Source: Proteromonas lacertae (lineage: Eukaryota). From it: 64,000 bases of DNA. Of this stretch, positions 1-64,000 are shown one piece after another. The notes beneath the pieces were generated by a model. The model made no database searches. It worked only from the letters and a program-made list of their open reading frames with translations, and was not told the origin of the DNA. Both the position numbers and the translations under genes were made by a program. Every line of letters starts with the position of its first letter. Positions within the stretch are counted from its first letter, which is position 1. The stretch covers positions 1 to 64,000 of the forward strand of contig NGBS01000871.1 of NCBI GenBank assembly GCA_002245135.1, in the 5' to 3' direction.

Positions 1-3000
1 TGTTATATATAATCGGAATTTTTCATCATAATTCACAGTATTATCACCTAATCTTATACTCTTTGTACCACCACTTTCGATGATTTGTTTTGTTAATATT
101 GGCTCTAATAATGGTTCTAAATATTCAGGAACATTCTCTATCAATAATGGTGAACCAAATTGAATTGCATTTTCTAATGATCTTTGTAAGGTTGAAGCTG
201 ATTGTTTTACTATTTTCAATTGATTTTCATTCTCCATATTTCTAACCCAACGATTAGCTTGGCCTTGTGGATCTATCATTAAAGGCCATCTATTTGAATT
301 TCTTAACATTATACCATTATCAATTGAGAAAGAATCATTTGGCAATTTCCATATTGTCCATTGTCTTATGGCTATTGGATCTCCTAATATAACAACTAAT
401 GAATAAGTTGGGGATTTTGGTATTTCTTTCTCTTCTAATAATTTCAACCAATCAGTTATACATTCACTTCGATATTGTGTTGGGAAACATCCTAAATAAG
501 CAATAATACCACTTGACATTAATATATCACCTACTAAATGATCATAATCTACTTGTAAACTAGCTGAATAATCAGTCCATCGACTTTTTTCACCTCCTAA
601 ACCACCTATCAATCTTTGAGCTCGATCTAATTTCTTCTTACAATCATCTACTTGTTTTTCTAAATCTTCTTTCTTTTTCATTGTGGTTTCTAATTCTTTT
701 TCTAAAGCTTCTACTTGATCAACTAATTCTTTCAATTCAGCTCGTTTAGTGGCTAATTGAGCTTCAGCTTTTGCTTTTGTAGCTTGAGCTTTTTCTAAGG
801 CTTCTCTCTTTGGTGCTATGACTTTCGCAACTACATCATACTTTACTATAGCATGAACCCATTGACATAAACCACCAGCAGCAAATGAAGCAGTATAAAC
901 AGCTTTTGGTTGGAATTTTTCCATTGACAAATAAGGTTTCACTTTATTTATAATTTCAATTGGAATATGATCTTTATCATAATTCAATAATCTCTCCATA
1001 AGATGTGTATCACTTAATACTTGTTTCTGAGCTGGTTCCCAATAATCATCAACTTTCTTACCTGTTGCTGGATTTAATACTCTCTTTGGAGCAACTTTTA
1101 ATAATACACAAACAGCTTCCAATGTAATTTTTACACCATCTGGTGGTTTTTTCATTGATTTCACTTCAATCAAGTGACTTTTTTCAATTGTTTTCAAATG
1201 CATCTAATGCCTTTTCTAAAATAGGTAATGCTTCAGCTAATTCTGCATTACATTCAGCTTCCATTGCTTTGGCTTCATCAGCTTGTTTAGTACAGTCTTT
1301 TTCTTCTACTTCCACTACTTGTTTCTTCTCTTCTGTATCAGCTTGCATTGCTTCAATCTTCGTTAACATAGCATCTGTTTCATCTTGGGCTACTCTTAAC
1401 TGTGGTTGTAAGGCTTTTAATTCTTCTTGCATTTTTGCTACTTGTTCTTGACATTCTAATAATTTACTTAAACCATTATCATAACGAGTTTTCTTGTTAA
1501 TAACTTCTTCTCTTTTATCTACTAACAGTTTCTTAAATGTGTTAATTAATTCTAAATAACTGGTTGGTGTAACATAATAGAATCTTCCTAATTCATCTTT
1601 TAATCTTTTTGTTAAACATGATATTCTCTCTTGCATATCAACACATACTGTAACAATACCAACTTTCACTTGAGCATCAATTTCTACATCTTTCAAGAAA
1701 TGATTAGCAACTGAATGTAAAGCTTCTTCTGGCCATTGTGTGAACCAATCGATTGTACAACAGTTTACAAGTGATGGAAACATTCTTAATCTTGTTCTAA
1801 ATGAATCACCAATTGGTGAAAAGGCTAAAACTACATGTAAATTAGATTTAGATCGATGAATGAAGAAATTATAAACTTCTGCTGGAATACCAGTATTAAA
1901 CACCTGATTTTTGAGCTAATGGAGATATTTCTTCTAGTAATTGAACTTGTTCATCAGTCTCAAATAAATTTGGAACTTCACCAGTGTTTAATATGTTGTT
2001 AATATCTTCAACAAATGTTTCATTAATGATTTGAGTATCACTGAATAAAAATACAACTGGTTTTCCTTCTAAACCACTTATCTTTAATAATCTCTTCAAA
2101 TCTTCTCTCCATTCATTAGTATTGTATGATTTGGATATTTCTATTTTGAATAATTGATAATCAGCTATAAATGCAGCTAAAGTGGCTAAACTCTTTCTTC
2201 CACTACCACCAACACCAACTAATAAAGAATGTCCATTTGGTTGGTTTATAACACGACTAATTCTAGCTACATGTTCTATTGCATTCTTAAATAACACTAA
2301 GGCCATCTTATTAGGATGAGTTTGATTGAAATCTTCTAAGTATTCATCCATTACAACTTCCAATAAATATTGATCTTTGATTTCTTGATAAGGCTTGACT
2401 TCAGCTTGAGGATCCATAAAATTACCATAAATTAATATATCATTTTGTCCTCTAATAGCTTGAATCCAATCTTTAGCGAATTTATCATTACATATCTGAA
2501 CTAATAAATCTTCAAACCATTGTCTATCTTCATCATCTACCAAACGATCTTGGAATACTCTCATACACTCATGTCCCCATAATCTTATCACATCATCACC
2601 TCTTGTTATACTATCTGGAGCACAAATGGAAATACCTTGAATAACTTTAGATAAATCACGAAGGTTGAATGTATAATGTGATTTATTGGGAGTTGGACGT
2701 AATTCTAAACAGATTTTACTATATACATCAATAGATGCATCAACAACAGTTGCAAATAGATTCTTATAACCTGGTGGATATTTATCACATACCCATAACA
2801 TTATATTACCAAATATTCTCTTTAATGAATCTACACTAAATGGAGTTAAACCAATCACATTGAAATGTCTTACATATCTTTGTGTAATAACAGATCTTCC
2901 ACCACCAGGTAAACCCATTGCAGTGATAAATTGTACATCAGCTATTGTACAGAAATCATTCGTCTTTCGATCATACCAACCATGATAGTCCATCCATTGT

Positions 3001-6000
3001 CTTAATAATTCTATTGGAGGTTGTGCACCATATTTCTCTTTAGCTGGCATATTCAAATCATCAACGAATATTATACATGTTTTACCTAATGGAGGTCCTA
3101 ATACACCTTTACGTCTCTTTATTAATTTACCATCAATAATATCTTGTGTCATGTTTGAGGAGGTTTGAGCTGAGAAGTTCATCATTATACACATATAATC
3201 TTCATTCAATCCTTTTAATAATTTATTAGTAATAGAAACTGATTTACCTGTACCAGTATCACCTGTTAGTAATATATGATGTTGTGCATTAATCAACATA
3301 TCAATATAGAAATTAGTTCTCACAGTATCAATTGTTGGCACAATAATTGAATTGAATGTTGCATTTGATTCAATTTCTTCTTCTACAAAGTTTTGTAACC
3401 AACCAACCCAATGTACACCTCTTAAAACAAAGTGGAAATCATAAATAAAACCATCAGGTAGTTTCAAAGTTAAAGATCTTAATAATACTTTATCTTCTTC
3501 AATACCTTCTAAATATTGCGGATTTTTCTTAATAAATATATCCCAAATATCATCTTTTTGAATTAAACCTAAGCAAATATTGTGTAAAACTCTATGGAAG
3601 ATTTGTCTACCTTCATCATTAGTTACTATACCAAAACTCCAAACTAAAGATTCAACTAAGAAACCTTCCAATATCTTCAACAAGTTCTTATTTCCAGCAA
3701 CTTCACCTTCATCAAATTCTTCTAATCTACATGATAATAATCTCAATAATGATGCTGTATATTCTAATGTAGTAATTGGTGTTAATTTCTTACATTCATT
3801 ATGACATATATATAAAAGTGGTGGAATTAGCCAATCGAAATATTTTCTAAATTCTTCTTTGACTTTACTATAATCATCAGGTAAATCTGCAATCCATGAA
3901 TCAACTAAAGCATCCCATCCTAATCTAGATTGTTCCATATACACCATTCCACATCTACTCACTGTAGCTGGTGATGCTTCTTTCAAATCTTCTACTTCAA
4001 ATACCATAGTCATTCTTGGTGTCATTTTAATAACTTCACCACTGTTTAAACATAATTTCTTATTATCATCTAACACAGTATTCATATTTTCAATCCAAAC
4101 TGCATCTACTGGACCATCAAATACTATCCAAAATCTATCAGTACTTGTATCTCTACACGAATTTCTAAACTTTACAGCTAATACACCATCAGTCCATTCA
4201 TTTGTATTTTCATCAAATTTACCATACAATTGTCCTTGTGTGATTGATTTAGGATTCATTGTAATAATTCTAACTTTTGTATAAGGACCAACACCATTAT
4301 TATCGCCTAATGCAGCAGCTAATATTCTCATAACCTTTGTTTTACCACAACCAGTTTCACCAACCAACATCAAACCATGTCGAACTACCACAGTTTCCCA
4401 TAATTGAATAATAGATGTTTTAAATGATGGTTTTGGTTGTAAATTATTCTTTTCACATTCTTCATCTATTGAAGTAATCAAAGATCCATAATCTGGTTCT
4501 GGAGCTTTTATACCAGGGAATAAATCTGATATAATACCTAAGAACAATGGAATATCATTATTAGTGAATTTTGGTAAGTTTACATCCACAATAGCAGATA
4601 ATACAATCAAATCTTCACTCCAATCTCTTTCTTGTCGTAAATTACCTGCTCTTACTAAGATTGAAAACACCGCTCTCATACCATAATCATAATGCTTTTG
4701 ACTAGATAATTGTTCAGAACATAATCTCAATACTTGAGTTAGTTTTCTTGCCATATTTCTAGCATCTTCAAAACCAAAGGAATATAGTTTAATTTCAGCA
4801 ATCATTGCATAATCAGGAACCATCATAGCGCAATCTCTAAATAGTGCTTTTAAATTATCAGGTAATTCTGATCTACCAGCATAACCGGGATTCATTGTAA
4901 TGAATGAATTACAATCTGGATTTAATGGAATATTTGTTCCTTCAAATATAAATCTAGCAACTCTTGCTCTTTTGGCTTTTAAGATTGTTAATAATTGTTG
5001 AGCAATCACAGACAACACTTCTAATTCAATTCTATTAAATTCATCAAAACAAGCCCAAGCACCAGAAGCAGCTAAACCCTTAAAGAACTTAGCCATAGCT
5101 TTATAATCTAAACCATCAGAACAATTAAACACAACACATTGGAATGCAACAGCTTTACTCAGATCTTTCACTGTTTCAGTCTTACCTGTACCAGCAGGAC
5201 CAGCTGGAGCACCACCATAATCTAAAGATACAGCTCCCATCATTGTTCTATAACATCTATCAGTTAATGGAGTAATTACCAATCTTGTACTATTACCTAA
5301 GTATTCATATCCATACATAACAGATGCATTCACTATTCTGGCAATCATATTATGTGGATCTTCACCATAACGATTATAATCATCTTTCTTTTCTTCCCAA
5401 TAATAACGTAATTGTGCCATCCAACCAAAATCATCTTCACATTCTACATTTTGTTTGATCATATCAACTACAACATCTCTTGCATGGACATCAATGACTG
5501 TTAAAGCACCTAAACTGATTCTTGCCATGTTTGTCAAATCACCTCGAACTAGTTTGACTATATCACCTAATTGTTTGTTTAATTTTTGTACATAATTCTG
5601 TAATGAACTTTTTTGTCCAACTAATAATGCTTGAGTTACTTCTTGAGTCCAAACTAATTGATTTACACATAATACCACTTGACCAGGCCAAGATAACACC
5701 CATTTAGTTCTTGTAGTTGTAGTATAAGCAACTGAAGCTTTCTTTATAATATCTTTAATAGTTAATCTCATAGATGCTTCTAATAATAATAACCATTCTT
5801 CTACATTACCTTTACATTGACCTTCATTTGGATCTACTGGTTCTATTAACTCTACTCTTTCACCTTCTGAACTTAACATTGATGTAATTGTTAAATCATC
5901 TTCTTTACCACCATCATCACAATGGAATATAACGTGATTCATACCTTCAAAACATTTACCTAAATGAGGTTGAACTGCTTTTGGATCTTTTGTTTGTGAT

Positions 6001-9000
6001 AAGATTTCTAATAATCCATCATTCGATAAGAAGAAAAATCTTGGAAATTTCAATCTCTTCAACTCCAAATAATCATTCAAACCAGTTTGAATAACTTCTA
6101 ATAGATTATTAGCACCTTTGAATTTATCTAATAATTTTTCTCTTGATGCAATATCCATTACTTTTGGATTAGCATAAGCTTCACTCATTGTAGATCTCCA
6201 TAATGAATCAACAGCAGCAAATCTTCTACCTTCATTTGGCATTTGTCTCATTATATCTTCACTACCAAATATTGGCTCTAAATACATCCAAGTTCTTTGA
6301 CAAGCCAACCATTCATCAATCAATGTTTGTGCATAAATTAATTTTCCTTTCCCAATTCTTAGCATCACTCTTCAATGCAGCTATATATGGACTTCCCATC
6401 ATTGTTTGTGTCTTAACAATATGATCATCTAATAATGTCATAATATCTTCAACTCCTTTAATAATAAAAGTACCTGTATTTCTATATTCACTACATTCAA
6501 ACTTTATATCATCCCATTCTTTCATCATTTGATTTAATGCTTTTTCTAATGAATATTCTTTCTCAGCAACTACTGTAATTTCTTGAACTTTCTCCCAGTG
6601 ATCCATTATTCCTTTATCTAACAGTTGTTGAAGTGTAATTTCTTCTTCATTTGGATCTAAATGGAAGTTTGGATCTCCTAATTCTTCAGATAATTTCACC
6701 CAATGACGATCTTTTAATGATTTACTAGTAATTGCACTGATTAAGGGAATATAGATCTTAAATGCATCAGTTTCTTCTCTCAACTTTTTAGCAATTTCTG
6801 CAGCAGTTGGATAATCTTTTTCAAGCTTTTTAGCAAGTTTATAAGATTGAGTCCACCAATCATTAACTTTTGTTTCAATTTCTTTAGCAGGTAATGGATA
6901 AAATGGACTTTGTAACCATCCATCTCTATCACTCTTAAATTCATAAGCCATTGTCCATAGCTTTAAATGTGGTTCAAATAACTCAATAGCATGTTGAATC
7001 TCTTCATAGTGTGTTCTTTCAACTTCAAATATATCTTCTCTTCTGTTAATATCAACGACTTTTTCTAAAGCTTTCTTTAATCTTTCATCTAAATTGAAGA
7101 TCTTTAGTGCAATATCATCAGTTTTATCCCAATCACCACAATCAAAGAAACTTCGAACTTCTATATCAAAGTTACCAACTTCTACTGCAAAATCATCTTT
7201 ATCTTTCTCCAATTGTTCCATCATCTTTGTACGACGTTTGTTCAATTTTGTGATTGAACTTTGTGCTTGTTCTCTCAACATTTTTGGCCATAATAAAACG
7301 CTATAAGATAATGCAAAATCAGAATGTTGTAAATCGAATAAGAATTCTTCCATTGCTCTTACACAAGTTAATGTTTTAAATACTTCAGATTCTATTGATG
7401 TTATATTATTTTCTAATGAATTAATATCATCTTTTACTCTCTTTAATTCTTCTTCGTTTGTTGGTCTAAATGATATTTGATTCATCATTGTTTGATATCT
7501 TTCATTTACACTTGTTAAATGATTTCTACAATGTGTTAAAATAGTATTAATAATATGATTCTTTTTATTTATAAATATATTTGAATAATATTCTTTCACT
7601 TGAGTTGCATTTATTTCCAACAAACCAAATAATTCAATATCAAAAGTTTCACTAATTATATTATTCTGAGCAAAACATATTCTTCTTAATTCTTCTTGAT
7701 ATTCAACTAATTGTTCAACACCTTCAAATTCAGGTAATTTATTGTAAGCTGGATTCATAGCAGCATCTGCATAGATAGAATATCTATCACAGAATGAATG
7801 AGGACCAACACAACCTGTTTCAACAATATCTCTTACTAAATCATAAGCATCATTTATAAAATCTTCTAAATCAGTGAAATGAGTGTTATTACTACCTATA
7901 TCTATTAATAATCGAGTGGGTACTTGGATTAAATGCATAAATTTAGCTTCTAAACATGTAAATCCTTTACATAAAGTAATCATATTACCCATAATATCAG
8001 ATAAACAAGATATTAAAGTTTCCATTGAATTTTCTAATACTACACTAGTTTGGTTTGGTATTAAATTGTCTTTAATAAAACACTTTTGCCATGAACCGGA
8101 TGTAGTATCTTCAGGAGGACGAACATAGAAGAATTCAGATGGTTTATAACACTCTGGTTCAGGTAATTCAACTACTTCTTCAACTACTTCATTCTTCTTA
8201 TTTTCATCATCATCTTCTTCTTGACCGAAATCATCCATTATTTCTTGTTGTTGTTGTTGTTTCTGTTTCTTTTTTCCTTTCTTATTGGCTTCTTCTTCTG
8301 CTTTTTTTCTTTCTTCTTCTTCTTTTCTTAATCTTTCTTCTTCTTCAGCTTTCTTTCTTCTTTCTACTTCTTCTTGTTCATCTCTCCATTTCTTATATAA
8401 TGGATTCTTTTTAAAGTATTTATCTTCGCAATAATCTTTAACACAATTGGTTGGAATTGGTTTATATTTAGATAATTGATTTAAAAATAAATTTATACTA
8501 TCCATCAATAATTGTCTTATTTCATCAGATATTTCTGCATCGATTAAATGTAATAATTTCTCCAATTCTGAACCATCATACAACTCCTGTTGTGTAATAT
8601 AAAAATCATAGAAATCTTGAAACACATCTTGCACATTCTCATATACTGATGTATACCATTTCGTATTTAATTTATCTATCAATTCATTACATACTTTCTT
8701 CTCATATTTTACATATTCATGGAGATCTAATGGTAAAGGCATATTCTCTAATTTATCATCATATAATAATTTACCTCCTAATACATCAGTCCACATATTA
8801 CGAAGTTTTCTAAATAGTTTCATAAATTCAAACTTAGTTATTGGACTTTCAGTAATTGTATTAGTTCTATCTTCAAATTCATATTCATCCACATGTATCT
8901 TACCAAAATAAGGTTGTGGTTCAGGTGGAGGAATAGCAGGGAATCCCATATTATAGTATTGTTGATGTAAATTCAAATTTTGTTTCATTTGAACTCTTAA

Positions 9001-9984
9001 AGATACATTTCTCATTGTATCATCATAGTCTCTCTTTATTTCTACTCCTAAATCAACTAATGATCTTTTATTTGGATTGGCTAAAGCAGGTACACATACT
9101 ACTTTATCATACATATTATCTAACCAATCAGGATCTAAAGGAGCCATTGCTGGAACACAGTTTTCTAAATAATAACTGAATCTACATCTTTGTTTAAATG
9201 CTTCTCTTCTATTCATTGCACCTCTTACTCTGTGTCTGAACGCTTGTTCATCTTCATCATCAAATACTAAATTCAGACGTGTAATATCTCTTGTTGGTAT
9301 ATTTGGTAATTCTGGAAATTCACAATGATATCGTTTGGTTTGTTCATTGTAACTTAATATATTGCATCTCATCCATTTCCATCCTCCTACACCATACATT
9401 GGAGATTTACCAGTATTACAGTGTTCTATCCATTCTGCTGGACCATATGGTTCTTCATTGTCATCATCAAATTCTTCTAAAGGTGGAAGTTTAGATGTAT
9501 CTATTTTTAAATAAGTTTCATCATAAACTGGAGGATTCCAATCTATGAGTGATGGTTGTTCATCGAATAAAACGGATCTTTGTGTAATATCAAATGCTTT
9601 GGGTGATGGTGGACTGGGTGGTTCATTATTATCTTCATAATCAAAATGAATTGGAGAGTAATTTCTTATTTGACTATGTTCATTTACTGGAAATGGAATG
9701 ACTCCTGGGTCTCTGAGTGGAGTTTTGAAGTGTACTTCTTGTTTTATGTATTGTATAGGTATATTTGAAGCACTTACAGAATGACTCATCACTTTATTCT
9801 CTTTTGTTGAGGATAATGATGTGGTAAAAGATGGAGATGATGGCATTGTAGTTATAGTCTTGGCAAATCTTCGGGAGGTGTTGGTTTTCTTTTTTGACCA
9901 TTCTGGTAAAGGAATTGGTTTATATAACTCTCTAACATTTACCTCTTTTGAAGAGTCGAAATTATATGATTTAAACATAGCCAT
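1..9984 (-). CDS. Axonemal inner-arm dynein heavy chain, DNAH1-like; 3' end runs off the window; three 1-nt frameshifts (~6343, ~1899, ~1197); no introns seen
   Basis: P-loops GPAGTGKT, GETGCGKT, GDTGTGKS, GVGGSGRKS; motifs CFDEFNRI, QKHYDYGMR, HYTFNLRD; stalk/MTBD (SMKKPPDGV...DYWEPAQ) and AAA5 (RWPLMIDPQGQANRW) read in 1-1190; N-terminal PPLEEFDD...EWI and RLNLVFDDED resemble DNAH1-class chains. Confidence 0.93.
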
Positions 9985-10045
9985 TACAAGATATATTCAA
10001 ATCAAAACGAAAATAACGAAACAATTTCAAGCTTTTTTCAAGTTT

Positions 10046-10052
10046 GGCTTGA
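10046..10052. promoter_or_regulatory. Candidate promoter motif GGCTTGA/TCAAGCC; also at 11792, 15744, 30073, 39956, 61397
   Basis: Exact GC-rich 7-mer about 25-70 nt upstream of a start codon in six AT-rich 5' intergenic regions. Confidence 0.5.
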
Positions 10053-10217
10053 TTATTTTTAAATTCCTCATATCTCATAATTACGATTATATTTGTTGTT
10101 TTAATATCAATCTTTATATTGTTCACTTTATTTTATAGTTGATATGAAGAAATTATAGAGAATTAAAACAAATTATAAAAATAACAGCAATATATAGATT
10201 TATAAACTATAATAATA

Positions 10218-11737
10218 CTATAATCTACTCACAATATTCCTTTTTAATACAACTATCTCATTCAAATCTTCTTCTAATGAACTTAATTCATCACATATGA
10301 AAAACTTCGAATATAAAAACTCTACCACCATTACAATTGGTAAAATTAAATTTACCAACAATTTTAAGTATAATGGCATATCATAATTGATTCTTACTGA
10401 TAAACTTAGTATTAATAACAAGCAAAAGAAGCTTCTAAGATAATGCAAACCTTTCGTTTGTTCATCTTCAGCTATTCCCTAAATAAAACAATTATTAAAT
10501 ATATTAAAAATAATAGTACTTCTTTCAATATGTGAATGGATTCATCCATTAAATCTATAAGTTTTGTTTTATCTTCAATCTTCATATCATTCAATTCATC
10601 TTCGATATTCTTATTATCAATTTCTATTTGATTATTATTATCACCATTATCATTCAATTCAAATTCACTACTAACACCAAAATGATCTGAAACTGAATAT
10701 TTTCCATTATAACTACTGAACTTCTCCACTTTGCTTGATTTTAACTTCCATGTTGAATTTCTACTTTCATTATCCTATTACAAAAATGAGTATATAAATT
10801 CTCTTTTGAAAAAAAATATTTAAATATATTTCTACTTTTTCTTTAATATTATTCAGATAATAAATATAATCAATTCTTTGAGGTCTATCCACATAACAAT
10901 TATCTTTTGAACCAACTGTTATTCCTTCATTGTAAGGTTTATCTATTCAAAAATAAAATAAATATGATTAATACTTGGATTCATTTCTAACCAACTATCT
11001 TTAATTCCAACAATCATATACTTCAATAATAAACTATTCAATTCATTAGGATAACTATTCAAATCTCCACCAATAACAACTAATTCATTCTTTTTACTAT
11101 TTTCAATGAATTTACATAACTCGAAGGCTTGACTCATTCTACAACACAAATAATCACTTCTATCACTTTTATAAGATGCTTGTGGATGTGTACAATATAA
11201 ATCAATTTGTTGATTTTTATTAATTTGGATTCTTAATAATCCACAACCTTTACTGCCATAATAATCAGCATGATGAATCATATATGGATTTCCATTCACT
11301 GTATAACGCTTATAAAGACTTTCAACAATTGGAAAACGAGATAATACCAATATACCACTTCCATGGATTAAAGGCCACATGACAAAACCAATCCCTGGTC
11401 TGAAATAATGATAGTATTTAATGTTTACTTCTTCAGCAGCTTTTATTAGAATATCTTGCTCTCTTTTACACCATAATTCTACAATTATTATAATATCATA
11501 TTGATTTGTTTTAATTGTTTCTGCAAATCCTTTTACTCTTTCTGTTAAATCTGGTGCTATTACTGGTAATCCCCACATATTTTGAACTAATATTCTAAAA
11601 TTATTAACATTTTTCAATTCTTCATCATTATTCTGAATTAATGGGTTAATGGATGTTGTAGTAGAGGTGTAAATAAGATCTCTAGGAAATCTAAACGGGA
11701 ACTCCTTCAATATTTTTGATATACTAATCTTACTCAT
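10218..11737 (-). CDS. Neutral sphingomyelinase (SMPD2/ISC1-like EEP phosphodiesterase), 4 exons, C-terminal hydrophobic segments
   Basis: QNMWG, ELW, GSGILVLSRFPI, GGDLN, RIDYI, SDHFGV motifs joined through GT-AG introns. Confidence 0.85.
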
Positions 11738-11890
11738 TAATCATATGTCGTGTATAAACTGAAAATATAAAAAAGGTTTCAAGCTTTTGAATCAAGCCGT
11801 TTTTTCAATTGATTGTGTTTATCTCGTTGTAAACACAGTCTCTATTTTCGTTATTTACAATTCATTCAATAATTTACATTATTTATAAAA

Positions 11891-13339
11891 ATGGAAAGAA
11901 AATTTAAAGCTGAATCCAAGATGGTGGTATATTTTCAACTGATTAATTCAATTTAATAGCTTACTCCATCATTGATAAAGAAATTTTATAATTCAGTATA
12001 ATTGTACATTACTATTTTTTAGATGAGCAATACTTCTCTATTTTCATCTAAAACATCAAAAGAATCTCTAATTTATAAATCATCTGAACAATATTTTTCT
12101 GGACGACCATTACTGGAAGAACTAAGTGAAGAAGACGACAAAATAGTCCCACCAACAAAAGTAGTTCAATTTATGAAAGATCCAGAGTTTCGTAGTTGCT
12201 TGTGGTGTTATATAATAAATGAAATTCCAGAAATATTAGATCGTGATACAGAAATTGATCCTTACATATATGAATTATGTAAATATGGAATTCCACCCAA
12301 ATACCGTCATGACGCATGGTTACGATTAACAGGTGCCAATAAAATAATGAGTGATGGATATTATCAAAAAATACTAAGCATTCCAAGTGATAAAGATAAA
12401 CAATATTTACCTATTATCAATGCAGATATACCTCGAACAATACCAGCAATTAGCTGGAATAGTGACGAATTAAATCAAATTAGAAATATATTATTAGTTT
12501 ATTCACGTCATAATCCTGAATTAGGTTATTGTCAAGGGTTAAACTCAATAGTAGTGAATTTATTGTATTATCTCAGCGAAGAAGAATCATTTTGGGTATT
12601 ATGTCAAATTGTCAATATTTTACTACCAAGTGACTATTATACCACACTTATAGGTGCATTAACCAATCAAAAAGTGTTAGGTTGTTTGTTATATAATAGT
12701 TGTAATCAATTAACTAATATGTTAAAAGAATGGGGTTATAATACTCATGATTTAACTGTAGTATCTTTAAGTTGGTTTGTAACATTATTTTCATATCCTT
12801 TTAGCCAAGAATTAACCAGTAGAATTTGGGATGTATTCTTCATAGAAGGTGGTTATATATTGTTATTTATTGGATTGGCATTTTTTAAAATTCAGAATAA
12901 ATCATTATGTTTTGTTAAGACTTATGGTGAAGCTTTAGGTTTAGTAGAATCTACACCAAATAATGATTATGATATAACTGAACTATTGAATATAGCAGAA
13001 GATGAATATAATTCTATTTCCTCTACAGTGATAGAGAATTTAATAAGTTATCATCGAAGTAAAATAAATGGAGGTGAAGGAATAGGAAGTGTAGAAGGAG
13101 GAGGAGGTGGTGATAGAAGTAGTAGTGTTAAAATTGAGGATGATAGCAATACTGAATGTTATTGTTATAATAAAGAAGGATATATTCCTTATCCTGTAGA
13201 TGTGGAAGGTAAAGTATATTTAGATAGTAGTATTAATATTATTGATGAATATTATACAATTCATACGAAATACAGTTCAATGAATCTGTTGTTGAAAGAG
13301 AATTCTGAAGATGATGGAATTATAGAAACTTCTAGATGA
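11891..13339 (+). CDS. TBC-domain Rab GTPase-activating protein, 3 exons
   Basis: GIPPKYRHDAW, INADIPRT, GYCQGLN, SRIWDVFF; 33- and 27-nt GT-AG introns join ATG 11891 in frame to the ORF at 12023. Confidence 0.88.
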
Positions 13340-13737
13340 ATAGAAAGATGATCCAACTGCTGTTCGAGAGTGTAAATAATTAATTTATGAGAAATAAAAT
13401 ATAATAAAAGCTTTATATTTATATAAAAAAACAATAAACATAAAATAGGTTTGAATTATGGTTCGATTCAAAATTATTATTTTCATTTTTCTCTTTATTT
13501 ATACCAACATTTCTTTATTCAATAAAAATATGGTTTTATAACATGTCAATACTTATATATATTATATTACAACTATAATATTTTCTGAGATTTATTATTA
13601 ATGGTTATTAGTTGTCCGCCATGGCTTTTTATTCCAATATCATGAATATATGTTGATAATATAAACAATTAATACTCATTTATATGAATTAACCTATCAG
13701 ATCCTTTTTTATTAGCACAAAATTCATTGTTTCAAAA

Positions 13738-14445
13738 ATGAAGAGAAAAGAAGTACCAATCGCATTTTCTATGAATATAAATCAAAAATCTGTGCTAACT
13801 AAGTGTAATACAACTGTAAATGAGGTATAGTTGCAATTTACAACGAATCTAGACATCAATGGCTGAAAGTAAGAGATGTAAAGCTGATAAAGATATTTCT
13901 GACAATTGCAATGGTACAGAGAATCTAGATACAGAATTTGATATATCAACTAAGACTATTTCTGAAATTGCTCAGTATTTATACGACAGAATGGAAGAGA
14001 GACATAAATCTCATCATAAACAAATGGAAGACGCAGTTGATGGTATGTAATAATTCTATATTTCAGACTTTTCCAACAAAATTGTTAAAATATGTGAAGA
14101 ATATTTCAACAGGTATACGCAGTTATTGGAAGAGGACAAACAAGCATATCAAAAGGATATTATCATGTAGAATCATATTATTATCATAACATTTAGTTTT
14201 CAAAACTTCATTCCTAATATACTGAGTGAAGAAGAAGAGTTATTATCGTTGAAAGAATTAGTGGAAGGTTTTGTGTCACGTATTGGAAGATGCATATCTT
14301 TTTATTATTATTATTTGAGTTATAAAATTATAATTCTTAATATGTGATTTACAGAAGAAGTATTCCTAGTGCAAATTGTCAAGATGCATCTGTACCAGAT
14401 AATCAAGATGAAACACAATCTTCCCAACAACAAGAAAATAATTAA
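13738..14445 (+). CDS. Hypothetical protein, 5 exons (three GT-AG introns and one AT-AC intron)
   Basis: Continuous frame MKRKEVPIAF...MAESKRCK...FVSRIGRC|RRSIPSAN...QQENN* after removing the introns; no family recognised. Confidence 0.6.
14294..14352 (+). other. U12-type AT-AC intron (59 nt)
   Basis: 5' ATATCTTTTTA, branch-like TTCTTAAT ~12 nt from the 3' end, ends TAC; removal is in frame (TGC|AGA). Confidence 0.72.
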
Positions 14446-14458
14446 AGAATAATTATTC

Positions 14459-15623
14459 TTAATTATTAGTTTTTACTAAATTATGTGTGCTAGGATAAGT
14501 AGGCATAAAAGTAGTATCTTTCGGATAAGGTTTTTCTTTAAAATAAGGATGATCCAATGCTTGACGAGCTGTTAATCTCTTCATGGGATTATACAACAAT
14601 AAACCATTAATAAGATCTAATCCTTCTTCAGATAAATTTGGAAATTTATTCTTTACATTATTATAAGGAAATCTTGTTTCTAAATTCTTAAATCTACTTA
14701 CCAACGGCAAACTAGAATATTCAGGCCATATCATATCATTTGGACATCCTAAGATACTATATATCTTAAGCAATTGATCTGTCTCTGATTCACCAGGAAA
14801 TAGTGGCTTAAGTGAGAGTAGTTCACCGAATATACAACCCATTGCCCTATTATGTAGATATTTATATATACCATAGATCTACAGCTGAAGCATATTCTTC
14901 TTTTCCTAATAATATCTCTGGAGGTCTATACCTATACAGATTATGTTTCAATTTTCAAATAATACCATAAAGTTACTATCTTTTGAGTGTATAATCTTTC
15001 AGGAACGCCAAATATACGAGCCAAACCAAAATCTGCTAATTTTACTAAACCTGTATTGGTGTATCTAAGACAAATGAATATCACAATAATATATACAGAA
15101 TATTAGACATTTTAATATCTCTATGAATAATCCAGTGACTGTGCAAATAATCAAGAGCGCTTAAAAGTTGATACATTATACATTTTATTTCAGATATTGA
15201 AAACGGTGCTTTGAGCGTCCCAAGCAGTCTTGACAGGTCATGATCGCAGTATTCAAATACGAGATATACACTATGAGTGAAGAACTAATAAAAAAACCTA
15301 TCTCTTTTTGTACCAACTACTATTTCTTTCAGTAGTATGATATTCTGGTGGTGGCATTTTTTTAATACGCTGATCTCTCTTAAGGAGGTTATTGGGAATC
15401 CTTCCTATAAAAAATGAATAAAAAAGAGTTCATACATCAACTTCATTATAAAATTTTATTTGTTTCAAAGCACATATTTCATTTGTATTTTTATCTCGTG
15501 CTTTATACACGTTTCCGTATGTGCCAGATCCCAATAATGCCAACTTTTCATACTTTGAAACAGGATCACACTTACCAAAGTGTGTATTACCTTCAAAATA
15601 TAATAATTCCTATCAATACTCAT
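14459..15623 (-). CDS. Cyclin-dependent kinase, CDK10/CDK11-like, 6 exons; start codon out of frame by 1 nt
   Basis: [59 protein letters not shown] tail. Confidence 0.88.
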
Positions 15624-15815
15624 AAAAATAAGAAAAAAAGTGTAACAACCCGAAAATAGAAAAGATGCAATCCGACCAAAGCGCTCGATTTTGATTGGTT
15701 AAAAACAATCATCTTAATTCTTACTGGACGATTTAAAAATATCGGCTTGAGTTTCATTTGGCTTTTTCAATGTGTTTTTAAGTTTTTTCTTGTTTTCTTT
15801 CCTTAACTTTTTTAA

Positions 15816-17761
15816 ATGTCAACTGTTGATACTAATGGTATGTACAATAATAATGAAATCGATCCCAATGAAAAGTATGAATTAAAGAAGAACATATATC
15901 TAATATCGTTTACTGCAATCTATATTAATATATTTTTTATTACTTTATATTTTATTGTTATGATAAATCTAATTATTATGATTCTTATTCTAATAGTTCA
16001 GATATTCCTCCCCCATTACCTCCAAAACCGGAAGCAACAGCAAGTGCGTCTCCATTAGGCAATGCTCATCCACTTATGAAAGGTAAATATCATAGAGATG
16101 AAAAGATTGCAGAATGGAGTGGTTATTGGGGAATTGGTGAAGATTGCTTTAAAGCAGGAGAAATAGCTGAATTTAAATACACATGCAAAATAAAGAATTT
16201 TTGTCCAAATCCGTTACTAGAGAATTCTTATGATGCTCGTGAACCTTATGAAGGTAAATACAATGGTTATTTTAAATTAAAACAGACAGGCAAACAGGTG
16301 AGTGAAAACGGCGTACAACTGACATTTACCATAAAAGAAGATCCAGACAGTGCTGACAATAAAGGAGCAATAGTATATAATGTAGAAGGAACTGGTAAAA
16401 ATCACATTGGTTATTTTCAATTAGTTGGCGTTTATGACCCAGATAGTGGAGATATGGTATGTGATAAAGTATATTATCAAAAACCACCACAACCAAGAAG
16501 ACTAACTAGACCAAAGCCAAATCCTCAACCACTTCTAATATCGGATAATATAATGGAAGATCCTTTCGAATCTAGAAGAACTAGGAGAGTATATACATTC
16601 CTATATTTATATTAATATATAGAGAACAATGCCATTATATGTAAAAGATGCATTATTAAGTAATGATGATATAAGTATTACATCCATTGAACAATGTCGT
16701 CCTATCTTGGATGTATTATGTCAACACCATTATGCAAGTCCATTTATACTACCAGTAGATCCAGAAGCATTAGGTATTCCTGATTATTTCAATATTATTA
16801 AAAATCCAATGGATTTTTCTACAATCAGAAAGAAACTGGATGATAAGAAATACACTAATCCTGAGGAATTCGCTGAAGATGTACGACTCTGTATTTAGCA
16901 ATGCAAAGACATACAATGGCAAAGGAACAGATGTATATATAATGGCAGAACAAATTCAAGATGTATTTGAAGGTCAATATTCACGATTAATCCAAAAGCT
17001 AGAAAATATGGTTGAAAGAACATCTTTAAAATACGATGATTTTGATGATTACAGTGTCCATAGTAATGAAAGTAATAGAAAACGAAATAGAGGAAATAAT
17101 TCCTTGAATAATAATTACAGAGATGGTTCAACTACCAAGAGGAGGAGATATGAAGATCAAAGTGGTTGGTATACTCAAGTGGCAGTACAACCTCCATCTA
17201 CTACAGAGATTGAAGCAATGACAAAGGTCATACAGAAATTAGAGAAGAGAGTGAATGAGTTAGAAGATAAAGTGAGTGAAATGTATAATCAATTAAATCC
17301 AGTTGAAGATATAAGTCTAGTAGAATTAGTAAGTAGAATTGATAAATTGAAAGAGAAACCAAAGAATGAAGCGAAGAAGATAATTAAGGATGATCCTACT
17401 ATGTTTGGTAGTGATAAAGATATAGATGAAATTGACTTGGCAATTCTATCAACTGACACAATACATAAACTACAGAAATTAGTTCGTAAATATTCAAGAA
17501 AATCCAATGATAATTTAATGAATAAATCAACTCCAACACAAGCAAATACTACTACTACTACTACAGCTGCAACAGCAGGTACTACAACCTCTGGCATCTA
17601 ATAGTGTTAGAAAACAGAAAAATACTAAAAGAAATAATAATAATAATGTTCCATTAGATCAACCATCATATTTAGAAAGTGATAATAACAGAATTGATGA
17701 AGATGATGATGATAATAATGGTGGTAATGATGTTGGTGAATTCTTTGATCCTTATGAATAA
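15816..17761 (+). CDS. BET/GTE-like bromodomain protein with an uncharacterised N-terminal domain and an ET-like region; two +1 frameshifts (~16889, ~17593)
   Basis: PFILPVDPEALGIPDYFNIIKNPMDFSTI...DVRL(V)FSNAKTYN; ET-like EIDLAILSTDTIHKLQKLV; acidic tail to TAA 17759-17761. Confidence 0.82.
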
Positions 17762-17945
17762 TTATAAATAGTAATTATAACGTTAATAAATATTACATTA
17801 CATACATACACACAAATTTGTAGATTTATTAATTATTATTTTTTTTGTTTTTATTAATTTTTTAATCTTCATTTTATTTATTAATTTAAAACCCCAAAAA
17901 TTAAAAATATAACAATAATTTCATATTAAAAATAGATAGAATAAT

Positions 17946-20843
17946 TTATTTCTTTATCTTTAACTTCCTTCTACCCACACCAAAACCAGGAGTACCACTT
18001 GCTGTTGTACCAAATCCACCACTACTTGAAGTTGTACCCAATCCATTACTGCTATTTGCTGTTGAAAATGAAAAAGAAGGTTGTTGTTGTGCTTGTTGTG
18101 GAGTTCCAAATAATGGTTGATTATTGTTATTCATACTAGGACTTCCAAATGGATTAGCAAATGTTGTTGGTGTTGAAACAAATGCATTATCACCACCACC
18201 ATTTGCTGGTTTAGTAGGTGTAGAAAATATTGTTGTTGTTGTTGTATTAGCATTATTATTACTTGTAGTTTGACCAAATAGACTACTTGGTTGTTGTTGT
18301 GGTGGTTGATTGAAGAGTGAAGTAGTTGTAGTTGAAGCGGATAGTGTACTAAACAATTTATTATTATTGCTAGTCATATTTCCAAATAATGAACTTCCAC
18401 CTGTTGATGTTGATGGTGTAGCTGATGGTAAAGCTGAAGATGTTCCAAATAAAGAAGTTGGTGCAGTTGTTGCAGTTGTTGTTGTAGTTGCATTACTACT
18501 ATTGGCATTATTAGATATTGGATTACCAAATAACGATGATGATGATGATGTAGAAGCTGAATTGTTATTAACACTTACTGTAGTTCCAAATAATGGTGTA
18601 GTTGATGTTATTGATGATGTTGTAGTTGGTATTGATGATGATGATGTATTTGAATTGCCAAATAAAGATGAAGTTGTAGTTGGATTTGTTGTAGTTGAAG
18701 TACCAAATATTGATGTTGATGGATTTTGGGTTGTTGAGTTTGTTGTTGCACTTGAAGATCCAAATATTGATGGAGTTGTTGTTGTTGTTGTTGTTGTTGT
18801 TGAAGCTCCACCAAATAAAGAAGCATTTGGTTTTACTTCATTATTACTTGATGTTCCTCCAAATATGGATGTTGTAGTTGGTTTTGTTTCATTATTACTT
18901 GCTGTTCCTCCAAATAAGGATGTTGTTGCTGCAGCTGGTTTTGTCTCTGTTGTAGTAGTTGATGATGGTTTTATACCAAACAATGATGATGTATTATTAT
19001 TATTAGCTGTTGTTGTTGATGATGATGAAGTAGAACTACTAAATAAACTAGTAGTTGGCTTTGTATCAGCATTATTCGATGTTGTAGTAGAATTTCCAAA
19101 TAGTGATGATGTAGCAGGTTTATTCTCTTCACTATTATTACCAAACAATGAAAGTGTAGTTGTTGGTTTACTTTCATTATTATCATTACTTCTAATTCTT
19201 TTCTTTGATTGTCCTTCATCATTATTATCATTGTTATTACTTTTATCATCTTTCTTACTGAAACTTAATAATGGATTAGGTAATATTATAGGTGCAGTAT
19301 CTGTTTCCGTAGTGTTAGGTGAATTAAATGAAAATAATGATTTAGTTTTATTTCCATCATTACTTGAAGTAGGATTATTATTATTATTACCAATGTTAAA
19401 TAGTGGTAAAGCAGTATTCTTTGATGTATTATCTTCTTCTTCTTCTTCTTCTTCTTTCTTTTTATCATCTTTCTTACTACTTAAATTGGGTAATGTAATT
19501 GTATCTTCTGAAGATAGTAGAGGTGAAGATAATAGTAATTGTATTGAATTAGCTTGCTTATCTTTATTATTATCTTTATTATTAAATGCAAATAACGAAC
19601 TACTACTATTTGTACTACTACTATTAGATGGTTTATGCTGTGGAGGAGGCATTATATTATCATTATCATTATCATCATTATCATTGTCATAATTATTCAT
19701 TATATTCTTCTCTAAGTTACTTAATAACTTCATATCTGGTTTACCCATTGAATTACTCATCAACATACATCTCCTTAGTGTATTAATATTTCTATCACTA
19801 TTGGAATACATCTTATTATTATAAATATGTCTATTATGCATCAAATCAATTAAATTTCTCTCAAATATACTATTATTATTGAGTAATGATTTTATTGCTA
19901 GTCTTTCAATGTCTTTATCAGTAAATGGTAATTGGGATTGTTGTTGTTGTTGTTGCTGTGGTGGTTTATCATCATATTTTACACGAATAATTATCTCTTT
20001 GGGAATACTACTATCTTCTTTATCTTTTACTGTGATTGTATTTGGCTTTATTTTCCTTTTTTTATTCTTATGACGGTGATTGCGACTGTTTTTATTATTT
20101 CTATTACTTTCTTTATAATTTCTTCTAGAACTTTCTTCATTCTTTGCATATTCTATTTCATCATTATTGGCTGTAATATTATTCTCATTTTCTGAATCCT
20201 CCATTATGTCTTCTACGTTAGTTCGTTTTATCGGCAGTATTTCATTCTCACTTTCACTTGATATGTCATTATTGTCAATTCTTCTCTTTTTCTTTTCTTC
20301 TTCCTCATCTTCCTCATCACCACCTTGATAAAAGTTACTTACTTCCTCTCTCGATCTTTTTATTGCTTTATTATGATGGAATATTCTATTTTTTATCAAT
20401 GGAGCAGTTTCTTTGACAGACGAAGTATTTGAGTCTGAATGGATGGATATTACATCGTGTGAATGGTGTCTCTGCAAACGACGGTTTGATATATCCTCAT
20501 CTTCCTTACTAAATGGATTTCTTGTAGTTCTACTGTCGGCAGATGATGGTCTCTACATCAGAATAAAAACAATAAATCGATATTATACAGATAAAGGTCC
20601 ACGGTATTCAAATAAATTATATCTTGATTCGTCAGGCTTTGACTGTGAAGAGCTATTTTCTGTTGTTTTATTTTTATCATTATAATTATTTACAGAATTT
20701 TGATTATTACTGGTATTTGGCGAGATTGTATGCCAAGTAAGTTTTTGTTTACGCCTATTTTATGGTAAGTATATAGTATACTTATTCAATAGCCAGTTAG
20801 TTGCTGTTGCAACACCGGCACCTATGCAGAATGCACCAAACAT
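17946..20843 (-). CDS. FG-repeat nucleoporin, Nup1/Nup153/Nup136-like, 3 exons
   Basis: Many SLFG/SIFG/PLFG repeats in S/T/N-rich spacers; basic C-terminus FGVGRRKLKIKK; ATG 20843 joined by 27- and 36-nt introns. Confidence 0.8.
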
Positions 20844-20898
20844 TCAAATGCTTGTAAGTAATTTAATACACCCAATACAAATTAATACAGTATTTGTA

Positions 20899-23473
20899 AT
20901 GTCTGAATTTTCTTACACAGTTGACTTTATTTCTATCGGTTCTAATCGATTTAGCAATTGTGTAGACTGGTTGCAGTATTTGCCGTGTTTTTTAATTTCA
21001 TTAGATGCGATATTTATGAAAAGGGGTTATTGGCTTATGCAGCTGGTAAATACATAGCATTATATGACCCAAAAGTATAATTGCCATGATTATTTCTAGT
21101 CATGTAAAATTCTAAGAACATTAAATGGTTTTAAAGGTGAAGTTACTACATTGTCATGGTTTAAAACACACATGAACAATTCAGTAAAAATAAAAGAATG
21201 TTATTGCTTGTGTGGAGGTGATAGTGAAGGAGTAATTCAAATTTTCAACCTTATAGTATTTGTTCTACCATGTAATATTATTAATAGGATAATAAATGGG
21301 TAAATACACTTAGATATGAATCAAATAGTACTATTTGTTCAGTAGATTCAAATCAATTTGGATTTACAATAATAAATTCCCAGAAACAACTGTTTTTATA
21401 TTCTGTTGGTATTACAGCAACAACTGAACAACAAACACCTATATTCACAGCTGAATTATCATTGAAAACCAAAGTGAATTGCATTAAATCAATAAACGTA
21501 AATGAAAATGAGTGTTTGATGTTTATGGGATGTGTAGATTCAAATATTTATGTTTATAATTACAGAAAAGATAGTAATAAATTAGAATTATTGAATTTTC
21601 TAGAAGGTTCTGAAGATTGGATAAGATGTTTGTCAATCTGTCGAATTGATGATAATAATTACTATATATCGAGTGGTTCACAAGATAATAAGATTAGAAT
21701 ATATAAAATGAAAAGAATAGCAGAAACAAGTGAAGAGGAAGAAGAAGAAGACAGAGATACAAAAATTATCAATTGTGAAACGAACAAATTTTTAGTTAAT
21801 TTGGAATGTGTGTTATATGGTCATAATGACTGGATTACTGGTTTAGAATTAATATACAATCCAAACATAAGTGGAAAAAATTATCCAGTATTGTACTCCT
21901 GTTCAATGGACAAAACAATTCAAATTTGGCATCCAGAGACAGTAGAATCCAATACAAATACCAGTGTATGGAGTAATGAAGATATCTTAGGAAATAGTAA
22001 CAGCCATTCACTTGGTTATTATAATATAAAGATATTATATAAAGATGAAGATTTAGAGATAATAACAAGTGATTATAAAGGTCAATTTAATTATTATAAA
22101 CGAGAAAAAGATGAAGATATTTGTATATATATATATATATTATATAATAGATAGTTATATTTCTTTACCAATAATATCAGGTCATACGAATTGTGTTACT
22201 GATATTTCATACAGTAATGACTATTCATATTTTATAAGTTGTTCAAAAGATATGACAAGTAGATTATTCAGTAAAGTAAATTTTAAAGATTATAATGATT
22301 GTTATTTTGAATTAGCACGTCCACAAATCCATGGTCATCCAATTAATACATTAACTACATTAAATGACTACAAATATGTAAGTGGAAGTGATGAAAAAAT
22401 GTTGAGATCATTTATTGCTCCACAAAGGTTTATAGAATTATATTCATTGGTCAAAGAGAGAGATATAAAAAGTGAAATCAATGATTATACAAATCGACCA
22501 ATAGCTGGTTATATTCCTGAATTAGGATTGAGTAACAAAGGATATATGAAAATGAATGAAGAAATTAAAGAATATAATGAAATAGGAGGTGTTAGTAGTA
22601 TTCCTCCAGTTCCTTCTCAATTAAATCATATTCCCTATGAACAGGACTTGAATTTAGGTACAATTTGGCCAGAAGATAATATCTTATATGGTCATAAGAA
22701 TAATATAATTTATACTACAAGTAATAGTGATAAATCATTAATTGCATCATCATGTACTGTATATATATATATAATTTGTTTATATTTATTTAATAGAGTC
22801 GAGATAGTGAAAGTGGTGTAATTATATTATGGAGTAGTAAAAGTAATCAAATATATCAGATATTGAGTGGTAATAGTGATTCTGTTATTCATGTATAATT
22901 ATAATATATAATCATTATTTTTTTTATAATATAGATTTCATTTTCTCATAATAACCAATATATTATAAGTGTTTCTAGAATCAGAGTAATTTGTTTATAC
23001 AAACTTAAAGAGGATTCTAAATATGAATTGGTTTATACCACTAACAAAATCCATCGCAGAGTTATTTGGAGTTGTGATTTTTCATATGATGATAAGTATG
23101 TAGTTATGTGCAGTAGAGATTTATCATTTTCAATCTGTGAAGTTAAAGAGAATAGTTTAATTGTATATTTATTTATATATATTTATATTCTATATAGTTG
23201 AAAAGTCAAATTTATAGAGAAACTCCTCTTACATCTGTTTCATTTTGTAGTAGAATGATAAATGATGAAAAATACTTGTTTAGTGTAGGATATGATGATG
23301 GAAAGATTGAATTTTGGAGTGGAAATGAAGATAAATATGAAATAGTAAGTACTATGGATAAAAATGATTGTTTTATTGATAAAATTAATAGTATGTCGTG
23401 GAAAAGTGATGGAAGTGAATTACTTGTTTGTTCAAATGATAATTCAATTAGATTATATAAAATTCGATTCTAA
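20899..23473 (+). CDS. ELP2: Elongator complex subunit 2 (WD40), multi-exon
   Basis: EGSEDWIRCL, SGSQDNKIRI, GHNDWI, SMDKT, ELARPQIHGH, SGSDEKMLRSF, LGLSNK, WPE..LYGH are characteristic of Elp2. Confidence 0.9.
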
Positions 23474-23583
23474 AATATATTCCACTTATTTGCTTTGCAT
23501 TTAGTTTTTGTTTTGAGTAAAAAATAAGTGTAACTGAAAGAAAGAAACGAATCTATATTTTGAAACATCAAACAAGCTTGAAA

Positions 23584-24210
23584 ATGTTTTGCTTAAAATC
23601 TTCTGTTGATGATGTCTTATCATCAATATTACATCCTAGATGCTAATGTATTTTGATTGATTTATATATTTAGATAAAAGAAAGAGTTGAAAAGAGTAAG
23701 TAATGAAGTAATTATAGGAATATAAATGAGATTTACTTCAGTTGGATTAAAATTGATTTAATTAGTACTATTGGAATGAATGGATTAAAAGCAATATGTT
23801 CAAAACTTAAATATAAATGATTGTCATATTTCCTTAATTAAAAATATAAATTATTAAGGTATTGATTTATCCAATAACAAAATCCATTGTAAAGAATTTA
23901 AAGAATTAATAATAAATATTTATTAAATTTCTTAAGTATTTATATTGGCTTTTATATTTCATAGATATTGGAATGAATGAAAGAATATTAACAGTTAAAG
24001 AAGCTTAATTTATCAGAAAATGAATAAAATGAAAGTGAATTAAGAGTAATGAAAGAAAATAAAGAAATGTTTTATTTGTTGGATTAATTTTCAATAACAG
24101 TGAAAGAAAAAGTTTTTAAAAAGATATTCATCAATTGGACTAATGAAAATTAATCAAATCTCAGATGAAGGTAAAAAAGGTTTATTGAAAGAATTATTGA
24201 ATTTTAAATA
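23584..24210 (+). pseudogene. Decayed leucine-rich-repeat gene
   Basis: Fragments IGMNGLKAICSKLKY, IDLSNNKIHCKEFKEL, QLKKLNLSENE*NESELRVM, NQISDEGKKGLLKE interrupted by stops and frameshifts. Confidence 0.55.
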
Positions 24211-24410
24211 TTATTTGTGTGTTTTCAAGCATGTTGCATAAGTTCCTCTTGAAATAAATTGCCTAAAAACGCTCTTATCTTAAAGGCTCCTTGCAAAGTG
24301 CTGGAGAGGATTGAAAGGAATTCATCGACTGATTATCTTTCAGTAAATAGTAAACTACTTACCAAATGTAGTTTAACACATGTTCATTTTTCATACCCCA
24401 CAATTATAAA

Positions 24411-27400
24411 ATGTTTAATTTATGCAAAAAGAAAGAAGTAAATCCGTATTTTAATCCATTTAATTGATTTAATAGGAGAATAGATGGGAATTATGATAAT
24501 TGTAACTTCATTTCAAAGTTGTGTTTCAATTTCGTAAAGCCTTTGTTAGTAGTTGGAAGTAAAAGACCTCTTGAATTTGATGATCTACCATTATTACCGT
24601 ATAATACAGTATGATAAAAATCTAGCAAAAATACTGATTGTAAGAATTTAAAGCTTCAGTTCAAAGATAGTTGGGAAAAAGAAATACACAAAAAGAAGCC
24701 ATCATTGATAAAAGCTTTGTGGAATGCTTATAAAAAGAGTTTTCTAATTGCTTTATTTTTAAAATTGATTCAAGACAGTTTACAATTTGCATCTCCAGTG
24801 CTATTAAATGAAATAATTAATTATATGAATGATAGCAAAGCTGATATCAGTACAGGATTGATAATCAGTTTTTTATTCTTCATAACAACTATAATTCGTA
24901 ATTTCTGTTTAACCAGTTATTTTTTCAATCAATATCGGTTTGGTATGTCATTAAGATCATCAGTAATAACAGCAGTATATGAGAAATCATTAAAACTGAG
25001 TAATAAATCAAGATCAAAATACTCAAGTGGTCAAATAAACAATTTGATGAATGTAGATAGTATGAAATTACAGACAATGGCTGAATTTGTACAAATGATT
25101 TGGAGTGCTCCATTTCAGATAATAGTAGCAATGATTTTGCTATGGTTTCAATTGAGTTGGGCAGCATTTGGTGGTGTTAGTGTATTGTTAATAATTATTC
25201 CATTTTCTTCACTATTGGCAAAGAAACTACAACATTATCAAGTATATATCCATTATTATTATTATTATTGTATTTATAGAGTTTAATAATGGAAGTGAAA
25301 GATGAAAGAATTAAAAAGATAAATGAAATGTTAAATGGAATAAAAATCATCAAATTACAAGTATGGGAGAATAATTTTATCAATTTAATCAGTAAATTAA
25401 GAAAGAGTGAATTAGGTCATTTATTTTATTATTGGATATGTGATAGTTTGACAGGTGGATTTTGGACATTTTCACCACTGTTGGTGTCAATATCATCATT
25501 TGGTTTGTATGTGTTATTAGGTAATCAATTAACAGTAGCTAAAGCATTTACTAGTTTAGCATTATTCAATTTAATCCAATTTCCAATGTTTTCATTTCCT
25601 CAAGTGATAAATGAAGTAGCTGAAGCATTGGTTTCAGTTAGAAGAATTCAAAAATTCTTAGAATGTGAAGAAATCATTCCAATAAGTGAATCAATCAACA
25701 ATTCTAAACCATCAATTCATATAAACAATGGAAGTTTGAATGGGAAAGAAGTGAAGAAAGTCTAGAAAAATCTCCAATAAGTCCATCTTCTCCAAGAGAA
25801 GCAATAGTATTACAAAATGTCAATTTCAAAGTAGAAAAAAGTGAAATAATTGCAATAGTTGGTTCAGTTGGAAGTGGTAAAAGTTCATTTTTACAAACAT
25901 TATTAGGAGATATAAAACTGATTGATGGAAGTATAAATTATAATGGAAAGATTGCTTATTCATCACAAACTCCATTTATTCAAAATGCTTCACTAAGAGA
26001 TAATATATTATTTGGAAAAGAGTTAAATGAATCAAAATATAAAGAAGTATTATACAATTGTGCTTTAATTCCAGATTTAGAAATCTTACCGAATGGTGAT
26101 TTAAGTGAAATAGGAGAGAAAGGAATCAATTTAAGTGGTGGTCAAAGAGCAAGAATCAGTTTAGCCAGAGCATTATACAGTGATAGTGATATTTATTTAT
26201 TAGATGATATATTAAGTGCAGTAGATGTTCATGTTGGTAAACACATATTCAAGAATGCGATAAAGAAAGGGTTGAATAATAAAATAGTATTATTAGTGAC
26301 AAATGCTGTTGAATATTTGAATGAAATTGATCGAACTGTTGTATTAAGTGAAAATCGAATAGTTGCTGAAGGAAAATATGAAGAATTAATGAGAGATTCT
26401 GTTTTGTTTAAATCATTTATTGATGAATTACATAAGAATTCTGAGAAGAAAGAAAAAGAAGATGATGATGATAATCCAATGTTACTAAGAGGTGAAAGTA
26501 GTAATAGTGAAATGTTATTAAAAATAAAAGATATAAATGAAATAGAAATAGCTAAAGAAACAAAGGATAATCAAAATGACTTAATAACAACAGAAGAAAA
26601 ACAAATAGGAAAAGTCAGTTGGAATGTTTATATAACGTATATGAAAGCCTGTTGTGGAAATTGGTTTCTTGTTTATAATAATTATTTTATTATATATCAT
26701 ATTCCAAGTTACTACATTTATTGGCAATTTTATACTTTCGGATTGGTCATCAGATGTAGAGAATGTAATACATAAACATAGTACATTGTATTATTTCATA
26801 ATATATTTGGTATTGCAAATAATTACAGGAATATTTTCATTAGCCAGTGTTTTTGCATTAGAATATAGATCATTATTTGGAGCAAGAGTATATTATATTA
26901 TTATATTATTATGAAATAGAAATTACATTCGCAATTATTAGAAAATATAATCTATTGTCCAATGTCCTTCTTTGATACAACTCCAATGGGAAGAATACTA
27001 AATCGTTTTAGTAGAGAAATAGATACAATTGACCAAACATTACCTTCAACATTTGATAGTTATTTTGAAGCTTTAGGACAAGTTGTATTAATAATAATCG
27101 TAATTATATATGCAACTCCTTGGTTTATATTAGTGATTATTCCTATTTATATAGCTTATTATTATACACAGAATTATTATTTGATGAGTTCAAGAGAGAT
27201 TAAGAGATTAGAATCAATAAGTAATTCTCCAATATATTCTTATTTTTCTGAGACTTTAACAGGAGTATCAACAATAAGAGCTTATAAACATCAATCTAGG
27301 TTTATCAAAGAGAATGAGAGAAGATTAAATAACAATCTAAGTGCTTATTTTGTTACATTTTCAGCGAATTGTTGGTTACAACTTCGATTAAAGATGATTG

Positions 27401-28380
27401 GTTCATTTATTCTATTATTTGCTTCTTTATTAGCTGTATTTAAACATGGAGATGCTGATTTTACGAAAATAGCTGCTTTATCATTATCCTATGCAATAAA
27501 AGTATTAGATTCGTTAGATTGGGTAGTTAGATTAGCAAGTACAATAGAAATGAATATAGTGTCAGTGGAAAGAGTGAATGAATATATAAATATAGAAAAA
27601 GAATGTAATGGTGATGAAAAATATGAAAAGATCGAAAATTGGCCAAATAAAGGTGAAATAGATATAAACAAATTAAAAATGAGATATAGATGTGAATTAG
27701 AACCAGTATTAAAGAATATAAGTTGTCATATAGAAGGTGAAGATAAGATAGGTATAGTTGGAAGAACAGGAAGTGGTAAAAGTTCCTTGTTATTAGCTTT
27801 ATTAAGAATAGTTGATTATGAAAAAGGTGAAATAAAGATTGACAATATAAATATCAAAGAAATCCCAATTCATTATTTGAGAGAAGAAATCTCCGTAATT
27901 CCTCAAGAACCAATCTTATTTAGTGGAACAATAAGAGATAATATAGATCCATTTCGAAAATATGATGATGTTGAAATATGGAATATTTTAGAAAGTTGTC
28001 ATATAAAAGAGTTAATTAATGAAATGGGTGGATTAGAAAGTGAAGTGTTAGAAAAAGGAAGTAATTTGAGTTTAGGTCAACAGCAATTATTATGTATAGC
28101 AAGAGCAATGATAAGAAAATGTAAGATAATAGTAATGGATGAAGCAACTTCTTCAATTGATATAAAAACCGATAGTTTAATCCAAGATACAATAACGAAT
28201 CATTTCAAAGATAGAACAGTATTAACAGTTGCTCATCGAATAAATACAATCTTAGAAAGTGATAAAGTGATGGTGATGGAGAGTGGTGAATTGAAAGAAT
28301 ATGATAATCCTAAAAAGTTGGAAGAGAATGTTGATAGTTTATATCATAAGTTAGTTGAACAATACAAGAAAACTCATTGA
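24411..28380 (+). CDS. ABCC/MRP-type full ABC transporter; four introns; frameshifts at ~25736 (-1) and ~26666 (+1)
   Basis: NBD1 GSVGSGKSS, EIGEKGINLSGGQRARI, LLDD; NBD2 GRTGSGKSS, LSLGQQQ, MDEAT; FFDTTPMGRILNRFS. Confidence 0.92.
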
Positions 28381-28530
28381 ATGAATTTTGATGAAAGTGT
28401 GAAATACTAATGATATTATTATTAATTATGATTATTATAATGTGTTTTGATTGTGTGTGTTAAAAAAGAAAAACCAACCGAAATGAAACGAATCTGAAGG
28501 AATGAAGTATATGATGAATATTATATGTTA

Positions 28531-28662
28531 ATAGAAAGATTAAAAGGTTATAAACCATTAAGATATTTATATATATCAGTAATTGAATTAAATGAAAGAG
28601 AAATTAGATTAATGAAAGAAAATGAAGAAATAATTGATTGTTTAGAAGAAAAATCAATAACA
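28531..28662 (+). repeat. Dispersed 132-nt LRR-derived repeat, copy A
   Basis: 121/132 identical (hand count, ungapped) to the reverse complement of 41608-41739. Confidence 0.85.
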
Positions 28663-28805
28663 GTGGAAGAATATTATTAGAGAGAATATCTTAAGAAGAA
28701 AATTAGCAATTATCAAAAGAATTATTGAATTTTCAATAATCATATTACCTAATTCATTCAAAAACTAGAAAAAACAAAATATATTAATTATTGTTTAAAA
28801 AATCT

Positions 28806-30038
28806 CTAATGTTTCTTCATTTCTCTACTTGTTTTATAAACTATCATATCAACTATCTTCGAAACTGTAAAAATTCCACCAATAATACCACATACATTAG
28901 TAATAAAATGATTAAAAGGAGGTCGATCTTCATTTATATCATGCAAAAAAGGAGACATATCTAAATTAAAAAATATACCTGGTAAAGCAGATAATTGTCC
29001 AAAGAAATTAGTTTGAATCTTTTTTGATACTTCCAATACACTGTATTGATTAGTTTCAATGATTTTGTTGTTTTTATGGTAAATTGTTGGTATAATTTGG
29101 ATATAATAATGTTTTGCAGCAATTTCTATTTTATTATACAATATATAATATACTTGTTTCAGTAATAAACTCTGTATTTGATAATGGATTATAAATACCT
29201 GGATAAGGTTCACCAAATGATAATTCGTGGATAATATGTGATATATTATAATGATTAGCTTCACCTGGTCTAAAGAGATGGACATGTCGCTCATTATCGT
29301 TCAAACTATCGCCCATAGCGATATGGAAGTTTCCAGCAATTCTATTAGTCTCCATATATCCATATATATTACATCCTTCTCCCTCTTTACTCAATAACAA
29401 TGGGTTATTTTCATCTCTTCGACATTGTTCAGCTTGGCTTGTCACACTTTTACTATCCCATCCTTTATTACTGTAAGCTCTTCTTACATCTGCACAGGTA
29501 TTACAGCATTCACCTGGTTTACCTGCTCCATAACAACTACCACAATAGTTTGGTGGTAAAACTATATCAGTTTTTGTTTCATTTATATTACCATTCTTTG
29601 TAAATGCAACTCCAATTGGTTCGCCATTTGGTGATAATCTTTGCTTGATTGTATGCTCTTCTACATTTATTAATTGCTCACCACTTTGATCCATCAAATC
29701 TATATTCACTTCTCCACAATGTAAAGAAAAAAATGTAAAATTGAAATTAATTCTGAGTTTCTCATCAATTTTATGATCTACTGATATCTTTTCTACTCGC
29801 TGAGGTTGGAAATAAGTATATAATTCAGCAGTTAGGAGAAGAAACATAACAGAAAAAGTTAAAATTGAACCTATTGCATAATATTAACATAAATAATAAT
29901 ACAAAGTGCACCAGATGAAGTTTTAACTCTAAATTCATCATCTACTTTGTTGAACAAATCAAAATTGGCCAATGCAGAAAGTATATCATGCGATGACCTT
30001 TTTGATTTGTTAGAACCATCTAATAATCCATCATTCAT
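28806..30038 (-). CDS. ER-Golgi intermediate compartment protein ERGIC3/Erv46-like, 3 exons
   Basis: FDLFNKV...VKTSSGA, YCGSCYGA, CCNTCADVRRAY, EGCNIYG, GNFH, PGIFF.LDMSP, CGIIGGIFTV; ends KKH. Confidence 0.9.
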
Positions 30039-30118
30039 CCTTTAAATTGAAATGAAAGAATTTTAAATTTTCTCAAGCCAAGTTTATTTCTTTCTTATTT
30101 ATTCTGATTCTTAATGGC

Positions 30119-32319
30119 ATGGATGATAAAGTAGGTTTGTTTATTAATATAACTGACGTATATCTTTGTATAATGCATATAATATAGTTGTTTACGATCG
30201 CAGCAAGTAGTTTAGATAAAAATGAATTATTTCATGATGATAATTTCTCATTAATTGATGAAACAACTACGATTGGTTATGAAGATATACAAAGTTCTGA
30301 TTTAATAAGAAATACAACAGTTATTCCACCATTACAAAGAGATTCTACAGAAACAATAAGATATGAATTTAATATAAACAATCTGTTCTATTTATTCAAT
30401 GAAATAAATAGCCTAGAGTTTATAGAACTTCATGCTTATCCATATCCACAAACATTACCAACAGTAATTTATTGTAATGAATGTATTTTATCAAAACTTT
30501 ATAAATTATCATTTTATAATACAAAGAACACACTAACAGAACAATGTTTTTATGCTGGTTGTCTTTATTTGTTTATAATATTATCGTTTAGAACAGTTTA
30601 TTTGAATGAATTACTAATCAAAAAAGGAGGAATAGTCTTTAAAGTATAATTATATTTTATGTTATTTTAATATATATATTAAATAATAGGGAGATGATTA
30701 TATATTTTTAGATGAATCACAAGTTTCTGATTTGGAAAAAATATGTAGCGAAGAACAAGTGGGACAATATTACAGACAATATGAATTAATAACTAAAGAA
30801 AGTGAAGAAACATATAAGTCGTTGTTGGTAAAAATTAGTAATGTTAGAATATTGAATACATTTATAACAATGAAAAAAATATATGGAGACACAATAAAAT
30901 TAATGATAAATCTAAATAATACATCAAATAATTTAATAACTAACGCTATTCAACAAAGATATGTTTATATATTATCATATTTTAATGATCTTAAAAACTC
31001 TATTCCATTGTGTGAAATAATGGATGGAGCAATAGATCCTGATTTATGTGTATTTGTGAAGTATTCATTTAAAAGAATGGATATACCCAATTATAACTAT
31101 GAAGATATATACGATGAATGGAAGGATTTAATCAATAAATATATTAATGTTTATAAGTTAGTAATGTCAAATAAGAATAATTTATTTTCATTACATTCTC
31201 AGATGAAATTGTATTTTCTTGAAGCTAATTCTATACTAGTTAGATCTTCTACTAGTATTTTGTATGACGATTTTGTAGAAAAACAGTTTATAAAAACATT
31301 AGAAGATAGTTTTCATTTACCTGATGATTTTTTCCAATATGAAAGTGGAGAAAATTTGTTTTATTCTTTAAGAAGTATAATGAATGATTATGTCAAGTTG
31401 TATTGCATAACAGTTCCAAGGCATTTAAATAAAGATTATTACTTTATAATCAATATGTCTAATTACATAAGAGATGTATAATTTTAGTTATATATATATA
31501 TATATATATGAATAGTTGGTGAATTGGTATGAAATATTAAAGAAAAATTGTTCATCAATCTTCGAAAAGAATGAAAATTATTACTTATTGTTGTTGTGTT
31601 ATTTATATGGAATTGTTTGTGAATGTTCAAAAGATTATATTGAAGATATATTCAAGTTAGAATTAAATGAAGAATCAGAGACTTATATGTTATGTTGGTT
31701 TGTAGATTATACAATAACAAGAATTGTCTGTTATTATAATAAAATGATTGAATTTATAACCAAAATAAAACAGAAAGAAAAAGAATTAAATAGACTTTCA
31801 GAAAAGAAGAAGAAAACATTCACACCAAAGAATAAAGCTCAAAATGAAGATATAATCTATTTCAAAAATGAGGTATGCTACTATGAAATATTACAATTGG
31901 TTTATAGAGGGATGTTTCAAGTATTATTGGCATTAAGAATCAAAGGATTATTAATACAACAACATACTCTATATGGAAATGAAGAAAGTAGATATTATAA
32001 ACGTTTAGAGTTGTTTAAAAACTTAGAAGAACCAGGATTGGTAGATTATAAAGATTTTACACAAGGAACAAGTCCAGATAAAGTGAAGTTCGAAGATTTG
32101 ATACAAATCAGTGTAAATACATTTAAAACAGCTAAAGCTTATATTTCTAAGCTATTGAAACAAGAAAATTGTAGAAGAAAGGATGAATTAATACACTTGC
32201 ATAAAATATCTTCAGGGAATTCAGTGTCAATTATGAAATATCTCTCTTCATATGAATGTAATTCCGTGGAATTGGATTATTCATTTTCTGAAGTATTTCC
32301 TATTGTAAGATTTAAATAA
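30119..32319 (+). CDS. NAA35: NatC auxiliary subunit NAA35/Mak10-like, 4 exons
   Basis: N-terminal NITDLF..A...L..NELFHDDNFSL; QTLPTVIY; C-terminal EESRYYKRLELF...P...Y..F and DYSFSEVFPIV resemble Mak10. Confidence 0.65.
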
Positions 32320-32515
32320 TTTCTATTTAAGTGTTAAATATGTAAATTATATGTGATTCATGTTTTTTGATTGTATTAATGTATATTCAACATTATACGA
32401 ATGAATATTGACAGTTAATTATAGTATCATAAGGATTAGATATCTCTATTCACTGTAAATTGAAAATAATAAATTGGGACAATTATTAAAAAGTAACGAA
32501 TATAAAATCTTTGAA

Positions 32516-33496
32516 ATGAGATTCAGCACTTTTCTCTTTATTCTTGCTATCGCTTGTGCTAGTAACTTACGATCAAGAGTATATTACGAATATGCTTTTG
32601 AAAACTTCAGAAGAGCATATCATAAAGAATACTCAACAGCTGACGAACATATCTACCGTATGAATGTATTTGCCGATAACTTGGACAAAATCGAAAATCA
32701 CAATAAATTAAACAAGGGATGGACTATGGGAGTTAATAAATTCGCTGATATGACACCAGAAGAGTTTAAGAAGAGTTTAATGTGTGGTTGCTCTAGAGAT
32801 ACTGCTAGAAAAACACCAGATTACACAAACTATGCAAATGTAAAACTTCCAGAAGAACTTGATTGGGTAGAACAAGGAGCTGTATCTCGTGTTAAAGATC
32901 AAGCTGCTTGTGGCTCATGCTGGGCATTTGGAACAGCAGCTGTATTAGAATCCAGTTATTACGTGACATTCCATGAAAAGACAGAAGTTTCCCAACAACA
33001 ATTAGTCGATTGTTCTCAAGCTTACAACAACACTGGTTGCAATGGTGGTGAAGTTATATATGCTATGAATTACATAGCTGATCATGGTATATGCACATTA
33101 GAAGATTATCCTTACATTGGCAAGGATTCTGACTGTAAATCAGATAAATGTAAACCAGTATTAAAAGTTTCAAAGAGATATGATATTGCTCAAAGTGAAG
33201 CTGCATTACAATACTACTTATCTAAAAGACCAATATCAGTTGATATTTCAGCTGAATTGATCATGTTATACAGTGGAGGTATAGTAGAAGGAGAATGTAA
33301 TAACCCAGTAGATCATACTGTATTGGCTGTAGGTTATGGTGTTGAAAATGGTAAGAAATATTGGAAGATTCAAAACTCATGGAGTGAAACATGGGGAGAA
33401 AAGGGCTATTTCAGAATGTTAAGAGGTGTAGGTGGTGATAAAGGACAATGCTCCATTGTAACAAATGCTCATGTTGCTGATGTTGTAAAAGCATAA
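32516..33496 (+). CDS. Papain-family cathepsin L-like cysteine protease (signal peptide, I29 prodomain), intronless
   Basis: QAACGSCWAF, GCNGG, DHTVLAVGYG, YWKIQNSW; NKFADMT prodomain motif. Confidence 0.95.
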   Translation: MRFSTFLFILAIACASNLRSRVYYEYAFENFRRAYHKEYSTADEHIYRMNVFADNLDKIENHNKLNKGWTMGVNKFADMTPEEFKKSLMCGCSRDTARKTPDYTNYANVKLPEELDWVEQGAVSRVKDQAACGSCWAFGTAAVLESSYYVTFHEKTEVSQQQLVDCSQAYNNTGCNGGEVIYAMNYIADHGICTLEDYPYIGKDSDCKSDKCKPVLKVSKRYDIAQSEAALQYYLSKRPISVDISAELIMLYSGGIVEGECNNPVDHTVLAVGYGVENGKKYWKIQNSWSETWGEKGYFRMLRGVGGDKGQCSIVTNAHVADVVKA

Positions 33497-33619
33497 ATGA
33501 GGAAGTAAATTTTAAAACGTAAATTCTACGATTTTCTATATTTGTATTTGTAAATATTTAGAGTTAATAATAGTAAAACACTCAAATAAAAGAAAAAGAA
33601 AATCAATAATCAAAATTGC

Positions 33620-34972
33620 TTACAAAGTTGACATAATAGCTACATTTCTTGGTGACGTGTCAATAGGAAATAAAGGAATATACTCTACATTGTTTGTAAT
33701 ACTTTTAATATACTCTATTCTATCAAGTATAATAATCGATTCAAAAACATCTGTTAAACTGTTTCTTAAGGAATAATATATAACAAAATCTCGAAATTTA
33801 TATTGATTTTCTAAATTATTAATATAATCATCTGATGGGCAATTAATTTTTAGTTTATCAACACAATATTTGAAATAGTGTATAAATGAATCAGTATATT
33901 CTGGTTTTATTTTACTGATTTTATAATTCTGAGGATGTTGATATGCTAAATGATTAATTGATTTTAAATGAATTTGAAATAATGATCTATAGTACAACAC
34001 TCTTATTGATAATATCTTTTCTTCTGGAGTTATTGGTGATGAATTCAATAACAATTGACAAGCTATATTCTTTTGATGGTAATTAAACGAAATGTTTCTG
34101 TATTTAACACTCAATGGAAAACAATTTAATAAATTATAACAACATCCTATGAAGAAAAAACCTTTGCAATTATTGGTTGCTTGATGGAGAAATAGATTGA
34201 TTATATAAACAGATAAATCTCCACAACAATGTAAACCTATTATTATATATGGAATAATCTTTCCAAATTCCGATATTATTACATCTTCTATATCTTTTAT
34301 AGTTGTTTCTGGAGTGAGATTTAGACAATATGAATGAAAAGATCCATCTTTTACAAATTTTGGATTTTTTTCATTATTTTTATTTGATTTTGAAACAACC
34401 TCTTCTCTATTTTCCAAGCCTATTAATTTATATCCATACTTTCTTGCCAATATTCTTGATAGATAACCTAAACCTGCTCCTATATCAATAATTAAATCAA
34501 TTTCGTTAGAATCATCTGAATTAATATTGGGATGTGCATTATTATATTTTTGACAAAGTTTATGAATTAATGGAGCACATATTTCTACTTCAAGTTTCTT
34601 CTTTGGATTCATCCCAGTTGATTCTTCAGTAGATAATTCCAAACTCTCTCTATTTTTAATATAGAAACATTTAATATACAATTCTGAAGATGGTGTTCGT
34701 GGTATTGAAAATTTGATGCAGTTATTAAAGAATTCTCGAAGTGAATCATTGAAAACATCGGCCTCATAAAATGGAAATGTCAAGATTTGATATTCTGGAA
34801 TGTTTAATGAATTAAATGATTGTTTCCAACTCTCTGGCAATAAATCATAAATATTATTAGTGAAGAAATCAATCTAAAATCAATAGCAAATAATTATATT
34901 ATATCATACCAAACTACTTTCACTGATACTTTTCACTAAATCAGAAGAAATAAAAGTTTCAATTTCTGACAT
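33620..34972 (-). CDS. RRNAD1/METTL25-family SAM-dependent methyltransferase, 2 exons
   Basis: IDFFTN...LPESW, KKKLEVE, IDIGAGLGYLS, GLHCCGDLS, GCCYN, SPRN. Confidence 0.82.
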
Positions 34973-35052
34973 AATTTATGTAAATTACTATGTAAATTAC
35001 ATTAATTTTACAACAAAAAATAAAAATGAAATAGAAATGAATAATATATAAT

Positions 35053-36795
35053 TTATAAGTTAATTGTAACAACAAATGGTTCTAATGCACCAGTTGTTTC
35101 TTCAGCAGACACAATTAATACACCATTTGCGTTAATACTGAAAGTATCAGTGAATTTAACTTGTCCAGCTTTTCTCAACGGTAAACCAGTGATCATACCA
35201 TCATATAATTTAGTATTATTCGAAGCAGTATCATCTTCTCCTTGATATACACATAAAGGTATCTTATCTTGATTATCTCTAACTGTGAAGAATGTTTCAG
35301 AATATTCACATGGAATGGATGTATTTTTCTTCAACATAAATATCATTCTATCGCCAACTACTCTTTCACCTAAAGAGTGAGATAATACATCTTCAATGTG
35401 TAATCCTCTACCTCTTGGGTTAGATATTGGAGCTCTAAATCCAGCAGCGGCTGCTGAAGCACCATCATCAGTAATTCTTACCTTAGAGCCTTCACTCTTA
35501 ATTACTACTTTTGGACCAGATGGCTTGTTTGGGAAAGCATTTGTAGGTGGTTCAATATTATTAGCAGGTCCAACGTATTCACCTGTATCAGCAGTAACCA
35601 ATACTTTCGCTCCATTGGAGAATGATCTTTCTTGTGTTCCTCTGATTAAATCTTCTGCTAATATTGAAGCACCTATCGCTACTGCTTCATCTGGATTAAT
35701 ATCTTGATTCAGATTCTTACCAGGGAAAAATTCTTTTAATAATTCTTGAACTTTAGGTATTCTGCTGCTTCCACCAATTAATACAACATCATCAATATCA
35801 TTCTTACTTAATCCACTGGTAGTCAATGTTCTTTGAACAATTTGAATAGTACGTTGGAAAAGATCCTTGCACAATTCGTTGAACAATGGTCGAGTCAACA
35901 TATTATCAATTCCATTATCTAATAAATCACCAAAATTAACTTCAGCTTCAGTCAATTCACTCAATAAACATTTCGCTTCTTCACATGCTTTTCTTAATCT
36001 TTGTAACTTTCTAGAATTAGAGAATACATCAGTACCTGTCTCTTCCTGTATTTTTGAAGCATAATATTGTACTAATACTGAGTTAATATCTTCACCACCT
36101 AAATGAGTATCACCGTCTGTTCCTTTCACTTGAATGTTATTATCCCTCACTTGAATGATTGAAACATCAAAAGTACCACCACCAAAATCATAAATTAAAA
36201 TTGTTCTATTGCTTTTATCTACAACATATTTATATCCATAGGCAATAGCTGCTGCTGTTGGTTCATTGATAATTTGAAGTACGTTCATGCCAGCTAATGC
36301 TCCTGCTTCAATTGTTGCTCTTCGTTGATTATCATTGAAATAGGCAGGAACTGTAATAACAACGTTCTTTGTAACATCATCTCCTTTGTTAAAGGCTCTT
36401 GCAGCAAATGTACCTAAGTCTCGAAGCACATGGCTTGATATTTCTTGTGGTGTAAATTCTTTTTCTTTGCCTTGAAACTGAACTCTGATTCTGGGATCAT
36501 CATTTGCATCAGCAACGACTCTAAAACTCCAATGTGGAACATCAGCTTGAACAGCAGGTTCACTGAATTTATGTCCAATTAATCTCTTTGCATCGTAGAC
36601 AGTGTTTTGAACATTTTTAGCTATATCATTCTTGGCTGATTCTCCAACTATAATTTGATCTTTCTGGAATGAGACAAATGAAGGTGTTGTTCTCTTTCCC
36701 GTAGGATTGGGGACTACATTAGCTGAAGAATTTTCACTGACAGCTACACACGAGTTTGTGGTGCCAAGATCTATACCTAAAGTAAAAACAGACAT
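35053..36795 (-). CDS. Atypical Hsp70: intact ATPase domain, long linker insertion, no helical lid or EEVD
   Basis: GIDLGTTNS, RTTPS, ITVPAYFND.QR, INEPTAAA, DFGGGTFDVS, LIGGSSRIPKVQ, NPDEAVA; SBD-beta FFTVRDNQ...VYQGE...INANGVL then stop. Confidence 0.9.
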   Translation of the reverse strand: MSVFTLGIDLGTTNSCVAVSENSSANVVPNPTGKRTTPSFVSFQKDQIIVGESAKNDIAKNVQNTVYDAKRLIGHKFSEPAVQADVPHWSFRVVADANDDPRIRVQFQGKEKEFTPQEISSHVLRDLGTFAARAFNKGDDVTKNVVITVPAYFNDNQRRATIEAGALAGMNVLQIINEPTAAAIAYGYKYVVDKSNRTILIYDFGGGTFDVSIIQVRDNNIQVKGTDGDTHLGGEDINSVLVQYYASKIQEETGTDVFSNSRKLQRLRKACEEAKCLLSELTEAEVNFGDLLDNGIDNMLTRPLFNELCKDLFQRTIQIVQRTLTTSGLSKNDIDDVVLIGGSSRIPKVQELLKEFFPGKNLNQDINPDEAVAIGASILAEDLIRGTQERSFSNGAKVLVTADTGEYVGPANNIEPPTNAFPNKPSGPKVVIKSEGSKVRITDDGASAAAAGFRAPISNPRGRGLHIEDVLSHSLGERVVGDRMIFMLKKNTSIPCEYSETFFTVRDNQDKIPLCVYQGEDDTASNNTKLYDGMITGLPLRKAGQVKFTDTFSINANGVLIVSAEETTGALEPFVVTINL

Positions 36796-36962
36796 TTCTA
36801 AAAACAAACAAAATTTTGATAGTTTTGGGGGGTTTGAAAAGAAAACAAAACAAAAAACACATAATGTCAAATCGCTTATTTCGTTTATTATCAGTTATTA
36901 ACAAAAGAAACATATAAAAATGCATTTGAAATAAAAATACATTTAATTGTTAAAGATATTTA

Positions 36963-38310
36963 CTATGCTGTAATTTCCTTATTCAATTCGAATGTATATT
37001 CAGTAGGCTGATGTGCACCACCTGAACTTCTCAATTTCTTAACGATTTCTTCTTCATTTAAATCATCTAGCTGTGTACAATAGAATTCAATATGAGTTCC
37101 TCTGAATATATTATGCACTTCACTTTTAATCATACCAACTTTAGCTTTAGTCATCAATTTGACTTTATTTCCTACCCATGTGACAAATATGAATTTACTT
37201 CTAGTACTAACTACACTACCTCTCTTATCAATACCTAAAACTTTAAATCCGCCATAAATAACGAAGTTATCATCCAATTTAGACTTAAATTCATTCAATC
37301 CATCACTACCTGTATGTAACAATGTATATCTTTTCTCATTATTCTTATCACAACACAATACACAGTTAATTGGGGAATTATCATCCAAAACTTTATTCCA
37401 AGCTTCAATTACACAAGCTTCTACTATATCTCCACTATTTAACACAGTATCTTTATAATTCGAAGGTGTTAATGGTAATACATTTGAATCTATTGAATTT
37501 ATACTGGAATTAGAGCCATTATCATCTTTCTTTAATTGTTCATTAAATTTAAGTAATGATGGATTTGAATTACTATTTAATTCAAATCCATTTTGGATAT
37601 CTTCTTCTTTTTCTTCTTTCTTTGGTACTTCTTCAGTTGGCTTTGGTTCTTCTACTGGCTTTGGTGGAAGTGGTGGTGGAGGAGGTGCAGTTGTTGTTGT
37701 TGTTGGTTCTTCTACTGGTTTACTTTCAGATGAACTTACTGTTTCTTCTGGTTTTCTTGTTTCATCTTCTTTTGTATTTGATGATAATGATGATTCAGCA
37801 TTTTCTTTGGATTTAAAATCATAACTTGTTGGTTGATGAGCACCACCACATTGTCTTAATCTTTTGATAATCTCTTCTTCTGTTAAATCATCCAAATCTG
37901 ATGTTTGAATTTGAACATGATATCCACTGAAATGACTTGATACAGGACCTATCTGAATTGACATTCTTGCCTTTTTCATGGCAGGTAATTCTGGACCCAT
38001 CCAAATTACAAATATAAACTTGGATCTTAAACTTGTTACTGATCCTCTTTCATCTACGCCAATGACTCTAAATACAGCGAATTGAACCTATTCACATTAT
38101 CCATAAAGCATACCACATCATTTTCTAAATGTTTAAGACACTCATGCATCCCACCTGTTCCAGAAGAATGAACATCTAATTTAGAGTCTTTATTAATATA
38201 GAAAATAGCCCTAGAAATTAAAGAACACAATAATACCAATCTGTTTCATCATTGTCATTAAGAACTCTTTCATACACACGATCTATTTCTGTATTATTAA
38301 TATCAACCAT
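36963..38310 (-). CDS. Protein with two coactosin-like ADF-H domains joined by a Pro-rich linker, 3 exons
   Basis: Duplicated GVDERGSVTSLRSKFIFVIWMG / GIDKRGSVVSTRSKFIFVTWVG and GGAHQPT(S/E)Y; linker PPPPPLPPKP. Confidence 0.8.
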
Positions 38311-38784
38311 TTGCTTTTATTTATTTCAATTGAATCACTTCAAACAAAAAAGAAGATATTCTTAAACTGACTCTATTTTTTTAAACACATCAGTTTCATT
38401 TTTTAATTAGTGAATAGAATGGAAAAGTATTAATAAAAATGTATAATATGCAAAAGATGTGCAATTATAAGACGATTTATAAAATAAACTTATCCTTGTT
38501 CCTTCATTTATATCTATTTTCTGACTTGAGACAAAATCATTGATTTTTAATATCATTCGATTTTTTTGATAATTAATGCAATACTTATTATTATCATTAG
38601 AATAAAAGAAAGTTCCAAATTTTAAAAACAAAATAATCCGTTTCTTATAATTATTTGAGACAGAGCTTGAATATTATATAGGGAAATCATATAGAAAATT
38701 TGAATAACTGTTTTAAAAAATTCATCTCATTTTTAAAGTATCGTTTTTATATTTTTATAGTAATCTAGGTATTTTTCTTCACGT

Positions 38785-39360
38785 ATGGGTCTTTTAACTC
38801 TTCTCAGACAATTAAAAAAATCAGATAAAGAAGCAAGAATTTTAGTTCTTGGCTTAGATAACTCTGGTAAAACAACTATATTAAAGAAGCTTTCAGATGA
38901 AGATATTGAACATATTATGCCAACTCAAGGATTTAATATTAAATCTGTTGTTCATGATGGTTTTAAATTGAATGTTTGGGATATCGGTGGTCAAAAGAGT
39001 ATTCGTCCATACTGGAAGAATTATTACGATAATACTGATGCTATGGTTTATGTTATTGATAGTGCTGATAAACGTAGACTTGATGAGGCTGGAACTGAAT
39101 TATCCTCATTATTAGAAGTATCATTTACCATCTTTTATTGTCAATAGGAAGAAAAATTATCAGGCGTCCCACTCCTTGTCTTCGCAAATAAACAAGATTT
39201 AATTAGTGCTATGTCAGCTGCTGAAATATCAACTGCTTTACAATTAGATAATATTCGAGAAAGAACATGGCAAATTCAAGCATGTTCTGCTAAAACTGGT
39301 GAAGGTTTACAAGCTGGTATGGAATGGCTTGTAAGAGAAGCAAATAAAAGAACTAATTAA
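38785..39360 (+). CDS. ARL3: ADP-ribosylation factor-like GTPase 3, 2 exons
   Basis: [58 protein letters not shown]; 30-nt intron at 39118-39147. Confidence 0.88.
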
Positions 39361-39464
39361 ACAAATACCTTATTTGAGATTTATTTTCTATAGTTTTTTG
39401 TTCTGTTGATGGTTAAAACACTACTATCTATACATAATATATATTTTTTTATTAATTATCTATT

Positions 39465-39864
39465 TTAATGTCTTTTAAGCTGACCTGGTTTCTTCAAACA
39501 ATTTGATTGTGATTTTGCATATTGTATTTTCTATTGAAAAGAATAGCATGAATGTTTATACCATTTCCTTACCAAAAATATTATAACCATCCATTTTACT
39601 TATTGCACTTGTCGATGTCTGAATACTATCAAATACTATCCACGCTTGACCTCTTAGTTTCATTGTTTTTAGAGTTACTATATCTAAGATACTACCAAAT
39701 TGTGAAAATAAATGATATAATGATTTCTTTAGTTGTTGTTTATTTATTTTATCATTTAAATTTTTTATATAAATTGTTTGATTAGGTAAAATTCTTTCTG
39801 GTTCTGTAGATACTGCAGGATCTGGTAAAGGTCCTGTGGTAGTGTGTGATGGTTCTTCTTCCAT
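39465..39864 (-). CDS. U1A/U2B''-family snRNP protein, single RRM, 2 exons
   Basis: PNQTIYIKNLNDKI...LKKSLY.LFSQFGSILDIV.LKTMKLRGQAWIVF...MKIQYAKS. Confidence 0.88.
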
Positions 39865-39987
39865 TTCTACTGAATATAAAAATGCAATATAAAATACAAA
39901 ATTAGCTTTATAAGACACAAAATATAGAAAATTAAAAATGAGTTTGACAAACTTTGGCTTGATATTACATTTTTTCATTTCATTAAA

Positions 39988-41475
39988 ATGTCATTCTTTT
40001 CCCAACTAGAGCAAAGAATTAAAGAGAAAAATTGTCCAATCTGTGTTGGACTTGATCCACACAGTGCTGAATTACCTGAAAACACTGCAGATGCTGCTTA
40101 TACTTTTTGCACCAAAATAATAGATGCAACTAAACATAATGCAGCTTGCTATAAGCCAAACTCTGCATTTTTTGAAGCTTTAGAAGGTGGAATCGAGACT
40201 TTGAAGAAAGTTATAAATTATATCCCAAAAGAAATTCCAGTTATTCTTGATGTTAAACGTGGAGATATATCAACTACTGCTGCTGCTTATGCAAAAGCTG
40301 CTAAGAACTTAGGTGTAAATTGTGTTACTTTAAACGGTTATATGGGATATGATGCAATCAAACCATTCTTAGATGAAAATATTGATGCTTTTATATTATG
40401 TAAAACATCCAACCCATCTTCAAACGAAATACAAAGTATTAAAACAACAAATGGAAAATATGTATATGAAGAAGTATGTGAATTAGTAAAGAAATGGAAT
40501 ATTGATGGAAATCACTTAGGATTAGTTGTTGGTGCAACTGATGTAGAAAGCTTGAAAAGAGTTCGAGAAATCGATGCTAAAGTTTGGATATTGTCTCCAG
40601 GAATTGGTGCACAAGGTGGAAATTTAGAAGATTCAATCAAATACGGAACGAGAAGTAGTGATAAGATGGGAATTATATTTAATGTTAGTCGTGGTATTTC
40701 AAGAAGTAAAGATATGGCAGCTGAAATTGATAAATATAAAACAAACATAGAAACTGCAATGAAAGAAGTATCAATTCCATCTGCTCCAAGTACAACAGTC
40801 AAACTTGAAAATTACAAAAGAGAATTTATTGAATTTGCAATTCAAAATGAAGTGTTGAAATTTGGATCATTTAAATTAAAAAGTGGTAGAATTAGTCCAT
40901 TCTTTTTCAATGCTGGATGCTTTAATAGTGGTGCTGCCATGAATAAACTATGTTATTATTATTACTGCGCTTTAGAAGATTACTTAGAAAAAAATAAAGA
41001 CTTGAAATTTGATGTGATTTTTGGACCTGCTTATAAAGGTATTAATCTATGCTGTGGTTTATCAATGATAATTGACCAATACAGTAAAGGAAAATTAAGT
41101 AATGCGTTCTGTTATAACCGTAAAGAAGCAAAAGATGGAGGTGAAGGTGGTGTATTGATAGGAAGTACAATTAAAGGGAAAAAAGTATTACTTATTGATG
41201 ATGTTATTACAGCAGGTACAGCTATTGGAGAATCAATGCAATTAATGAAAGACAATGAAAGTGAAGCTGTTGGTGTTATTATTTGTTTAAATCGTCAAGA
41301 GAAAGGTAAAGACACTGATGAAAGTGCAATAAGTCAAGTTGAAAGAATGTATGGAATTCCTGTTATTAGTGTGATTAAGTTGGAAGATATTATTGCTTAT
41401 TTAGAAGAAAAGGGAGATAAGAAGGAGGAATTGGCTAATTTGATGGAATATAGAAGATTATATGGTGCTAATTAG
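39988..41475 (+). CDS. Bifunctional OMP decarboxylase - orotate phosphoribosyltransferase (OMPDC-OPRT order), intronless
   Basis: N-half CVGLDP, LDVKRGDISTT, KTSNP, VVGAT, PGIGAQGG; C-half FKLKSGRISPFF, GPAYKG, RKEAKD, LIDDVITAGT. Confidence 0.93.
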   Translation: MSFFSQLEQRIKEKNCPICVGLDPHSAELPENTADAAYTFCTKIIDATKHNAACYKPNSAFFEALEGGIETLKKVINYIPKEIPVILDVKRGDISTTAAAYAKAAKNLGVNCVTLNGYMGYDAIKPFLDENIDAFILCKTSNPSSNEIQSIKTTNGKYVYEEVCELVKKWNIDGNHLGLVVGATDVESLKRVREIDAKVWILSPGIGAQGGNLEDSIKYGTRSSDKMGIIFNVSRGISRSKDMAAEIDKYKTNIETAMKEVSIPSAPSTTVKLENYKREFIEFAIQNEVLKFGSFKLKSGRISPFFFNAGCFNSGAAMNKLCYYYYCALEDYLEKNKDLKFDVIFGPAYKGINLCCGLSMIIDQYSKGKLSNAFCYNRKEAKDGGEGGVLIGSTIKGKKVLLIDDVITAGTAIGESMQLMKDNESEAVGVIICLNRQEKGKDTDESAISQVERMYGIPVISVIKLEDIIAYLEEKGDKKEELANLMEYRRLYGAN

Positions 41476-41607
41476 AAAGTTATGCAAAAAACGTAATTGA
41501 TAATTATGTTTTGTATTATGTGATTTGTTTCTTTCAGTTAATAAAATAATACAAACTCTAATTCATTTTTTAATTTAATTATTCTGATTTATCATCATTT
41601 CGTTCAT

Positions 41608-41739
41608 TGTTATTGATTTTTCTTCTAAACAATCAATTATTTCTTCATTTTCTTTCATTAATCTAATCTCTCTGTCATTTAATTCAATTACTGATATATC
41701 AATCATTTTTAATGGTTTATAATCTTTTAACCTTTCTAT
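41608..41739 (-). repeat. Dispersed 132-nt LRR-derived repeat, copy B
   Basis: Matches 28531-28662; translates IERLKDYKPLKMIDISVIELNDREIRLMKENEEIIDCLEEKSIT. Confidence 0.85.
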
Positions 41740-41875
41740 AAATACTTGACAGATTTAATGAAATATAAGAATCATTGATTTAAAAGAATTATTTAACTCA
41801 ATTGTCATTTATTTTATATTGAAGCGTTGATCTAGATTTTAAGAATAAGAATAAATCAAAAAAAAAAAAAACATT

Positions 41876-43560
41876 TTATATTATATCTAAATCATTTTTC
41901 ATATAGTCCAAATCAACATCTTTCTCTGCTGTAGGAGTCCAAACTGACACAGTATTAGATAAACCACTAGATACAACATATGGAATATAACTTGGATGCT
42001 GTTGAATACAATTAACAGCACCAATTTCATCTGCTTCCAATATTGTCACTATTTCTCCATTAAAAGTATCCCACATGAATATATGGCCAGTATCACTACC
42101 ACTAATTACATATTCACTATATCTTCCATAAAAATTCACTTCTTTTATTGTTTGAATGTTTTGATGACCTTTATATAACTGTAAGTAATCATTAGAAATC
42201 CCATCATCATGATTTTGATTTTTCAAATCATATAATAATATATCTCCATTTTGATAGGAAACTACACATTTTGTTCCATTGAAATTATATTTTGCTGAGG
42301 TTAAAGAATTGGAAGAAAACATTTCGAAAATATTTAAATGTCTAAATTGAGGTATTCTTGCTTCTCCTTCTCCTTCTTCCTCTTCCTCTTCTTCTTCTTC
42401 ATCCTCTTCTTCTTTCTCTTCTTCTTCAGTATTCATTTCAAAATTTTCATAATTATTCTCTAAACGATCATTATCTTCGTTCTCTGAATCATCATCTTCA
42501 CATCCTATCAAATTCTCATCTACAGAAGCATCAGACAAATCTTCAAATACTTCATGTTCTTCATTATCATTACTCTCTTCATTATCACTATTATTTGTAT
42601 CACTACTATTCAAATTTTCATTTGGATTGACATTTATATTCATATTGTCATGGCTATTATCCTCATTCTCACTTTCATTTATATTTTCATTTTCATTTTC
42701 ATTATTATTAGCAATAACTATTTCAGTACTATTCGAGTATCTAATTCTACTTCTCTTTAAAACATTATAATTACAATCATTCTTTGGATGTTTTAATGCA
42801 AATAATGGAACATCTATTTTTCTTATATCAAAAAAAGTTAAAATCCCTTTTTCACCTCCACACATCATTTCATTACCATTTATTGGATTGATATTCAATG
42901 TATAAAGAGGTCTATTATAATTATTAAATACTGTTTCACTTCTATCACTTCTTCTATCATATTTCAATAATTGTCCACTTTCACAACAACAGTAGATTAC
43001 TTGTGGATCTTGTCTATTTATAGCTACTCTATGTATGGAATTGACATGCTGAATTATTATTCTATGTTGATTATGCTCAATATTGTGTATTACCACTTTA
43101 CCATCTAATGCACAACTAATTATTTCATTTTCATTTGTATATGGTATATTAATCGCATGAAATACATTTGCTATATGCATAGTACTAGCAATGTCCAGTT
43201 TTAATCGATGAGTCCATGTATCAAACAGTAAAATACGTGTGTCATCAGATCCACTCATTATATAATTACCAGTTTCGCTAAAATTGACTGTATTAACACA
43301 ACCATGATGACCTTTTAAAAAACATTCTCTTTTAAATCTACTTACAAGTGATGGAGATGAAAATATGTCTGTATCACCACTAGAATAAAATTTTGGGACA
43401 GAATAATAATGTTTTACCCTATTTTTATCCTATTTTTACTCAATTATATAGAAATTTATACTAATGGAGGATAGGTATTATATAAGGAGTTATTTGGGCT
43501 ATCATCACGATGTTGAACTTGTCTAAACCTTTGATTAAATAAAGCAAAAAATATATCCAT
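41876..43560 (-). CDS. DCAF8/DCAF6/WDTC1-like WD40 protein with an acidic insertion, 2 exons
   Basis: GHHGCVNTVNF...SGSDD, YKGHQN.QTIKEVNF.G..SEYVISGSDTGHIFMWD, ADE..AVNCIQQHP. Confidence 0.85.
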
Positions 43561-43939
43561 TCTTTATGAGAAAAAACAAACTCTTCTCAAAAATTGTATT
43601 GTTTTTATACATTATTCAATTAAGAGTAATATTTTTGTAATAAAACGAAAGAAAAACGTTGCAGGTATAATGATGGGTATTAATACATACAATTATAACT
43701 CTATTAACTTCGGATTTCTGTGATATTAAAAAAGTAGTCATTAAATAGTCTCAAATCGTTAAATACAGCTTACTTATACTAAATATCAGTGTTGTTACTC
43801 TATCTATTCGAAATGACCTAAATCAGTATTTAGTCACTTTATTGTCTTTATATTAATTTTTACATGGTTATAGAAGCACATACATTACTTATCCATAATT
43901 TCATATTTAGAGGAATTCAACAAACCTCTCTTTCTCTCA

Positions 43940-44961
43940 ATGATTGAATTACTGTTAGCTATTCCTGTTATTATGGTGATTCTAGCTCAAATAATTGATA
44001 TGCTCAGCAAAACCGCTGTTAAAATTCCCAAAGAACCAGTAACTGGGATTATTGATGGAAGAGGTAAAGCGATTCAGCAACTTAATCCTTCAGAAGATAT
44101 GTATAAAATTTAAATACACATTAATAGGAGAATTATAAGCTTAGTACCTTCTCATACAGAAACATTATGTGACTTAGGATTGCAGAGTTGTGTAAAGGGA
44201 GTAACAAAATACTGTATGAAACCCAGTTCAATAAAAGAGCAAGCCGTATAATATTTGAAAATTAGTTTTATAAATTAGAGAATAATAGGTGCTCCTAAAA
44301 CGTTAAATATAAATCTGATAAAGAATCTAAATCCAACATTAATAGTAAGTGAATTAGAAGAAAATACAAAAGATCAAATTGAAGAATTGGATAAATTATT
44401 CCCAGTTTATGTTAGATATCTTTTTAAGAATAAATTGTTAAATAATACAATTTCTTTAATAATTAATTCACTGATAATATTACTATTAATGATGTAATAA
44501 AATCTATATCCAATATAAGTAAAATAACACACAGCGAAGAAAGAGGAAATGAAATAATAGAGAATATAAACAATACAATGAAAAGAATGGAAGAAATAAA
44601 GTTAACTAATAATAATAAAAAAAGTGTATTGTATTTAATATGGAAGGATCCATATATGGCTGCAGGAAGTAATACTTACATTAACTCTGTGTTAGAATTA
44701 TTGGGATTTAATAATGTTTTATCACAGAAGAGAAGATATCCAAAAATAAATAATGAAGAGATTAAAGAGCTCAATCCTGATGTGATATTACTGCCAAATG
44801 AACCATATTCGTTTGAAGAATCTGATATTGAAGAATTAAATGAATTGCTACCTAAAAGTAAGATATTTATGATAGAAGGTGAGCCATTCTGTTGGAGTGG
44901 AAGTAGATTTTATAAAGGAATTGAAATCTTTGAAAAATTACTCAAAGAAATTAGTTCATAA
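43940..44961 (+). CDS. BtuF/TroA-like helical-backbone metal receptor (cobalamin/iron-siderophore binding type) with N-terminal hydrophobic anchor; two GT-AG introns and one AT-AC intron; start may lie further upstream
   Basis: Spliced product: RIISLVPSHTETLCDLGL...GVTKYC..P...EENTKDQIEEL...PVYVSD...YLIWKDPYMAAGSNTYINSVL...RYP...LNPDVILLPNEPYSF...GEPFCWSGSR. Confidence 0.85.
44416..44471 (+). other. U12-type AT-AC intron (56 nt)
   Basis: 5' ATATCTTTTTA, branch-like TTTCTTTAAT ~11 nt from the 3' end, ends CAC; removal gives AG|T = Ser in PVYVSD; no AG acceptor near the start of the downstream exon. Confidence 0.82.
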
Positions 44962-45087
44962 TCACTTCTCATTATTATATACCTCTTTTTTTGTGTTTTG
45001 ATGAATCACTAAAACGTAAAAACATATAAACAATAATAATAGAATATGTTGAAAAAACAAATTTAAGAAATGAGTTAATTGTATTAA

Positions 45088-46785
45088 TTATGGACATAAA
45101 CGTTTCTATTAATATAATATAGTATAATAGATATACTGGATCACGTGGGAACAAACTACATCTTCTCACATTATTCAATCCTAAAAACAACATCACTACT
45201 CTTTCCAATCCAATACCAGCTCCAGCATGTGGATTAGCTCCATGTTTAAATGAATTACAATAACTAGTCAATGTCTCCAATGGTATACCTTTAGCTTCAA
45301 TCTGTTTACATAATAATGCATAGTCGTGGACTCTTTGAGCACCTGATAATACTTCTTGTCCTCTTATAAAGAAATCAAATGAATTGGAATAACGACTATC
45401 TTCGCTATCTGGCATAGTGTAAAATGGACGAGCTTCTACTGGGAATTTGTCTAACATATAGAAATCAGTATGATATTTCTCTTTGACGATCTTTCCTAAC
45501 AGTTTTTCACCTTCTGTTGGTAAATCTCCATGTGGATCAATTTCTAAACCTGCTTCTTTTAATAATTCATAACCTTCTTTAAATGTTAATCTTACTGTCT
45601 TCTTTGGATATTCTAATGGTTCAGCTGGGAATTGTTTTCTAATAATTTCAATTTCTTTACTGAATTTTGCATTTAATCCATCAAATATATAAACGAATAA
45701 ATCTCCCAACATGTCCATACACTCGTGATAATGTTCATGGATTGTCATTTCGAGATCTAAACCAGTAAATTCACATAGATGTCTCTGCGTATTTGAATTC
45801 TCTGCTCTAAATACTGGACCTAGTTCAAATACTCTACCGAAATCAGAACATGCAGCAGTCATCTGTTTAAATAATTGGGGGCTTTGAGCCAAACATGCTG
45901 GTGAGCCAAAATAATCTAATTTAAATACATCAGCACCACCTTCACTTGCACCTCCTTGTAATTTGGGTGTATGAATTTCAACAAAGTTCTTTTCGTATAA
46001 GAAATTTCTGAATAACATACCAACACCACTTTGTACTCTAAATATTGCTTGATTGTAGGGTATACGCAAGTCGATCCATCTATAATCTAATTTAGTATCT
46101 GGATTGACTGTAGGAAGTGGTTTACTCTGATCGTCAGTAGCTTCTTCTGTTTTTTGTGGCTGGGCACTATCTGCTCTAATAGCATCTTCAATTTGAAATG
46201 GTAATTCTGGAGCTGAATTTGAAATGATATGGAATGTTGCTATTTTCAATTCAAAATCCTATTTTAATTAATTAAAATATTTATACAGAGATGGATGCGC
46301 ATGTAATTGGTTGATCTACTGGCGATATTGTACCTGTGATGTCAACTACACTTTCTTTATTGGTCTTTGACATAAATTTGATCATTCCTTTTGGTATTTC
46401 CTCACTTTGGAATGCAACACCTTGAATTGTGTGATATCCTTGACGAAGAACAATAAAACTACACTTACCTTTTCCTTTTATATCTTGAACTCTTCCTCTT
46501 ACTAATACTTTTTCGTTGATGTGCTTTTCTAAGTCGTTTAAATCTAACCACACTTTTTCTGTATGTCCTTGAGATTGGACTAATGGAGCAAATCCATACA
46601 ATTCAGGATGCTCTTCTTCAACAACTACTTCAGCTTGCTTCTTTTGTCTTTCTAACATTCTTAATTCTTTCTTAGTAAGCTTTTTTGGTGCCTATTTTTG
46701 CATTAATCAATTAGATATCTTATACTGGTGCAGTTTCTCCTTCTACAGCTGGCGCAGGTGGAACAGATTGTGTGTTTTCAGACAT
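45088..46785 (-). CDS. DARS1: Cytosolic aspartyl-tRNA synthetase, 4 exons
   Basis: LDYRWIDLR, SEGGADVF, LAQSPQ, GPVFRAENSNT.RHLCEF, SGAQR, GIGLER, FPRDP|KRLCP*. Confidence 0.95.
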
Positions 46786-46956
46786 TCAAAATTCAATAGT
46801 CGAGCTTTTGGTTTGATTTATTTCAATTCTTTTTCCGATTTAACTGCAAAGCAATGCGAATTCGCTATCATTTTAGTATTATTTAGGGTTAATATACACA
46901 TTAATAACAAATGTTTATAATTATTAATAAAAAAACCTTAAACTTTAAGAGAATAT

Positions 46957-49540
46957 TCAATATTCAAAATCATGTAGTAATTGTGACGGAGGTAGATGAA
47001 ATTCAGGAGGATTTTGAATAGGTTGCAACATTGTTTCAGATAGTGGACTTCTTGGTGTTATAGCTGTTTGTGTAGGATTTGTTGGTGTATTTTCCTCAAG
47101 GTCTAACTGTATATGAAATGGATTATTTCTTGGTGGTAGTTGCCTTAATTGTGGAGGTGCTTCTCTAAGATTTTCTACATATCCAGGTGGGTTTTGAATA
47201 GGCTGTAATAATGGATGATTTCTTTGAGTCAAAAGCCTTCTATTTCTTTCACTACGCCATATATGTACTAATTGTTGCATTGGCTCTAAAACATGTAGTT
47301 CTCTCAATTCTCGTTGCATCTGAAGCTGTTGCAGTTCTCTTAGTTGTTGTTGCATCTCCTGCTGCTGTTCTCTTAGTCGTTCTTCTCTTAGTCGTTCTTC
47401 TCTTTGTCTTTGTTCTCTTTGTTGTTCTTCTCTTTGTCTTCGTTGTACTAGTCTTGTAAACATCCTTTGATTTGGATTATTGACCATATTCATCAACCTT
47501 AAGTTTTCAATATCTTCATCATCATAATCAATACGATTTTCATCATTTCTTCTTATAAGTTCAATATCATTTCTAATCATTAATAAATCATTTAAATGTG
47601 TCTGTAAATTTGTCTGTAAATTAATTTCAAGTTCGTCATCTGCTTCTAGTAAATCACTTTCTATTGTTAATTGAAGAATTATTTTTTCTATTTTTTCTAT
47701 CGATTCAGTATAACTAACATTACAACTTATAAATATAAAGCAATTCATAATTGTATCAAATATTTCTTCGATTAATTCTCTCACTTTTTTCTATTTCATT
47801 ATATTTATATTTATTATACATTCTTTTTAAAAAACAATATATAATCTCTTTTCTCTTTTATTGATAAATATCTAAATTTATTATAATTTACAAACTAAAA
47901 TACTTCGAATAGAGATACTTAAATGAATATTTCATTTTTTCTTTACGAATCATATTTTTAGCTTCAGCTTTTTCATGTTCTCGATTACATTCATAGAATC
48001 CACCTGTTGCTTGGCCATGAATTGACCAAGGTCCTAAACATAACCAACAGAACTCATGATTACAATTCACACACTTCATGTGATTACATCCTCGGTTCTT
48101 CTCTATTCTAACATGACATTTTGGACAAAATTTGGTTGTGTTGTTTATCAAATATACTGCTTTTGTTATATCTTCATTTTCTTCATATTCTTCATTTTCT
48201 TCATTTTCTTCATCAAATTTGTTATTTTGTATTTTCATTTGTGATAGTAATTCTGTGAATTCTCTTCTCTCATCACAACTACATGGAATATGAGGTTTTT
48301 CAAAACATAATCCACAAAATTTATGATGATTTTTACATTCAAGATAATACATATCATTTAATCTTTCATCACATACATAAACAACTTCATTACATTTGGG
48401 ATAAGGACAATGAATTAGATTTTTTTCTCTATATATTTAAATAATATTTTATAATATTTACTGTTTCATAATTTCTCTTTCAATATTCTTTTTGTACATC
48501 TTCATCACTTCTCCTCCTAATCCTTTTATATCTTCCATTGTCAATTTCATATTACAATTATCTTTCATACATTTTAATTCACTTTCACCTTCCTATTAAT
48601 AATTCATTATTCTAATATTTATACCTTTAATTTTGTTATTAGATAATTCTTCCAACAACTTTTACAATAACTGTGATTACATTTAACCCAAAAGAATTCA
48701 TATATATCTGATTTATTACAACATATTTTACATTCCATTGAATTTGGAATTTTTATATTATGATGGTAATAATTATAGAAAAGTGATTTCATATTTGTAT
48801 AACTCTTCAATAACTCTTTAGAGAAATTTGGAGGAATATCCAGAGAATCTATAAATAAATAAAAGAATTATACTAGTTATATCATTAATTTTATCTTTAT
48901 TTGTATATGCAAAACTGGTCTGCAGTCTTAAACTACCAATTCTATTATAATATTTAATTATCTTTCTCATTTTATGATTATTATTTATGATACACCAATC
49001 ATTTGCACTTTGTCCATAGTTGTCTTTCTAATAATATCAATATTTAAGATTTTATACAATTTCTCGATTAATTCCTAAAATTGAAAGTAATTTTTCACAT
49101 AAATACGATTGATCACTCTTCACTAAGTAATGTAGAGCTGTGCAACCGGAATTATCCTGTTTGTTTATTAACTCACTACCCAGTTCTGAATAGTAGTCTA
49201 TGAAGAACATAAGACATTTTAACTTATTCTCTGGTAAACAGTGATTTTTGTGATTACATTTTTGACAAATACAATGAAGAATTGTCTGACCAGCAGAATT
49301 GAGTGATTTAAGAATAAATTCAGAGGATTTTAAACAACATATTCTAAATATCGAATCTAGTCCACATATTGCTGCATGATGTGTAAAAAGATAATCCTTA
49401 TTTTTGATTGATAGATGAGGATCAAATAATGTTTCATTAGATTCATGTTGTATAATATCTAAAATATAGCGATCATTTCCCTCTGTAAATGCTTCCAATA
49501 ATTTTTTTGGTTTTGATGTAAATAGGCTAAAAATACTCAT
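46957..49540 (-). CDS. Ankyrin-repeat + RBR E3 ubiquitin ligase, ANKIB1/Ariadne-like, about 7 exons
   Basis: Ankyrin repeats (GQTILHC, GCTALHY); RING1 CKICC...CNHSYCKSCW; IBR CPYPKC...HKFCGLC..KPHIPCSC; RING2 CPKCHVRIEKNRGCNHMKC..C.HEFCWLC. Confidence 0.85.
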
Positions 49541-49646
49541 TTTTACACTACACTTAATTTCTATAATAGAAAGTCACAAACAAACATATTATTATTAAAA
49601 TGATTAGATATATAGAATATAAAGATATAAGCTCTAAATGTAAGTC

Positions 49647-51859
49647 TTACTGCAACTCAGGTGGCAAATCTAATTGATCTGGTATATCCTCTTCATTATC
49701 AATCACAACAACTGAATCGTCTTTACTTTCATCACTTTTATGAGCAACTACTGGTTGAGCTGCAGGTTCAACCTTTGTTTCTATTTTATTCCCATCAATT
49801 TTAACATAATTACTATTATTGTTATTATTGTTGTTTTGGTTGATTGGTTGGTTATTATTGTCATTATCATTCATTTCAGGATGTACTGGAACAACATTTG
49901 GTAATTCAACTTCCACTGGTTTCATTTCTAATACAGCATTAATGTTATTATTACTACCACTTTCTTCTTCTTTCTTCTTCTCTTTTTTAGTATGAATTAA
50001 TGATAATAAATATGAAAATATTCCTAATAATTCACCATGAGGATGATTTTTAGTCATTTTCCATAAACATAATCCACTGATAATAGATCTCCAATTAACA
50101 AATGCAATAATTATAAACACAACGATTATAATACCAGTCAAAATAGCCAAAGTTTTATATTCTCCTATATGAAAGAACACATAATAATCAGTTGCATCTC
50201 TCATTCTTTTCATTGTATAAAACATTGTAATTAATCTACCACAACTACAAATCACACTTAAATAATAAAACAATAAATAGACTGGTTCTTCAGTGTATTT
50301 AGTGAAGATAATTATTAGAAAAATAACATCAATTACAAACATGACTACATAGATAATCCCTAAATCAGTTTCATCATATTGATTATAAGCGAAACAATAG
50401 ATGAAATAGAACAAATCAAATATCATTGTAATACCCATTTCTATTTTTATATTCTTAGATGAATGATTAAAACTATTCTCTTCACGATGATTATTATTTT
50501 GATTTTGATTATTGTTATTCTTTGGCAATAATTCAACATTTACACTATCTCTATTCACAAACAATCTCCAGCCATCTTTTACCATTAATACACTATAACC
50601 AGCAGCAAATAAATACACAAGCATTACACAACCATATGATATATATGAAAATAAACTAATGTTATAATCTATTTTAAAATCTCCTCCTCCTTGATCTGTA
50701 TTTTCATTTGGCAATGGGAAATATCTATCAACATAAAACTGTCGATCTTCTTCACTATCTGCATTTCCTTGATTAATAATAATATATTGAATTGTACGTA
50801 CTAAAAAGTATATAAATAATCCTAAATATCCTAATCCAACACCACACATCAACAGAAAACTTAAGAAATATCCAACAGCTTCATTCTTCTTCATACTTTG
50901 AGGAGTGACATTGAAGAAATAAATAAGATGAAAAACAGCAAAAACAATAGAAAATGCAGCTACTAAATCTTCCATCATTAAATTATAAGTGAAATTTAAG
51001 ATTGGAAAACCAATATCAAGAATTATGAATAACAAAATGAATTTTTCAATCTCTTTCATTAAGATTGAATAGGATTCTTTCTCTTCGTATATATCCATTG
51101 ATTTCTCTGGTGCTATATTGTAATCTTTAAGGACGAATTTACCATACACTGCAATTTTAAAAGAGATTGTGAAAAGAACCATCGTAACTACCATAAATAC
51201 GACATGCGCTATTCTATTGAATAAATATATCATAATAAGTATATAATATATATTTATACAAAACTCCTAACACATCTTTTTCATCACCATTCTTATCTAT
51301 GTTTATTCTTCTGTGTATATGGTAGAAATCATGAGATTTCATATCACTATTCTTCTCTCCATTACTAATACGGTTATACTGTTGCCAAGCCCAAGCTAAT
51401 TCTATACCTAAGTGACAAATTACACCAATATATCCAAGCATGACTCCATTGACAAGGTAATAAAACTAAAGAATAAATAAGCAATTTATAAATACAAGTA
51501 TGTGGAATTTAGACTGAATATAATCCTTAGAAATGATGAAAAAATAAACTAAATATATAAAGAAGAATATGATCAACACACTGACCATCATATCTTCATG
51601 GTAGTTATAATAAGCATAGGCTGCGAATATGTAGAGAAATAGGATTACCTGTAAGCTAAACACTCGAAACTTATACCATAATTATAATTAATGTTCTTTT
51701 TATAACAATTTTCGAAGACGAGATGGTTTGAATGTCTATATCATAATCATCTTCATCATCGTAGTCTGAGTCTTGTTCGTATTGGGTATTAACGACAGGA
51801 TTTCTAACGACTGGAACTACATTACTTACAGGGACTCTTGTTAATTTTATCTCAGCCAT
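49647..51859 (-). CDS. Uncharacterised multi-pass membrane protein, 4 exons
   Basis: Many hydrophobic segments; ORFs 51671, 51466, 51214 and 49647 join in frame via GT-AG introns. Confidence 0.65.
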
Positions 51860-52062
51860 TTTAAATGAAAACAGCAAAAATTTTAAAACGACAAATGATT
51901 GGTTGTTTATGATTTTTTTGATAAACCCATTTCAAAAATTTAAACACAAAAACCCCACAACAACAATAAAAACATATTAAACATTTAAATTCTATAAATA
52001 ATTGAGTGGCTATTTTAAATTAATTACATTCAATCTTATTCTACTTCTGTTCCTTAATCACA

Positions 52063-52831
52063 TTAATTTTTACAAAATGGAATTGACTGCACAAATACAA
52101 TATTTTTACTTTCATCATTAACAGTCATTATGCTCTCTTTCACAGTTGATATTGGTATAATTTCATCTTCCTTTTGAAGCTGTGATTTATATGGTCTATA
52201 TATTATTGCAGGTGATGTTGATTGTGTTGGTAATAAAACCTTTGATCCTTCTCTTATAGATATTATCATATTATGATAATATTGTGAATAACACTATATA
52301 TAATAATATTAAAAGAATGGATATATATACAGCCAGTAATATACTAAAAGCAGGAATTATTGCTAAGATTACATTCACTAAAATATAAATGTGAATATCT
52401 TCTTCTACAATATTTGCTATCTTAGGTATATCACATCCAAACATAGCTAAAACTAATACTGTTATAATATAAATATAGCAGATGCTACGAAGTATAAATA
52501 AAACTGAAATCTATATAAAGGCAACAATAACACCTAAACATTATAATTATACAAGTATCCTTAAGCAACAAAAACATTTCGGTTTGATTGCAACCATTGC
52601 TAACTGTATTAAAACACATAATGGAATTAGGGCAGTAATTAATGAAACAAAATACATCGAATAACCACCAATAATCAAAGAAATAAACTAGTTTTTAAAC
52701 ATAACATAGAAAGATACTGTTTCTATTGAGAAACTGTAGAGTATTCTTTTCTGAATAGCTATATAATTTTGGTATTCCTCATCTCTTTTCAATTCTTGAA
52801 CTTTCTTATTTATTCGTATAGGAGATGACAT
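52063..52831 (-). CDS. Uncharacterised small membrane protein, 4 exons; 3' end uncertain
   Basis: MSSPIRINKK...FSIET|FISLIIGGY...LRIL|ISVLFIL...ILLA|CYSQYYHNMIIS; continuous after three introns. Confidence 0.55.
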
Positions 52832-52898
52832 AAAAAAACAGAAAAAAGATAGAAATACACAAAAATACAGTATTTAAAGATTGAAGTGAAATGATTTA

Positions 52899-54109
52899 AT
52901 GAGTTGTGTATGAATATTAGATTTAATCTATATAGAACAAGATTAACTCTCCTAAACGACTTTTAAAAGAAACAGAACAAAATTACTCAATATCCTTAAT
53001 TAAGCCGTTTAACCTTCAATATTTTATTGAGAGTATGGTATTATTAGACTCTTTATACATTTATGATGTTGTTTGCTACAGAATAAAAGATATTGACAAA
53101 AAGAAGTTGATAGTCGGTTTTCACTCTAAAACACTGTCATATTATGACAAACAGATATTGATAGATCTTCTGAATACATCTGAGGAAGATTTATTGAATG
53201 AAATAGAAGAAAAACTAATGAAAAAGAAGAAAAAATGCAGATTAAATGAAGAAAATCTTCTAAAAAATGATAAAATCTCATCACATTGGACTAATAGCAG
53301 AGTAATGGTTGATTTGATGATGAATAATGACTATTATTTCATCGTTTATCATAAATTAGCAAAATCAAAAAGTATGTTATATATTGGTTATATTATAAAT
53401 AAATAGAAGAATGGATTGATTATAGTTTAGAAGAATATAATTACAATAGCAGTAGTTCAGAATTTAGTTTAAATGATTGTCATTTTGGTGATGTTGGAAT
53501 AGAATATTTGAGTTTTAATATATCAAAATTAACTAATATAAAGAAACTAGAATTGAAATGTATATATTTATTTATTTATTTTATTCATTATTGTTTATTT
53601 GTATAGCAAATGAGATAAAAGATAGTGGATTAAAAATTCTTTCAAATTCCTTTATATTAACCCCAGAACTGACAGATTTGGAATTAAATGAAAATTATAT
53701 AACGCAAAATGGAATGATATATCTATGTGATAATCTAAAGTATATTAAATTCCTCAAGAAATTGGATTTAAGTAATAATATGATAGGTGATAATGGATTT
53801 GAAATGTTTTGTGAGAATATTCATTATATTACTGATTTAAAAGTGTTGCATGTTAATAATAATTATATTACTGATGATGGAATGAAGATATTTTGTATAT
53901 ATTGTTCTAAATTAGTGAATATAAAGGATTTGTCATTTAATAATAACAAAATTACTGATGATTGTTGTGACATTATTGCAAAGAGTATTTGTAAATGTTC
54001 TAAATTAAATAAGTTATTGTTAATTGATAATTATTTTGAAAATGATTTGGAATTTCAAAGTGCTGTAATATATAATCATCCAAATCCTGAATTAGATGTA
54101 GAAATATAA
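52899..54109 (+). CDS. RI-like leucine-rich-repeat protein, 4 exons
   Basis: 28-residue LRRs (LDLSNNMIGDNG, LHVNNNYITDDG, LSFNNNKITDD); ATG 52899 plus a 28-nt intron extends ORF 53035 upstream. Confidence 0.8.
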
Positions 54110-54223
54110 ATTAATTTAATAATTAAATGTATAATAGTTTATGTGGTGTTGTTTTATATGGTTTTTAAATGATCTGGTTATAGAAAAATATTTTGGCTCA
54201 CCCAAAAGAATCATTTTTAAAAA

Positions 54224-57200
54224 ATGTCACAGGATGAGATTCATGTATATTTCATCCAATTTAATATTATTAGATTGGGGATAGAGTTATTGCCAATGGA
54301 AAGACTGGTACAATTAAGTATATAGGTAAACTGGAAGTAGCTCCAGGTAATTGGGGAGGTGTTGACTTAGATGAACCATTGGGTAAGCATAATGGAACAT
54401 TCAATGGGAAAACTGTATATTTTCTAGAAATATATTTGTAGTATTTCGTATGTGAGGATAAACATGGTTGTTTTGTGAAGATGGATTTAATCAAAAAATC
54501 ACCACCACCAGAAATTTTAGAAAAAATCAAAAGAAAAGGATCACTGCCATCATCTAACGCAGGAAGTGATAATGAAGATAATTCGCCCAATATTCCAAGA
54601 CCATCAACAAGTATACCATCTAAAAGACTGTCAGATCCTAAGAAACCGCCATCATCCGCATTACCACCAGCAAAACCAGCAGTTGGTAGAAGATCAGAAA
54701 TACCAAGAGCTTCAAGTAAGACAACCTCAAAATCAGAACTTCCACCAAGAAAGACAACTCCTACAACAACATCATCATCATCTACAACAGGTAGACCATC
54801 TGTTAAACCATCATCCACTTCATCTTCAGTAACAAAGAAAGACACTAAGAGATCTACTTCATCATCATCTAGTAGTAAAGTAGCTGAAGTCAATGAAATA
54901 GCAATTAGCAATGGATTACAAGAGGTATTGCAGCAACAAATTAATGAAAAAGATAAAGAATGTAATGAATTAAAGAACCAATTAAATGAATTAATGAAAC
55001 AGAATAATGAATTACAATTTAGTGTAGATAATTGTAAAAATGTAATATCTGAATATGAAAAAGAAATAGACGAATTAAAAAGAAATGAATTGAAATTAAA
55101 AGAAGAAAGTGAGAAAGAAAAAGAAAACAATGATAATGATGATAGTTTAATGAATAATGATGAAAGTAACTCAATTATTACCTCATTATATAATAGAATA
55201 AGTGGTTATGAAACTGAGATAAGTCAATTCAAGAAAGAGAAGAATGAAATGGTTCAAAAGATTAAACAGTTAGAGTATGAAAATGGAGAGAAAGAAGAAG
55301 AGAATAAAAGAATAAATGAAGAAAAACAAAGTTTATTATCAAAGTATCAAAAATTAGAATTAAGTAATGCCAATTTCAAATCACTTGAAGAAAAATCTGA
55401 AGAATTTGATAGAATAGTTGGAGAAAAAGATGTAGAAATAAATGAACTAAAAATCAAACTAGAAGAATTATCACTTGAAAAAGAAGAAATAGAATTTTCT
55501 AAAGAAGAAATTGAAACAAAATATGAAATATTACAAAATAGTTTAAGTGAAGGAAACACTGCACAAATTAACATTCAAATAGTTGAAGAATTAGAACGAT
55601 ATAAAACAGAAAATAGAAACTTAAAAGAAGAGAATGAAATGTATAAAGAGCAAGTCCAAGTTTCATCATCTTATGAAGACATTATTGAAGGATTAACTAA
55701 TGATAAACTCACATTAGAAGAACAACTACAGGATTTAGATACTCAATTGAAAACAGTAGAAGAATATCGTGATATACAAGATCAAATGGAAGAAGAATAT
55801 ATAAAATATAAAAATCAATTGGAAAATACAATTAGAGAGAAAGATATAGAAATACAGGAGATGAATAATAATTTGATATTATTAGATCAAAGTGTGGTCG
55901 ATAGAGATAATATGATTCAATTATATATTAATAAACTGAATGAAATGGAGAAATATAAGAAGATTGTAGTTAAAAATGGACTTAAAGTTGATGATGTTAA
56001 TAATTCTAATAGTTTAAGTGAAGATAGTGAAATAATAATGAAAAGACAATCTCATTCTAATAATAATAATAATAATAATATAGTAAATGAAAGAGAGATT
56101 AAAAAATATGAAAATAAAATGGATATACTCAGTAATGAGATAGAAATATTGAATGTAATGTTGAAGAAATATTACCAGTTAATTCCTATTAATACAATTA
56201 AAAGTAAATTTGAGAGTGTTGATACTTATTTCAATGTGAAATTTGGTAATATAATGAGTGAAAGAATCTTAAAATTTTATGACATTTCCAATAATGATTT
56301 ATTAAACAAATTGTCACCAAAATTGATATTAAATGAATATAGATCTTATCACGATTTAACTAAATATTATTATTTGAATAACATTATGAATAATATATTT
56401 TGCCATTATCATGAAATTATAAGTTATGAAAGTTATAAGAATCTATCAATAGAAATAAATGAATCACTAGAAACTGGAAAGATGAAATTGAATGAAATTA
56501 TTTCACATTTTATGAAAGAGAATTTATTAAGTTATGATGAAAATATGAGTAATTGTGTGGATATAATGAATGAAATAATAACGAAATATAAAACAGAGTT
56601 GAATAATAATGATTCTGTTGAATTATATATATATTCAAAATCCATCTATTCAATTTGTAATGAATATTTATTCTATTTATCAATATTCCCCAAAATATTT
56701 TCATCTATTATCAATTACATAAATTCAACACTTTCACCTCAACTTAAAAACACTCCAGTTGAGTTTATCGATCAGTATGAAATATCTGAAGAGTTCTTAA
56801 AAGCAATAAATGATAATATACTAATCGTAAAGAATAAAATGAAAGAATATTACTTAGTAAATGATATTATGAAATATAATGCTAAAAATAATAGTGATAA
56901 AATCGTATTAAACAATTTATTAAGTGAATTAGAGATGATATTTGATAGTCATATCATAACATTATTTGAAGATTTATATACTATATATCATCCATTCAAT
57001 TTAGATTCATTACTTGTAAGAGGTAAAAATGAAGGAAAATTTGATGCATTTAATCGATTTTATTATGGTGATAATATCAATGATAAATCTACTAATATCT
57101 TATTAGATAGAATAAATGAGTTGAATATAAAGTTGAGTAATTGTGCTGATAATTGTAATGAGTTGAAATTCAGTTTTGATTTGAATAAAGTCATTTCTGA

Positions 57201-58065
57201 TTCTTATAGCAATAATAGTGATGAATTGATATTAGCTGAATCAATTAGTGAGTTGGAAAATGAGATGAGAAGTGTTATTATGGAAGCTATCAATGATAAA
57301 GAGAATATCTTCAATGAAATGAAGAACAAAGTGAAAGAATTAGACAAATTCAAGAGAAGATATGAGATATTACAAGAAAGTTATGATAAATTGAATAATG
57401 ATTATAAAATATACAAAGAAGAGACAAAATCAGGTTTATCTGAGTTGGTAAAGAAAAATGAGAAAAATAGTCGTTTCTCAACTGGTGACAAAAATTCACC
57501 CCAACAAAATCAAAAAATAGTGAATGAGATAGTAATCAAGTATCCTAATGATTATATGAGGAATTTTATGAATTATTATGCTACTAAGGAGAGATTTAAT
57601 GAAATTGATGAAACATGTATGTTGATAAACTCATTTGAAGAATTACCAGAAGTTACTACCAATTTGATGAATAACAATGATGAGAATGAGAATGATATGG
57701 ATGAAGAAATAGTTAGAGATGATAGTGAAGATGATGGCTTTAAGAAATTGAAAGAAATTAATGAATTATGTAAAGAATTCTATAGTTATTGTGCAAATAT
57801 TGAAATAATAGATATAAAAGATGATTTAGCTAATGCTTTTGACCAAATTAATAAGAATAAAGTGAAATACAGTGAAATACAGAAGAAAATAATGAATGAT
57901 AGTGAAAGAATAATAAAAGAAAGTGATAATGATATTCATTTGAGTTCTAATATGTATCAATCACTGTATGCACGTATTTCATTATGTTCTAACGGTTTGA
58001 ATGATAATGCAGTGAAGTTGTTGGTTGATTCAAAGCAATTAACGAATTTGGTAACATTCTCTTAA
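54224..58065 (+). CDS. DCTN1: Dynactin p150Glued-like (CAP-Gly, basic S/T/P region, coiled coils), 3 exons
   Basis: CAP-Gly WGGVDLDEPLGKHNG...YFVC...GCFV; EQVQVSSSYEDIIEGLTNDKLTLEEQL resembles the p150 CC1 end. Confidence 0.75.
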
Positions 58066-58217
58066 AGAATTATCAAAGTAATATTTATTATTAAACATTT
58101 ACAACTATTATGAATTGTATTGTGTTGTTTGAGAAAGAAAAATGGAAGGTTTGAAATTCAAAAATTCAAATTTTTTATAACAGCTAGTTTGGTAGTTTTT
58201 TTTAAATTTCATTCAGC

Positions 58218-59613
58218 ATGAACTTTTTTTCTCTTTTTAGTTCTCAAAAACCAGTAGAAGAAGAGGTACAACCTCAAGAACCCATATCAAAGTATAATAA
58301 TCAATATTTAGAAATAGATTGGTGATTATGTATCAGCCAATGGTAAATATGGAACAGTTAAATATATTGGTGATTTTCATGTATGGTTTTGTAGTTTTTA
58401 TTTATATTAGCTTGCTCCTGGCACATGGGTTGGTTTAGAATTGGACGAAGCGAAAGGAAAACATGATGGATGGATTGAAGGTACAAGAGTATTTATATTT
58501 AGTCATTTTATTCTAATAGTATTTCAGATGTGCACCATATCACGGAAGTATGGTTAAACTTGAACTATGTGAATATGTTGGCAAAGCTCCTTCTGCCTGC
58601 AACTAATGATTTGAATGATAGTGTAATTCTCAATGAATTTGGTGATGATTTAAATTCAACAATCGTCAAACAAGATGAAGATGAAATAGAACAAATATTA
58701 AAAGAAACAAATCCAGAAGATGAGAATGACAGTAGTTTATACTCTAACTCCATTGCTTCATATTCAAAACCAACAACATCATCATCTTCACAACAACAAC
58801 AAAAGAGAGGAGGAGGTGAAGCATTTGATTTTACAGATTTATTTAAAAAAACCAACAGCTACAAAAAAGATAGGTGAAAATAAAATGCCCAGTAGATTTG
58901 GTAGTAGCAATAATAATAATAATAATAATAATGGAAGAATCTCATTATCAAGTGCTAAATCTACAGTATTACCAAATTCAGCATCAAAATTAAGTTCAAA
59001 TTTAAAATCAAGTTATTCTTCTTCATCAGTATCTTCTAATACATCTCAAGAAGTAAAAAATCTAAAAGATGAACTAACCAAAACAATACAAGAAAGAATG
59101 GATTTAGAGCAACTATTAGATGATAGAGTTCAAGAAATCAATAATTTAACTCAAGCATATAGTGAAATGCAATCTGAATTTGAAAAATTAAAATATGATC
59201 ATGATAAAATGGAAGTAGAATATGATAAATTGAAAAGATTATCATCCAGTACAACTACAACATCCAATATGATTTTGCAATTACAACAACAAGTGGATCA
59301 ATTGAAAACAGAAAATAAAAGATTAACTCAAGAAAATTTAGTATTAAAACAAGCAAATAAAGAGAAAAATAAACTGATGAAAGAGAACAATCTTAATAGT
59401 ACTAACAATAACAATAGTAATAGTTCATTGAATGATTCAATTACTTCTAAAACATCAACAACACCATCCATTGGTACAATTAATAGATTCTCTTCATCTT
59501 ACTTTAATAAATCAACAACATCATCAAATACACCATCAGCATTGGGTAATACTAAATCTTATTCAGCTATAAATACATCAACACCAAGTGTATCGAAATG
59601 GAAGAATTTTTAA
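58218..59613 (+). CDS. Second CAP-Gly coiled-coil protein; introns and two +1 frameshifts (~58597, ~58850)
   Basis: IGDYVSANGKYGTVKYIG...WVGLELDEAKGKHDG...YFRC. Confidence 0.7.
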
Positions 59614-59737
59614 AAACACACTCTCTTTTTTTTTAGATTATATTATATGTATAAATGCTATTATTTTATTTTAAAAAAATGTGTTTTATATGGTTTAAAA
59701 AAGAAAAAACACTTAAGAATAAAATACAGTCAAATAA

Positions 59738-60170
59738 TTATATTACTGGGTCTTCTCTGAAATCTTTCCAATTGCTTTCAGCTGATCTTGGCATAGTATC
59801 ACCAATTTTGACCAATTGAGCAATCTATTAGCAAAGAATTAGAATAAATAATATACTGTATGAGTAACTTCATCAACACTAAAGTTTTCTAAATCCATTT
59901 CACGTTCTTCACCAAAATCTATTAATAGAGTAAAGAATAGAGCAAAATACCATATCTTGCAATAACTCTTGCTTTGATTCCTTCACATTCTCTCACTAAA
60001 AATGGAAATGTTGGATTAAGCATTTTGATCTCACCATAGTTCTGTTTAATGAAATCTCTATAAAAATGAGTGTATTATGAATACCTTGCTCCTTTACTTC
60101 CTTGAGATGTTTGTGCTAGCAAAAATCTTAATTCATTCATGTTTCTGGTGAATAAAGCCTTCCAACTCAT
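59738..60170 (-). CDS. NDUFA2: Complex I accessory subunit NDUFA2/B8, 4 exons; missing from the ORF track
   Basis: MSWKALF...ELRFLLAQTSQGSKGARDFIKQNYGEIKMLNPTFPFLVREC.G..ARVIARYDFGEE. Confidence 0.88.
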
Positions 60171-60249
60171 GGTTTAATCGATGAAAAAAGAAATAAAAAT
60201 TAAAAAACTTACCGTTTTGTGAATCATTTCTAATTTTCTATCTTTCTGA

Positions 60250-61251
60250 ATGAGCAGTGATAAGGTATGTGTGCAAATCTTAATCAGTTATAGAAAGAGA
60301 CTGGTACCTTTGCCGTAAAAGCTGGATTAGCTCAAATGCTAAAAGGAGGTGTTATAATGGATGTAACTACTCCAGAACAAGCTCGTATTGCTGAAGAAGC
60401 TGGCGCAGTAGCTGTAATGGCTTTAGAGCGTATTCCCGCTGATATAAGGTATGTATTGAAGAAACACTATTAATTGAATAGAGCATCAGGAGGCGTCGCT
60501 AGAATGAGTGATCCAAAAGTCATTAAAGCTATTCAACAAGCTGTCAGCATACCAGTTATGGCAAAAGCTCGTATTGGTCACTTTATTGAAGCAAAAATCC
60601 TCGAAGCTTTAAAAATCGATTATATCGATGAATCAGAAGTATTAACAATGGCTGATGAAGAGAATCACATTGATAAAAATCAATTTACAGTTCCTTTCGT
60701 CTGTGGTTGTAGAAACATTGGTGAAGCTTTGAGAAGAGTTGCTGAAGGTGCTGCTATGTTAAGAACAAAGGGAGAAGCTGGTACTGGTAATGTTGTTGAA
60801 GCTGTAAAACATGCAAGAAAAGTACAAGCTGATATTCGAAGATTACAATCAATGGATGAAGAAGAATTATACTCCTTTGCTAGAGATGTATAATTATTAT
60901 TATTTTACATGTATTTCTACTATTAATTAATAGAATGCTGTTCCAATTGAATTAGTTCGACAAGTACATACTACAGGTCATTTACCAGTAGTTAACTTTG
61001 CTGCTGGTGGTGTAGCTACTCCAGCTGATGCTGCATTGATGATGCACTTAGGTATGGATGGTGTGTTTGTAGGATCTGGTATTTTCAAATCAGGAAATCC
61101 AGCTAAAAGAGCAAAGGCTATTGTCCAAGCTGTAACTCACTACAAAGACTACAATTTGTTAGCTGAAGTTAGTGAAGATCTTGGTGAAGCTATGGTTGGA
61201 ATTAGTGATATTCCAAATGATAAAGTCAATTTCAGAGCAAGAGGTGTATAA
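60250..61251 (+). CDS. PDX1: Pyridoxal 5'-phosphate synthase subunit, 4 exons
   Basis: [75 protein letters not shown]. Confidence 0.96.
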
Positions 61252-61456
61252 ATGAAGTGAAAAAAGAAAGAAAATTACAAATGGCAAGATTCACAACATT
61301 TATTTTAATTAAGTGACATTTTATATACTTAATTAAAATAAAATACAATTTAATTTATGTGTTTGGATGAAAAAGATAATTTAAAAATTCAAAATAGGCT
61401 TGATTATCTCAAACATTTTCATCATAAATTATTCATTTTTGATTTTCTCGACAAAG

Positions 61457-62533
61457 ATGAGAAATTTGATTTTTTTAATGGTAGTAAGTGCATGCTTAGC
61501 AGCAACTTGTCCCAATTTATGTAGTGGACATGGTACTTGCACAAAATCAGGAACTTGTAGTTGTTACAAGGGTTATACTTTTGGAGATTGTTCTGGTAAA
61601 GTATGTCCATACGGCAAAACATATGTAGAACCAGAAGCTAGTACTACAGGTAATGATAAACACACAGATTTAGAATGTAGTGGTAAAGGAAATTGCAACA
61701 GAGAGAGTGGTTTATGTGAATGTTTTGATGGATTTGAAGGAAGTGCTTGTCAAAGATTAAGTTGTCCAAACAGTTGTAGTGGTCATGGTTTATGTGTTCC
61801 AGTTCAACACTTATCATTAGATGCTAAAAGTGATGGAAGTGCTCAATATGGAAATGTATATAATCCAACTGCATATGGTAAATGGGATGTAGATCAAAGT
61901 TATGCTTGTGTGTGTGATGGTGAATATAGTGGTTATGACTGTAGTGAGAAGAAATGTCCAAGTGGATATACCGCAACTAGTGACTGTGAAAGTTCATCAT
62001 CAACATCAACTGAAGTAATTGAATTAGGTAGTACTTCTCCTGGTAATGCTTGTTTAGCTTATTTAGAATATACAGATAATTATGGTAGAAAATGGTATAC
62101 TGATAAATTATGTTTAACTAAAATTACAGAAGGAGGTTGGAATGATGCATTAAAAAGATTACCAGTTGGTGTTATTGATCCAGATACAAAAGTTGAAATA
62201 GATTCTACTAATAATAAAGTAACAATTACTTTTGGAAGTCAACAAACAGGAAGAAAACCACAAATTAAAGTAATATCTAAAAAAGATTTGGAGGATAAAA
62301 AAGATCTATATCCAGGTGCAACAACACCATCAGGTTATCATGGAATGTCAACTTCTGATTTAGTGAAAGATAATACAAATGATCTTTATACAGGCACAGC
62401 TTCTTACACTTACAGTGGAGTAAAAGCAATAGAATGTGGTGGAAATGGTTCATGTAATACAGAAACAGGATTATGTGAATGTTTTACTGGTTTTTATGGA
62501 ATTGCTTGTACAATGACAGAAGATATGATGTAA
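61457..62533 (+). CDS. Secreted EGF/tenascin-like Cys-rich protein, Sig1/mastigoneme-protein-like, intronless
   Basis: Signal peptide; CPNLCSGHG, ECSGKGNCNRESGLCECFDGFEGSACQR.SCPN.CSGHG, WD....C.CD..YSG.DCS...CP.G, terminal EGF repeat. Confidence 0.72.
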   Translation: MRNLIFLMVVSACLAATCPNLCSGHGTCTKSGTCSCYKGYTFGDCSGKVCPYGKTYVEPEASTTGNDKHTDLECSGKGNCNRESGLCECFDGFEGSACQRLSCPNSCSGHGLCVPVQHLSLDAKSDGSAQYGNVYNPTAYGKWDVDQSYACVCDGEYSGYDCSEKKCPSGYTATSDCESSSSTSTEVIELGSTSPGNACLAYLEYTDNYGRKWYTDKLCLTKITEGGWNDALKRLPVGVIDPDTKVEIDSTNNKVTITFGSQQTGRKPQIKVISKKDLEDKKDLYPGATTPSGYHGMSTSDLVKDNTNDLYTGTASYTYSGVKAIECGGNGSCNTETGLCECFTGFYGIACTMTEDMM

Positions 62534-62601
62534 AGATAAATATTATTAAGATTAATTTATGATCATGTTTTTGTTATTTTTAATAATTAATAAACAATTT
62601 A

Positions 62602-64000
<1,399 letters not shown>

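Follow-up and report, generated by a model that had tools for sequence, protein, structure and literature searches.

The locus at positions 43940-44961 (+) of the window (the whole 64-kb stretch of DNA analyzed here) raises the question of how an AT-AC intron of the minor (U12) type could come to lie within a gene that appears to be of bacterial origin, and whether it was there before or after the gene was acquired. The predicted gene encodes a helical-backbone receptor of 301 residues in four exons on the forward strand. Exon 1 (43940-44100) encodes a hydrophobic N-terminus (residues 1-19, mean hydropathy 2.6) and is separated by a predicted major-type GT-AG intron of 27 nt (intron 1, 44101-44127) from exon 2 (44128-44245), where the match to the family NF038402 starts, while a second predicted major-type GT-AG intron, of 33 nt (intron 2, 44246-44278), precedes exon 3 (44279-44415), which places AG at -2/-1 of the AT-AC donor. 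After intron 3 (44416-44471), exon 4 (44472-44961) runs to a TAA stop and matches both PF01497 (E 2.6e-14) and NF038402 (E 3e-21).

NF038402 is the best family for this protein. Exon 4 clears the family cut-off (76 bits vs 30), exons 2 and 3 give a weak match to the start of NF038402, and the spliced model aligns to almost the whole of the bacterial profile. The sequence-only reading had called the gene BtuF-like, which holds at the level of the fold only: BtuF identity was rejected, as exon 4 alone scores 27.1 bits against a cut-off of 234 for NF002894, and a cobalamin riboswitch was found at 0/20 bacterial homologue loci. Matches of the protein in the PDB are to distant iron- or heme-binding proteins (E 4e-6 or worse), and no permease was found among the nearest neighbors of the bacterial homologues (0/36 at E 1e-40). 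The hydrophobic N-terminus (43940-44000, +) is missing from all five bacterial homologues checked. It is likely a signal or an anchor that retargets the protein for secretion or to the surface, and the product, as predicted, would likely have become a secreted or anchored binder of a metal-chelate or of cobalamin. The bacterial homologues stand alone, and the neighbors that recur at 18 of their loci are a cystathionine beta-synthase-like gene (4/18), aroA (3) and an aminopeptidase (3). In some bacterial-type members of the receptor family (P0182, P0198, P0217, P0224, P0232, and P0312) the N-terminus is fused to a small domain rich in Cys, which we take to resemble DUF1289.

Intron 3 is 56 nt long and lies in phase 2, with a GC content of 12.5% compared with 25-27% in the cores of the flanking exons. 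It opens with ATATCTTTTTA and ends with TTCAC. Its U12-like donor, ATATCTTT (44416-44423, +), matches the extended donor RTATCCTT at 7/8 positions and carries T at +6, and its U12-like branch site, TTCTTTAAT (44452-44460, +), matches TTCCTTRAC at 7/9, and likewise TTCCTTAAC, the consensus as quoted in a preprint on Physarum (bioRxiv 2020.10.12.336362). Both changes in the branch site are C-to-T, and the putative branch A (44459) lies 12 nt before the 3′ end, although a branch-like motif is by itself weak in AT-rich DNA. An in-frame TAA at 44464-44466 closes the frame of exon 4 on the upstream side, and AG dinucleotides are scarce around the junction, with one at 44427-28, the next only at 44518-19, and none in 44429-44517. 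The sequence-only reading had described this 56-nt segment with its AT and AC ends and its +6T donor, as well as the preceding TAA and the missing AG acceptor, and all of these are borne out.

Support from the protein was obtained by fixing introns 1 and 2 and scoring every open-frame cut starting in 44330-44497, whatever its ends (9,119 in all), with a hidden Markov model built from 34 bacterial homologues. Removal of 44416-44471, whose AT-AC ends restore the reading frame, ranked first of the 9,119 on protein homology alone (294.8 bits), and the restored junction aligns without a gap to the 34 homologues across their PVx(V/M/I)SD motif and the helix after it, as had been claimed for a PVxVSD-type motif. 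Among the 15 cuts within 5 bits of the best, about 2e-4 would be expected to combine a U12 donor with AC by chance. A parser blind to homology, a crude one with hand-set scores that favor the ends of major introns, also selects 44416-44471, together with a second AT-AC candidate at 14294 and a weak third U12 call at 28341. In the window as a whole, U12 motifs are not significantly enriched, with 4 strict matches compared with 1.6 expected (6.5% of 200 shuffles reach 4), two of them antisense within coding ORFs and two in the sense direction (44416 and 14294). An Rfam search of the 64-kb window gave no match, snRNAs included. Taken on its donor, branch site and excision rank, the U12-type assignment is well supported computationally, and 44416-44471 is very probably a real U12-type intron.

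The host gene is likely a transfer from bacteria to a eukaryote. Its closest homologues are bacterial and it is absent from related eukaryotes, many near matches being without names; the protein is 40-44% identical over ∼245 aa to intronless proteins, mostly from Bacteroidota, and its near homologues comprise 35 bacterial-type proteins (34-52%) and three Logan fragments (81-84%). These Logan relatives cover parts of exon 4 from internal methionines onward and are uninformative on the intron. The spliced protein gave a tblastn match at all 80 best GTDB loci, of which 78 entered a tree (73 Bacteroidota and 5 Pseudomonadota; 2 short rows were left out), and all 80 metagenome loci match it in one unbroken, bacterial-type piece, with no DNA of a eukaryotic orthologue among them. 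A search with longer proteins returned a single distant match, and the longer representatives examined (292-343 aa) are for the most part of the bacterial type and bear an N-terminal extension with Cys, unlike the hydrophobic N-terminus in the window. The gene is not contamination, since it lies on a eukaryotic contig among eukaryotic neighbors and carries two GT-AG introns. The bacterial origin that had been claimed from sequence is well supported computationally. A tree of the host protein, which had been called for, unites the window and the Logan fragments in one clade (100) within the bacterial family in both versions built, but on a long stem (2.18 in one, 0.56 in the other) and with no supported donor or sister group.

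That long stem is also what could be expected if the U12 intron were real but old, the gene having entered early or being an ancient eukaryotic one, and the intron dating from an early stramenopile ancestor or before. Minor introns are generally ancient (PMC10639083; bioRxiv 2020.10.12.336362), the transfer may be old given that no donor is supported, and most near matches (best 150 of 2,842 representatives) are without names, so a eukaryotic sister group could be hidden among them; 16 of these were read and 10 looked up, and the 2/10 with names are both of the ABC substrate-binding type. An old intron is nevertheless unlikely in view of the identity of the protein to bacterial proteins, of the lack of any named eukaryotic homologue among 38 + 1 matches or the 10 representatives looked up, and of the domain table of Lind (2025; PMC12129017), which in the part consulted counts IPR002491 once in P. 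lacertae and gives zero for Cafeteria and for all 8 Blastocystis.

Errors in the assembly could in principle have produced the appearance of an AT-AC intron, the true intron being GT-AG at 44411-44466 with a misread acceptor G, or the gene being a decayed pseudogene. Single-base frameshifts occur in otherwise intact conserved genes at ∼1190, ∼1900, ∼6340 (dynein, -), ∼16890 (bromodomain, +), ∼25760 (ABC transporter, +), and ∼58850 (+), and these six sites are likely assembly indel errors, so that at least six such errors would be at hand. All single-base edits in 44385-44524 were accordingly evaluated with a GT/GC-AG intron or with none, giving 1,685 distinct products. The best of these, in which one substitution at 44466 opens the 44411-44466 model, reaches 292.3 bits, below the unedited AT-AC model, and a read-through model (a frameshift without an intron) reaches 274.3; hence no single sequencing error gives a canonical model above the AT-AC one. 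The donor at 44411 is an atypical GTTA, which is found in none of 56 short AT-rich introns (a subset of the 94 major calls by the parser) that start with GTAT in 49/56 cases, end with TAG in 56/56 and have a median length of 32. An error would also leave a U12-like donor, a branch-like site and an AC end to have come together by chance (about 2e-4), and exon 4 is intact in relatives at 81-84% identity. Misassembly or decay is thus very unlikely to account for the locus.

U2-type AT-AC introns, which are excised by the major spliceosome, exist but are rare. For intron 3 such an assignment would accommodate the departure of the donor from consensus at +6 and the AG at the end of the exon, which is seen as well in minor-like introns, but it is highly improbable, because the extended ATATCTTT donor, a branch site at a constant 12 nt in both AT-AC candidates, and a length far over the major mode all fit a U12 intron, and the U12 introns of Blastocystis are likewise longer than its major ones. 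Least probable of all, and scarcely credible, is that the major spliceosome acts alone, with 44416-44493 coding and the third intron GT-AG at 44494-44519 (26 nt) or 44494-44534 (41 nt), the best two of seven GT-AG models open in the unedited sequence: both have an open frame as far as the stop codon and introns of 26 nt are ordinary in this window, but at 268.6 bits each they fall 26 bits below the AT-AC model (44494-44519 ranks ∼1,376 of 9,119), keep 78 nt of intron-like 12.8% GC as exon, lose 9-14 codons of homologous helix, and use AAG (44494-44519) or CAG acceptors where the short introns use TAG. The sequence-only reading had set aside a major-type intron, and its AT-AC model does score best, but it had overlooked the open 26-nt alternative.

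With the U12-type reading of 44416-44471 preferred, it can be asked how far it extends beyond this gene. The second AT-AC candidate (14294-14352, +; 59 nt) lies in an orphan gene (∼13859-14445) with two GT-AG introns, none of whose four exons gave a Pfam match. Its first 11 nt are identical to those of intron 3, as both open with ATATCTTTTTA, and its branch-like TTCTTAAT places an A 12 nt before the AC, as in intron 3. Models with retention of the segment or with GT-AG introns are also open at this site, and it is without homology support. A lineage-wide +6T donor is accordingly based on two cases, the first firm and the second soft. Chance sites are common in the window, with 23 for ATATCTTT compared with 6 for ATATCCTT, and other ATATCTTT/GTATCTTT sites (30160+, 49628-, 52717-, 34012+, 55847-, and 24127-) were rejected because they run antisense to coding ORFs, fall within a GT-AG intron, or lack a branch site and end that fit.

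The lineage that carries the intron is indicated by the neighboring genes. For a nearby OMPDC-OPRT gene the best named matches are Blastocystis (52% and 49%), and in a quick tree of 66 rows the window clade is sister to all Blastocystis (SH-aLRT 97), with long branches a caveat. Logan relatives of OMPDC-OPRT form one cluster at 95% (P0039, 12 members) and one at 64% (P0042, 4 members), so that public runs contain relatives of this lineage, some close and others more distant. The window also contains domains of dynein heavy chains as well as an Arf-family gene, which from their motifs we take to be axonemal-type dynein and Arl3, respectively, and together these suggest a flagellate. Three GT-AG introns interrupt a PDX1-like (SOR/SNZ) gene at 60250-61251 (+). 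The GC content of the window is 23-34% per 2 kb, compared with 27% published for P. lacertae. Domains of the minor spliceosome are counted in P. lacertae, namely SNRNP25 (two), PDCD7 (two), RBM41/RNPC3 (four), and 48K-like zinc fingers (four), and all of these are zero in Cafeteria, while ZCRB1 has no row in the consulted part of the domain table (PMC12129017). The organism is on this showing probably a Proteromonas-like member of the Opalinata.

If the host gene was transferred and the intron is of the U12 type, both of which are likely, then the intron must have been gained after the transfer, and intron 3 was probably acquired once a bacterial receptor gene had entered the line leading to a protist that is likely the sister of Blastocystis. 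In minor splicing, donor positions +4 to +8 are bound by U11 and later by U6atac through base pairing, and the branch site is bound in the same way by U12. In the proposed splicing of intron 3, U11 and U6atac would read ATATCTTT and U12 would read TTCTTTAAT, and the three departures from consensus, all of them C-to-T, would still pair as G-U. Drift toward AT, with the snRNAs unchanged, would then suffice to explain them, and C-to-T at +6 in particular calls for no compensating change in an snRNA, as a G-U pair would be adequate.

As for the route of gain, a new major intron may have inserted at an exon AG| junction and then been converted to the minor type by way of GT-AG and AT-AG stages. Such a conversion is somewhat favored, given the exon AG at -2/-1, the GTAT major donors, and the AT-AG minor introns that are common in Blastocystis. 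Such an AG at -2/-1 characterizes major introns and minor-like ones, and major introns have been inferred to be the source of 15-20% of the minor introns in humans (PMC11347168). In Blastocystis, 10 of 26 ATATCC introns among the matches listed end with AG (PMC5608401), and the GTAT donors of the window are one or two changes from GTATCTTT. Direct insertion of a minor intron is a lesser possibility, and a transposon is a doubtful source, with no terminal repeats seen by eye and no copies of the intron in the 64-kb window.

On a wider scale, it is tentatively suggested that the Opalinata (Proteromonas-like flagellates and Blastocystis) could be a second clade after Physarum in which minor introns are still being created, with gains dated by transferred genes in both branches, and that in the AT-rich flagellate branch the whole U12 donor consensus may have shifted to ATATCTTT. 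If so, a GTAT major donor would differ by one or two changes from a minor one, which would open the route from major to minor.

The Blastocystis branch was addressed by looking up all 29 ST1 genes scored as positive transfers in Table S6 of PMC12129017 in the Blastocystis intron table (PMC5608401), which in the parts consulted has 109 intron rows in 23 of these genes and no rows for 6. None of the 109 rows starts with ATATC, one row being covered for 400 of its 790 letters and one being mostly N, and this argues against a high rate of gain. Of eight rows longer than 45 nt, two hide, by eye, a U12-like segment of canonical form, 38 nt long, with ATATCCTT, a branch site and AC. In OAO14775_1 (PMC5608401, supplement 32), a glycosyltransferase whose transfer is dated to human Blastocystis, removal of just the 38 nt leaves 75 open codons, by eye and with the phase of the row set aside. 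In OAO16379_11 (same supplement) the segment lies in a fused gene model and the site may fall in the part that was not transferred. The long annotated GT-AG introns of these two entries are likely mis-annotations, and the hidden segments, as leads read by eye, are possible further gains after transfer. For the annotation of these protists it would mean that AT-AC introns are missed, or are swallowed in long false GT-AG introns.

Of the systems with which intron 3 can be compared, Blastocystis ST1 is the closest. In this sister lineage 346 introns are reported to be of the U12 type and the four snRNAs are all present (Gentekaki, 2017; PMC5608401), and a later study gives 253 minor introns for Blastocystis, 77% of them AT-AC, and suggests that they may be recent (Larue and Roy, 2023; PMC10639083), de novo creation of minor introns elsewhere being very scant; the consulted part of that study makes no mention of Proteromonas. 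The minor introns of ST1 are short, mostly AT-AC, and longer than its ∼30-nt major ones, as in the window, and recent gain had already been suggested from their phase distribution. Their donor, however, is ATATCC (at least 336 of the rows listed start in this way, and at least 3 with ATATCT; PMC5608401), their length is ∼38-42 nt and their branch site is nearer the 3′ end, whereas the window has +6T, 56-59 nt and a branch A at -12. Gain in Blastocystis is a suggestion, while in the window it is bounded by a host gene of bacterial origin.

Physarum polycephalum offers a precedent for both mass gain of minor introns and a +6T donor class (bioRxiv 2020.10.12.336362). Its de novo minor introns are enriched in newer genes and have the branch A at roughly -10 to -12, but Physarum has over 20,000 introns, the branch site is TTTGA and an origin from transposons with inverted repeats has been proposed, in contrast to the near-canonical branch site, low density (2 candidates per 64 kb), and lack of visible terminal repeats or copies in the window. 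The sequence-only reading had presented the minor-intron gain and the variant donor as new. The gain does follow if its two premises hold, but Physarum supplies a precedent and gain is already suspected in Blastocystis. A literature search found no paper on the introns or spliceosome of Proteromonas, or on minor introns with horizontal transfer, that covers this case, and the P. lacertae genome paper (Zahonova, 2023) may bear on its novelty.

The host protein itself resembles the bacterial TroA-like helical backbone metal receptors of NF038402 (PF01497), with exon 4 above cut-off and nearly the whole profile aligned, and differs from them in its three introns and added hydrophobic N-terminus, the bacterial copies showing neither a permease match nor a cobalamin riboswitch. 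A closer parallel in its history is rquA of the Opalinata (PMC5953543), another bacterial gene that was domesticated in Proteromonas and Blastocystis and bears spliceosomal introns there; in ST1, however, both rquA introns are GT-AG, and the consulted text of that paper does not mention U12 or minor introns. An intron inside a domain of bacterial origin cannot be ancestral, and such genes hence provide a direct test of the suggested recent gain of minor introns and allow it to be asked if minor introns arise from major ones by conversion; a new minor intron in this lineage would, if true, record an event considered to be very rare. Intron 3 belongs to an established class of introns and occurs in a clade already noted for them, and it is distinguished by its drifted donor and by the dating handle that its host gene provides, the new element being a minor-intron gain bounded by gene transfer.
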